The translations under genes were made by a program, and so were the position numbers. DNA of 64,000 bases from the NCBI RefSeq assembly GCF_041146345.1, contig NW_027191413.1, positions 1,612,001 through 1,676,000 of the forward strand. Direction: 5' to 3'. The stretch's first letter is position 1, and every line of letters begins with the position of its first letter. Under the pieces are notes generated by a model, which saw only the letters and a program-made list of their open reading frames with translations, did not search any database and was not told the origin of the DNA. Positions 1 through 64,000 of this stretch are shown in pieces. This stretch comes from Neodothiora populina (Eukaryota).

Positions 1-1349
1 GCCTCCAGATGCCTGTGCACAACAAGTACAAGTACAGCCCAGCCCAGTAATCCAGTAGAAGCGAAAGCCACTGCACGCTGCACACGCGCTCGGATCTCTT
101 ACCTTACCTTAAGCTTCCGTTGGCGTTCACGGGCCTCCCGAGTAGTGCCGCTTTGGTGCGCCCCACATAGCATCCATGCATCCATGGATGGATCCCATGG
201 ATATACAGTAGTGTCTCCCTCGTGTATGCTTTGTGCTTGTGGATCGAAAAGTAAGTCCGTACTTGTACTTGGCAACTCCCGTTCGTCTCCTATTCCACAC
301 ATGGTCAGCCAGGTGCAGTATGGGAGGTTCCTTGACTTTTATTAGCCTATCTTGGATCACACTTCGTGGAACCCTAGACGTTTATAAGATCATTGAACCT
401 CTTCTTGGTCCACCATGTTGAACACCTCGGCATCGGACACCACACTTTGCTCTTTAACGCCTGTGTCTACTGTGCTGTGGTGATGCGAGTGCGAGACAAT
501 CAGCTTGTGCAACCCACAGTGAGATACCTTACAAGAGACCTGCACCGGTAATGCAAGTCCGACCCAGCGGACACTCGGATCGTTCCCCAGTCTCCGAATC
601 AGCAAGTGCACCGCAAGTAAACATGCAAACTTACTGCTTTTGCACGCAAAGAAATGCCAGCGAGATGAACCCTCGGAGCCCTACGGATGCACTCCATCTG
701 CTTCGCTTGTGCTGTATGCTTACAGTATCTCTTTCACTGGAACAAGAGTTTTGCCGCGCGCTTATACGGTCGACGTGACTTTCTTTGGGATCTTGTTGTC
801 CAAAGCAGCATAACTTGCACTGCTCAAGGGAGCCGTCGGTTGAATCAAAAGGCCTTGAGGTACGTGAGACATTGAGAAGCCATGTCGGTATACCTTAACG
901 AGGTACGGTACTCGGATAGTCCGTACAGTGCCTGAGCTTGCGGCACAGGTACTGTACTTGTACACGGCCACTGCGAAGTAAAATCCCATGTGGAGTAAGT
1001 GCGTGTCTTAGTCCCTGATAGCGTTGCGAGCCCTCGGCTGAGATGCGAACAGCCCTGGAGATCGATCTGTAGGGCTGAGTTGTAGATGGAGTCCGAACGA
1101 GTCCAAAACATCCGTTCGCCGACCCCTTAGGCATCACATAGGTACTCTACGCAAAGCCAGTCCTGTACTGTACAGATCCAGAGTGGATTCCTGACCTCAT
1201 AAGGCTTACCTCGACTACAGCCTCACATCCTAGGATCCTAGGCTTCACTTGCACCTGTTTTCATCTCAGCACCGCACAACACACACCAATAGCTACGACC
1301 AGTGCATCAGCCTCACGTCGACTGAAAGGCGAATCGCACATCCTTCGCC

Positions 1350-2138
1350 ATGCAGACAATGAACCAGATGGCGGGCGTACACGACCCTGCACCAGCTGGG
1401 TTCCCCGAACCACCACCTATCCCGCAGGACGACCCGGACCTCGAAGGGCAAACCACTCAATCGATCAAATCCCGTCCCTCACGCTCATCACTACCACCAA
1501 ATCGACAACCATCTCGCCGCACCATGAACGATGGCCAGTCATTACATCCCTCGGTGAGACAACAGGAAACCCTGGCGCCGCCAGACCGCTACACCATGTC
1601 ACGACACTCGGCCGAGTCCAGTATTGGTGGGTCCGAGATGGAAATCGAATGGGGTCCTCGACATCCTTGCTATCCACACCCGAATCCACACGTTCCCCTT
1701 GATTCACCGGAATATACGACCACACGGATCATCAGGGTGCAGCGGGACTGGCTCGTCGCAGGCGATCTCTACCCGGCCTTCCAGAATCTCTACCCCGAGA
1801 TATTGATCGGCTATGTGAGCGAAGATGACTTTAGAAAGATCATCGAGACTACAAACAAAATGCTCAAGGAGGCCTTCAATCCATGGGCGACGGGTAATTG
1901 GTTCGATGCTTTCTTGGGCATCGCGACTGGCTTTCTATGGGACAACACAGGTCTCACGGCTACCAAGCGGAAAGTGGCTCGACTGGAACGTTGGGTTGAC
2001 GAGTGGAACTACGAGGCGCAGCGGGGGGGCAACGACGTCTTATTGATAGGCCCTCGCAAGACCGGCTTCTTGACGTTAGACATACAGATCCCCGACCCGA
2101 AGATCGATGATGGTTCTCCCACGCCGGCTCACACATGA
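1350..2138 (+). CDS. ERF4: Ras palmitoyltransferase accessory subunit Erf4/Shr5 (golgin A7 family)
   Basis: Single 262-aa ORF containing WGPRHPCYPHPNPHVP...TRIIRVQRDW...PAFQNLYPEIL and C-terminal TGFLTLDIQIPDP, as in filamentous-fungal Erf4 proteins. Confidence 0.85.
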   Translation: MQTMNQMAGVHDPAPAGFPEPPPIPQDDPDLEGQTTQSIKSRPSRSSLPPNRQPSRRTMNDGQSLHPSVRQQETLAPPDRYTMSRHSAESSIGGSEMEIEWGPRHPCYPHPNPHVPLDSPEYTTTRIIRVQRDWLVAGDLYPAFQNLYPEILIGYVSEDDFRKIIETTNKMLKEAFNPWATGNWFDAFLGIATGFLWDNTGLTATKRKVARLERWVDEWNYEAQRGGNDVLLIGPRKTGFLTLDIQIPDPKIDDGSPTPAHT

Positions 2139-2592
2139 TTTTTGAAGCAATAGTGGCAAGGTCAGCGACACGGCAGCGTAGCATGTGGCATCCAATGGCG
2201 TTTGATTCTGCGGGGCTTGTTTTGGTGAAGATATACCCATTGTGCGTTTCTTCTTTTGTTCAAGTCTTATCTTATTTTAAAGTGACACCGACGGGCAAGG
2301 ACGTTATTCCGTGGCTCCATTGAGCAGACGCGAATAGTAATCTTAATTCCTTATTCCCAAAAGCTGGTGGTGACTGACTGCTCTCTACCGGCACAATCTA
2401 ATTGTCTTCATGTCTTCAACCCAAAGAACAAACGCCTTTTACTGGTGCGTAAACTCGATTCCCAGATAACCCACCCGGTAAACTCCATGCAAAATGCAGC
2501 ACTCATATCGTCGCGGTATATCGCCCCAACCATAACCACTTCACAGCCGTGAATGAAATCCGATTAATCCAGCATTGATCCATGGCCATGGT

Positions 2593-3135
2593 CTACTTTC
2601 TCTTGGGCCCTCTTGGCTTGGTGAAGGACATCTTGTTGCGAGGCTTGCGAATGCGCTTCTTGTCGATGGCAGCCCTCTTCTCCTCCTTTGCTCGCTTCTC
2701 AGCCTTGATCCAGCTTGATCGAGGCAGCTTGGCACCGTCAACCTCCATGGCAGTCTCTGGGAGTGGGTCAGCAAGACGGTCCTTTCAGCAAAATGTCACG
2801 AAGCACCGTTCGGTCATGTTTATTGGGACAAGGAGTACGGACCTCCTGCGGCTGCTGTCGAAGTTGACTCGGCATCTGCCTTCTTCGCTTTCGCTGCTAC
2901 TTTGATGTCAGTTCCATTGTCGACTGTGAAATTCCGAGTATCCTTCTTGATAGCGTGTACCATCATCGGTCTGCTCAACCTCCATTTCCTCTCTGGCTGG
3001 TTTCGGCTGGGAGACCAACTCCATCAATTTGGCATTCAATCGTTCGGCGCGGGCAGTCTCGACGGGTCCGAAGACCTTGGCCTTGAGGACCCGATTGTTC
3101 GTCTTCCTGACACTGTTTCTTGCGCCTTTGGCCAT
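2593..3135 (-). CDS. DUF2423/UPF0642 small basic protein (YBL028C-like), 3 exons
   Basis: Begins MAKGARNSVRKTNNRVLKAKVFGPVETARAERLNAKL. Two GT..AG introns with CTGAC branch sites splice in frame to MEVDGAK...KKRIRKPRNKMSFTKPRGPKRK-TAG. Confidence 0.8.
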
Positions 3136-3782
3136 TTTTACGGTGCTGTCGTTTCGTGGTAATGAACGGAGGGAGGGGGAGAAGGTGGGGAAGAATGGGA
3201 AGTCAACAAGTATAGGTAATATTCGTACTTCTTTCTTTGCCTGATTTGATTTAATTTCTGAGAATTCACTGATAGCGGCTTGTCTTAACGCCGACATATG
3301 GGTGGTCTGTGCGAGACATACTTTTGGTCAAATCCAATCGACGGTCCGTCACTTCATCCGCGCATGACTGAGGGCGAGAACGACGTGGGAAAAGAACAAA
3401 AACATAATGACGAGTTGAGATAATGGTTCCCCAGAGTGCGCTACAGTTTTGACGGTAGATGGAATCATAGCGACAGCGTCCAAGTCTATGAATTTGGGTT
3501 ATACTTTGGCAACATCATCATTACATCCTCAGCCCAGCCAGTGTCGAAGAAAACGATCACTCCTCGGCGCATTTACTGCATTTGCCGCGAGTAACTCTCA
3601 CCACCCACTGTCATGCTATGTCCACCCCGTCTCCGTACGCTCACGCAACTCCGACAACACAAGCGTCCTTTTTCCTTCACATATACATCAGCGACGTGAC
3701 ATTCGGCCTGGCCAACAACCCACATAAAGTAGTGGTCGATCATTAGACTACCTTCCTTCGGGGAGGCACGCAACGAGAAGAG

Positions 3783-5897
3783 ATGGCTTCGCAGGCAGAT
3801 ATCAACACTATGCTCCGTGACAGACGAGGTGTCGAAGCAAAGATCCAAAGTCTCATAAACAACGACCTCAAGGAGATATGTCGAGGAGAGAACCTTGCGG
3901 TATCAGGAGTTAAGGCGCAACTGCAGACTAGAATTCTTAGACGTTGGTCACTCCTGCCTTTTTTGGTCCCCCTTCGCGCTGGCTTGCCACGTTGTTCTGT
4001 GACGGCTTGATGAATTTGTAACACATGTTGGCCTCTGCCTGCTAATCACAAGACTCTCACAGACCTCGACGATTTGATACGTAACAACGATGCGCTTGGT
4101 TTCCAGAGAATACGCCATCGCTGTCTCAGGAACGGTCGCCTCGATGGCTTCATCCCCCCATACAGCCTTGATTCTACCGCTTCAATATCACCCGCGCCTG
4201 CTGCGCCGCATCGCCCAATGGTTCCTACCTATCCAAGACCTTCCCTACCCGGCTTCCACGGGTCCCATGGGAGCAAGACCTATCCCATTGCTGGTAAATC
4301 CCTGATTATATTACTTCTGTACATCGATAATCGCTGACACGGAGCAGCAACACGCACGCTTAACTTCAAGCCCAGTCCCTTTTACACTCAATTAGAACCC
4401 ATAACTCCTCCGCAAGATCTCACAGGTGAGCAGATTTGGACCCTTGATGATTTGGACACCCCGGAGCTCACAATTTCGACCAGAAATGCAAAGTAATAGA
4501 CACACGGTCTACATGAACATCAACTTGAATAATGCCGTATGTGAGCGCCTGAGGGCAGATCCGAAGCTGCGCGTCATGGTCTACTGTACTGCTGCCACTC
4601 CCATCGCCTCCTATGCCGCCGTCGACATTTCATTCCCCGGTCAAATCGAAGTCAAGGTCAACGGAGATGATGTAAGGTCGAATTTCAAGGGTTTGAAGAA
4701 CAAACCGGGCACCACGAAGCCCGCTGATATCACCGACCTCGTGCGCAAGGCGCCTGGATACAACAACAACTTACAGATCACATACGCCCTTACCACCAAG
4801 GTAAGCAGCTCTGATACCCCAGATGGTCTGACCGTGCTAAGTTTGACGTAGAAATACACCGTGGTGGTCAACCTAGTACACAAGAAGTCTGCAGAGGCAC
4901 TGGCTGAGCAGGTCAGGCAGGGTCGATTCATCTCCAAGAGTAGAGTTCTTGAAGAAAGTGCGTGTGCATTGTTTGCGGAGTTCTGTCGCGCGAAAGCTGA
5001 TGTTTTGTAGTGGCTGCCAAAGCGAGCGATCCCGACATCATCGCCACTTCCACGGTCATGTCCCTCAAGGATCCCATCTCCACGATGCGCCTGTCTTTGC
5101 CGTGCAGATCGACCGTGTGCACCCACAACCAATGTTTTGACGGCTCGTACTTCCTCCAGCTGCAAGAACAAGCTCCCACATGGACCTGTCCGGTCTGTAA
5201 CAAAGTGATCGGCTACGAGTCTCTTAATGTGGATCAGTACGTGCAAGACATTCTCCAGCAAACCAGCAGCTCCACAGAACAAGTCACTATTGAACCCGAT
5301 GGGTCGTGGCACCCTGTGGTCCAGGGCGATGACTCGGCCGGAAACCGAGGCAAGGGTCAGGCGAGAGCATCATATGATAACGACAGTGACGACGACATCA
5401 TTGAAATCCAGGAGTCCACTACGGGCAAGGTCAAGAATGAGCCAGTCGCGGCTACTCCAGGTATCGCACAACAGACACCGCCGCTCTCGTCACGAGAGGC
5501 TTCTATGGCGACGCCCGTAACCGCGAGACCTACTGCCAAGCGTCCATCAGCAGTCATCGACCTGACGCTCTCGGACGACGATGAACCGCCCCGGCCTGCG
5601 AAGAGAATGCATACAAGTCAGAATACCAATTCACATTACAACAACACTCTGTCGAACATGACAAATGGCAGGGGTCCTGAAATGACACGTGGACAGTCGG
5701 ACGAGTTACTTTCCATGCTTCTGGAGAACGGATCCGACGCGTTGCCTCCTCTACAAGCGGAGCGGCCGAACGGGGGTCTACAGCATGGTCAACGGCTCCC
5801 ATGGCCAACAGGACAGCTACAGAATACTGCATGGTCACCAGGCAAGGACAACACCAACGGAAACCATAATGGTGGATACACCACTGGGCCAAGATGA
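3783..5897 (+). CDS. SIZ1: SIZ/PIAS-type E3 SUMO ligase (SAP-like, PINIT and SP-RING/MIZ domains), 6 exons
   Basis: LKEICRGENLAVSGVKAQLQTRI (SAP-like); FPGQIEVKVN...GLKNKPGTTKPADIT (PINIT); SLKDPIS-x5-LPCRSTVCTHNQCFD...WTCPVC (SP-RING); SIM-like IIEI and VIDLT. Five canonical introns. Confidence 0.92.
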
Positions 5898-7080
5898 AGC
5901 TCGGTCTCGAGTTTATCTGGCTCTTCATGTTTAATGACTTATTCGGCACACGAAAGCGAGGCGTTCTGGGCGGTATCAAGGAAGGACAGATGGGAAAGAT
6001 CTTCGGGGAGAAAACCGGTATATTGATTTTCTCACGTGCACCACAGCATCGAGGCTTGTGTATGTGTATGTAGATGGACGATGGCGCTGCAGGACACACG
6101 GAACAACAAAAGGATACCCTGGGGCACACCTGCAGCAGCAGGATATGCGATGCAGTCCATACCTCTACAGTGGTTGTAATGGAAACAAAAAGTCTACGGC
6201 TTGTGAACAGAACACAGTCGCACTATACACACGTGATACTGTAGCTGCAGTGGTGCCCAGAACCCTCCAACATACCCCACGGATAGTGGAAATCTGCGGA
6301 CTGAGAAGATCGCTTGGCAAATAAATGAAATGTGCCTGGATGTGGAGCAACTTCTCCATCTAATCTAAGTGTCTTAGGGTGGCGACAAAGAAAGTTTTGC
6401 TTTAGCAAGAACTTATCTCCGAGATTGAGAGCGACGCGCTTGAGTGGTGGAAGGTAGCTTCCGACTCCTGCCGTTGAGCCTCGTACTCGGCAAAGATTGA
6501 ATAGTACACCGGGTATCATGTCATTTAGATCAATGACAGTGTATTCATATCATGAAAGCGAAAGTGAGGGCAGGATTGAAGTGGTGAAATGAAGATTCCC
6601 TGTTCAGCCAAAACCTGTCGTACGACATCTCTGGTGACATGGAGCAGCAGTGCATTGAGTTCGTCGGACGGGCAGAAATAGAGTAGATGCACGGCATATG
6701 GCCCTCAACCCCTGGCGCCAGGGTCCTGTTGGGTGCTGCACAAAACAAGTAAAGCTAGACTCTTGCACGTGTTATTAACAAATTATGGTCTGATCTCGTT
6801 TGCCCGCCATTTGCCATTTGCGCCTCTGTTCTGATCGTCAAACAACATAAGGTACCTTGACCCGCCTCTATTCCAACTAGCCGTCATTCATTCTTTGAGT
6901 CGGGTTTCTAGAGTTCCTGTATCTTGAGAGTCCTTTCACTCACTGTCGTTGATTCCTCCGTCCCACTCTCTTGACATAGATAGTCCGTGAAGGTCTTTTT
7001 GTCTTGTCGCCTGCCAACGACCGCCTTCCTATTCCGATAATTCCGATTGCGCCAAATTTCACAGCAAGAGCTCGCGCAAG

Positions 7081-8288
7081 ATGGATATCGTACTCGAGAT
7101 CTTCGACACCTATGTGTTCGACCGCCTGTATGCCGCCGCCGCCCCCCTAACGCCGGCGATGCTGGCCTTCAGCTCCGTCGACACATTGGCCGACCCTTCC
7201 AATGCTACGTGGTCGAGCTTCAAGGAAGGTGCCACGCCTGGCGCCTACCAATTCCAGCCTGCTAGCCAATACTTCTCCGTGGAACCCAGCAACTACGCCT
7301 ACATGAGTCGCCTGCCGCGTGACAATATTTGGAGGCAGAGCATCAGTTTGTTTCTTATCACATGGTAAGCAATCGAAGCTGTGAACCTTCACTTTGTATC
7401 TCGAGCCTAGAACTGATGGATTTCGTCTACAGGGTCTTCGGACTGGTCAATTACTTTGTTTGCGCCGGCCTCTCTTACTTGTTCGTCTTCGACAAGGGTA
7501 CCTTCCAGCATCCCAAGTACCTCAAGAACCAGATGAGCATGGAGATCAAGCAGACGCTCAACGCAATGCCCGTTATTGCAATTCTGACAGTGCCTTGGTT
7601 CGTCGCCGAGATCCGAGGATTCTCTATGATTTACGACAAGTTGCCCGAGGACTCTGCCTGGAACTTGGGTGGCTGGTACATCTTCCTGCAGTTTCCTTTC
7701 TTTGTCGCCTTCACCGATCTCTGCATCTACTGGATCCACCGTGGCTTGCACCACCCGATGGTCTACAAGACCCTCCACAAGCCTCACCACAAGTGGATCA
7801 TGCCGACTCCCTTTGCCTCGCACGCTTTCCACCCTCTCGACGGCTACGCCCAGTCCGTGCCTTACCACGTCTTCCCCTTCCTCTTCCCTCTCCAGAAGTT
7901 CGCCTATATTGCGCTCTTCATGTTCATCAACATCTGGACTGTCCTGATCCACGATGGAGAGTACGTGGCTAATAGCCCCATCATCAACGGCGCCGCTTGC
8001 CATACCATGCACGTAAGTTTGTTGTTCTTCTCCTGCATTCCGCGCAAAATAGCTGACTAATTGCGTTCACAGCATCTCTACTTCAACTACAACTACGGTC
8101 AATTCACCACTCTCTGGGACCGTCTGGGCGGCAGCTACAGGAAGCCCAACGAGGAGCTCTTCCGCAGGGAGACCAAGATGGCCTCGGACGAGTGGAACAG
8201 ACAGGCCAAAGAGATGGAGAAGATTGTCAAGGAAGTCGAGGGCGACGACGACAGAAGCTACGGCCCCGAAAGCAAGAAGGTCCAGTAG
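7081..8288 (+). CDS. ERG3: C-5 sterol desaturase, 3 exons
   Basis: [18 protein letters not shown] start; His boxes HRGLH, HKPHH and [32 protein letters not shown]. Introns at about 7365-7431 and 8013-8072. Confidence 0.97.
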
Positions 8289-8706
8289 TTCATTTCTACT
8301 GCCACTCCTGTTGTTGTACATTTAATTCACTACCGTTCCGACCTTGGGAACCGACAAAAGCTCATTTTCCCGTTGCGTCGAAAACTGGCTTCCTTTTCTT
8401 TCTTTTTCTTAAGATTACACACATTACCTACTCTGTTTCATTGCTATTTGCATGGCGACCGGCGCATATAGATCGGATGGCTGCTCAGATGATTGGTTGG
8501 TTGAACTCGTTGGCTAGTGAATCACTAGTCCTCGGAGGGGGGCATGTTTCAAGAATCATGACATGTTTTCATGTTTTCCATGTTTCTCTTGTTTTGGGGT
8601 GCTGCTCTTTTTGCGGAGACATAGATCGAGAGATATGAAGAAAGGAGATGATGGCTCTGGCTATGTCGGGATCTCGAATATCACTTTTCTTGCTTGTCAC
8701 TTGTCT

Positions 8707-8728
8707 TGCTGCTGTTGCTGCTGCTGCT
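8707..8728. repeat. Short imperfect (TGC)n microsatellite downstream of ERG3
   Basis: tgctgctgttgctgctgctgct read directly. Confidence 0.7.
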
Positions 8729-11700
8729 TGCTTCTCATAGTCCTCGGTGAGTGGTTGAATGTGATGATGTTCACAAGACTGAAAAATGTTGTCTCGGTCC
8801 TTCTGGCTTGGAAATGTGCATTTATACGCCTATTGCGAAAAAAACACCTCTTTGCGATCGGTCAAGAGTGAAGTGAAGAACAATCTTGTATTCCAGGTCG
8901 TGGGGGACCCTGTCCATTTTGGTGCCTGGATCTTCAATTTTCCCTTTTCTTTCTTGTCTACCTGACATGGTTGTTCTGTGGCAGTATTGCTCTTTCTAAG
9001 TAAGATTCTCCTATCGATTATACTCTATACGCTCAAGTGAAGGAGTTCCTCGAAGAGGAGAAGAGTACAGGTTGGGGTTTGCGTTGAACTGGCTATGGTA
9101 ACATAATTGCTTGTTCTGGAGCTTTCTTGGGTAAGGTAGGTATTGCTCTCTCTCCGCTTATCTGATTGTCTCGTCGTTTCTCTGCTACGATGTCCTTGTC
9201 ATCTTCCTGTTGGATTTGACAGACACAGTGTATTGCAGCTACGATGTAGGTATCATGTACTCTTCATAGGCTTTAATACTGATTGGATATATCACACCGT
9301 CGCAAAGACGGAGATCTGACGTTTATCACGACTATGGTGAGGGCAGAGAATCACCTGGGTACGAGGTCTCTGGTCCAGCTGAGGTACTCTTCTCATCTCC
9401 AGTGCAGTAATGTCACTTTACTCTCATCGGCTCCAATATACACCAAGAACCTAGACCCATCAAGCCCCAGCCTCCCTGTGTGAGCTGTAGTATCACCCTT
9501 TCCCGGATCTAGAACACAAACAATCAATCAGGCTCCACTTGTGAGGTGGAATATGCACAGGGCACACAAGCACCGTATCTCGCTCCCAGTGCTCTGCCAT
9601 CGAAAGTAGGTCAAGTAAACATGAATGTCTTCTCCGTGGATGCTTTTCGATTGGGCACTTAGGTACTAGATCCATCTGTTATTTGTATGGTCGGTGATGT
9701 GTCCAGGTAAGTCTGTTTGTAATGTCGACTATAGCGAGAGCTTCACGACTGCTGGAGTCGCTGCCGATTGAGCCGTCAACGTTATTGCTTGGGTGCCCTG
9801 CCGCACTGTAAGACATGCGCATACGTGGACAGGATAATGCATTGAGAAAGATGTAATGGATATGGAGGACGACTCGGGGGTCTCGAGAAAGAAATCGTTT
9901 CTTGTTCATCGCCTTACGAGGCTATTGCTTGCTTGATTAGGCTGCTGTATCTTTCACAGCAAGTAAGATACTTTTTAGGATCTTGGGGTTGAGGCATTCG
10001 ACTGGTTCTACGGTACTTGATGCGATATGGAAGGTTACTGTAGATCCTTGTACCTGTTTCGATGCATGTGCTTAATATGAACAATACACACATACTCATG
10101 CGTCTCTAGTCCTTCGGGAGTACTCGACAAATGAATGCATTGTCCTGTGTATCGGGATCAGATTGGTTGAATATGGCTTCGGTCCACAACAGATCCGGCC
10201 ATATTTATTCTGCCCTGGCAGTAATGCAGAAAACGAAGAGCAGTGGCGGTCAATTCAGACTCGAGGAAAGATAGATCAACTTGGATCTTCGCATTCCCGA
10301 GTGATCACATGCTCGCCCCGCTCCCACCGTACCGACTTTCTGCTACTGCTACTGCTGCAATTCCCATCCTTGCAAGCGAGAAACGGGCTCGGGTATGATG
10401 CGAGTCAAAGATCAACTCAGCAATTAGATCCTTTCTGCAACATGTGTTTCATGTGCACCCCCACTGATCGTTTGTGGTCCTTTCGCCCTTCCTTAGACAC
10501 TGTGACTAATATATCCTTGCACGAGCAGACGAGGGCCGTGAACCAATTTAATACCGACTATACTGTACCTCTGTAGCCTCGTCTTGAAACCGGAAGCTTT
10601 TGCGAAAGGTAGGTACTTGTACTTTCTGCCCTTTCGACAACGCCTCCCGACACATTTCACGAACCAGAGGAGCCAGCCTCTCCCTTGGGAAAAAACATGC
10701 GCATCGGGGATCGTGCTTACATCTCGCCTGACCTCCAGCCAGCCAGTACCTGCAGACATAGGTACGCCCTATCGTATGCCTGTCCGCCACCCCCGACCGG
10801 ATGACTGGCTGACCGACCGACCGTCCGATGACCGTGGGTCGATCCCCCACTCAAGCTTGTCCTGCATGATGTTGTAATGTCATGGTCAAGATTTCTGGGG
10901 ATATCGTTCCTAGCGCAGTCAAGGGGAGAGGTCGATCTTCAACGCGTGCTCGACATACTTTAATTGTCTTAGATGCTATAGTTGTATGAGCTGGCGAAGA
11001 ACGAGTATTGCCCGAACACAATGATAGCAAGGCTCTTGGCTTTATGAGTCAAGAGTAGTGGTAAAAAGGTTATGCGGTACAGTGCATCATGCGCATTTCA
11101 TTCGACCAGGGTCGGCTATACCCCGATACTGTATGCAAGGACTTCGTTAGTTGAATTGCGGACCAAATCTTGACATCAAGAAGCAGGCTAAGGTCTGCAA
11201 CATGCTGGTCATGGCTGAAAATACAATGAGAGCAGTGGACAAAGCTGGAGTCGAGTCCGGTTCACTCTTGCATGCTCGCCGCAGATGAATCGAGGGCAGA
11301 CATATGTGTCTTGGTCTTGCGGGAGACACCTTGAATGATTGAGTTGATTCCCATCAGCATTGTCCAAATTCAGAGGCTGGGGGCGATCATCGGATCCAAT
11401 CTTACTCGAATCTGCCTGTACCTTGATTTTGAACACTAACCATGACTCGAAAGTAGCAGATAGCCGAGCTCATGTCATATCTTGACCAGTGAGACCTGAT
11501 TCGCTTACAGTCCTTCTTCAGAGTCTTCAGCTGACTACAAGTGGCTCAATCAGCTTACTCGAGGTACTTGAGCAGAGTCGTATTTGTACTGTACATGTAT
11601 GTAAAGCATAACGTTGCAGCATGCACTAATCTTCAAGGAGGGGGTTCCGGGTGTAGGTTGGCACATGTCTCTAGTGTCCTATCGCGGACATAGCATTAAC

Positions 11701-13596
11701 AACGCTGAAGTACGAGAGCCTTAGCTGAACACTTTGATCGCGATCGATCTGTCGCAATCTCATCAGAGTTGCGATAGACTCACAACTAAGATGTCCAGAA
11801 CTTGGTTCCATTGCATCCAATGATAATAGTCACGGTCATCGCTTGATGAGCCTAAAGAGTGCGGTAGTCTTCCGTTAGATACAACTGGACATCGAAAGTA
11901 CCGTACCTTAGGCCCGGGGTTTTGACAAGGGAACCTTAACTTTAACTTTGACTCCAAGAGGCAAGCGCAATTCCCAGCTACATTGGCGCAGAAACACCAA
12001 CATAGTGCGGTACCCTACTGTACCTTTCGTCCTGCCCTGCAACGCTCGTGTTCTTGCCCAGACGAGAGAGCTTCCATACTTTGATTCTACGAGTTTAGTG
12101 CGCGTAAGGTTGCTCTGGCGCATAGCGTATCCTTGAGGCGGCTCAACTACGATAGCTAGCGGTTTCTTGATCTTCTCAGTCATAGACTAAGGTAGGAAGC
12201 AAGAGTGTGCTCTCGGCCGGTAATTAGGAAAGACTGATACGAACAGTAGCGGTTGATCTTGGTATCTTTAATTGGAGCAGGTAAGATCTACTGCTGCCGG
12301 ATGTCTGTTAACTTGTGATTGATATAATTAAGCATGAAAAGTGTTCAACATCTAACGTCATTTTGCTGCTGCTGCATTAGTCCTGCCATTCTGAACCGGG
12401 TTATTGCACCGGGCCATTAAAGATAAAGATCTAGCTTGGTGATAATCTGTGGCTTGACGCAACGTGCAAGCAACAATGCTGAATATCGTATTCAGAACCA
12501 AAACCGCCCCGGTCGCAATTGTCTGCTTATGGGCGAATGACATGACTCCTAAGAGCCCATTTTCGGCACACTACCTGCTAAAAGGCTCGCGCCAGACATC
12601 GGAAGAAGAGCTCAGATTGACATGACACCTCATACAGGCTACAACCTCCGTCTTCGTGGAATTACACCACGCTGGTGGTTCCATTCTCGAGCGAATGACG
12701 TGCTCATTGGTGTCCTCACTTTCTCATCTGATTCACACAAGCATGAAGCCAAGTTCTATACGCCTTGAATGATAGGCGAGGTACGAGTACCTCTTGACAG
12801 ATCGCGATGCAAACCGTGAGTAAACTTTAATCAAGGTAGTTGGTTGAAAGAGCCGGCGAAGCATGCGACCTCTTTCCTTGCAATACAGTATAGTCATTGG
12901 TTACGCTGCCTGAACTCGAATCAAGAGGCTTCGCTTCATACCGCGGTCTTGCGGTCAGAGCTGCAATGCAAGAGGTCTTACCGAATGCACAGTTCCCGAC
13001 AACTTTATAAGGAACAGCATGGTGGGACAGAAATGAACATGATGATCTAGTCGTCCAACCGAGCCAACCAGGTTAGGCAAAGTGGCCGTGGATAAATGGC
13101 TGTTAGGCGAGGGCTGCACCGAGCCGCTTCGCACTTCGCTCCATGCGACGATCGCTGCGCTAACAGCTCTGACTTCATCATCCCGATTCCCTCGTCGCGT
13201 GTGTGAGGTAAGGTAGGTGAGGAGGCACATTCGGGTCTGCCATGAGGCAGCCGATCATCAGGAATGTTGCGGCTTGCTGGATCGTGATGCATTAGGGGAT
13301 TCATCTAGTAGGTCTCCACCTCACTTATGTCATTCGTGTAGCAGTCCTCCGCTGATGATTGACATAATGCTGTACCGGGCCATGTATATACTCCGGGATG
13401 GTTTCGCATTCCCTCACCTGTCGTCCGAATATGTTTGCGTATCAGTGAATGCCATTGACCTAAGTAATGATAACCCTTTCCTACCTACTTCACAAGTCTC
13501 GTTAAAGCATACCATTATCTCTTTTTATCTTCATCCTAGTCGTTTGCTGAGTGTGCTGCTTCATACATTATACCTGGAGGTCTCATAGCTGCAATC

Positions 13597-15052
13597 ATGA
13601 CTGCAGTCCTATCGCAGCCTCCAATGCCGTCTGGCCTTCTGGGTCGGCGTCGAGTCAGCCATTCACAATACTCATATGGAAACATGGACAACTTCATCGC
13701 AGAATATGGTATGTCTCTTGTCGACCGACAAGGAATCGCTATGGCGGCACCCGCGTCACAGACACAATATGTTTCACTTCAACCTCAACCGCAGTCAATG
13801 GGGCCAGAGTCGACGTCAATGGACTCCAGATTCCACTCAGTGCCAACAGGCACCATCATGCCGGAGATGATGACATTCGGAGAAAATTCCATGCTCACAA
13901 ATCCCATGTCGTTCACCAATCCTTATAATCTTGCTACAACTCTGCATGCTGGCATGCCGACGATGTGGTCAAATTACGAACATATGATGCTTCCCCCAGC
14001 ACCGACACATACAAGAAGTGACAGTCTCACAAGCCTCGAGACTTGCCCTCCTATCAAATCAGAAGAAGACCTATCACCAATACCTCCCAGCCAACTATTC
14101 TTTACAACACCTCCATATCCGTCTCATAGCGATAGAAGCAGCCCTCCTGTTTCGGATGATAGCAGAGCTTCCAGCTTCTCAACCGATGTCGACACTCTGA
14201 TGAAGGCCATCCAGAAGAAAACACAACCTACTCAGCCATCTGAGGTAGCGCCCGCCGCACCCTTACCGGAGATTACTAGCCCACCTCGATCTAGGAAACG
14301 ATACCAGTGTTCTATCCCAGATTGTCACAAGTCATTCTATCAGAAGACACATCTCGAAATCCACACACGGGCACATACTGGAGTGAAGCCATTTGTGAGT
14401 ATTTCACGCTGCACATCTTAGATATCATCGTCCACTGACCCCAAAATAGTTCTGCAAGGAACCGTCCTGCGGCCAACGATTTTCTCAACTGGGGAATTTG
14501 AAGACGCATGAGAGGCGGCATACTGGAGAAAGACCTTATAGCTGCGATATCTGTGGGAAGACATTTGCACAGCGGGGGAACGTGCGTGCCCACAAGATCG
14601 TGCACACATCTGCAAAGCCATTCACATGCAAGCTTGATTCATGTAACAAGCAGTTCACTCAGCTTGGCAATCTCAAAAGCCATCAGAATAAGTTCCATGC
14701 AGATACGATTCGAAACCTGAAGCACAGATTCGAAGCAATCATGGAGGGCGATGTTGTCTCTAGCTGGGAGAAGGACATGTGGGAATATTTTGGCAGTCTG
14801 TACAAAAACTGCAACAAGGGAATCAAAGGCCGAGGCAAGGACAGGTGTATCAGCAGTTCGGGGCTCAGCCTTCCTGGAGACATGAGTTGCCTGAAGGAAG
14901 AAGATGACTCGAGGAGAAACAGTTACTCGAGCATGAGCTCATTGATGAGTGAAGCGACTACAGCAGATCACAGTGAAGCTATGAAGGGGATGTTACCAGC
15001 GGGCAGCCTCGGATACCCGTATGGGTTGGCCTCGGATGGTCAGTCCTACTAA
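13597..15052 (+). CDS. AZF1: Azf1-type C2H2 zinc-finger transcription factor, 2 exons (intron 14395-14449)
   Basis: [13 protein letters not shown] block; four C2H2 fingers with [38 protein letters not shown] and [15 protein letters not shown]; followed by [16 protein letters not shown]. Confidence 0.9.
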
Positions 15053-18000
15053 CGTCCGATCAATCATTATTGCCTGGCGCACTTTTATCTTCTCCTTGTA
15101 CATATATACGAATATACGATGCAATGCGACATTCAACGACACAAGAATAGACTAGTAACAAGCCTCTTCCGAGATGGGAAGAAGGATTTATACTTCATGA
15201 ACCTTCCAAAACGTCTGCTCCTATTGCGGGCTATACATGTATCTATCGAGATTTTGTGTTGCTAGATGACCTGTAATTGTCACTCATAGATTACATCTTA
15301 TATACGACGATGTCTAGCACCTGAAAGCTCAGCTATATCTCAGTCGACGGTTGCCCGTCGAGTAATCTTGTATTGAGCTGCACCTCATGAAAAGACGGGT
15401 GATACGTCAACCGTGCGATGCTCGATGCGAGCAGACAGGCGCTTGATCTCGACACCCAAGCTATTGTAACCCACTTCCAACTACATTAAGACCCGTCCGA
15501 ACGGTATGAGCACGAACCAATTTCGCGAGTCAATCTCATGAACCAAATGACCGCCAAGACCGGGATCAAGATCGACGCTATGATCATACGATCTGACTCT
15601 ATATACTTCATGCACAGCGGGACAGAGCAATGGGTTGTAAACGGTCATACAGAGTTTACGGGTGGGCATTCAGTCCTGCTAGCGACTCAGTCTATTTCGA
15701 TTCAGAAGTTCCGTCAGACGGGCGGTAGGATTACAGCACAAGACCGAAGAAGAGCCATGAACGACAAGTACAGTAAGGTGTGCAATAAGGCATAAGCTTT
15801 TAGCGCCTCACTCATGGCACACTAGGGTCGACCTCGATACGGCTCGCGAATCAGACAGAACTAAGGCACCTTACCTTGCCTTATACGAGTATAGCCATCA
15901 CACCTATCTTTGCTCCAGATCGTGATCTTGGCTTGGGGTCTGAAGAACCCTTAGAAGATGGTGGAGCGAATTACAGGGCAAGGTACCTTACGGTCAGCAG
16001 CCTGTCCTATTGGTATGTCAAATTCCTCAATGAAATGATTGCATCGAGGATTTCGCCTTGCATCGTAGGAAGCAAAGTGAGCTTGAAATTTTCGGCCCCC
16101 TTGTTTTCTCGCCTGCCGTGCGTGAACATGTTTCGTACCACAACACACGAGATGCATCGCAATCAAACCGAGCCCTCTTGATTTCCCTGCGGCTCCTTAT
16201 CGACCTGTCTCACTATATGGGGAAGGTATGATCTACATTACCTGCATGGAGCGATCCGCGAGGCCGGTCCTCCTGAGATCAACCTGACGCGGCTCTAACG
16301 TCATGTCGCTACAGTACTCACATACAGTACTTTCATCTCGCCCACGTTCACCCTGCCGAGGATTCAGTACAACCAGCTTCTCGAGTTCTTACGACATGGT
16401 AATAACCCCCCACTTCGCAGAGTCATTGCTAACGTTCAAGCGTCTGAAACCCCACTCGATTCCCATGATTTGATGATATGCTGGTGAGACTAGAGGCTCC
16501 GCCAGCTATTACCGCAATTGAAAAGGGCATGAGACTAAGTATCTCCGGTATGATGCTCATGTATCATCAGACTGGTTGACAGTGTTGCATGGTGTGATTG
16601 CGCCCACCTCACTTACGAGGCGGACGCGAAGGTCAACTTACGTGTCACCACAGCGGTCTACCAGTATTTTACGGTGAATCCCTGGCCTAGCACTCGTCGT
16701 CTACACATCCACAAGGAACTACGCGCAGTGAAGCTAATGCAGCTACTAGTCTGGGGAAACCACGGGTACCGTCCACCGGCGTGCTGAAAGCATGGAGAAA
16801 TGATGTAGTGATGCTTGCGCGGCGTCCCGCTTCTTGAACATCTTGTTCTTCCCGTCCTTGTATTGGGAAATTGCTGTCGTATTCTTCGACCCACAGCATT
16901 CGTTGAATGGTGACAGCAGTCGTTGCCCTAGCATGAACCTCGTCCGACCTGAATGCGTGTGTTTTACAATCATCGCTAGTCAGGGCCTGACCGCGTTGGC
17001 CTGGCAAGAACGGGCTGGTACTGATCTGCGCGTGAAGCGAGTGAGTGTGCATCTGTACAGTTCCGGACTTCTCCGCGAGATCATCCTGTCAATGGCAAGG
17101 CGCTGACATGCATGATCACCCTTCAGTCATTCGCAACGACGTGCCCTGAATGTGAATCTGCTGGCTTCAGAAGGTTGTTCTAGCCGATGCTTTAGCTATT
17201 TCTCTGCATGCATCTCGCTTGCAAGCATCGTCCTCATAGACCTATTCCAGCATAACAGAACTTTATATCGGTGTATGAGCTGCGACACAAGATCACATCA
17301 AGGGGTTTTCCAGTGCCACTCAGAACAATCCTTGCGAGTTTCATCCTCTTCGACAGCCTGAAGAGGGATTGGCAATATGATTGAAGCAATTGCATGTTGA
17401 TCATTCTGAACAGACTACTGCACGCAATGGTAGATTACATTAGCTGACGTAGGCTTCTCATATCTATACATTTGTCTGATATTGCACCAAGTTACGCAAT
17501 CGACTTTCAGCCGTTGAGTTGGCTCGATATCTCCTTCAATCATGAGGCAAAGCCGTTCTCGTCTTCTTGAAGCATCGAGAAAACAGCTATTCCAGCACTG
17601 AAGCCATCTGACCTGAACCAGTCAAACATCAGTCCATCTATGACTCGAACGGAAGCTCAAAGAGTCTAGCGATCAAACTCGAGCCATGAGCATTTCATGA
17701 CCAAGCTCACGCACGAGGAGCGCAGTGATCTTTGAGGGCGATATCTCGTCAGTGGTGGTAGATGCCATCTGTTGTCTGCTCGCATGGAAGTGCCAGCTGC
17801 GATCCTACCTACCTCGCTCGAGTTGAGGAGCTGCGACATTTGCTCTGCCCCATTTATGGTCCATATGGTGGCGAAGGCGCGAGCAAGGAAGGCAGGCTTC
17901 GCGGTGAGGTTGCCCATAGACGCCACAGGGCGCAGGATAATCCTCGTTATTTCCTTCGCGCTGTTTCGCCATGAGCCCGGAGATGCCGTTCGATGACAAT

Positions 18001-19102
18001 ATTGCATGCAAAGCTGGAAAGGCCGGTCGGTTCAGTCTCACTTCGCTCCCCACCACGATCTGCAGAGGTGCAGACAAGATGGCTGACTTTAGCCTTGTCG
18101 ACGGCAGCTGTCTACTCGCCTTCGCTCAATTCGTGCATTAGAAGTGGGACGTGGTCAATGACAGCCCCACATAGTCGGGGGCACTGCTTGCATATGGCAG
18201 GACAGTCCTCAAGGATACCTTGAAGACTGTAATGTCCGTTTGCCGAGGTTGACGTTGCGCCCCTGCATCCATGTTGTGGTGTAGCAACACTCGAATCGAT
18301 ATCAAGTGGGCTCAAAGTAAGTGAAAATGAGAGTCAATATGAGAGCACTGAGCTGCTTACCTGTGGCACCTGCAACCGATATAGACCGCATATCGAGTAA
18401 TGAACGTAGGATTGCAGGTTTGGGGTCATGGCCATCGAATATTGCATGCAGCCTGTACATTTGGGGGATCGTGACATACGCACTGCTGACATGACGTCGA
18501 TACCTTCACCTGCCAGCAAGCGGATGAATCCCGTGTTCCGTTCTTACATACATGGGATCGACATTCATCCGATTGGGGCATTATAGCTCTACACTTTCAT
18601 AATTGTGGTATCACGCAACACAGTTTAATCACCCGCGGTTGCCCAGACTTGCAGAGGAAACTTGAACAAGTGATGAGAAAACATCCATAGGGGCTACCCT
18701 ACGATCGTCTTCTTGTCCTATAGACATGATGGGCCTGGTTGCGAACGCGAAAGCGATGGGTATGGCACCAGACTATGCCATAGAAGATGGCTTGAAGCTC
18801 AGTCGGCATGTCCAGATACAGTCAAGTGGTCTGTACTCCCGTAGTTGGTCAGGTCTTGCCAAGACATGGTCGCATCGGCAACGTCGAATGTTTACCTCGT
18901 CTTTTTGTCCTCGATTAGTCGTCATTCTCGGCAGCGCAAAAAAGCCCGCCCATTCCAGTAAAGCATCTTATTCGTACCCGATCACACTCCATTCCAAGCA
19001 CTACACACTCTTCAGCAAAAGGACATTCCGAAGAAAGAGGGCCTGATTTCCACCCGCATACATCCAACATCATCAGCACGTCAAGCATCTTTTCATCAAG
19101 AC

Positions 19103-19636
19103 ATGAGCTCCAATATCCTCAGTGACCGCGACGTCAACCAAATCATGCAAAACGAACAACCCTCGAATCCTTTCATGAGCAAGCCGTCAGGCGAAGGCGA
19201 CAAGCCCAAGAGCATGGATTACCATCGCCAGATGATGGAGAAGAAGCTGCAAGAAAGTCAAGGGTAATGCGCCCCATCCTCTCAACACACAAATAACGAA
19301 ATAACTCGTGGAAACCCATCGGCTAACAGGCCTTTTACTTTCTTTCCTACAGTCAATCCGGGCCAGCATATGTATCGCCATCCGACGCAATCATGAGCCC
19401 TGCCAGCCAGAAGTTGTCGAGCTTCAAGCAGAGACAGATGGACAAGAAGTAAGTGTGCTGAAGTCCAAGTTTGAGTCTCCTACGCGAATATGTGGACTCG
19501 ACCACTAATTCATCTCTGTGTGAACAGCATGGGAGGCGCCCCGGTCAAATCGTCACGCTCACTATTCCAGAGCATCAGCAGCGCGCGCGAGAAGGAACTC
19601 GGATCGACCGACGAGCAACAAGAGAAGTCCGAGTAG
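19103..19636 (+). CDS. SPO12: Spo12 family mitotic-exit (FEAR) regulator, 3 exons; absent from the ORF track
   Basis: Manual splicing (phase-2 introns GTAATG..TACAG and GTAAGT..AACAG) gives MSSNILSDRDVN...KSMDYHRQMMEKKL...YVSPSDAIMSPASQKLSSFKQRQ...RSLF...EKSE-TAG. This contains the Spo12 SPSDxxxSPx(S/T)xKL motif. Confidence 0.88.
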
Positions 19637-20277
19637 GGACTGATGTTGCAAACAGTATGGCTGGGCATGTCCCGAGTCTAGCCGACAGCGTTTTGTCGCC
19701 TCGATCGGATCATGTCAGGTTTTGTATTCATATTATGGACTTGTGTTACGGGTGGGGGAGAGGTCGCACTCTTTTTTTTGGCGTCACGGTGGATCTGGTT
19801 ATGATATGCAGGCTCGACATGCGGCTCGAGGAAATGGGTTTATTGGGGGCGGTCAGTCAGCCCTGAAGATGGGAATCATTGCTGCAGGCGGGATTGGCGT
19901 TTTTCTTCTTTTCTTTCTCACTCGAATGCCGTGTGGCTGGCCATTCCTTACCCACGACAGCTTTGGATATCTTTACTCGGGCATGAATGACAAATGATGG
20001 GGGGGATTTTCGATTATATGCTCCAGAGTACTGTACGTTCCATCACTGGGAAAGAGGCGCGGTACAATCAAGTCACAATGGGTCCAGAGTGCACGGCAAT
20101 GATTGAAAACGATGCGCTTCTGTCTTTGAATGCATATTCTATAGGTATCAATCTTTCCCTAATTCTTTTTAGTTGTCCCCCCAGAACGTGAGAGAGGGGA
20201 AAAAAAACGCCAGCACAGCCAAACGCCTTCGCCGAAAAGTATGCTTGAAGCCCCGGTCAGCAGAACGAAGAGAAAAT

Positions 20278-21324
20278 CTATGCGAACAGGACCTTCTCGT
20301 CGAGGTCATCCTGCTTTCTCTTCCTGCCACCCTCGGACTTGAGGCCCAGGTCACCCTTCTTGGCCCGTCTCTCGGTCTCCTGCTCCGTTCTCCTGCTGAA
20401 TTTGCTCGCGCGCTCCATCCTGACCTCCCGTCTGACCTGGTTGGGCGAGACGAATTCCTTGTTCTCGTAGATGATGGGACCTCCGAAACTGGACTCTTGG
20501 ATGACGATGGGAGTGAGCACGAAGCGGGGACCGATCTCGACAAGACTCAATTTGGTCTCGGCGCCCTTGAGGTTCTTCTTGCTTGTGGGAGCGGCTGCTT
20601 CTTCTTCTTCTTCGCCTGGCACGGCGGCGCCGTTCAACTCGGAAATGGGCGCGTGTTTGCCGCCTGCCTCGGCCTCGTTGACTTGGTAGCATCTGATCCA
20701 GACTTTGCCGTCGGCGACGGTGAAAGCCATGACGTGGTCGACGAAAGGCTTGGCCTTGCGCGCGCCCTTGGGGACGCCGAAGGTCTGGGTGAGCAGCTCC
20801 TTGATCAGCTTGAGGTGCGGCTGGGTGTCGAAGGTTGCGTCAAAGGACAGGATGGGGCGCGAGCCCTTGAGGCAGTTTCCCGTGAAGTGCAGTTCCTCCA
20901 TGGTGTGCAGGTTCTGCAGGTGGAACTTGACGGTGGGGCCGTTGGGCGGCTTGCTCATCCACACGTACAGATCCTTGCCCTTGCGGGCCTCGAAGAAGAA
21001 GACATTGTTGCAGTTGTACAGGTCCGCGAGTTCGTTCAGCTGGTAGAGTTTTGTTTTCGTGTCGAGTTTGGCGTCTTTGCGACTGTGAGGAAGGAGGGAG
21101 TAGAGGTCGTTGAGGAGGTGACGGTGACTGTTGAGGGGAGAAGGTCAGTTTGGTTGGTTCTGCAGAAAAAGATGCTGCGTGCGCGACTCGACGTACCGGT
21201 ATGTTATACCTCGCGAAGAAAGTATCAGCACTCTCTGCTTGTTCTTTGGGCCATCAGCAGCAGACCCAGCCTTGCCGGTGGCAGCGCCGTTCGTCTTGGA
21301 AAGCGACTTGTAGACAGCAGCCAT
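20278..21324 (-). CDS. BRX1: Ribosome biogenesis Brix-domain protein Brx1, 2 exons
   Basis: MAAVYKSLS...KQRVLILSSRGITYR|HRHLLNDL...; KPPNGPTVKFHLQNLHTMEELHFTGNCLKGSRPILSFD; EIGPRFVLTPIVI. Confidence 0.96.
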
Positions 21325-22323
21325 TGGTGGTGAGTTTGGTGGATGATTGGATGATTGTATGTGGAATGCAGATAAATAAAATATTGCAGTAAATGGAAAT
21401 CCTGGATCAAGATCGAGTTCGCAGATAAGATAAGCCGATCTCGACACGACAGCCTTGGCCTTGGCATCCCCACGTGCATGTCGTGCACGGCTCTCTTCAG
21501 TGTTGCTCCCCGCGCGCCGCATGCTTTTACCTCGTCGTCTCGCTACCTTTGTTGCAACATGTACAGTGTCGCTAGTCCATGGTGAAGGCACAGGCAGGTA
21601 GGGTACCTTACATGAGCGCGGGATCGCCTACAGTTCATGTGCACATCCGAGTGGGCGGATATTCATCCTCTGAAAGGTGGAAGATCTCCTGCGGTTTCCC
21701 AGTCCGAGTCAAGCAAGACCCTGCCTTCTTGGGGAGATGATCCTCCAACACGAAGCTCTCTTAGGGACTAGATCGCAGGCGCCAGACAGAGGACATTGCC
21801 TCACTCTACGTGTTTCGTACAGCGAGAACACCTTCTAGAGATCTAGGGAAGACCGAGAGCTCCAAGCCTGGTACGAAGCGAAGAAGCCAGAGCATGGCTA
21901 AGGAAAGTTGTATCAAAGGAGAGCCACAGTTGATGCCGAATGTACGGCAAGGTACAGTACTTATCGCGTACCCTGGAATGATGACAGCGAGTCAAAAGTA
22001 AAGGCAGCGCCAGAGGTTCGCCGCAGCTTGCAGAAAGCACGGAGCAGAGAGCAAAATGTCGACATAGTTGTATGGCAAATACCTTATGCCACATCATAAG
22101 ATAATGGCATTCATGTAGAAAATGCGCGTGACGCGCCGGTGAATAACCATACAAATGGTATACAGTAGATATACAGCATTCAACACAGTGGACAATAATA
22201 GGATCCGTGCGGTATAACAATTACCTACAGCACTCGGGTAGAACTAGTCCTCGCCTTTCCGCCCATTCACTAGTGGTAGGGTACAGTATATCCGCTCCAG
22301 TACGGAGGACATGTACCGTAAAC

Positions 22324-22367
<44 letters not shown>
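22324..22367. repeat. (GTCT)11 tetranucleotide microsatellite in the BRX1/INO80 divergent intergenic region
   Basis: Perfect GTCT run counted directly. Confidence 0.95.
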
Positions 22368-22369
<2 letters not shown>

Positions 22370-22610
22370 GTGTGGAGCGTGACCGAACTGCTCCCTCAGA
22401 AGTCGTTGACCGAATGCCTCCGCCTACTTTGCCTTACCTCACGCCGCCAGCCAATCCTTTGTAATCCCAAAAACCTCCTTGCTCATTAGCGACATCTTCC
22501 CCATCATCACACGTTATCATCATCTCGATCCCACTCTTTCCCGCCTTCACCACCCTCGTCCACACTGCTTCCATCCCCAAACTCCATTTCTTGTTGCTAT
22601 ACCATTTTGC

Positions 22611-22634
22611 CATCACCACCACCACCACCACCAC
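22611..22634. repeat. (CAC)n trinucleotide run upstream of INO80
   Basis: catcaccaccaccaccaccaccac read directly. Confidence 0.8.
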
Positions 22635-23040
22635 CCTGTTTTCCCCATCACCACTGCCTACTCGGCCAATAAAAAGAGCCTTTTCGGCACCACATCTGTG
22701 TAGAAAAAGAAAAACACTTCGCGCCACCACTTCGATCGACGAGGCGCTATAAAGGCGACCAGATAGACCTGCGCTGATGTTTACGCGCCAATATCTTTGC
22801 TGTCACGACAAACACACTTGCTGATTGCGCTGTCGCCGCGCCAATCGAAGCTTCATCCACCGAAAAGGGCAGGCCAGCTTAGAAACACACCCGACAAGAC
22901 CACACCACACTGGACCAGATACAACACATCCTTTTTGCTGCTGCAAATGCTTGCTGCATAGGGTCAACATTACACTGCCTGTCCGACAGCTGCCCGCTCT
23001 CTCCAGTAGTGTGATTGTCAACCACTAGCCCTCTGCTGCC

Positions 23041-26000
23041 ATGTATCCCAGAGACAACAACAGAGCGCACGATTACGCTCATCCCACAGCGCAGTCTCCA
23101 ATGACAACGCCTCAGGCTCACTCGCATCAGGACCACTTGACCAGACCGCGGATGCCTGAGTACACTGCTCCGCCGCCGCTCTCTCCTCGTTACAATCGCA
23201 GTCATCCGACATCGCCTTCCATTGCTCGCATACCGCCTCTGTCCAGCCCATCTCGGCCGCGCGATCGCACTTCGTCCGGATACTACGATCCTACCCAGGA
23301 GTCTCGGGAAAGAGCTGCAGAATATACTCGACCTGCATACCAGCCTCGCTCCCCTGCGCATGTGTGTCATCGCTTCGTCAAGCCCTCTCGAATCATAATC
23401 TCATTGGCTGACAAATGAATTAGAACAACACTCACTCAGAATCGCTTCGCGAACAAAACCCCTATCTGTACGATACCACACCTCTTAGATCGCGTGGCAC
23501 CAGCCAATCTTCACATGTGGAGCCTTCACCTTATGCGCATTCTACGCCCTACGCCGCCACTAATGGTCATCGCCCGCCATCGCCTTCTTATTCCATGAAC
23601 AGAGGCGCGAGCGCCGAGGATCGCAGACCCAACAATGTTCGTGTACAGTGCTTGAATTTGATGTCTTGTGATCTGACGTGCGTCTTAGCCTCCGCCTGCC
23701 CCTGCGCGCTCCTCAAACCCGATGTCTGTTATGAACATGCTATCAGATGCCCCTGCTGCCGCACCGCCCCCTGCACCTGCCGCTCCACCGTCGCCTGACA
23801 AGCCTGTCCGTGAAGCCTTACCGCCGTGCGTTCCGACCCCGCCAGTCGTCAAAGTCGAGCCTGTCTCCAAACGCGCCGAGCCCGAAGCCGTCGTTACCAA
23901 TGGCACTCACACCCAGAGTCGCCGTAGCAAGCACGAGCGCGCCGCCGATCGCGATGTACCAGTCGTCCCAGTCGCCGAACCCGAACGCCCTGCCAGCCCT
24001 CCTTCGGTAGCCTCTGTGTCGCAGCAGCTAGCCATAGGTCCCCCTGGTCTCACCGTGAGAGCGACAGAAGAAGCTTTTGCGACGATTATGGACAGAGCGG
24101 ACACTAGCGATCTCGAAGAGCCTGGGTTCGAAGCAATGAAGGATCAATGGTACAAGAGAAGCAGCAAACGCGCGGCAGAGACCGAGGCCAAAGAGAGCGA
24201 GAAGCGAAAGGTAAGTGAACCAGGTGGGTTACGCTGTTGATACTGCGCTCACATCAGACTACAGCGACGTCGCGTCAATCTCTCCCGAAAGTATTACGAC
24301 ATCATGGCCACCAACGCGATCCTCGCGAAAGAACAGTTCGTCGTGGCGCACGAGAAACAAGCCGAAGAGGAAGTCCGCATCAAGGATGTCGAAGACGAAA
24401 AGGAGCGCAAGAAGGACATGCAGCGTAAGCGCCGCAGGGAGCGCACTCTACAAACCGAAAATGCCAAGCGCGACGAAGCCATCAAGAAACTGGAAGACCT
24501 GGATGACGATGAGGAGAGGGAGAAGCTCATCAAGGAGGTGCAGAAACACGGTAAGAAGATACGAACTACGCAAGACCTCCTATCAGGGCGGAGCCCCATT
24601 AAATACATCCGCGATGACTCTCCCGCTGGCCCCAATCTGGAGGGTGGCACTATGTCGTCCTTTCAAGCTAATGACGACCCTGCCGCAGACTCCAAATCCA
24701 AAAAGGCCGCCAAGGGCTATCGCCCGAGGAAGAGTAAGCAGCAGAAGCAAGCCGAAAAGGATAATGCTGCTGCGGGCCAGGCGTATTTGGACCGTGGCGA
24801 TGAGCTTCCGGCCATTGCGCCAAAGGATGAGGCAAGACTCAAGAATCTCCTACCCGTGAGAGACTCCAGCGAGACGCAAGACGACGTCTCGGTTGATGAC
24901 ATGTCTCCCGAGGAGAAGTCTATGGATCAGCTATACCGCGAGGTGTGGAAAGAAGTCACGTCCAGCGTCGCCAAGGTTGCGCGGAGCAGGGTCAACGCTC
25001 TGGACGTCAAGCAGGGCAACATGCGTAAGACTGCACAGCTGGCATCCAAGGAGGCGCGTCGTTGGCAACTGCGCACGAATAAGAGCACCAAGGACGTCCA
25101 AGCTCGGGCGAAAAGGAGCATGCGTGAGATGCTTTCATTCTGGAAGCGGAACGAGAGAGACGAGCGTGATCAGCGCAAGATAGCCGAACGACAGGAGCTC
25201 GAGAACGCGAAGAAGGCTGAGGCCGAGCGTGAGGCTAACAGACAAAAGCGCAAGCTGAACTTCCTGATTTCGCAAACCGAGCTGTACTCCCATTTTATCG
25301 GCAACAAGGTCAAGACTGATGAGATCGAAAAGTCTACCGATGACGTTTCAGCCGCTGCTCGGACGGGTCATGCAGCACGGCAGACTGCACACAGAATAGA
25401 CATGCCCACGGGACAGGTCGGAGCAAAAGTTACCAATTTCGAGGACCTCGACTTCGATGCCGAAGACGAAACTGCCCTACGGCAGGCCGCGATGGCCAAC
25501 GCTCAGAATGCGGTGCAAGAAGCACAAAACAGAGCTCGTGCTTTCAACCAGGACTCGAATGCTGAAGGTTCGGCCATGGCACAATTTGACGATGGGGAGA
25601 TGAACTTCCAAAATCCTACCAGTCTCCAGAGTATGGACATTGCTCAACCTGGCATGCTTACTTGTCAGCTCAAGGAGTATCAACTGAAAGGTCTCAACTG
25701 GCTTGTCAATCTCTACGAGCAGGGTATCAACGGTATCCTTGCCGATGAGATGGGTCTCGGCAAGACGGTCCAGTCGATCTCCGTCATGGCCTACTTGGCT
25801 GAGGTCCATAACATCTGGGGACCTTTCTTGGTTATTGCTCCCGCATCCACACTCCACAATTGGCAACAGGAGATTGCGAAGTTCGTTCCTACACTGAAAG
25901 TGTTGCCATACTGGGGCAATGCTAAAGACCGTAAAGTCCTGCGCAAGTTCTGGGATCGCAAGCACATTACCTACACCAGGGAGTCATCTTTCCATGTATT

Positions 26001-28315
26001 GGTCACGTCTTACCAGCTTGTCGTCCAAGACACACCCTATTTCCAGAAAATCCGTTGGCAGTACATGATTCTCGATGAAGCGCAAGCCATCAAATCCTCC
26101 CAGAGTTCTCGATGGAAAGCCTTGCTCGGATTCCATTGCCGGAATCGTCTACTTCTGACCGGTACCCCTATTCAGAATAACATGCAGGAGCTGTGGGCTT
26201 TGCTCCATTTCATTATGCCCAGTCTTTTCGACTCGCACGATGAGTTTAGCGATTGGTTCTCCAAGGACATTGAGAGCCACGCGCAAAGTAACACGAAACT
26301 CAACGAGGACCAGCTCAAGCGTCTACACATGATCCTGAAGCCGTTCATGCTTCGTCGTGTCAAGAAGCACGTTCAGAAGGAGCTTGGTGACAAGATTGAG
26401 GAGGATGTATTCTGCGATCTGACGTACAGACAAAGGGCCTACTACGCAAACCTTCGGAACAAGATCAGTATCATGGACCTCATCGAAAAAGCAGCAGTGG
26501 GAGACGACCAAGACACGGCTACTTTGATGAACCTCGTGATGCAATTCCGCAAGGTCTGCAATCATCCCGACCTCTTTGAGCGTGCCGAGGTCACGTCACC
26601 ATTCTCCATGTCGTATTTCGCCGAGACTGCCTCTTTCAGCAGAGAAGGAAATTTCGTGCAGTTAGCGTACTCTGTGCGGAGTCTCATCGAATACTGGCTT
26701 CCGAAGAGGCTGGGATCAGGGGATGGCCGGCTAGACCTTGTTGGCCCGGATAGCCCCAGCGTTGGTTGGAAGAACAAGTGGCTCCGGCACATGATGAATA
26801 TATGGGATCCGAAATACATTCACGACAGCTCCAAGGAAAATGGGGCATTCTCGTGGTTGCGATTCATCGATTCCTCGGCAAACCATGTTTCCAAATCTGC
26901 TCGGATGCCATTGTTCGAGAGATCTGTAAATCTAAGGTCGGAGCAGTCTTCTGGCATGGGAGATCACATCGACAGCAAAGACATCTTCTCACCCGTTCAT
27001 GCAATGTTCAACATTACCGCCAAAGGCTCTGGACGTCTTCAAGCCGACCGTGCTGGCGAAGGTCATCTGCACGAGTTGCTCAATATCTCATCATCGTCGT
27101 TAGCCAAGAGTGGTTTCGGCGTTCTCGAGCCTTGTGCTTTACCATCGGCATCTGCCCCACCAATCGAGATGATATGCTCAACTCAAAGAGCCGTCTTGGA
27201 AAGACGTTCGTCTCTCTTCAACGTAAATATGCGCAAACACTTGTACCCGATCTTGCCAGACGCAGAGGTTGCTTTGTTCCAAAAGAAGGTCGATCCATCT
27301 CATTATCCCATTACTGGAATACTACCGAAGCCAGCATCTCAAAAGCAACGGTACACCAAGATCGAGGTCCCGAGCATGCGCCGCTTCGTCACCGACTCTG
27401 GAAAATTGGCCAAGCTTGACCAGCTACTAAAGCAGCTCAAGGAGGGAGGTCACAGAGTGCTACTCTACTTCCAGATGACGCGCATGATTGACTTGATGGA
27501 AGAGTACCTGACTTATCGAAACTACAAGTACTGCCGTCTTGACGGCTCCACCAAGCTCGAAGATCGTCGAGACACGGTCGCCGCCTTCCAGTCATCACCA
27601 GAAATATTCGTGTTCCTTCTCAGTACCCGTGCTGGAGGTCTGGGTATCAATTTGACTTCTGCGGATACAGTCATCTTTTACGACAGTGATTGGAATCCTA
27701 CAATTGACTCTCAGGCTATGGATCGCGCGCATCGTCTAGGACAGACCAGACAAGTCACAGTCTACCGCCTCATCACCCGGGGAACCATCGAGGAGCGTAT
27801 CCGTAAGCGCGCCCTTCAGAAGGAAGAGGTGCAGCGTGTCGTCATCAGTGGTGGTGCAGCACCTGGTGAGAAGACAACGGTCGACTTCAACGCCCGTAGT
27901 CGCGAGAATCGCACGAAGGATATCGCACTCTGGCTGGCCGACGACGACCAAGCGGCCGAGATCGAGCGCAAGGAAGCCGAGATGGCAGAGCAAGAAGCGA
28001 AAGAGCCAACCAAGAAGAGGAAGGCGCCGACGAAGAAAAGGAAGGAGGTCAGCATGGACGCGCTATATCACGAAGGTAAGTCTGAGTCGATATCTTCCAC
28101 ACGCACGAGCAAAGACTAACACAAGTCCTCAACCAGGTGAAGGAGCATTCGACGACGACAGTGGAAACAAGCAATCTGGGGCTGCAACGCCCGTGCCAGT
28201 CGCCGGCGGCGATGCTGCATCGAAAAAGAAGAAGAGCACGGGCAAGAAGGCCAAGACGCTCAAACAACGTCTTGCAGTGGCAGATGGTGAAGTAGACGGA
28301 GGAATGCAGTTGTAG
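23041..28315 (+). CDS. INO80: INO80 chromatin-remodelling ATPase, 5 exons
   Basis: DBINO region ([12 protein letters not shown]...[19 protein letters not shown]), [16 protein letters not shown], a long split-ATPase insertion, [11 protein letters not shown] and [11 protein letters not shown]. Exons at about 23041-23361, 23424-23636, 23689-24210, 24265-28076 and 28137-28315 splice in frame. The N-terminal exons are less certain. Confidence 0.96.
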
Positions 28316-28766
28316 GACCACAAAAAGAAAGGGACAATGGAGAATGCCTGAAGATCATGATAATCATCAATACCGAGTCTATAGGTGGTTCGTCTTTTGG
28401 TCTCCCGATGTGCGTTTTCCTTCCACATTTATTTTTTCTTCTCCTTCTTCTCTCTCCCGAGAGAGAAAGAGAGAGTGGCAAAGGTTTTTGCTTTACAACC
28501 TGTAAAATCAAACATTTCAAAAAGGGGTTCTTTCACACACAAAAGGTTGGGCTGAGATGGGGAAGGAAGACTTAACGATGTACAATTGTAACTCACCACA
28601 GCCAATGCAAAGTCTACACACATGACTATCGATGGTGGGTTTTAATAGTGACATGACTGATTCGCTGTACTTATATACATACACATACATCTCTGATCTT
28701 CCTATTTAAATCTTACACGGGACAGCGAGTCTATTTCGAAACCGATCCCTTTTTTCCGTCATGTAA

Positions 28767-31583
28767 CTACCCAACAGCCTGCGTCCTGGCCGTTGACGTC
28801 CGCTCACCAAGCACAACATGTTCCCTTGTCGCCGACTCGCGGTCAATCTCAAGCCTCATCCTGCGGCCCTTGGCGCTCAACTCCCTCAGCATCTGGATAT
28901 AGAAATCACCTCTATCGCCACTGCGGCCTTTGGACTTTTTGCCCACCACCACTTCTTTGCCTGCTGCTTTTGCGGCAGTGCTGCTGCTGTCGTCTTTTGC
29001 GGCAGGGTCGTCGCCGATGTTGTTGTTGTTGTTGGCGCGGTCGAAGACTTTTCGGCGGCGCGCTCGCGTGGCGTCGTAGAGTGCTCGCGCGCGCTCTGGC
29101 GAGGTGATTTTGTTCAGGGCGTAGGTTATGCTCCAGGTGTCGTCGGGACTCAGAGACTCGGGTCGCTCGACGTAGGCGCCGTTGACCAGGTTGCGGATTG
29201 TCAGCGTCATTGCGAGCAGGGGCTTTGTGTCTTGGGGCTCTGTGGGCTCTGAGGAGAAGGAAGCGTCCGACGACTCGGGCCCTGACGTGTCGCTTGCGCC
29301 ACTGTCGACGTCTGTAGTTCCTGCTGATGTGGACGCGTCAAGCGATACTGCTTCGTCGTTGAGGTCATCGCTCGAGATCGAGGTCGGTGTTTCCACGTCG
29401 GACTCTTCGCACTCTGCGACGTTGTCCTCTTCTGGCTTTTCAGCCAGGCCCATGACGGCACGCTCGAACTCCCGGATCTTTTCTTTCTGTGAGTTCTGGA
29501 TCGTGTCGATGGCTTCCTCGCTCATGGGCTCGGCGAAGACATACATGAACGGCAAGTTCGTGCTGGGTCTGGTCTCGAAGTGGAATCGCAAAGACTGCCC
29601 GGGAAACTGTTCCGTTGCTGTGTTCAGAATCTTGTTGAGCAATTCGATACTCAGTGTAAACTCCTGGTTGCCGAGGCATCGATCGGGTTGACCGTGAAGG
29701 GCGCGGTCCAGTTCGCTCAGGTTCAGATATTGAAACCCGAACATTCTTTTGATATTATGGTAAGCGACGAAGATGCCATCCATGCGGCCCATTCGTGCTT
29801 GTAGCGAGTATTTCAGCATTGTGCTGCGCATCATGTCGTAAAACTCTCGCTCGTAACTCTCGTACAGGCCGAGGTCATCGTGGATCTCGTAGCCCGACAT
29901 TTCCTCGTAGTCATCAGCTTGCATACGGACGGAGACGACTGCACGCGTCTTCAGATCGAACATGCCAGTCCCCGGTAACCTCGGGTCGTGGGCGTCAAGC
30001 TGGGAGCGCATGAGGAAGTCGCCTTGGGTAGAAAAATGGAAGGAATCGGGTGCGGTGCGTTCGGTCTCGGAAATCTGACGCGGATCACTCTTCCTGTAGC
30101 GCTCGAAGTCGTCGGGCGCCATTGTGAGGAGCTTCTCGAGTGACTTGCCAAGCAACATCAGGACGTTGGCGCCATCGTACTCTTTGTCGGCATCAATGGC
30201 ATACGTGCCGTCTTTCCAGCGGAGGAACATGGCGTTCGGGGCCATGTTGAGCTGGGTGAAGGTGGTGGTTGCCTTCTCGGCAAACGTTTTGGACAACATC
30301 CCGGTGTTTAGTGGCCGCCAAGCGGACAATAGATAATGGAAATGGCCAAGGGTACTGGTCATGCTTGAGGTAGAGCCGACATACTTGATTTTGTTCTCCT
30401 TGGCTAGCCGTGCCAGCAGCGGGTCTTGCGATGAAGTCTTGTACTCAGCCAGAGCATTGTAGTCGAACTCCGAGACAGGCATAATCTTCTGAAGATACGG
30501 GTCGAAGTTGTAGACCATCGAGTAAGGGTCTTGCAACTTGTAGACTCCTTGATTGAACAAGACACGATCAAGACCATGGGAAAGGCGTGGGACCGGAGGC
30601 TGGTCGACTGCGAGCGGAGTGAGTTGCAGATCAGACGCTTCCAAGGTAAAGATATTAGACGCTTTCTGCTTCGCAGCTGACTCGTCGGAATCCTTCTTCT
30701 CGAACACTCGGCCCTGCATTGCCTCGGCAAGCGACATTGGTTTTGACAGATCATCTGCGGGCTTTGGTTTGCTCTCTGTAGCTGTAGCACGAGTAGTCGT
30801 CGATGACCGTCGCTTCCTCGAGCTCTTTGAGCGCGACGCCTTAGCCTTCCCAGCCTCAGGTGTGGCTATGACAGCACCTTGTTCAGGAAGGGTTTCTCGT
30901 GTAGCTGTATCGACGATCGATTGTCCAGCCCTATTCCTGTACTTTGCCACGCGCTTCTTAGCATTTATCACACGACGTGCTGTATTTCGAGCAAAGCGGC
31001 TTCGGGCGCAGGTAACGAGGCGGATAGGCGGAGGCTCTATCGAGCTCGCAGATCGCTTGATGTCGGATTGCGCGGATTCTGGGGAGGAATTGTCCGATCT
31101 CACCGGAGACTCTACGACTTCTTCTGTGCTATCGTTGGCGAGCTCTTCCTGAACGGAATTGTGTCCGGGTTCCTTGTTGCCGATTTCGTCGCTGTTCTCA
31201 GATGCTGCAACAGTGTTCTTTTCTTGCATAGCGCGCCTCTTCTGCCTCAGAGCCCTCTCTTTCCTTCTGTGACTGGACACTTTCCTGGCATGGGCCACCC
31301 CCTTCTTGATATCTGTCTTGTCCTTCTCTGATACATTATGAGGCCGATGGGGGGGTTTCGAATCCGAAGGAGCCGAAGGAGCCGAAGGAGCCTCGGACGG
31401 GGTGTCGGCAGAGCTATGGTGAGAGTAATGCCTATACAGATGAACAGGAAACGAACGTCTCAAGACGTGGCTATGTGGTGGCGAGCATCGTGGTGGTGGT
31501 CGCAACAGTGGCAGCGATTGCGGCAGCCACAGGGCGGAATTAATCGTCACTGGACGGCTGCCAGCAGCATGCCAAAAGCGCAT
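28767..31583 (-). CDS. PET127: Mitochondrial RNA 5'-processing protein Pet127
   Basis: 938-aa ORF with Arg-rich presequence-like N-terminus; LSHGLDRVLFNQGVYKLQDP, KYVGSTSSMT, MRSQLDAHDPRLPGTGMFDLKTRAV, KYSLQARMGRMDGIFVAYHN. Confidence 0.93.
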   Translation of the reverse strand: MRFWHAAGSRPVTINSALWLPQSLPLLRPPPRCSPPHSHVLRRSFPVHLYRHYSHHSSADTPSEAPSAPSAPSDSKPPHRPHNVSEKDKTDIKKGVAHARKVSSHRRKERALRQKRRAMQEKNTVAASENSDEIGNKEPGHNSVQEELANDSTEEVVESPVRSDNSSPESAQSDIKRSASSIEPPPIRLVTCARSRFARNTARRVINAKKRVAKYRNRAGQSIVDTATRETLPEQGAVIATPEAGKAKASRSKSSRKRRSSTTTRATATESKPKPADDLSKPMSLAEAMQGRVFEKKDSDESAAKQKASNIFTLEASDLQLTPLAVDQPPVPRLSHGLDRVLFNQGVYKLQDPYSMVYNFDPYLQKIMPVSEFDYNALAEYKTSSQDPLLARLAKENKIKYVGSTSSMTSTLGHFHYLLSAWRPLNTGMLSKTFAEKATTTFTQLNMAPNAMFLRWKDGTYAIDADKEYDGANVLMLLGKSLEKLLTMAPDDFERYRKSDPRQISETERTAPDSFHFSTQGDFLMRSQLDAHDPRLPGTGMFDLKTRAVVSVRMQADDYEEMSGYEIHDDLGLYESYEREFYDMMRSTMLKYSLQARMGRMDGIFVAYHNIKRMFGFQYLNLSELDRALHGQPDRCLGNQEFTLSIELLNKILNTATEQFPGQSLRFHFETRPSTNLPFMYVFAEPMSEEAIDTIQNSQKEKIREFERAVMGLAEKPEEDNVAECEESDVETPTSISSDDLNDEAVSLDASTSAGTTDVDSGASDTSGPESSDASFSSEPTEPQDTKPLLAMTLTIRNLVNGAYVERPESLSPDDTWSITYALNKITSPERARALYDATRARRRKVFDRANNNNNIGDDPAAKDDSSSTAAKAAGKEVVVGKKSKGRSGDRGDFYIQMLRELSAKGRRMRLEIDRESATREHVVLGERTSTARTQAVG

Positions 31584-33492
31584 ATGGGCGTAGTCGGTGC
31601 CGAAGGGATAAAACTACATGCGATGGCGTTGTGGGCGAAGCATCAGCAGATATAGAGTAGTCTTCACTGGAGGTGGGAGTTTTTATGATTTGATCGTCAA
31701 GGACCCTTGACAAACTCGATCGAGCAAGCGTCTGACGCATGTGCAGCAGATTATTGTACTTGTACAGCCAGAAATGCCTTATCAGGAGCAAAAGCACAGA
31801 AGAGACACAATAGTAGCCAAGGCAGAAACTAGTCCAGTCTGGCACTGCAAAATCTCTACTGTACAATAACACAATGGCCGAAACTCCAGTCTGGGGTAAC
31901 TCCATGTTAATGCTTCTTTTGTGCTTCCAGAAATGACACTCACACATTCGGACAGATCATAGAGTCATAGAAGCACTGGATGGTGGCATGCATGACGAGG
32001 TCAATCTGGCGCCTTGAACCCGAACGTGGACATTGCTGGAGCAGACATTGTTGTGACAAAGATATGGTGGCCCATCGATTCGCCGTTTGCAGTGTCCTCC
32101 ATATCCAGGCCCTGGTATGAAACACGCGGGAATCCTTGTGTTCTCATGACAAGCCGTGAATGCCTTGGGAAAACAGCATTGAGATCTGGATATCACGTTG
32201 AACATGCATTTTCGGGACACCATCAAAGGTAAATTGGCAGACGATATTAAGTTCAGTCACTGACAAACCCAGCGTCGGCAAAACGTGCCTGTAGTCAAAC
32301 CGCTGTGACAGCACGACAAGAACCATAAGGTACTTGTATAATCATTCACAATAGATAGGGCTTCGGCGCATCTGAAGATCTTGTGTACCTCAGGTCCTTG
32401 AGCCCTGCTTGAACGTTGAAATTGTGCCTGGAGGTGACATCATCGCATGGTTAAGATTGCATACCTTAGTTGGATAAGGTAAGTTACCTTACTCGTAGCC
32501 CGCCCAGGTAATTACTGCAGGTATTGCAGACTTCGAATATGCCTGAGCAGGTACATCTTTTCTCGTGCGTCGTGTCAAGTCCTCTCAAGGGCACGATGGG
32601 TTGACAACCAACGAGTCCGTCAGATGGAGCTACGACGTCCAATAACTCCTCAGCTGGGCGCCATGGGCTACGCAAGCCTGCTCAATCCAGCACGACAGTT
32701 TTTACTTCAAACCAAATGGATAGCTGCGGCCGGCGATCCGGCGACCGGAGTTGGCAGCGCCGAACGTCCTCTTGTGCCGTTTCTGGCACTGTGTCTTTAT
32801 AGTTCTGCCAACCCGATCGAGATCGAGGAACTGCATGTCTCAATTATCACGGGGTGGGACAGCGCTTATCATAACTTTCCATTGCTGTTCTCGAGAAGCA
32901 CTGGCTTGATTAGTCTGAGTCCGAGGGCGTCCGTCTGCGTCCTTGATGTCTTACCACTGTCCGGGGGGGCTGTACGCACGCTTTTCCCCCTAAAGAATGT
33001 GTCCTTTGCTACTTTGTATTACAATAGTGCCTTTGTATTCGTGCTTCATCTTTAGATAGAAACTATACGTCACAGACACACAGACAGCCAGCGCCCTTCC
33101 TCACCCTCCATGCTTCGCTATGCGCGGTAGCACTTCACATGCTATTAGGAACTGCAGCAGTGAACACACAGATTGCCAACTTTCCACAAAGACAGACAGA
33201 TGCGCGCCCAATGACCTTGGCTCTGACTGCACTTGGGTTGTCCAAGATATTTGCAAACACAGACGAAACCACCATCGCCATCTCGCTCTCGTGACTGCTT
33301 CGTAAGAGACAGAGAGGGGGTGATATAATAAGCCTCAGGCCACACGAGACACAGGAATAGAGGCCGCGGCCGCGCAGATCTTAGATCCCAGATCCTGAAA
33401 CCCACACCCCATACGGGTACCTTTGAAGGTTCCTTCCATTCCTAGTTCTCTGAAAAAGATATCGTCTTCGTGACGGACGCCGGCTCTGAACC

Positions 33493-36400
33493 ATGTCCAA
33501 GTCGGGCAGCCGCGACAGAAGAAGGAGTATTTTCGGGATTCCTTCCTTCACCCACATCCACCCGGTGCACTCTTCGTCTCCTTCCACCTCGACCACGACC
33601 ACTGCTTCTCTCGCCAGCGCCGCTGTCGCCGCCGCCGCCTTCTCCCCTACGCCTAGCCGGGAATCTAATGATTTCGAGAAGGGGCATACTCCCAACACCC
33701 TCAAGAAACGTCAGAGTAGACCGTCCCTCCATACAAACCTCCAAGTACCACCGCACATCGAGCTCGTGCAGGACGACGACGCTCTCAGTCCGGTCCGCAG
33801 CACGTCTTCGCAATTCTCCCCTACGAAGTCTCGCCCGTCCCTGAGTTCCCGCCCTCCTTCAAACAGACCAGCCTCGTCCGTCTTTGGTTCTCTGCGCTCC
33901 ACCAGGTCCAACGTAGACGATGATCTCCCACTGGGACTCACACATAGCAACGCCCACTCGACGACCAGACCTGACGTCCTGGACCCTACCCTGAATCGCT
34001 CCAGGCTGGTTTTGCACCATGGCGAGGTTCAGACGAGCAGCAGCATGTTTCGCAAGAAGAAGGAGTATCTCGCACTGACGGAAACACACATCATCCGCTA
34101 TAAATCACAGAGTAAAGCTGCCGAGAGCTTGACAACTATACCATCACCACATGGCAGGAGTCCTCCGGTTCGACATGCGTCGGCACAGTCTGTTGGATCT
34201 TCGCAGGACCTGCATTCTCTCCACTCCGATTCCTCTGGTGACAAGGAGAGCCGTGTGCCCCTGAGACAGATAGTTGCTGCTCACAAGCTCGACGATGGAA
34301 AACCATACTTTGCCATAGAGGTTTGCTATCTCGACGAGGAGAGCACGCAGGCTTCAGCAATGACGATGCAGTTCGCCGATCCAGACGACCGCAGTCTTTG
34401 GCTGCGCGCTATCCGTCAAGCCGCCAATCAAGCCCGATTACATGATTCGAATCCAATCTCTGCGTACAATTCCAGGAATGCAGCCCGTGCTGTAGAGCGA
34501 GCGCATGACTACGATCCCTCCAATTTCTCCATCTACAAGGTCATCCAACGTGCATCTGCAAAACCTGGTCGCTCTTCCACAGACGATCTGGCCAAAATGG
34601 CCTCTACTGTGTGTTTCCTTGCCATCGGCATTCACAAAGTTCACGTCATTCCCTTGGCCAAGGCCAACAGCCGCACATCTTCTCCTCATTTGCTGCTACC
34701 GACAGGTCCTCAGCCCTCCCATGGCATACTGACCCTTACCAGCGTCAGAGTGCATGTGTCTGATGATAGTTTCGAGCTTACTTTCCGACAGCCATTGAAG
34801 CGACCCCAGACCTTGTATCTAGCCTCGTTAGCTTCTCACGACATCGCGATCCGTCTTCATCATTCCGAGAACATTCTCCGGCCGGACTGTGATACGCGCC
34901 TCTACAGATTTGCCGTGCCTGTTGATGTCGAAGACCAGCTGCCGCCACCAGTGGATCCCGAGGCCGAGGAACACCACTGTTTCGAGAGAACTCTGACTGC
35001 TTACTGCATAGCCTATGATGTCAACCCCTCGAACATCTGCTATACAATCGATTATTCCACCGAGGATGCCCCTACTTTTCAGCTACTGCCACTGGCAGAC
35101 AAGCGTCGAAGTGATTACAGCATCGCCGAGTTGCTTGCTGTTATGCGTGCCCTTCGTTACAATGAAAGTTTTGGCTCCCTCTCCTTTGCTGGCGTGCGCC
35201 TAGACGTGCTGAATGGCACACATGATACATATGGCTATGAATTAGTGTGCACTAGGACCAAAAAGGGAACACCCATTCGTCTCTCCGCCGACAAATTAAA
35301 TGGTGCCTGTCTCCTCGTGCAGGAAGTCCGCGCTCTGGCTGCTACAAACAAGAAACTGCGACGAATGGATTTCAGCGCCACCATCACCACAAAGCCCCCA
35401 GAGTACACCGAGGAGCTCGAGTACCGACCAAAGGACATTGGCTGTGGTATCGTCGAGGCCCTCTTCCCTCTTTGCCGTCATCAGACTACCAATGTCGACT
35501 GGATTGCACTCAATGATATACATCTTTCCGAAACCGATCTGGATTATCTAGTTGGTGCAGCCGTTGACAAAGCTTGCCACTTCCGTGCCGTCGAACTCAG
35601 TCGATGCTCTCTGACAGACCGCACGCTCAATCTTATCTTGGATGCCTTCCGTGCGCAAGAGAACACCTTGGAAGCGCTGGACATCTCCGGCAACCTCGCG
35701 CGTCTGTCTCCGGCAGCCTTTGACTCTCAAATTAGCATATTCGGCTTCATCCGTAAGCTGAATCTCGCCCATACCTCGAGAATCAATGGTTCCGAGCCAT
35801 TGCTGAGCGCTGAGACGCTCTTGACTTGGAGGCTCTCAGAGTTGCGATTGACTGGAACCAGTCTCAATGAACACACGGTCGAGGCGCTGACCACCTATCT
35901 ACGGCATCCCCAATCCAACACATTGCGCGAACTTTTTCTTGACTACTGCTACCTGACAGGAAGTGACATCGCGAACCTCATGCAAGCTATGGCCTCGTCA
36001 GACTCAAAGGAGCCGAGACACTTGCACCTGGACATCAGCCACAACAACATTACCAAAGATTACGACAAAGTATGCAAGGCCATCGCCGCAGATTGTGCGC
36101 CGACACATGTTACCGTTAGAGCAGTCGAGTTCCGTGATGAGTCGGTGTTCCGTCATCTCGTCAATGCAATTCGAGCGAATAAAAGCATCAAGTACCTGGA
36201 TATTTCAAGAGCCTCGCTGCCCAATGAAGTAGGTGACGAGACCAGCCAGGCGCTCGAACGATTGTTTGCCGAGAACGAAGGACTTGAAGACCTCAACATA
36301 TCTGGAGAGGAGTCTCGATTAGAGACGTCAAGATTTGGCGCTGGGTTCAACCGCGCTTTGATCGGATTGAGATATAATACGACCTTACATGTACTTCATT

Positions 36401-37473
36401 TGCAGTACCAGCGACTGGGTCATGCCGGAGGTATCATTCTGGCAAATATTCTCAGGGACAACAAAGTGCTGCGAGAGCTGCACTGCGAGCATAATGAAAT
36501 ACCATTGCCAGCTCTGACCGACATGATCAATGCACTCGGCTCTAATACGACATTGGTCCATCTGCCTTCGATGGACGAGGAACGAGCGGCGGCTCTAAAG
36601 CAGACCGAGATACAGGTCAAGATGATACGAGACGATACGCGCCCCGTCTCTTCCAGTAAGCTACACAAAGCCTCTGCAGCGCCTGCCGTGAAAACTTCGT
36701 CATTTGGCATGCTCAAAGGGTTTGCCAGTGCTAAGAAGAGCATCAATAAGACGGCATCGGCATACACGCCATCTTTCCCATCTTTGCAAAAATCCACCCC
36801 ACCGAACTCGGGTGCCACTCGCAAGGGCTCGGTTGCATCATCAAAGACGAAGTTGAGCCCAACGTCTCCGACCAACGCGTCATTGCCGTCGTTGTCTGAT
36901 CAGGATATACAGGCAGCAATGCGGCTCGTAGCGGAGTCATGGGATAGACAGCAATACCGGCTGCAACAGTACTTACAGCGTAACCTGTGTATCCTGCAAG
37001 GTATACCGACAGCAATGGAGATCAAGGAAGAGGTCTTCGAACGCCCGATCAGTGTGGGGAGCCTGTCCAAGATCATCGAGAGAGTCAAGATCGATAGCAC
37101 GCCGACAGCTGAGAAGGAGCTCGATTTCGGCTTCGTACCGACGCCGTGGGTGGACAGTGAAGACTTCGCGAGACCTGCAAGTATCGGCACGGGAAGCATC
37201 CGAAGTAGCATCACGACTCCCGATCCGCCACAATTGGAGCTGCCGATGCTAGGCAGCTCGCCGCCCGCAGCCTTGTCATTCAAGCAATTCATGTTCGACA
37301 TCGGCAGCGACAGTCCAGAAGAGCGTCGAGCGTCCGTGGACGGCGGTGAAGAGCTAACCCCGGCGCTCGAGTTGGGTCCAATGGACAAGAGTGATGGGTT
37401 TGGACACGGTCTCGGATTGAACTTTTATAACACTGGGGGAACACAGACGACTCAGCAGGGTTTCTTCGACTGA
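33493..37473 (+). CDS. Large leucine-rich-repeat (RNI-like) protein with N-terminal PH-like domain(s)
   Basis: 1326-aa single ORF. HHGEVQT...KKKEYLALTETHIIRYK...W-x3-I is PH-like. Repeated LxxLxLxxN/C units follow (LEALDISGN, LRELFLDYC, IKYLDISRA, LEDLNISGE, LRELHCEHN). Confidence 0.8.
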   Translation: MSKSGSRDRRRSIFGIPSFTHIHPVHSSSPSTSTTTTASLASAAVAAAAFSPTPSRESNDFEKGHTPNTLKKRQSRPSLHTNLQVPPHIELVQDDDALSPVRSTSSQFSPTKSRPSLSSRPPSNRPASSVFGSLRSTRSNVDDDLPLGLTHSNAHSTTRPDVLDPTLNRSRLVLHHGEVQTSSSMFRKKKEYLALTETHIIRYKSQSKAAESLTTIPSPHGRSPPVRHASAQSVGSSQDLHSLHSDSSGDKESRVPLRQIVAAHKLDDGKPYFAIEVCYLDEESTQASAMTMQFADPDDRSLWLRAIRQAANQARLHDSNPISAYNSRNAARAVERAHDYDPSNFSIYKVIQRASAKPGRSSTDDLAKMASTVCFLAIGIHKVHVIPLAKANSRTSSPHLLLPTGPQPSHGILTLTSVRVHVSDDSFELTFRQPLKRPQTLYLASLASHDIAIRLHHSENILRPDCDTRLYRFAVPVDVEDQLPPPVDPEAEEHHCFERTLTAYCIAYDVNPSNICYTIDYSTEDAPTFQLLPLADKRRSDYSIAELLAVMRALRYNESFGSLSFAGVRLDVLNGTHDTYGYELVCTRTKKGTPIRLSADKLNGACLLVQEVRALAATNKKLRRMDFSATITTKPPEYTEELEYRPKDIGCGIVEALFPLCRHQTTNVDWIALNDIHLSETDLDYLVGAAVDKACHFRAVELSRCSLTDRTLNLILDAFRAQENTLEALDISGNLARLSPAAFDSQISIFGFIRKLNLAHTSRINGSEPLLSAETLLTWRLSELRLTGTSLNEHTVEALTTYLRHPQSNTLRELFLDYCYLTGSDIANLMQAMASSDSKEPRHLHLDISHNNITKDYDKVCKAIAADCAPTHVTVRAVEFRDESVFRHLVNAIRANKSIKYLDISRASLPNEVGDETSQALERLFAENEGLEDLNISGEESRLETSRFGAGFNRALIGLRYNTTLHVLHLQYQRLGHAGGIILANILRDNKVLRELHCEHNEIPLPALTDMINALGSNTTLVHLPSMDEERAAALKQTEIQVKMIRDDTRPVSSSKLHKASAAPAVKTSSFGMLKGFASAKKSINKTASAYTPSFPSLQKSTPPNSGATRKGSVASSKTKLSPTSPTNASLPSLSDQDIQAAMRLVAESWDRQQYRLQQYLQRNLCILQGIPTAMEIKEEVFERPISVGSLSKIIERVKIDSTPTAEKELDFGFVPTPWVDSEDFARPASIGTGSIRSSITTPDPPQLELPMLGSSPPAALSFKQFMFDIGSDSPEERRASVDGGEELTPALELGPMDKSDGFGHGLGLNFYNTGGTQTTQQGFFD

Positions 37474-38013
37474 TCGCCCCTTGCCTTTTTTCTGCACCTT
37501 GTTCCAGCAACCGCAAAAGTCTTGAGGATCTACAGTAGCAATATACCCAAGAGGATATTCACCGTTGGCAAGCAAAAGCAACTACATAAGGGTATCGGGA
37601 CCATGTGTTCACCGAACAGAACAGTCACTTGGAGTTGACTTTCGACTGGCAGCCCCCCTTGGGTTTTCGAAAAAAGACGGAGTTTGGGTTTTGGTGTGCG
37701 TTGAGCCATGCTCGTAGTGCAAGCAAGGGCTTGTATTTGTTCTTATTATACATATATACACATACCTGTATCGATTGTCATTCGCGAATGTACAGGTCTT
37801 CTTCAACTCGTTCATCACCTCATGCCACGATGAATACCTGTTCGCATATTCGTGCGTGTCTAGTCAGTCTGGATTATGCACGATGCTCGGGCTGTTGCAG
37901 CGAAGGCACTGACACAGAAGATATGGATGATTGCGAGTGGTTTCCAGCGGTTGAGCATATCTAAGCATGATAATATGACAAAGTTGATTCATGTGTGCTA
38001 TCTTTCTTTTCTC

Positions 38014-39216
38014 TTAATCCCCTCCTAATCTGTGGCCGGGACCGCGACCACCCCATGAGTTGCCCGAAAAGCCACTTGTCCAACCTCCAGTACTTGCGCG
38101 TGCGGCAGGCTGAGCCTGACCTGCACTCGGCCTGGCCTGGAAGGCGGTGCCGTGGGTGGTGGTCCTCGGCGCGCCCGGAGCACTGTCGAACCATCTTTGC
38201 AAGACCTGAGGGGTCTTGATGGGGTTGGATCCTCGTCCGAAAGCAGGCCATATCCTCGTCAAGAAATCGTACAAGTGTGCGGCGACAAGGCCGGTGGCTT
38301 GGTTCATGGCGGACGTGGGCGAGTCCATGACCAGAGTCATCAGAAGCATGCAGTAGGGCAGGAACTTGACTCGGAAGGTCACAATGTAGAAGGTCATCTG
38401 CTGCTCTGGATTCTCTTGCGCATACAGGTATGCCAGAGCCAGGATCAAAGGTTGAAGGAACACAAACGAGCTCAGCCAAAGGCCTGCAAGGATCTTCGCG
38501 CAGGCAGTCAGTACACACGATATTGGAGGACAGACCGAGGTCCCAGACAAAGGAATAGGTCAAGTGTTGAGAAAGATATGTAGGGAGACAAAACCACCGC
38601 GACAACATGATGTTGAGCGGTTTTCTCAAATGCCGTTCCCACCTAGTCCCACACTCCGCACGAACCCTATTTTATTTTGCGAATGACGGATCCGGCACAG
38701 TGCAGGGGTAATCTCCCTCGATTCCAGGAACCGCTTCAGCTAGAGATTATGCTGGGCGGGCAGATATTTCGAGGTAATGTTGATGAATGAGGAAGATACA
38801 ACAGGAAAGACAAGACAAAGGGACGGAGTGATGTATAGCCTTACCGAAATGACACTACAGACGAAAACAATGAAGACCAAGAAGTCGGCAGGATTGGTGA
38901 AACGCGCTGAACCGACTTCCAAGGCCTTGCCATATGTGAATAGAAAATAAGGGTCGAGTAGCATGCCTAGCTTTGGACTGGTCAAGAGAAAACTTGTGGG
39001 CAGACGCCAGAGTTCGGGCAGCCACAGCTTGAAGATCTTGTACGGGATGAAGACGATATATCCCGCGTTCAAAATGCCCGTGTAGACAAGAACGGACGTT
39101 ACAGCAGCAGCGGCGGTTATGGTTCTGCGGGATGGAATGAGTATACTGTTGGACATGCTGATGAGAAGAGCAGAAGCTTACCTGGTAACCGGCGGTGCTG
39201 TCCAGAACATGTCCAT
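38014..39216 (-). CDS. DFM1: Derlin (Der1-like ERAD rhomboid pseudoprotease) with C-terminal SHP-like box, 3 exons (introns 39125-39181 and 38494-38844)
   Basis: MDMFWTAPPVTR|TITAAAA..., PELWRLPTSFLLT (WR motif), GLVAAHLYDFL (GxxxAH), and C-terminal WGGRGPGHRLGGD resembling a Cdc48-binding SHP box. Dfm1 versus Der1 orthology is inferred from that box only. Confidence 0.88.
38576..38778 (-). ncRNA. Intronic box H/ACA snoRNA candidate (snR37-like), in derlin intron 2
   Basis: Hairpin 1 closes with CCTCGA/TCGAGG and is followed by H box AGATTA (38709-38714). A middle hairpin follows. The 3' hairpin has pocket strands TTTGAGAA and GGTT around an ACCGC/GCGGT stem, with ACA (38579-38581) 14 nt downstream. 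Confidence 0.75.
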
Positions 39217-39720
39217 GGCAGACATGATGACTTGGGAATAAGTCGACAGCACCAAGTTGATTGAAGGAGTGGACGAAGCGTGAAGCTCTCTACAAGTGGC
39301 TCGCAGTAGGATTCAAAAACTGCGGTGTTGTGATTGTGAAGCGAAAGAAAGGTGTCGTGTAGCACGCGGAGGAATTTGAAGGAAGGACACATTGACGGAA
39401 ACAGCCGAATGTGGTAAAGCGGCCGCAGGTGCCGATGACGCTCGCCAAGAGCCGACAGAAAGCGTCCGAGTGCCACTTTTGGTGCTTCAGGGTGCCTCAA
39501 TGCCCCCGAAGTCGAAGGTGCGAGCCCCACTAAAGAGGAATCGGAGAGATAATGATGCAGTTGCTGCGGCGTGTATCACAGGAATTGCAGACGCTCTTAC
39601 TGGATGCAGAATACAGTCACTCTTTCTCTTGTTGGATTTTGACTCCTTCCCATCTCTGATAAAACTTACTGCCATTTCTCTGTAGATCTCCACTGTAGAT
39701 AAAAGAGATCATACTTCACA

Positions 39721-41304
39721 ATGGACTCAATCCCTTCCGTCTCCGCAATTGTCGGAGCCAACAAGTTAGTCACACCTTTTTATCCATTACCCTCTGCGAT
39801 TATGATTATTCTGAAATTCGTTCTGTTGTCTGCGGTATGAATATCGGCAAAACAACAGCAATGCTGACACAGGTTCCCTCTTTAGCAAGGCGCTGCTCCT
39901 CGGTGCTGGATTCGTCACTCGACCCACTGCTGAGATCCTCAGCAACTCTGGCATCTCGGTGACTGTTGGTAATGAAGCTCCTCAAACCTGTCCATCTCAA
40001 TTGAACCTCAATCGACTGACACCTCCACTCTTTCTTCAGCCTGCCGTACTCTTGAGTCAGCCAAGAAGCTGTCCGAGGGTCTGAAGAACTGCCACCCCGT
40101 CTCTCTCGACGTCAACGATGCCGCCGCCCTTGACGCTGCCATCGCCAAGGTTGATGTCGCCATCTCCCTGATCCCATACACCTACCACGCTCTGGTCATC
40201 TCCAGCGCCATCAGACAGAAGAAGCACGTCGTCACCACCTCGTACGTCTCGCCTGCTATGATGGAGCTCGACGAGGCTGCCAAGAACGCTGGCATCACCG
40301 TCATGAACGAGATCGGTCTTGACCCCGGTATCGACCACCTTTACGCCGTCAAGACCATTGACGAAGTCCACAAGGCCGGCGGCAAGATCACCAGCTTCCT
40401 TTCCTTCTGCGGTGGTCTCCCTGCCCCCGAGGACTCTGACAACCCTCTCGGCTACAAGTTCTCCTGGTCCAGCCGTGGTGTCCTTCTGGCCCTCAGAAAC
40501 GCTGCCAAGATCTACCAGGAAGGCAAGATTGTCGACATCCCTGGCCCTGAGCTCATGTCGCACGCCAAGCCATACTACATCTATCCCGGTTACGCCTTCG
40601 TTGGCTACCCCAACCGCGATTCCACCCCTTACAAGGAGCGATACGACATCCCTGAGGCCGATACCATCATCAGAGGTACTCTCCGTTACCAGGGTTTCCC
40701 TCAGTTCATCAAGACCCTTGTCGATCTCAACTTCTTGAGCGACGAGGAGCAGGACTTCCTCAAGCCCATCATCGACGCCCCTGTCCTGTCCTGGAAGGAG
40801 GCCACCGCCAAGGTTGTCGGCAGCTCCAGCCACACCGAGCAGGACCTCGTCTGGGCCGTCAGCTCCAAGACCAAGTTCGCAAACAACGAGGAGAAGGAGC
40901 GCATCATCAGCGGTCTCAAGTGGATCGGCCTCTTCTCCGACGAGAAGATCGAGCCTCGCGGAAACCCCCTCGACACTCTTTGCGCCACACTGGAGAAGAA
41001 GATGCAGTACGAGGAGGGCGAGCGCGACTTGGTCATGCTCCAGCACAAGTTCGGCATCACCCACGCCGACGGCTCTACCGAGGTCCGTACCTCGACTCTC
41101 GTCGAGACCGGCGACCCGAAGGGCTTCTCTGCCATGGCCAAGACTGTCGGTGTCCCTTGCGCCGTCGCTGTCCAGCAGGTCCTTGATGGCAGAATCAGCA
41201 AGAGAGGTGTCATTGCACCCGTGACCCCTGAGATTGCCGACCCCATCCGCCTCGAGCTCAAGGAGAAGTACGGCATCGAGATGAAGGAGAAGACCATTTC
41301 CTAA
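39721..41304 (+). CDS. LYS9: Saccharopine dehydrogenase (NADP+, L-glutamate-forming), 3 exons
   Basis: KALLLGAGFVTRPT Rossmann start, VTTSYVSPAM, NEIGLDPGIDHLYA, FCGGLPAPE...NPLGYKFSWSSRG, RGTLRYQGF. Introns 39765-39885 and about 39969-40039. The short first exon is inferred. Confidence 0.95.
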
Positions 41305-41516
41305 ATGTGGCTGCAAAATTTATCTGCGGCCAACGATTTTTTCGGATGGTTAGATGAAAAAGTTTTAGAAACATGGTAATTCCATTACGAGCTGCACGAC
41401 AACGCCATTCTTGACATCTTTTTTTCTCTTTTTGTGTTTCAGATCCATAACTTTTTGAATATCGTGATATCGTAGATCATGCCTTTGCTCGAGTGCATCA
41501 TAAGTGACTGCTATCA

Positions 41517-43058
41517 TCATACTATCTTTTCCGCCGTCTCAGACCATCGAACCCACCGCCGAATGACCTCGTCAACACTCTTGACCCCGCTCTCTGTGCC
41601 CTGGATCTCGAACCATTCTCTGTGCTCTTTCCCACAAGTCGCGCAATTCTCCTTGACTCTGTAGTTGGCGAGCTCCAGATGCACCAGCCTCTCGACTCGA
41701 TGCGCGTGCCGCACTTTGCGCACCCCGTTTCCTGAGCCCGAGCCTCCGGGACTTGACGCCATAGGCTCTTCAGACGCAGCTCGTCGTCGCTGCGAGAGGT
41801 CCGGATATAACGACGTCGAGGATCGCGGAGCAGGCGACGGCGAGGACTGTGCTGCAGTTGCAGCGTCTCCAGCAGACACATAGGGATACCACCGCACCAG
41901 ACTGAGGTTGTACCCACACTGTCGCGTCCATTCGTTCATGCGTCTGTGCACGTTATTCGCACGCCCGATCTTGAGCTTGACGGTGCCGGATCTGTTGCTC
42001 TCGTTGTCAGTGGCTTTGGGATGCGCAGCGTATTCGCTCATGACGTCGCTCGGTCGTCGTCGGCGCTGTTGCTTGCTGTTTCTAGGTGCTGAAAGCAGCG
42101 AGGCCGCCGTGTCTTGCTGCGGCGGCGTCACGCTGCTGTCTGTCAGCCAGAAGATGTAAATGTAGCCTTCTTCGTCGTGGGGCGAGATGGGCTTGGACAG
42201 TTCGGCGAGGAGCGCAGATGTTGTTTGAGGAGACAGGTGGGCGGGGATGAAAGAGAGCAGGGATCGTGTGTCTGGGGTTGATACGGTGCGTTTGTTCAGT
42301 GCTTGAGGAGCAGGGGCGTCGTTTAGTGTTTTTCGACCTGGAACTGATACTGCTGAGTCCGCTGGGCTGGGTCGTGTGATGTTGGGTCGTAGCGTGGCTT
42401 TAGCTGGGTTGGGTTGGGTCGGTCTTTGGCTGCTTTTATAGACGGTTTCGGTCTTGCTTGGCCGAGGACCAGATACATGTGCCTGGGGAGGTGGTCGTGG
42501 TTTATGCCGGACGGGTTCGTAATGGCCATCGTCGTCTCTGCTGCTACCCATGCAGCACAGACTCGCCCATAGTCCGCGTGGTTGACGAGGCTTCGAGTGA
42601 GGTTTCTCTGTCAATGGCTTCGAGTATGCATTGTTGGCTGTGTTTGTACCATCATTGGTCGAATGATGTCGTGGTCTGCCCTGTTCGACCCTGGGAGGTT
42701 TTCCTTCTGGGACCTTTGGTCGTCGTGGAAGTTCTGTAGTCTGCGGGACACCCAGTCGCGCTACGAGACTATCGATACTGTTGCGTTCCCGGATTTGAGC
42801 TGGTCGAGAGAAACTCGGTCCATTCAAGACGGTAGATTCGATTGTGGCTTTGGTAGCCTGGTCCTTGTGCTGCCAGCAGTACAGTAGCGTGGCATCAAGC
42901 AGGCCGGGATGTGAGATTTTGACAACGGATGGCTTCTGAGGTGCCATACCTCGTCTGCATGGACGTCCGGTCGATGTAATGCCCCTGCAGGTAGTGATTG
43001 GGTTTCTCGAGTCTGTTCGTGATAATAGAGATTCGGGGGTAGGGTCATTGAATGGCAT
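41517..43058 (-). CDS. T5orf172/MUG113 (DUF1766)-domain protein with N-terminal Cys/His motif
   Basis: GYIYIFWL...KIGRANNVHRRMNEWTRQC...HRVERLVHLEL...CATCGKEHREWF; N-terminal CRGITSTGRPC...YCWQH. Start placed at MPFNDP. Confidence 0.85.
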   Translation of the reverse strand: MPFNDPTPESLLSRTDSRNPITTCRGITSTGRPCRRGMAPQKPSVVKISHPGLLDATLLYCWQHKDQATKATIESTVLNGPSFSRPAQIRERNSIDSLVARLGVPQTTELPRRPKVPEGKPPRVEQGRPRHHSTNDGTNTANNAYSKPLTEKPHSKPRQPRGLWASLCCMGSSRDDDGHYEPVRHKPRPPPQAHVSGPRPSKTETVYKSSQRPTQPNPAKATLRPNITRPSPADSAVSVPGRKTLNDAPAPQALNKRTVSTPDTRSLLSFIPAHLSPQTTSALLAELSKPISPHDEEGYIYIFWLTDSSVTPPQQDTAASLLSAPRNSKQQRRRRPSDVMSEYAAHPKATDNESNRSGTVKLKIGRANNVHRRMNEWTRQCGYNLSLVRWYPYVSAGDAATAAQSSPSPAPRSSTSLYPDLSQRRRAASEEPMASSPGGSGSGNGVRKVRHAHRVERLVHLELANYRVKENCATCGKEHREWFEIQGTESGVKSVDEVIRRWVRWSETAEKIV

Positions 43059-43973
43059 GTCACAGGTAAACAATCAGAAAGAGCAATACAAAAGGGCACT
43101 TCTAAGAAGGAAATGGAAACACTAAAATATGTCGAGTCTCGAGTCTGGTCTCGACTAGTCATAACGCAGGCCTACCGTTGTAGATGCCAGAGGCATGTGG
43201 CTGGGACGTGGCGGAGCGTGCTCAGTATATCGTCTGAAGGGTAGCACGGACTTGCATATAGATGAAGAACGCGACGACCGCAGTCAATGCATTCGTAGCC
43301 CCCTCTTGTGGCTTGTAGAGATAGTATAAGCAAAGCATGACGACCTGCCTTAGCTAGTTCTGATGCGATGCTTTGTGGGCACAAGTGCGTTGTTGATGTT
43401 GATTCAGTGGTGGTCAGGTAGCGGCCTCCCTTGATTGGTGCTTTGATTGACCCCATAAAAAAAAGGTACGAATACTCGTGTACACTGGCGGAAAAGTCCC
43501 TGCAACCAACGAAAAGAGAGGAAGCGCAGCCCGACGATCAATATCGGGGATGAATCTGTAAGTATTTCTGTTGTTCATGTCGTTCTGAGTGGAGGAAATT
43601 CGAGTTATCATACTGTATGCCACTACTGTATTTTACTGTATCACCTCGAACCGTAACAGAATACAAGAATGATGGACGGTGAGGTATGGTGATAGCAAAA
43701 TCAACGTCATATGCCTGTTCCCAAAAGGATTGCGGCCTCACTGGGGCAGAGGCAAGAGGCAGACGTGACGCACGGACTTCTTTCACGCACCTGCAGTTTG
43801 GGGGCGTCAGGCTTGCCCTTTGCCCCACCAAGAAATCGAAATCAACGCCTGCTGCAAAGGCTTTAATCATACTTTTACAGCTGAGGGAAATCTGAAAGTT
43901 GCTTCTGTTCCTCTCTTATCTCTCTTTCACTTCACCCCCCATCAACTCCATATTTTTCTTATATCAAGTAAGT

Positions 43974-45974
43974 ATGGTTTCCGCATCAAAGGCAGCCCGC
44001 GAGGCCAAGCGCGCAGAGTCTGGCAAGGCCAAGAAGACGCCCACCTCCAAACTCGCCTCCAAGAACGCCTCCAAGGCCTCGTCGGTCAACGGCGACGACA
44101 CCCCCCTCTCCTCGATGCCGATGGCCAGGAGCTCGACGCCGCCGGAAAGAAGATGGCCGAGAAGATCAGGAAGCTGGAGCTGCAAGAGGACGACACAGGT
44201 ATCTCGGACCGTGTCACGACGGGTGTGCTCGCCTCGCTGCCCGCCAGCCGAGACGTCAAGATCACCTCTGCCTCTCTTGTTTTCCACGGAAAGGTCCTCT
44301 TCACCGACACCACACTCGAGGTCAACTACGGCCGCAGATACGGTCTCTTGGGTGAGAACGGTTGCGGAAAGTCGACTCTGCTCAAGGCCATCGCCAAGCG
44401 CGAGTTCCCCTTCCCCGAGCACGTCGACATCTACCTATTGAACGAGGGCGCCGAGCTCAGCGAATACGGCGCTCTTGAGTGGGTCGTCAGACAGGCACAG
44501 GCCGAGCTCGCTCGTCTGGAGAAGCAGTCCGAGGAGATTCTCGAGAACGAGGGCCCCGAGGCTCCCATCCTCGAGGAGCTCTACGAGGTAAGCCCCACCT
44601 AGTCTATCATCGCTCAACAAGAAACACTAATGTCCAGTATAGCGTATGGAAACCATGGATCCCTCCACCTTCGAGACCCGTGCATCCCTCATTCTCACCG
44701 GTCTCGGTTTCGACAAGAAGACCATCCACAAGAAGACCAAGGACATGTCCGGTGGCTGGCGCATGCGTGTCGCCCTCGCCAAGGCTCTCTTCGTCAAGCC
44801 CTCCCTCCTCCTTCTCGACGACCCCACCGCACATTTGGATCTCGAGGCCTGCGTCTGGCTCGAGGAGTACCTCAAGAAGTGGGACCGCACCCTCATCCTT
44901 GTTTCCCACTCTATGGATTTCCTCAACGGTGTCTGCACAAACATGATGGACATGCGCCTGAAGCAGCTCCTCTACTACGGTGGTAACTACGACACCTACA
45001 TCAAGACCCGTACCGAGCAGGAAGTCAACCAGATGAAGGCCTACGAGAAGCAACAAGAGGAAATTAAGCACATCAAGAAGTTCATCGCCTCCGCCGGTAC
45101 CTATGCCAACTTGGTCCGTCAGGCCAAGTCCCGCCAGAAGATTCTCGACAAGATGGAGGCCGATGGCTTCATCGAGAAGGTCCCCGAGGACAAGGTCTTT
45201 TCTTTCCGCTTCGCCGATGTCGAGAAGCTCCCTCCCCCGTCTTGGCCCTCGACGACGTCACCTTTGCCTACTCCGGCAAGAAGGAGGACAACCTCTACGA
45301 GAACCTCGACTTCGGTGTCGACATGGACTCCCGTACCGCTCTCGTCGGTCCCAACGGTGTCGGCAAGTCTACCCTTCTCAAGATCTTCACCGGCGCTCTT
45401 TCCCCCACCAGCGGTCAAGTGTCTCGTCACTCTCACTTGAAGCTCGGCATGTACTCTCAGCACTCTGCCGAGCAGCTTGATCTCACCAAGTCAGCTCTTG
45501 ACTTTGTCCGCATGAAGCACTCGGCAATCTCTCAGGACCTCCAGTACTGGAGACAACAGCTCGGAAAGTACGGTCTCACTGGTGAGGCCCAGACTGCCCT
45601 CATGGGTACCCTTTCCGAGGGCCAGAAGAGCAGAATCGTCTTTGCTCTGCTCGCCATCGAGGGACCCAACATGCTTCTCCTCGACGAGCCCACCAACGGT
45701 CTCGATATCCCCACCATTGATTCGCTCGCCGATGCCATCAACGCCTTCTCGGGAGGTGTCGTTGTCGTGTCCCACGATTTCAGGTATGTATTTTTATTTT
45801 TTATTTTTTATTTGTCCTATACATATGCTAACAAAACTGCCTCGTAGACTGCTCGACAAGATCGCCAAGGACATTATGGTGTGCGAGAACAAGACGGCCA
45901 GACGATGGGACGGAACCATCGGAGAGTACAAGAACACTCTCCGCAAGCGCATGTTGGAGAAGGGTGCCGTGTAA
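43974..45974 (+). CDS. ARB1: ABC-F ATPase Arb1/ABCF2, 3 exons, with two apparent 1-nt frameshifts (about 44101-44106 and 45234-45238)
   Basis: [13 protein letters not shown] start; Walker A motifs GENGCGKST and [58 protein letters not shown] linker. Introns 44588-44642 and 45784-45847. Confidence 0.93.
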
Positions 45975-46012
45975 ACGACTCGAGCCTAGGGCAGGGTTAT
46001 GTCATGTGCGTC

Positions 46013-46114
46013 GAAGAAGAAGAAGAAGAAGAAGACGAAGACGAAGAAGAAGAAGAAGACGAAGAAGAAGACGAAGAAGAAGACGAAGAAGAAGAAGAAG
46101 AAGAAGAAGAAGAA

Positions 46115-46145
<31 letters not shown>

Positions 46146-46159
46146 AAGAAGAAGAAGAA
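46013..46159. repeat. ~49-unit (GAA)n tract with five GAC and one TAA interruption
   Basis: Read directly; starts about 40 nt after the ARB1 stop codon. Confidence 0.97.
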
Positions 46160-46594
46160 AAGAAATTGAAGATTTCTCTGATGACGGACGCACGAGAAGT
46201 GTCAAGAGGGCGCGCATTAGAAAGGGAAATGGCGTTAGATTTTGGAATGAATTCATGAAAGAAATCCTATTGTTGGAGACTTTACACATGTGTCTTCTTA
46301 CTAGTTTGCAGAGAGGTTGTGTCTGTTCTTTTCCGCTTAGCCTACTTTCTCGAGGGGAGTGTGTCGCATCTATACATATTCATCCGTCCACCAAATGCGC
46401 AGTAAAGTCCAATCAAGCAATATATTTCGTTTCGGCATTTTGTTTCCTGGCAAGAAAAAAGAGTCGTATAAATCATGAAAAGAGATAAGACAAGAACCGA
46501 AAGTCCTCCCAATCTCGATGCTTTAATCCCCTTATCAACAGTTTCTGTTCCACTCACAAGGAAACCCCCACTGACCGTAGTAATAGTTAGAGCT

Positions 46595-47397
46595 CTACGG
46601 CGAGATGGCAGAAAGGTACTCCTTCCTATAAGGGTTCTCATCGGTATCCGCGCCACGATTCAAAGGAGTCCACTTGGGCTCCTCCTTGAACAGACGCATG
46701 GCCTTGATATACTGTGCATCACGTCAGCCCCAGCCCTCTCCCTCACACAGCCAAAAAAAAAGGCCAAGAAGGCAACATACGTTCTTAGAATCAGTCGTAA
46801 ACCGATGATAAATCCCCGGCGGCAGCACGAGCAAATCATTTTTCTCCAGCGCGATCCTGACCCAGGCGTCATCCGCGCTGCGCACGTCGAAGAAGCCGCC
46901 GCCTTCCAGGATGTAGCGGATCTCTTCGTCTTCGTGCAGGTGCTCGGAGAAGAAGCCTTTGACTTTTTCTTCGTAGTTGGGCAGCGTCGTCGGCGAGACG
47001 CAGATCTCGTCGCGGTTTTTGTAGCTGCGGGATGTGGCGAGGGCGTTGACGTCTTCTAGGGAGGGCTGCGCTGTGTGTTAGTCATTGTCTTTGTTGCTTC
47101 TCGATGTATGCGCGAGAGAGGGGAGTTGTGCAGGAGATGGGGTGGTGGTCAAGGTATTAGGCTGCTAGCCAGACAAGAGCAAGGATTGTTGGTTCACGCT
47201 TACATAGTTGTAGTAGAGCACTCCGAGCTTCTCCAGGTATGCGGGATCCACGAGTCGGCCGCTGTCGTGGAGTTCACGTTGGTCTCCCTTTTGAGACAAA
47301 GACGGTCAGCGTGATTTCGTTCGTAGTCATTGCGTTGTATGATAGGTGGGTGGTGTAGAGTACTTACGGGCAGGTTGTCGTACCAGTAGGCCTTCAT
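46595..47397 (-). CDS. ADI1: Acireductone dioxygenase (methionine salvage), 4 exons
   Basis: Spliced [21 protein letters not shown]...[29 protein letters not shown]...[16 protein letters not shown]...[30 protein letters not shown]. Contains the ARD metal-binding EHLHEDEE. Confidence 0.95.
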
Positions 47398-47841
47398 TGT
47401 GACGGTTTGCTGTGTTTTAGCAGAAAAGAAGAATAGGTCAGACTGGGATAAAGTGCTAGTGTCGTTGCTTTTATACGGTATAGCACAATCGAAAGAGTAT
47501 ATCTCTCTCGTGGTACAGAATGCTCGAGGTTTATTAATAATTTGATTCTGCTTCGCGGGGATCCCTCAGCACGTCATCGCCATGCTTCCCGTCGAGCGCC
47601 TCGCTTGTGGCCGATCACGGTCACCAGCGACCGACCTCATGCCAACCCTCCTTCTTCATAAGGTAGACAATAAAGACATTGACGAGTATGCGTATGTGAT
47701 ACACATGAATATAGGCCACCTTCTGTATCATGCATGGCTTTTCGACGATTTGACAATGTTCTTGTTATACTAAACGATAATCATCCAAGCAGTGGTCATT
47801 AGGTAAGGTGAATCGCTCTATCGCTCTATATCCTATCTCTA

Positions 47842-49509
47842 TCAACATATATTACGGACGTTCCACGCACCGATTCCTCTTCTTCCCACAACTCGGGAGA
47901 TGGTAGGCAGAACTCCATCATCCCCAAAGTCCATATCATCCAAATTCAGGTGTTGTTTCCATTGCCAAACCTTCTCCAGATGTATACCCGTCCTCTCTGG
48001 CTCAGACGAAAGGCCAGTGGTATAAGGATCTAGGAAGGTTGCACTTAGAGGCGCAACCAGAAGAGTGGTAGAGTTCGCCTCACATGCAACAGCTTTCTCC
48101 AGTTCTTCAACCATCAGCTCGCCGCGCATGCCCATCAAGTCCTTAGCGACCACGTCACCCCCGTGTTGCCCAAGCAGATACATCGGCGGACTGTATGTCT
48201 TCCACCAATAGACCTGAGCAATGCCGGGCTGTTCGGCTATCCAGAGCTGCGCTGGCACAACGCCGCCTTGATGGTAGACGCCCATGAGTATGCCGAGGCA
48301 GACATTGAAGATCAGCCACACGCCGATCCAGAGTTTGGTAGACCTTTGGGGCAGCCTCACAGTGGAAAGTAACAGTGGGATTGCTGGCAAGAGGAAACGA
48401 GCTTCCTGATGTTTGAAACATGACAGTGTGGCGATCCCGCACATCGCCGAATAGAAACGCATGCCCAGCCTAGGCCTCAAGACCAGAAGCAAAATGGCAG
48501 GCCCGAGTAGCTGGGGGAGATTGACCAAGAAATGTTGGTAGTACGGGTGCAGACCATGCTTAGCCAGATTATCCGGATCGAGGTTGTACACGAAATTGTT
48601 CCATGGTGTAATGACAGCCTTGCTACTCAGGTGTCTGAAATGGATTCGGCCGTTCGTATACCACTCTGTATCTACGCATATGGCAAGCAGAGTGGTCAGG
48701 ACTCCAGTCGTCGTCATGACGAGCAGAGTGATGGGTCTGTCATTCGGGTCAGCTGGCTATGGAGAGCGTCGGACTCGCCGGCTTTACTTTGAGAAGAAAT
48801 GAGGTAATAACCTCATTAGAGGCACCACGATGAATGCCGGGAATGTGATGCGGTTGAAGACGCCGAGAACAACGAGGAATGCGAGAATCGCAGATGCGAG
48901 AAATTGAGAGGTTTGCTATCATCTCGTCAGGATCAGACTAGGTACGATACTTGTTTGGTTTACCTTGTCTTCGACTATACGCCCAATCAAGACGAGACAC
49001 CACAGAACAAGAAGTGTCTCTATGGCATTAGAAAAGGTATGTGTCTGGTATGTCCATGTCACGTAAGATGACGCTACCAATAAGGTAGCGGAGCGCCGTT
49101 GCTTGGAACTGGGCAGGAGTTCATGGAGAGCCCAGTCCTCGAGCACGAAGCTGAGCAAAAACATGAGGACGCGCAGCGTGTAGAATACAGAGGCAGACGG
49201 TATAGTCTGGTAGCCGGACCCCTCAGCCAGCCATTTCAGTAGCGTGAGAGGCCAGCCATAAAACACCCATAGGGGAAAGACGCTCCTGATGGGCGTGGCC
49301 GATGTGAATTCCCATGTCAGATGAGTGGGAAAGGAAAAGACACGCCCTATGATACTATTCAGCATAGTACATTGTGCGAGAGAAAACAAATCGCCCTTAC
49401 CTGTTATGACCTCTGGCCCCTGAAGATGTTCATCAGGATGTAGGTAGCTAGGCGACAGAGCTATATACAGGCGCAGCAAGACCAGACAAAGATAGACACC
49501 TCCCCACAT
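47842..49509 (-). CDS. SMP3: GPI mannosyltransferase 4 (Alg9-like GT22), about 4 exons
   Basis: [78 protein letters not shown]. Confidence 0.93.
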
Positions 49510-50447
49510 GTCTGTTTACGATGACCTTGATCGCACCGCAAGCATGGATGTCTATGGAATATATCAAAGTCGATTATCACTACGTCTGCAATTGGAAAAG
49601 TAGGCGACCAGCGTGTCGAGGCATCCAGAATGCGCAGCCCGATCACGTGCCTAATGCTTTCAGATAATCTGCAGATCACCAGAAGGATTCCAGTCACAGT
49701 AGGAACGATGTTAGATAAACGATACGATAGACACTCTCGGCGGGCTTGGTGTGTGTTTACTGCATCATGCTACTTGTACCAGCTCACCAAGCAATGATGA
49801 TAGGTAAGGGTCCTGCTGCAGTCTCTTGTACAAGCAGCGGGGCAAAAGATAGAGTGGGCAACCTTGGAGCAAATGTTCCTGCAGTGCGCAAGCAGCGAGA
49901 AGTGATGCAACGACTACTATGAGTGCGGTGGACTGCCGCAACGAAAACATGGTGCTCTTGGATCATGGCCACGTAGCGCAATACATCGACAAGGCAATTG
50001 AACATTGTCTCAGGGCATACTCGAACACGCGATCCATTCGCAACGAAGTCTCCATCAAGGTATTCTCCGTACTGTACCGTGAAGCAAGATGCCTACAAGA
50101 AGAGTGGATTGATGCCTTTCGAAGCCAGCGGCAAGATTCACTTGAACGTCCGTGCGTCGGCGTCGGTGGACCAGGGATTAGGCTACCTCGTCACAAAGTT
50201 ACCTTACCTGCCTGTAGCCTTCACTTGACTTGCACTGACTGTTGCTTGCTCACATGTCACATTGTTATAACCTCGCGACATCTTTCTAATCCTTTGCCCA
50301 TCAAACAACCTCTGTCGACATTCAATTGTCAAGTACAAACCAGCGATCGCACTTGCAGCATCTCTGTCCAGCCTCTGTGCTTCGTCCACAGTCACATTAT
50401 CCAATCAATCAACCCACATAACCCGTCATCCACATACAGCCGCAGCC

Positions 50448-51134
50448 ATGTCGACCGACGAACAAAAGGTCAACTTGGTCAGCTCTGACAATGTCACCAT
50501 TACCACGGGTATGGCGCCCTCCCTTGAAGATTCAATTTGAGTGTGTTCTGCATGTGCTGACACCGCTTTTCAGATCGTGCTGTCGCCGAGCGTTCCATGC
50601 TCATAAAGAATATGATCGAAGATCTCGGAAACCCCGGCGAGGAGCCCATCCCTATCATGAACGTACGTCGCGCGACTCTTGACATTCCTGCTGTATCAAG
50701 ACAAGTTTTGCTCACGCTGCGATCCGCAGGTCAGCGAGGCTGTGCTCAGGAAGGTGATCGAGTGGTGCGAGCACCATAAGAAAGACCCCGCGCCAACCCA
50801 GGACGATGATGCCGACAACCGCAAGAAGACCACCGACATCGACGAGTGGGACCAGAAGTTCATGCAGGTCGACCAGGAGATGCTTTTCGAGATCATCCTC
50901 GCTGCCAACTACATGGACATCAAGGCTTTGCTCGATGTCGGCTGCAAGACTGTCGCCAACATGATCAAGGGCAAGTCTCCCGAGGAGATTCGCAAGACTT
51001 TCAACATCCAGAACGACTTCACTCCCGAGGAGGAGGAGCAGATTCGCCGTGAGAACGAGTGGGCTGAGGAGTAAGTCGATCCACCACCGCCATTTTGGTT
51101 TGTTAATGCTGACGTAGTCTGCTTCAGTCGTTGA
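50448..51134 (+). CDS. SKP1: SCF ubiquitin-ligase subunit Skp1 (sconC), 4 exons
   Basis: [69 protein letters not shown]-stop. Confidence 0.97.
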
Positions 51135-51422
51135 AACCCTCATCTGCCATAACTGCTGGTAATCCCTATTCTGGACATATCTGACGCTCACATCGCCAAC
51201 TTTGCATCTGTGGCGCAATTCAGGCCATGAAATAATGGGATACCTCGCACACTGGCGTTTCCGGCGTTGGTCGATTTGAAATGAAATGAATATCATGACT
51301 TGCACCTTGGGGGCGGTGCAACGATCCTTGAGGTCTATCTACCTTTTTTCCATCCAGGGGAGTTTCCGGATCGTGCAAGCAAGTCGGTGTTTTGCACACG
51401 ATCAATTAATCAAACACTACTT

Positions 51423-51449
51423 CTGCTGCTGCTGCTGCTGCTGTTGCTG
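51423..51449. repeat. (CTG)n microsatellite downstream of SKP1
   Basis: ctgctgctgctgctgctgctgttgctg read directly. Confidence 0.85.
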
Positions 51450-52151
51450 TTACTGCCTGGACATTGTTTCTTCGTGCGAGCTATGCTAGCATATCTGGTA
51501 TGCAATGAATAAAACTCTAGATATGATGGACGCGAAGCCATCCATAGCACAATATCGAATACAGGCTCATAGTATCACATCCCATTCGAAACCAGCGAAG
51601 CCAGAACTCTGTATTTCTCGCTGCTCTAGACTTTCAAGCATTAACCGTTTGTCCATGCAAAGTGCCCCGCTATGCGCAACAATACGAAGCCGACACTGCA
51701 CATCTGCGAGAATGTCAAACAGCAGCAATCCGGTCAGAGAAAGTAATCATCTGCAACCATGCTCTCGCCTCTTGGGAAAAACATAGTAATATGATGGGAA
51801 CATAGTAGGCACGTCTATTGTACTGTTTTTATCTTTGCCGTGTCGAACCAACATATGCTCGGGTTGGACCCCTTCGGGAGATGCCAAAGACGACATGCGG
51901 GGCAGCACTGCGCTAACACCGAGAGCCCTTGTGTATTTTTGTTATCAACATTGATTTCGTACATACCGTGTAGTTCATTCAGTAGTATCCGAAACAGACC
52001 AGAGAAAAGAAAAAAAGGAAAAACCAGAATCAAAGGATCAAAGAATATCACGGGAAAAGGACACATACGACCGGACCCCCTTCAACAAGCCAACACCACC
52101 ACCACCCCTACCAGCATACCAACCAACGATCTACTCACACACGCCAACAAA

Positions 52152-52930
52152 ATGACCTCAATAGACCCGACCGTAACGGCAATCCTCGACCGCAACGCAG
52201 ACTCCTCCGGAGACGAAGACTCGCTAATCGCCGAGCTCGAAAACGAAGAAACCTCCTCGTCCTCGCTCGCCGCCTTCCGCGAGCAGCGCCTACAGCAACT
52301 CCACGACGAGATCTCGCGCGCCAGGGACATGCGCAACTCGGAGCACGGCACATACACGGAGATCAAAGACGAGAAGAAAGTCATGGACATCACGACGAGC
52401 AGCAAGCTGTGCGTGGTGCATTTCATGAAGCCGGATTTCACGCGGTGCAGGGTCATGGATCAGAAGCTGGAGGTACGTGAGCGAGCGTTCAAGCAATCCG
52501 ATTGGTAGATGGGTGGGCTCTTTCCTTGTCTTTGGGATAGAGACCTGGTCGTCATACCTCCCACCCCGCCCCGCGCCTTCTTCACTGTACTAAATAAACC
52601 TTTCCCAAGGCCCTGGCCCCCAAACACTTCGACACGCGCTTCATAAGCGTCAACGTGGAAAACGCGCCCTTCCTCGTCACCCGCCTGAAAATCCAAGTCC
52701 TGCCCTGCGTCATCTGCTTCGTCGACGGCGTCGGCACAGACCGCGTCCTGGGCTTCGAAGGACTGGGTCGCAAACCCGACTCTTTCACGCTGAAAGAGCT
52801 CGAGACCAGGTTGTTGAGTAGTGGGGTGTTGACGCGCGCCAAGGTCGTTGATCAGGATGAGTTGGCGCAGATGGCTAGGAATAAGAGGTCCGATCAGATG
52901 GACGAGGATTCAGGGGATGATTGGGATTGA
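52152..52930 (+). CDS. PLP1: Phosducin-like thioredoxin-fold protein (Plp1/TXNDC9), 2 exons (intron 52473-52609)
   Basis: FREQRLQQL, CVVHFMKPDFTRCRVMD, NAPFLVTRLKIQVLPCVICF...RVLGFEGLG, and an acidic DDWD end. Confidence 0.9.
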
Positions 52931-53500
52931 GGCAGAGTGAGGTCGTTCTGCAACAGATACTGTCTTCGAGGGGAATTTCCAGACTATTCGGCAGGTCGAG
53001 GTTTGTCTTCTTTATCAAACTACCGGAAGAAGGGCACGATCAGGGGTAAAAGTGGCTTTCTATGGGACATAGATCCAGGACTCACGAGACCGAGCCCTCT
53101 GCATGGACTTCGAGCTGCTCACCAGTCCTCGTCCCGATTCAGCACCATTGGGGGAAAAAAGAGAAAAGTGGTTGGCTGAACCAAGCAATGATCGCCTGCC
53201 AACGGGGCCGTAATCCGGCAGTCGCATTTGCATCTACGGCACAAAGGTATTCGCTAGGGAAAAAGACATAAGAATGGAATAATGCCAATGCATGGCGCGC
53301 CGCCAGCAGCGCTCCGTAGTCGGGTATCGTTAGGTGATATGCGCTCTTCACTCCCTTGCCCAAGGAGTCAGCCAGTCTTGAATGAAGAACATTCGCGACT
53401 CCCGTCCAAGTCTAGAACTCCGTTACCATGCTTCGATAAGACAATATTCGTCCATTCTCCGCCGGTTCCTAGCGGTCCAACAAGTCAAGTAGCTGAGAGG

Positions 53501-55923
53501 CTAATTCTGATCTTCACTTGTGTCCTCTTCTCCGTTCTCCTCGCGGTGGCGAGCCTTGACCTTTTGTGCTAGATTGGCCAGACCCGAGGATGCCAGACCC
53601 GAGGACGCGTTGTTAAAGACGGTCCGACCAATGACGCTCTCATGGTCACGAATCGATTGTATGTCTTCCACACGACGGGTTAAGTAAATTGTTGGTTCTC
53701 TTCCCCGTCGCTCCAGAATCCTCTTCATTTCTTCTTCGTACGCCGTTTCGTACACATTCATCTCTGTTGCTCCAGGTGACTCGCTCAGAAAATGGTCTCC
53801 TACTTGCCCCGTGGATTGCGAATCCAGACCAGGTCCAATGTCAAGAAACAGCAAGTCTGTGAGTGGATCATGGGCATGACCCTTCGCACGATCGATCATT
53901 GTTGGGTCCCTGGAAGAAAGTGAATCGGTTATTGACAGCGACGTCGATGAACTTGTGTCATAGTGTTTTCCCTTGAGCAGATCTTCGTGGTTGTCAGACC
54001 CTGTTCCAGCCGAATCCTTTATATCCACACCACGCGGTCGGCACACGTTGTCATCGGATACCACGATATCATGATGCACGCCTTCCGTGGCCAGAATGCG
54101 TTCCAATGGTCTTCTGTTACTACTGTCGGCACTCTGGGCATGTCTGTGCTCGCTTACAGGTCGCATGTCGGCTGGGGGTGCGACAAAGCGAGAAGAGCGG
54201 CCGAAAATACCACTCATCAACTCCGGCCGCTTTTTGAACAGTAAATCCTTGAACCGCTTGACGGCTTTCATCTAGGTTTCTTGTTAGCTCCGTAGACAGC
54301 ACACGAAAAATGCGACTTCACGTACCACTACCAATAACTGCTTCATATTCCCAGTAATTGCGTTCTGCAATTCGGCTTCCGTCGGCAATTCAATCAGATC
54401 TGCGCAATTCTCCTCTGCAGAAAGTAAAGGATCGCTTCCCCCTTTTGTAACCCAGGGGTGCTCCTATATTCAGTAAGTGCTCCGCCTTTCCTATCTGAGA
54501 GGTTTCATCTGTCACATACCCTGAGCTGCTGCATTGTGATTCGCTTCTCCGGATCCTTCTCCAATAGTGAATGCATCAAATTTGCAAAGTCGTGATTTGG
54601 CTCTCCATGCAGATCGAATTCGTCATTCCGGATTGCCTCATACATCTCCAGCATACTATACTTCTCAAACGGGATTTGACCATATCTCAAGCAGTAAAGT
54701 GTGACACCCATGGACCATATGTCTGCTGCTCTGCCAGACACCTGACCATGCTTAGCAACACACAATTCTGGTGGCATGAACGCAGGTGAACCTGCAGATT
54801 TGGCGATGGACATGTCGGACTCCTTTTCAAACATTTCGGATACTCCGAAGTCGACGATCTTCAGCACGTCGTCTTGGGTGATGAGACAATTATCGGGCTT
54901 GATGTCACGATGAATTATCCCCTGTGCATGCACTGCCACCAGTTTGTTAGACTTCTGTTCATGCGAGAACCGGCCTCATAACTTACAGTATTCCATGCCC
55001 AAGATCATATCTCTGAACCAGCATCTGCACGTCTCCTCCTCGTATGGTTCGGCGTTCTCGCCAAGTCCAACTTTCATTACGACTCCTTTCTTACACATCT
55101 CGAGCACCATGTAGAGCGAGTCCTCCTCCGGGTCGTCCAGGACCTCGATGAGGGAGGCAACGTTGTTGTGGTTGAGCTTTTTCATGATCGCAATCTCCTC
55201 TTTTATCAGATCAAGCGCGTGGTCGTTGTTTTGGTTCGCCTTGTCCATGGAAGACAGCCTGTGTAGAGGAGAGTTGTAACCCAATCTCGCAGCCAGATGG
55301 CTCGGGTGTTTTTGGTTCGGCCGACGCAGGAGATTGGATTGGGCACGTTTCCGCAGACGTGACTTGGAGAATTCTTTTACGGCCTTGAACGACAGTGATT
55401 AGCACGGGCGAGTCGTACCTAGACGCCAAAGATCTCTCACATATTCTGTTCCGTATTGGTCGATAGCAAGGTGGACGGCACCGAACGATCCACGCCCTAT
55501 CTCCTGCTTGATAATGTACTGGTTGATGCGATGGACGGCGGTTCCATCATCGTCACTACTGCTATAGTGTGACCGAGCGTTGAGCGATTCCTAGAGCATA
55601 TAAGTTTCGCATCCAGTGCGGCGTGTAGCTGACATGTACCGACGCACCTTGACATGATTCGTGCGCGAATGGGTCCTTGTATGGTGTCTAAGTGGACTTT
55701 GGTAGGCAGGCAGGGACCTGTTGTGATCGAGTGAGACTCAGTACGACAGACCTAGCATCGCATCGAGACTCTTCTGTTCTTACATGTGTTTCACTGCTGC
55801 AGGTCTACCATGGGTGACAGAGTCAGGCAGGTTTATCGATATGCCATGATCTTGTATTATGCCAGCATCTGCCGCCGTCCTAGGTACAGAAGAGGAAGAA
55901 CTCGGCTCTGTGTTTTCGGCCAT
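53501..55923 (-). CDS. Ca2+/calmodulin-dependent protein kinase kinase (CmkC/Ssp1-like), multi-exon
   Basis: HRINQYIIKQEIGRGSFGAVHLA|AVKEFSKSRLRK, IKEEIAIMKKL, HRDIKPDN, DFGVSE, SAGSPAFMPPE, DIWSMGVTLY. Start MAENTEP obtained by in-frame splicing. Confidence 0.9.
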
Positions 55924-56380
55924 GATTCTTGGTGCTATCACGTGCTGTGGTTGACGACTCTGCTCTGTCGATGCTGCTGCTTACAGGCTGCAGGAACTAC
56001 TTTGGGTGAATATGGATGAGCGAGGACCTGGCACGACATGCTGTGAGAAGAGACTGAACCACAAACCGCATATAAGAGGATCGCTGGCCTCTCTCTCGTC
56101 AGATACTGTGAGACCTGAGATAGCAGACGCACTTCGAGGAAGGAGCCGCCCAATGAAGCAACGCCGTGGGGTTGACCCTCTTGGCATCAGTCGGGCGTGC
56201 TTCGACTTGTATCAACACAGTGCAACTAATCAAGCAGTCCGCACTACTGTAACGAGTACTGGATGTACAGCGGAGTATGAACCATATACAACATCTCTCG
56301 ACGCCTTGGACGGAGCACACAACAACAACCACAGCTGCAGCCGCAAACAAGGATCCAAGATCATCTACTGGATCGCCGTC

Positions 56381-57047
56381 ATGTCTGTTTACTCCTTTTA
56401 CATCTTCGACAGGCATAGTATGCTAGCCCTCCTCGCCTTTGTGTTGTTGCATCATGATGATTATTGACCTTCTTCTAGCGGAATGCATTTACAGTAAGCG
56501 GTGGAATCAGAGGCCCGCGTCTGCCAATGTGAAGTCTACCCAGCGTCGGTCAGCAGCAAGTGCACTCAGCAATGGCGATGTACCGGATGTCTCTCCAAAA
56601 GCTCTCTCGAATGAAGATGATGCAAAACTTATCTTTGGCTCTATCTTCTCGCTCCGAAGAATGGTGCGTCAATTAGGAGGCGAAGACGACAGGTATGTTA
56701 CTAATGACTGGTACTGTTCATCACCTTGCTCACATAACCAGCTTTTTGTCTTATCGCACTGGAGAATACAAGCTACACTATTTTGAAACGCCCACAAACC
56801 TCAAATTTGCCATGCTGACAGATACTCGGATTGGTAACATGCGCACCGTGCTGTATCAGATCTGGGCCAATCTGTACGTCGAGTACGTGGTCAAGAATCC
56901 AATCTCGCCAGTAGAGCATCCCGGCGGTGTTGGTGTAGCGAATGAGTTGTTCGACGGTGGCTTGGAAAGCTTCATTGTTTGTCCATCTACCGACCATGCT
57001 GATGATCCCCACTAATCTTTGTCCAGGGGTCTATATTCCCGTCATGA
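56381..57047 (+). CDS. BET5: TRAPP complex subunit Bet5/TRAPPC1 (sybindin family), 4 exons
   Basis: MSVYSFYIFDRH|TECIY...AKLIFGSIFSLRRMVRQL...YRTGEYKLHYFETPTNLKF...YVEYVVKNP. Confidence 0.92.
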
Positions 57048-59682
57048 GAGCTCACTTGGGCCTAGGCGAGATGACGAATGACGAACTCATAGAAGCAGCG
57101 GACTGCAGCAATTTGTGAATGAAACCTACAGGTAGGAGGTGGGGAACCAGTTCCACTGGGCCTAATCGCTTCATAAAATATCGACGAGAACTAGTCGGAG
57201 ACCGCAGTCGTTGAGTGTTGCGCAGCGCAGCGGAACCACAATCCTCCGCCCAGCTCGATGAGCCTCAAGCTCTGAATCTCCACGATCGAGACGGCCAATG
57301 CCTTTTCTTAGAGCCTCTGTCGATTATGTCTGATCGATGATTTACTAGTGTGATACTCTGAAGGAGATGAACGACCAGCAAATCGTTGCGCCATGCCCGC
57401 CTACCCGCCTCGGTAGTATTAGAAGATATCGAAGGTGGAGCTACGTGTGGTGAACCGTATGACAATCCTTACATTAGCCCTGTTGCGGCTCATCTGGCAA
57501 CACATCCGATTGGGTGGTAGTTGCTGGGTGAATGGCAAGTTGGGAGAACTCGGCAGGGGAACAGCACGCCGCATGAGTGTGTACACGACATGTAGCATGT
57601 AGCCCAGGCTGAATCACGATGTACGTTATCTATTATTGCGCCATCAAAAGAATGTTGAGAGTGTTTGTACTGGTACATGAGCCTGTTGGCTCACAAAAGT
57701 TGATGCACCAAGGTCAACTACGGTCCGACGACAGAAGCTAAAGGTCGGTCCCCGTGGGTTTGGAGCAGGTGTAATGCAGCATATTCAATCACTTTGCTAC
57801 TTCTCCTCTTCTTGGCGTGACTGTTGAGGTCTGCAAGCGTCAGGAGATAAGTAAAGGTAAATGGTGGACGAATCGCCTTGTCCCCGTTGAGCTCAATGTG
57901 GAAAGTGTATATGGATGGTTCAGTCATGCTCGATGCCAAAATTGGATTGGATCGAGCTGCAGTCCAGCGTGCGACATCTCTATAGATCCATCCAATACAC
58001 AATGAATGTTCCCACAAAAGCACAACAGTAACGGTAGCGAGATGGCTACAATGGGGCTCTCACGCGAATACCCTGTATGGCATGACTGTTGTACATGCGA
58101 GGTAATCGCTCGTCCCGATAACTCGGTTGGTCAACGACGTAGGTCGTACAGGAACGGACGACAGGCTCCGCCCAATCTGTCCAAGGAGTGAAGACTGAAC
58201 CGAGATAAGTGTGATTCCGGGGAGTGATCTGCATAGGCGTAGGGCGGGGATCTTAGGGGGTGGAGTGTGGCCAGAAGCCAACCGACAAGGCTAAAATACC
58301 TTACCTTACTGTAATTATGTGCGTAATCAAAACAGCCTATCTGCGTACCATGAACATGGACGGGAGCCATGGCAGAGCGCCTGAGTTGGCAGGTAAGTCC
58401 GAGGGTGGGAGAACACCTCATCCACCGCACCTCGGCCAGAGTCGCACTGGTGGTATTGTACAACGTGTGCACCTAGGCTTGCTGCTTCTGATGACACGGA
58501 TGCGCGGACCGAACGAGAAAGCAGGGAGGCAGGCCGGTAGTGTTCGCCGGGGCGACGCCATCTCCTCACTCTCTCCACACATCATCCCGCATGAGTTCGC
58601 AGATGATTAAGGCTTGGTGGTGGCTCGTAAGGATAGCTTTTACACCAAGCGCGGATACAATACGAGAATCGAAATCGCGTGCCCCGTGCCGGGACCTGCT
58701 GCTGTATTGTATCGCGAGTGCTGCGATGTCCGATGAGCGACCTACTGCTATTTTTCTTGTGCAGGATCATGGGATGTTCTTGCACCCTCACCCTACAAGA
58801 GACGCCGCAGTGCGTCCGTTTCCTTCCCGTCTTTTTATCGAACTACCCTACCCTTACATAAGTCACACATGGCCCTATTATTGGTCTCTTGTCAGCAAGA
58901 AACGCTTGCGGTTCGGCAATGTGCAAAGTGTCGTGAAGGACCGTCGCTTGTTGCCTGCGTAGAAAAGATGAAACCGCGCACGTCTGATGGGTTGACTGAT
59001 TCTTGCTGCCTTAGTGAGGGCGCAAGGCTAGATGTGCTGCGCTGTACTGTATATTATATTACGGTCAGGTAGGGTAAAATGCTGGGAAGACCCTGTAGTC
59101 TGGTTCCAGAAATTAAAGCGGCACTTGCATTGTATGAGCACATCAGGGCCGTCAGTAGTAGTACCGTACCGTACAGTAGCATGTAGCACCATCCACCGCC
59201 CATCTTGACAGAAAATACTGGGTCTCTTGTGGCCTTACACCGAATGGCTGTCTGTCTGTACCGTGATGACCTTCCTGCACAGTACCTTGCCTTCCTTGGC
59301 CACCGCCGCCTCTAGTGCATTGTAACAGTCAGCAGCATCTGCGTCTTCTGGTCCACAGGTCTTGTTACCCTACTCCGTAAAGGCATAGGAACGGGATTAA
59401 AGGTCCCTTGAGCCTTCTCGAACGCTATCATCCGCACTAACGGCCGCCCTTACAAAGTTTGCCGGTCCTCCGCGCGCTGCTCTGCCAATCGTCCGGCGGC
59501 GGACACTGGCCTAGACAAACCTGGTCGATCCCGCACTTTGATCACTCTCAGCTCCAACAACCTGAATTGCCCAGACTGTGCTTTCTGTTTTGCTTCCAGT
59601 TCACACATACCATCCGAACACTATCCTCTTCACATTCCGACTTTGACCGGTGCGAAATCATCAAGTACAGTCCATTGGAGAC

Positions 59683-59700
59683 ATGGCGTCCGATCAATAG
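59683..59700 (+). promoter_or_regulatory. Candidate upstream ORF (MASDQ*) in the REG1 leader
   Basis: gacATGG strong context; ATG GCG TCC GAT CAA TAG, 285 nt upstream of the REG1 ATG. The transcription start is unknown. Confidence 0.35.
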
Positions 59701-59777
59701 CAACAACCATCGCCTCACATTGCCACACCCCCGCGCCTGCCCCCAGCGTCCTTCCTACCTTGGTCATCCTAAGTCCG

Positions 59778-59844
59778 GCAGCAGTCCCGCAGCAGCAGCA
59801 GCAGCATTAGCAGCAATTATAGCAGCAGCATCGGCAGCGGCAGC
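59778..59844. repeat. Imperfect (GCA/CAG)n tract upstream of REG1
   Basis: gcagcagtcccgcagcagcagcagcagcattagcagcaattatagcagcagcatcggcagcggcagc read directly. Confidence 0.75.
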
Positions 59845-59967
59845 GGCCGCGACACATTGACCTTCGCCTCTTCCTCTCGTCACACCACACCCCACGGAAA
59901 CCTTCCGCAGCACTTCAGTCACACCTTCACCACAATCTCTCTCTCTTTCTCTGTGTCGACCGACGCC

Positions 59968-61869
59968 ATGGCCGAGGTCCTCACCCGTTCGCGCGACGAC
60001 AAGTCCTACTATACCGCTTCATCACTCAAACGTTCCGCACCCTCACGCACCTCGCTGCTCGTCGGATCACCACCCAAGACTTCCTCTTTACGACCGGCTG
60101 CTTCGGAGTCATCGTTTGCACACGTCGACGGCTATTCACGTCAATTTCCCTCCTCTTCATCCGCGTCATTAGGAACCAGACAGCAGTCATGTACAGACTT
60201 CTCTCAATTCTCGCAACCACCTTCTTTCTCAACCGCTCGACCGCCAACGCTGTCCTTTGAATCGCAATCACATCACGATGATTACGACGATGGTTCCAGC
60301 GAGGAAGAAGAAATAGCATTCCCTGCCTATGACGAGGTCCACTTCTACCACGAGGACGAGCCCCTGCCGCCCAGCCCGCGACCGGAAGATGACGACGTCG
60401 ACACCTCCACCGAAACCGAAACACACTCCCAATCCGACGGGTCTCAGGCATCGCCGGAGCCCGCCAGCACGACAGACTCGACCCGATCTGACTCTCCCTT
60501 ACCCACTCCTACCGTTGCAGACGACACCGCCATCAAACACGAACCGTCTCGACATGTTGATTACCTTTCTCACGACTGGCGGGAAGAGGACATCTGGTCC
60601 TCGTGGCGGCACATCGTCTCTCAGCGCAAGGTCTACGGCCAGAGGTCACGGCTGGAAAACGCCTCTTGGAGGACGTGGGCGAAATCAAAGTACCAACTCG
60701 CTACCGTCTCGCCCGAGACACTGAACTGGTAAGTCGGGCTGACAAGGCCGATGCAGCGTTCCGATATTCGTCCGCTAACATGACATCTTTCCAGGCTGAA
60801 AGAAAGCGATGTGACATGGCTATACGGGCCATTGCAGCCTGCTGCCACCCACCCTCTTACACAGTCCTCCAACAATACACCCAGCCAATTATCCACCTCG
60901 AGCTCTTTTGTTGGCAAAGCAAAGAAACCAATCCTGAAGAAGCGAAGCATGTCCGAAGTGATGCTCCAGCGCTCAATATCCGCATCATCACTGGTGAAGC
61001 AAGCCGCCGCGTCAGTGCAAGCACAGCAATCCATTCCCATAAGACGCCCGGATCTCAGCCGCGCTTCCTCAGCCTTCACTTCACCTGCAGCTCTCTCCGT
61101 ACCTGCGAGCAGAGATCACCTTGACTTTCTTGATCTGGACTATTTCTCGCCAAGACCTTCCTCGGGAGAGGAGACACCTTTTGACGGGCCAAAGAGGCAC
61201 ATTCGCTTCGATGACAAAGTCGAGCAATGTATTGCTGTCGACTGCAAAGACGGTGAAGATGAGGACTCGGACGATGGCGATCGCGAGAACCCCAGGAATG
61301 ACTCGGATTCCGACTCGTCCGACGATGGCATTGTCATGATGAAGCGACCTAAGCGGAAGCGGCAGACGCGCCGGAGCGCATCCAGAACCAACTCCAGCAA
61401 TAGCAAGACTATTGAGAAACTGCCAGACACCAAGCTAAAGTACAAGGATGAGCCTCCGACTCCAGAACCCGTGGTGCACCATACGCCCTTCGGTCGTTCG
61501 TGGAGTTCGAGTAAGCTATCGCCATCCGCATCACAGGAGACGCTTCGCCCGGTAAGCTCTGTACGCAATTATGTTCTGCCTCCGGATGACGAAGACAATG
61601 ATTTCGACGCCGAGTCCTTCAGAGCCAGCGCTTTCCCCAATCGCCGAGACAGCATCCATGTCCGACGAGCGCAGACTTCAGACTCCACGGATACGTCATC
61701 CGAGCTCGATGAACAAGGGCTAAATACAAGCAATCCAGGCATGTTCGTACCCTACGAGGAGGACGAGGACGACCTTGTAGCCGCCGGTCTTTTCGGCAAG
61801 GTAAGCGATACAATCAACACGGCCAAAGACATTGCGCATGTGATCTGGAACGTAGGGTGGAGGAAATGA
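59968..61869 (+). CDS. REG1: PP1 (Glc7) regulatory subunit Reg1-like, 2 exons (intron 60729-60794)
   Basis: RHVDYLSHDWREEDIWSSWR, RLENASWRTWAK, NW|LKESDVTWLYGPL, KPILKKRS, RVxF-type RHIRFDDKVEQCIAV, and C-terminal NTAKDIAHVIWNVGW. Confidence 0.9.
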
Positions 61870-62605
61870 TCTACCGCTTTCAAGGGTTTCTTTTTAACGA
61901 CAACAACGGCGTTACGGAAAATATATCACCAATGGTTGGGGCATGGGGTTGCAATTACTACGTGCGGAAAGGCGCAAACAGGCGTGACAGCGAGGGTTCA
62001 TGCACTTCCTTGACATGCAGCCACAGTTCTCAGCGTGCTTCTCGATTTCATTTGGGGGAGGGTGACAGCTATTATCGTCAGTAGATCATTGGTGGGCTTA
62101 ATAACCAGCAAAGGACTCGATGTCTTAATTCATCTGTCCTGGTGTCAATGATCTGCTTCTCAGCTTATGTACTAAGATAGAAAGTACAGCACAGTATATG
62201 CCCCGGATCTCAAGGACCTTGTGGATGACTCGACTCGAAAGGTGCGACCGTAATTATCTATAAAGTAAAGAGGAAATCTCAAATTAGCTCAAACACCCAA
62301 TAATTATACTGTAACCCAGTGAGTAGCGCCACAATTTGCCAGTCTGAACCACGAACCTGGTCAAGTCCTCTTTATCGGAGATAACGTGGTTCCGCAAGGG
62401 TCGAGCACTCCCCGAAGCCCACTGCCTCGCTTAGGTACCTCCCGGACTCCTAATCGATGTCGGCTGGCAGCTCATCTCCGCTTACTTCACTGCTCAGGTC
62501 GGGCGTTTCCAGAGCCTCGTCGATGAAAAGTCACTGTGAGTATTCATTCAGCTGACATGAGCTTGTGAGGACGAGTTTCGTCAACACCCTCTGTCTTCGA
62601 CTGCC

Positions 62606-64000
62606 ATGGCGACCACCGTCGATTGCACGGCTATCATCGCTGGCATCAGCAGCAACACCGAGTCCACACGTAAAGTAGCTGCATACCATCTTCAGAGTGC
62701 CGTGAGCGATGCGTCGTTCGCCGACCGCTTCGTGTCAGCCGGTGGCATGCCGGTCTTGAAGAATGTGGTTCTCGAAGAACACGGAAACGCATTGGCATAT
62801 GCGCTGGGCAGTTTCGTCAAGTTGCTGGAGGCGGGAATGGGCTGGGATGTTGTTAACCCAGACATAATCGAACGGGTAAGATGAAATCAACCCTATGCCA
62901 TATCGATGCTGCAGCGCTGCTGTGTTGCTCCTGCGTAATACTGTATTCTCAATTCGTGGTTGTATATAGGCTATCCAACTCGTCATAAGTCGACCTCATA
63001 TCAATGTTCTCCGCAATGCTTTGTCCCTCCTGATGCTCGTAGTCACTCGGAGGCCCGATCAAACCAGATACATACGCCCTGCCAGCTCCAGCTCGGAGCG
63101 AAGCTTTGGTATCAGCGATGTCATGCCCTTGCTTCAGATGCACGAGGAGTTTCTAGAATGCCTCATAGAACATCTAGGCTCTGCGGATCACGCTCTTTGC
63201 GTCAATGCTCTGAGTCTGATCAATGCCTTGATGCGAGTCTCCATAGTCAGTGGTACTGGCGATGCGTGGCCGCAGTTTGTCATTAGACTCCAAGAACTTG
63301 GTGTCCTTAGTGCCGTAGAAGATCTGATGCGTGTTCCTGCCCCGCAGGATCTTTCACGCTGCCTGCTTGACTTCCAGAATCTGATCAAGGTGCTTCTGGC
63401 TCGCTGTCGCCGTGTAGCTCTCGAGCTTGAGAAGTACGAGCACCGCTCCGCTCTCAATGAATTGCACAACGCAAGCTTCCGACCTGACTACCCACTATCT
63501 ACTTCGTCGAATGGGTCCGACTCCGATCGGCCCTCAGACAAGTGGAGGAGACTCGGGTTCCAATCCGAGAAACCAGCGTCAGACTTCGAGGACGCGGGTT
63601 TCTTGGGGTTGATGGATCTCTCTGATTACGTGCGTAGGAACACCGACGCTTTTCGAAACACCCTGTTGGAACAGAGTATCTTACCTCCGGACCAGCGCTG
63701 TCCAGTGGCCCGGGCAAGCTTGAGCGTCACCATGTTACTGTATGAGTACTTTGACGTAGAGAAAGCTGTGGACGACGATGCTATCTCCGGACTACCTACG
63801 AGCATTGGCGAGGATAATCTCGAGCAGCAAATCGAGCCGCTCCTCCTACACTGGGAACGACTACACCGTGCCTCTCTGCTCGCTTTCTTCAGATTGTGGA
63901 AAGAGGCCGGAGCTGTTGACAAGGACTATCACAAGGTCGAAGACCTAGCCAGGCTCCTAATTGGGACCGTTCTAGGACGATTGGACCGCAAAAGTCCAGC
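62606..64000 (+). CDS. ELMO/CED-12 domain protein, 3'-truncated by the window (intron 62876-62969)
   Basis: GNALAYALGS; exon 2 is open to the window end with KWRRLGFQSEKPASDFEDAGFLGLMDL and CPVARASLSVT, typical of the ELMO domain. Confidence 0.87.

Follow-up and report, generated by a model that had tools for sequence, protein, structure and literature searches.

A Der1-like gene of three exons was found on the minus strand of the window, i.e. the whole 64-kb stretch of Neodothiora populina DNA that was analyzed (Table 1). Its exons together comprise 267 codons, which is also the length of protein P0001, and exon 3 is 100% identical to the latter. The Pfam DER1 profile is interrupted by intron 2 between positions 95 and 99; without its stop codon, exon 3 occupies 38017-38493. 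A length of 351 nt had been attributed to intron 2 in an earlier note on this DNA, and this value was confirmed (GT..AG borders, phase 0, 38844..38494). The intron contains a branch-like TACTGAC at 38511-38505. It is five to six times as long as intron 1 because it accommodates a snoRNA.

Table 1. Features of the Der1-like gene and of the predicted snoRNA in its second intron. Positions are those of the window.
Feature	Position	Strand	Remarks
Der1-like host gene, exon 1	39182..39225	(-)	ATG 39225-39223, read from sequence
Der1-like gene, intron 1	39125..39181	(-)	57 nt, GT..AG; junction keeps frame
Der1-like gene, exon 2	38845..39124	(-)	Pfam DER1, profile 6-95/191, E 1.1e-09
Der1-like gene, intron 2	38494..38844	(-)	351 nt, GTAAGG...AAG, phase 0
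Predicted mature box H/ACA snoRNA, ~201 nt	38576..38776	(-)	covariance model and Nc ACA9 ends
Hairpin 1	38716..38774	(-)	lower stem CCUCG/CGAGG, upper stem CCGC-CAGC/GCUG-GCGG
Hairpin 1 pocket, 5' strand UAUCUGC	38760..38766	(-)	CUGC conserved
Hairpin 1 pocket, 3' strand UUCCUGG	38724..38730	(-)	complementary to LSU UCAGGA-UA-GCAG
H box AGAUUA (ANANNA)	38709..38714	(-)	read in sequence
Middle (extra) hairpin, interrupted 18-bp stem	38648..38706	(-)	helix 4 covariation
Middle-hairpin loop motif UCAUUCGCA	38678..38686	(-)	invariant
Hairpin 3	38583..38640	(-)	lower stem GGGA..GGC/GUC-UCCC, upper stem ACCGC-CAACA/UGUUG-GCGGU
Hairpin 3 pocket, 5' strand UUUGAGAA	38623..38630	(-)	pairs with LSU UUCUCAAA; one unpaired A next
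Hairpin 3 pocket, 3' strand GGUU	38592..38595	(-)	abuts upper stem; pairs with LSU AACC
ACA box	38579..38581	(-)	14 nt past last upper-stem pair
Der1-like gene, exon 3 and stop codon	38014..38493	(-)	Pfam DER1, profile 99-191/191, E 1.4e-14

The minus strand of intron 2 displays, in this order, hairpin 1, an H box, an extra middle hairpin, hairpin 3 and ACA. The base of hairpin 1 reads CCUCG(A)...(U)CGAGG, and the strands of the middle stem are CCUGCACU...AGUGUGGG. Pocket-to-box distances are 16 nt in hairpin 1 (upper stem to H box) and 14 nt in hairpin 3, both within the canonical range of 14-16 nt. A three-hairpin H/ACA snoRNA in this derlin intron, with ACA exactly 14 nt below the upper stem, had been proposed in the earlier note; both the element and its canonical spacing were borne out by sequence and comparative data. 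Hairpin 1, the H box, the middle hairpin and both pocket strands of hairpin 3 (GGUU being the 3' one) were all located where the note had placed them, and its snoRNA boundaries lie within 2 nt of the homology-inferred ones. The latter were derived from the cDNA of Nc ACA9, a Neurospora crassa snoRNA described below, and lie 2 nt ahead of the first stem and 3 nt past ACA. A covariance model matched 38568-38783 with 212 bits (E 3.4e-54) as the sole match in the 64-kb window. As a single sequence the element folds weakly (z = -1.93), and 9 of 200 shuffled sequences folded equally well or better.

Orthologous loci were collected in a second metagenome scan with alignment A1 as query, a first scan with a single exon-3 protein having yielded 474 pattern matches and no confirmed relative. 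The ~200-nt element was detected by nhmmer in 73 of 80 orthologous loci (E 1e-36 to 1e-4), and the covariance model recovered it from 74 of 80 metagenomic Der1 loci, in each case within this intron, on the strand of the host gene and upstream of exon 3. Of the six loci without a covariance-model match, four do not extend upstream and two lack an intron. Aureobasidium pullulans-like loci (L186, L187, L249) are among the carriers of the element. The location in the derlin intron is kept in 74 of the 76 loci that could be judged, and the link to the host persists at protein identities to the Neodothiora derlin of only 43-61%. The two intron-less Der1 contigs may be transcripts.

Conservation and covariation in orthologous derlin introns had been named as a check in the earlier note, and both were found (74/80 loci; 40/48 pairs covarying). 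The 48 pairs belong to eight helices, and the 40 covarying ones change on both sides. Helices 1-3 (hairpin 1) are 78-98% paired with double changes in 10 of 13 pairs, helix 4 (middle hairpin) is 95.7% paired with double changes in 15 of 18, and helices 5-8 (hairpin 3) are 78-93% paired with double changes in 15 of 17. Of the cells in the model-fitted alignment, 90.8% are paired, compared to 40-48% with slid partners, and the values for pairing and double changes were matched by none of 500 shuffles; this alignment was fitted to the proposed structure and is hence biased toward it. RNAalifold, applied to a plain MAFFT alignment, reported compensatory changes in 30 of 44 pairs.

Among distinct sequences, ACA is invariant (54/54), and the H box conforms to ANANNA in 45 of 49, the remaining four ending in G. 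The guide of hairpin 1 (CUGC and UUCCU) is retained in 48 of 49 sequences. In hairpin 3, GGU is retained in 53 of 54 and UUGAGAA in 44 of 54; the ten deviants include Lecanoromycete-like and Eurotiomycete-like sequences. In both pockets the conserved guide nucleotides are those adjoining the upper stems. The most conserved stretch of the snoRNA is a loop and no pocket: U-C-A-U-U-C-G-C is present in the middle loop of all 52 sequences having letters there, and the 9-mer of this loop is retained in 51 of 54.

Conservation ceases at the predicted edges of the snoRNA, and past ACA+3 the intron is unalignable between loci. The 3' end after ACA was read directly only in the N. crassa cDNA (ACAUCU). 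A candidate 'target mimic' just 3' of the snoRNA, CTTGACCTATTC at 38564-38553, is present in only one of 52 distinct downstream flanks and was therefore ascribed to chance. When viral contigs were scanned for the rRNA motif, inspection by eye found rRNA-like flanks in only one (L087) of the 118 loci listed. The sequencing runs listed for the locus comprised two DNA entries of a single study, which may represent the source sample, and no RNA entry.

The closest known counterpart is Nc ACA9 (EU780988), a 201-nt RNA of N. crassa that was identified by cDNA cloning and Northern analysis and classified as 'orphan' and 'intron' (Liu 2009, BMC Genomics 10:515, PMC2780460). It was drawn with three hairpins, the H box AGAUUA and the terminus ACA-UCU-3', no target was given, and its host gene is unnamed in the main text (PMC2780460). 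Six motifs of the window (13, 11, 8, 14, 8 and 8 nt) each occur once among the 20 snoRNAs of the supplement to that study (PMC2780460), and all six fall in the Nc ACA9 entry in conserved order; homology was judged by this motif matching. Both RNAs are intronic, have three hairpins of which the first is followed by the H box, and share the hairpin 1 pocket, AGAUUACC, UCAUUCGCAAAAUA and CCCUACAU; the length of 201 nt and the end at ACA+3 of Nc ACA9 are predicted for the element as well. The middle-loop motif UCAUUCGCA is present in Nc ACA9 as well. Judged from these features, the element is very probably an intron-encoded box H/ACA snoRNA of ~201 nt and the ortholog of Nc ACA9. Since the Neurospora counterpart was cloned in 2009, the snoRNA is not a new class or kind of element, and the description 'hidden' used in the earlier note does not hold in the sense of previously unrecognized: cloning of the family and a drawing of its three hairpins had preceded it. 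Another intronic H/ACA snoRNA, described by Gao et al. 2021, has a vacuolar sorting protein gene as its host; derlin/DER1 is unmentioned in that study (PMC8216456).

A search of Rfam, proposed earlier with snR37 and other fungal H/ACA models in mind, assigned the intron to no family. At gathering scores, matches were absent from the whole 64-kb window. With Rfam 15 and E values up to 10, the region 38400-38950 gave only mir-268 in exon 2 (E 5.8), and ten orthologous loci gave only TtnuCD34 (E 4.8), outside the element. Similarity to the curated snR43 and SNORA9 models was likewise not seen in Rfam 15, presuming that it includes these families. The resemblance to yeast snR37 suggested in the earlier note rested on unverified blocks of shared sequence and did not hold up. 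The snR37 homolog of N. crassa is Nc ACA15 (26S-psi2902), whereas the element matches Nc ACA9 (PMC2780460). Rfam gave no match to the element in the window or in the ten orthologous loci, and snR37 guides psi2944, a region not represented among the top four matches in the full-length LSU L164 and different from the targets predicted here. Orthology with snR37 can thus practically be dismissed.

The constancy of the host intron, which is shared by 74 of 76 judgeable loci, would also be expected of a cis-acting structure that controls how the derlin transcript is spliced or expressed and gives rise to no stable trans-acting RNA. Such a role is highly improbable given that both boxes, H and ACA, are conserved and canonically spaced and that the N. 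crassa ortholog is a discrete 201-nt RNA ending at ACA+3 (cDNA, Northern; PMC2780460); two Der1 contigs, possibly transcripts, do without any intron. The element in intron 2 is thus considered a real, strongly conserved and so far unannotated snoRNA that is predicted to guide ribosome modification.

Potential targets were sought in real fungal-type LSU fragments (L120, L124, L139, L143) and in the full-length LSU L164; SSU and 5.8S sequences were those of L160, L164 and L165, which represent non-fungal or unknown eukaryotes. The hairpin 1 pocket can form 10-11 bp with LSU UCAGGA-UA-GCAG(A), leaving one guide U unpaired. This site, located 72 nt upstream of that of hairpin 3, was the top match in L124, L139 and L143 and tied in L120. 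The complementarity is at chance level, as 162 of 300 shuffled rRNA sets scored as high, and the assignment therefore rests on the invariance of the guide and on the known psi site. In yeast, psi966 is the snR43 site. Hairpin 1 (UCUGC / UCCUGG) is thus predicted, with fair likelihood, to guide the LSU uridine in UCAGGA-U-A-GCAG, the equivalent of yeast psi966. Yeast snR43 serves 25S psi966 and 5.8S psi73, of which the psi966-equivalent uridine is also predicted for hairpin 1; unlike with snR43, no pocket gave a 5.8S match of at least 9 bp. In Canzler 2018, S. pombe AJ632018 is placed in the snoStrip family 'HACA_9' and said to match snR43. To judge from its number, HACA_9 may be the family seeded by Nc ACA9, and the supplements of Canzler 2018 may already list membership and targets of an Nc_HACA_9 family.

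For hairpin 3, the complementarity to LSU AACC-UA-UUCUCAAA put forward in the earlier note was recovered in fungal-type LSU. With 12 Watson-Crick pairs, it ranks first in L124, L143, L164 and L120, and in L139 it is tied with a wobble-rich site. Its score was reached in just 3 of 300 shuffles of the rRNA set. One guide A at the top remains unpaired, and the 3' side of the pocket contributes only 3-4 bp. On the basis of this pairing, we slightly favor the prediction that in Dothideomycetes hairpin 3 (UUGAGAA / GGU(U)) guides the uridine in AACC-U-A-UUCUCAA. In Nc ACA9 the 5' strand of the hairpin 3 pocket is UUUGGAUGA instead of the UUUGAGAAA present here; therefore, the pairing with AACC-UA-UUCUCAAA is not maintained in N. 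crassa. The target uridine presumably corresponds to yeast U1039, 3 nt 5' of the snR33 site.

Three known guides act in the vicinity of this uridine. (i) Human 28S-psi1766 has been detected and is assigned to HBI-115/SNORA47. In chicken, the HBI-115 target precedes the ACA9/snR33-equivalent site by 2 nt (PMC2653536). The hairpin 3 target is apparently the vertebrate HBI-115/SNORA47 site, because only the first U of ACC-U-A-U-U-CUC fits the 2-nt spacing. SNORA47/HBI-115 differs in being a separate two-hairpin RNA with a different host gene, and similarity to the element was not detected. (ii) Yeast snR33 (25S psi1042) aims at the same short LSU motif as hairpin 3 in a register that is 3 nt off (psi1042 versus U1039 here). 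A function of hairpin 3 as snR33-type guide was considered and rejected: the best register puts the uridine 3 nt upstream of the psi1042 equivalent, and when the hairpin was re-registered by hand onto the downstream uridines, 3-4 guide A's remained unpaired and pairing on the 3' side was lost. In Canzler 2018, snR33 is given as not found in Pezizomycotina, a gap that the hairpin 3 target would fill. (iii) Vertebrate SNORA9/ACA9 (chicken GGgACA31; PMC2653536) is an intron-encoded dual guide whose 5' hairpin is directed to the snR43-equivalent and whose 3' hairpin is directed to the snR33-equivalent site (PMC2653536). Its 3' hairpin serves the UAUU cluster ~75-85 nt downstream of its 5'-hairpin site, and the target of the 3' pocket lies 2 nt downstream from the uridine assigned to hairpin 3. 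In contrast to the element, SNORA9/ACA9 is ~130 nt long and has two hairpins without a middle one; sequence or Rfam-level similarity between the two was absent from the window intron and ten orthologous loci.

The extra hairpin exposes the invariant UCAUUCGC as a single strand in its loop and, as judged from complementarity, probably provides a third site of base pairing with pre-rRNA. The loop is complementary to LSU GCGAAUGA, between the two pocket sites, and the motif UCAUUCGCA is complementary to LSU GCGAAUGAU and SSU UGCGAAUGGC. The LSU match is 9 bp long (990-998 of L124), and only 21 of 5000 shuffled segments of 71 nt contained one as good. When 6 kb of rRNA was shuffled, 118 of 300 shuffles had a loop match of at least 8 pairs at some position. 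The stretch of LSU flanked by the two pocket targets is a possible, though somewhat uncertain, partner of the loop. Pairing with 18S UGCGAAUGGC near 85-94 in place of LSU would imply that the RNA bridges or serves both subunit precursors. The 18S match is slightly better than the 9-bp LSU match, with 10 bp including one G-U (SSU of L164 and L160), and the invariant A following UCAUUCGC pairs only in the 18S duplex. However, 40 of 300 shuffles of the rRNA set also produced a loop score of at least 8.5 at some position, and the place of the LSU site between two pocket targets is rare by chance (21/5000), so that the 18S contact appears rather doubtful.

As is typical of its class, the snoRNA would be transcribed within the Der1-like pre-mRNA and released along with intron 2, after which trimming would stop at the borders shielded by the H/ACA proteins. 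The hairpin 1 pocket would then position the LSU uridine for isomerization by Cbf5. Conceivably, though with low probability, one snoRNA docks on ~75 nt of LSU domain II through three contacts and also acts as a folding clamp; the contacts would be the 5' pocket at the snR43 site, the loop at GCGAAUGA and the 3' pocket at the SNORA47 site. We take this ~75-nt stretch to lie around the A-site-finger helix. The human 28S-psi1766 site has been placed in H38a.

Alternatively, the RNA might form a genuine H/ACA snoRNP in which one or both pockets are non-modifying, and act as a chaperone of LSU domain II or be a functional orphan. Such a role would agree with the publication of Nc ACA9 as an orphan (PMC2780460), with the hairpin 1 complementarity being reached by 162 of 300 shuffles, with the one extra guide nucleotide unpaired in each pocket, with the hairpin 3 guide not being retained outside Dothideomycete-like sequences, and with a loop rather than a pocket being most conserved. 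It is nonetheless unlikely in view of the canonical pocket-to-box distances (16 and 14 nt), the match of both predicted uridines to pseudouridines reported in other eukaryotes, and the position of the conserved guide nucleotides next to the upper stems.

The guide function preferred here has consequences for the family and its host gene. The family has been an 'orphan' since 2009, and the 54 distinct sequences compiled in this work provide testable targets for both of its pockets; the comparative set also exposes an invariant loop without an assigned role. As the link to Der1 intron 2 is kept across divergent loci, the snoRNA is a useful marker for intron annotation, and the snoRNA-bearing Der1 intron explains spurious ORFs in protein databases. 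If the improbable docking through three contacts is true, filamentous ascomycetes would combine in one RNA the jobs that yeasts and vertebrates split over two or three snoRNAs, and snoRNA supply would be tied to the transcription of an ERAD gene.

The RNA lies within a Der1-like gene with three exons on the minus strand of the window. Exon 2 matched DER1 (Pfam) at profile positions 6-95 of 191 (E 1.1e-09) and exon 3 at positions 99-191 of 191 (E 1.4e-14). After splicing, the gene comprises 267 codons, which is the length of P0001, a database protein with 100% identity to exon 3 that is named by a source hypothetical protein/derlin of Neodothiora populina. An earlier note had described three hairpins, an H box and an ACA at 14-nt spacing, and the sense strand of intron 2 reads exactly so. 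Judged by sequence comparison, the element is a genuine box H/ACA snoRNA encoded in an intron and adds a member to a published family.

Features of the Der1-like gene introns and of the intronic RNA (window coordinates; conservation among distinct sequences)
Feature	Position	Strand	Remarks
Intron 1		minus	57 nt
Intron 2	38844..38494	minus	351 nt, GT..AG, phase 0
Hairpin 1, 5' of H box	intron 2 sense strand	minus	
Hairpin-1 pocket CUGC / UUCCU			kept in 48/49
H box AGAUUA	38714-38709	minus	ANANNA kept in 45/49; remaining 4 end in G
Long middle hairpin between H box and 3' hairpin	intron 2	minus	
Middle-hairpin loop UCAUUCGCA			kept in 51/54
3' hairpin (hairpin 3)	intron 2	minus	UUUGAGAA opposite GGUU across internal loop
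Hairpin-3 pocket UUGAGAA plus GGU			kept in 44/54
ACA	38581-38579	minus	last upper-stem pair 14 nt earlier; kept in 54/54

Folded alone, the element reached -68.1 kcal/mol (z = -1.93); of 200 shuffled sequences, 9 were at least as stable. It matched no Rfam family at gathering scores or at E up to 10. As this single-sequence fold is unimpressive and Rfam gave no match, the case for the element depends on comparison. Peptide strings such as LRK...WF.LPTY gave the first hint: they are common to several database 'proteins' retrieved in a Der1 protein search and are a translation of the hairpin-3 guide, the lower stem and the ACA. Seven such entries (P0002, P0010, P0013, P0018, P0020, P0036, P0055) are ORFs of 150-230 aa predicted across the orthologous derlin intron; their N-terminal parts (e.g. 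...LRKLL...WFWLPTY...) correspond to the translated 3' hairpin and ACA box, so that the entries are annotation artefacts due to a conserved non-coding RNA.

A metagenome scan with a Der1 alignment yielded 434 pattern matches, 137 of which were confirmed, and the best 80 of these 137 loci were taken. With the window element as query, nhmmer matched 73 of the 80 (E 1.1e-36 to 1.3e-4), without exception on the gene's strand and 5' of exon 3. A covariance model built from 49 distinct sequences and an H/ACA structure drawn up in this analysis matched 74 of the 80, and its one match in the 64-kb window lay at 38568-38783 on the minus strand (212 bits). Among the six loci missed, L183, L185, L240 and L244 have no upstream DNA, and L215 and L218 no intron. 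In the latter two (L215:1-961, L218:1-893) the Der1 reading frame continues uninterrupted without introns 1 and 2, so that they are either spliced transcripts that entered the data set or gene copies lacking introns. In the Aureobasidium-like contig L182, unrelated sequence (1148-1230) replaces hairpin 1, the 5' third of the element, while the remainder matches; the cause may be an assembly join or a true disruption. Intron sequence 3' of ACA+3 was not alignable across loci.

In the model-fitted alignment (54 distinct rows), which favours the structure used to fit it, standard pairs occupied 90.8% of cells, compared to 40-48% when the 3' partners were slid by 1-3 columns, and both sides had changed at 40 of 48 pairs. 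None of 500 column shuffles attained any of the five observed pairing measures. RNAalifold, run on a plain MAFFT alignment independent of the fitted structure, found compensatory changes at 30 of 44 pairs, the majority of them in the middle hairpin and in the upper stem of hairpin 3. The conserved single-stranded parts are those which an H/ACA guide requires, and conservation is highest in the middle-hairpin loop. The H boxes ending in G (AGAGUG, AGAUUG, AGAGCG; alignment columns 82-87 in L173, L201, L210 and L212) occur in otherwise intact RNAs.

Six window motifs (13, 11, 8, 14, 8 and 8 nt) each have a single occurrence among 20 H/ACA sequences of Liu et al. 2009 (PMC2780460), all in the entry of Neurospora crassa Nc ACA9 and in unchanged order. 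That 201-nt RNA from chromosome V, identified by cDNA cloning and Northern analysis, is tabulated there as 'Orphan' with location 'Intron'; its drawing in supplement 3 likewise shows three hairpins, with AGAUUA as H box and ACA-UCU-3' at the end. Homology would place the mature RNA here at about 38776 to 38576 (201 nt). A resemblance to snR37, proposed previously, does not hold: the table of the same paper lists the snR37 homolog as Nc ACA15.

Targets were predicted on eukaryotic rDNA fragments contaminating bacterial assemblies, not on the organism's own rRNA, with LSU, SSU and 5.8S identity assigned by Rfam. Short contigs with flanks typical of fungal-, plant- or animal-like LSU rDNA occur in at least 51 assemblies of bacteria or archaea (L119-L169), nine of them Rfam-confirmed; these contigs are assembly contamination. 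The one complete contaminating rDNA unit carries a group I intron (RF00028, 97.5 bits) in its SSU rRNA gene (L164:5472-5734). On this foreign rRNA, hairpin 3 formed 12 Watson-Crick pairs with LSU AACC-UA-UUCUCAAA, the site named in the earlier note. This was its top match in L124, L143, L164 and L120 and tied with a wobble-rich site in L139; using conserved guide letters only, it was equalled in 3 of 300 shuffled rRNA sets. The complementarity held, and the site is plausible as a predicted target. One extra guide nucleotide stays unpaired in each pocket, in hairpin 3 an A beside the upper stem.

Hairpin 1 fits LSU UCAGGA-UA-GCAG(A) with 10-11 bp, 72 nt upstream of the hairpin-3 site, as top or tied match in four fungal-type fragments. 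This match is at chance level, its score being attained in 162 of 300 shuffles. We take the site to be yeast ψ966, going by its distance from the second site and by yeast numbering. Such weight as this target has is due to its invariant guide and to ψ966 being the snR43 site in a published table (PMC5699541). In a chicken snoRNA table (PMC2653536), vertebrate ACA9 directs its 5' hairpin to the snR43-equivalent and its 3' hairpin to the snR33-equivalent site; HBI-115 guides a position 2 nt upstream of this second site. Since within ACC-U-A-U-U-CUC the first U alone fits this spacing, the predicted hairpin-3 uridine appears to be the HBI-115/SNORA47 site, given as human 28S-ψ1766 (PMC6466398), which was detected in human cells and assigned to H38a (PMC10454564). 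According to Canzler et al. 2018 (PMC5824354), snR33 was not found in Pezizomycotina, and S. pombe AJ632018, which 'matches snR43', belongs to snoStrip family HACA_9; our guess, from the numbering, is that Nc ACA9 seeded this family.

The middle-hairpin loop matches LSU GCGAAUGAU with eight Watson-Crick pairs plus one G-U or A-U, at 990-998 in L124 between the hairpin-1 (958) and hairpin-3 (1030) targets. An equally good match occurred somewhere in 118 of 300 shuffled 6-kb rRNA sets, and in 21 of 5000 shuffled 71-nt segments in a post hoc test. The loop could instead pair with the 18S site UGCGAAUGGC, which gives 10 bp. Directly 3' of the snoRNA, CTTGACCTATTC (38553-38564, minus strand) has the sense-strand sequence of the predicted LSU target region; of 52 distinct orthologous flanks a single one carries it, which makes chance the likeliest explanation.

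By blastx against named proteins from the Der1 protein search, some loci are Aureobasidium-like (87-100% identical) and many Pleosporales-like (60-77%); L241 shares 80% identity with a Lepraria protein, and L246 comes closest to Cladophialophora (62%). Together with the N. crassa ortholog, this spread suggests that filamentous ascomycetes have long possessed this RNA. In 10 of 54 sequences, L241, L232 and L246 among them, and also in N. crassa, the hairpin-3 guide departs from the conserved form; its target may therefore be lineage-specific, while the hairpin-1 pocket and middle-hairpin loop are general.
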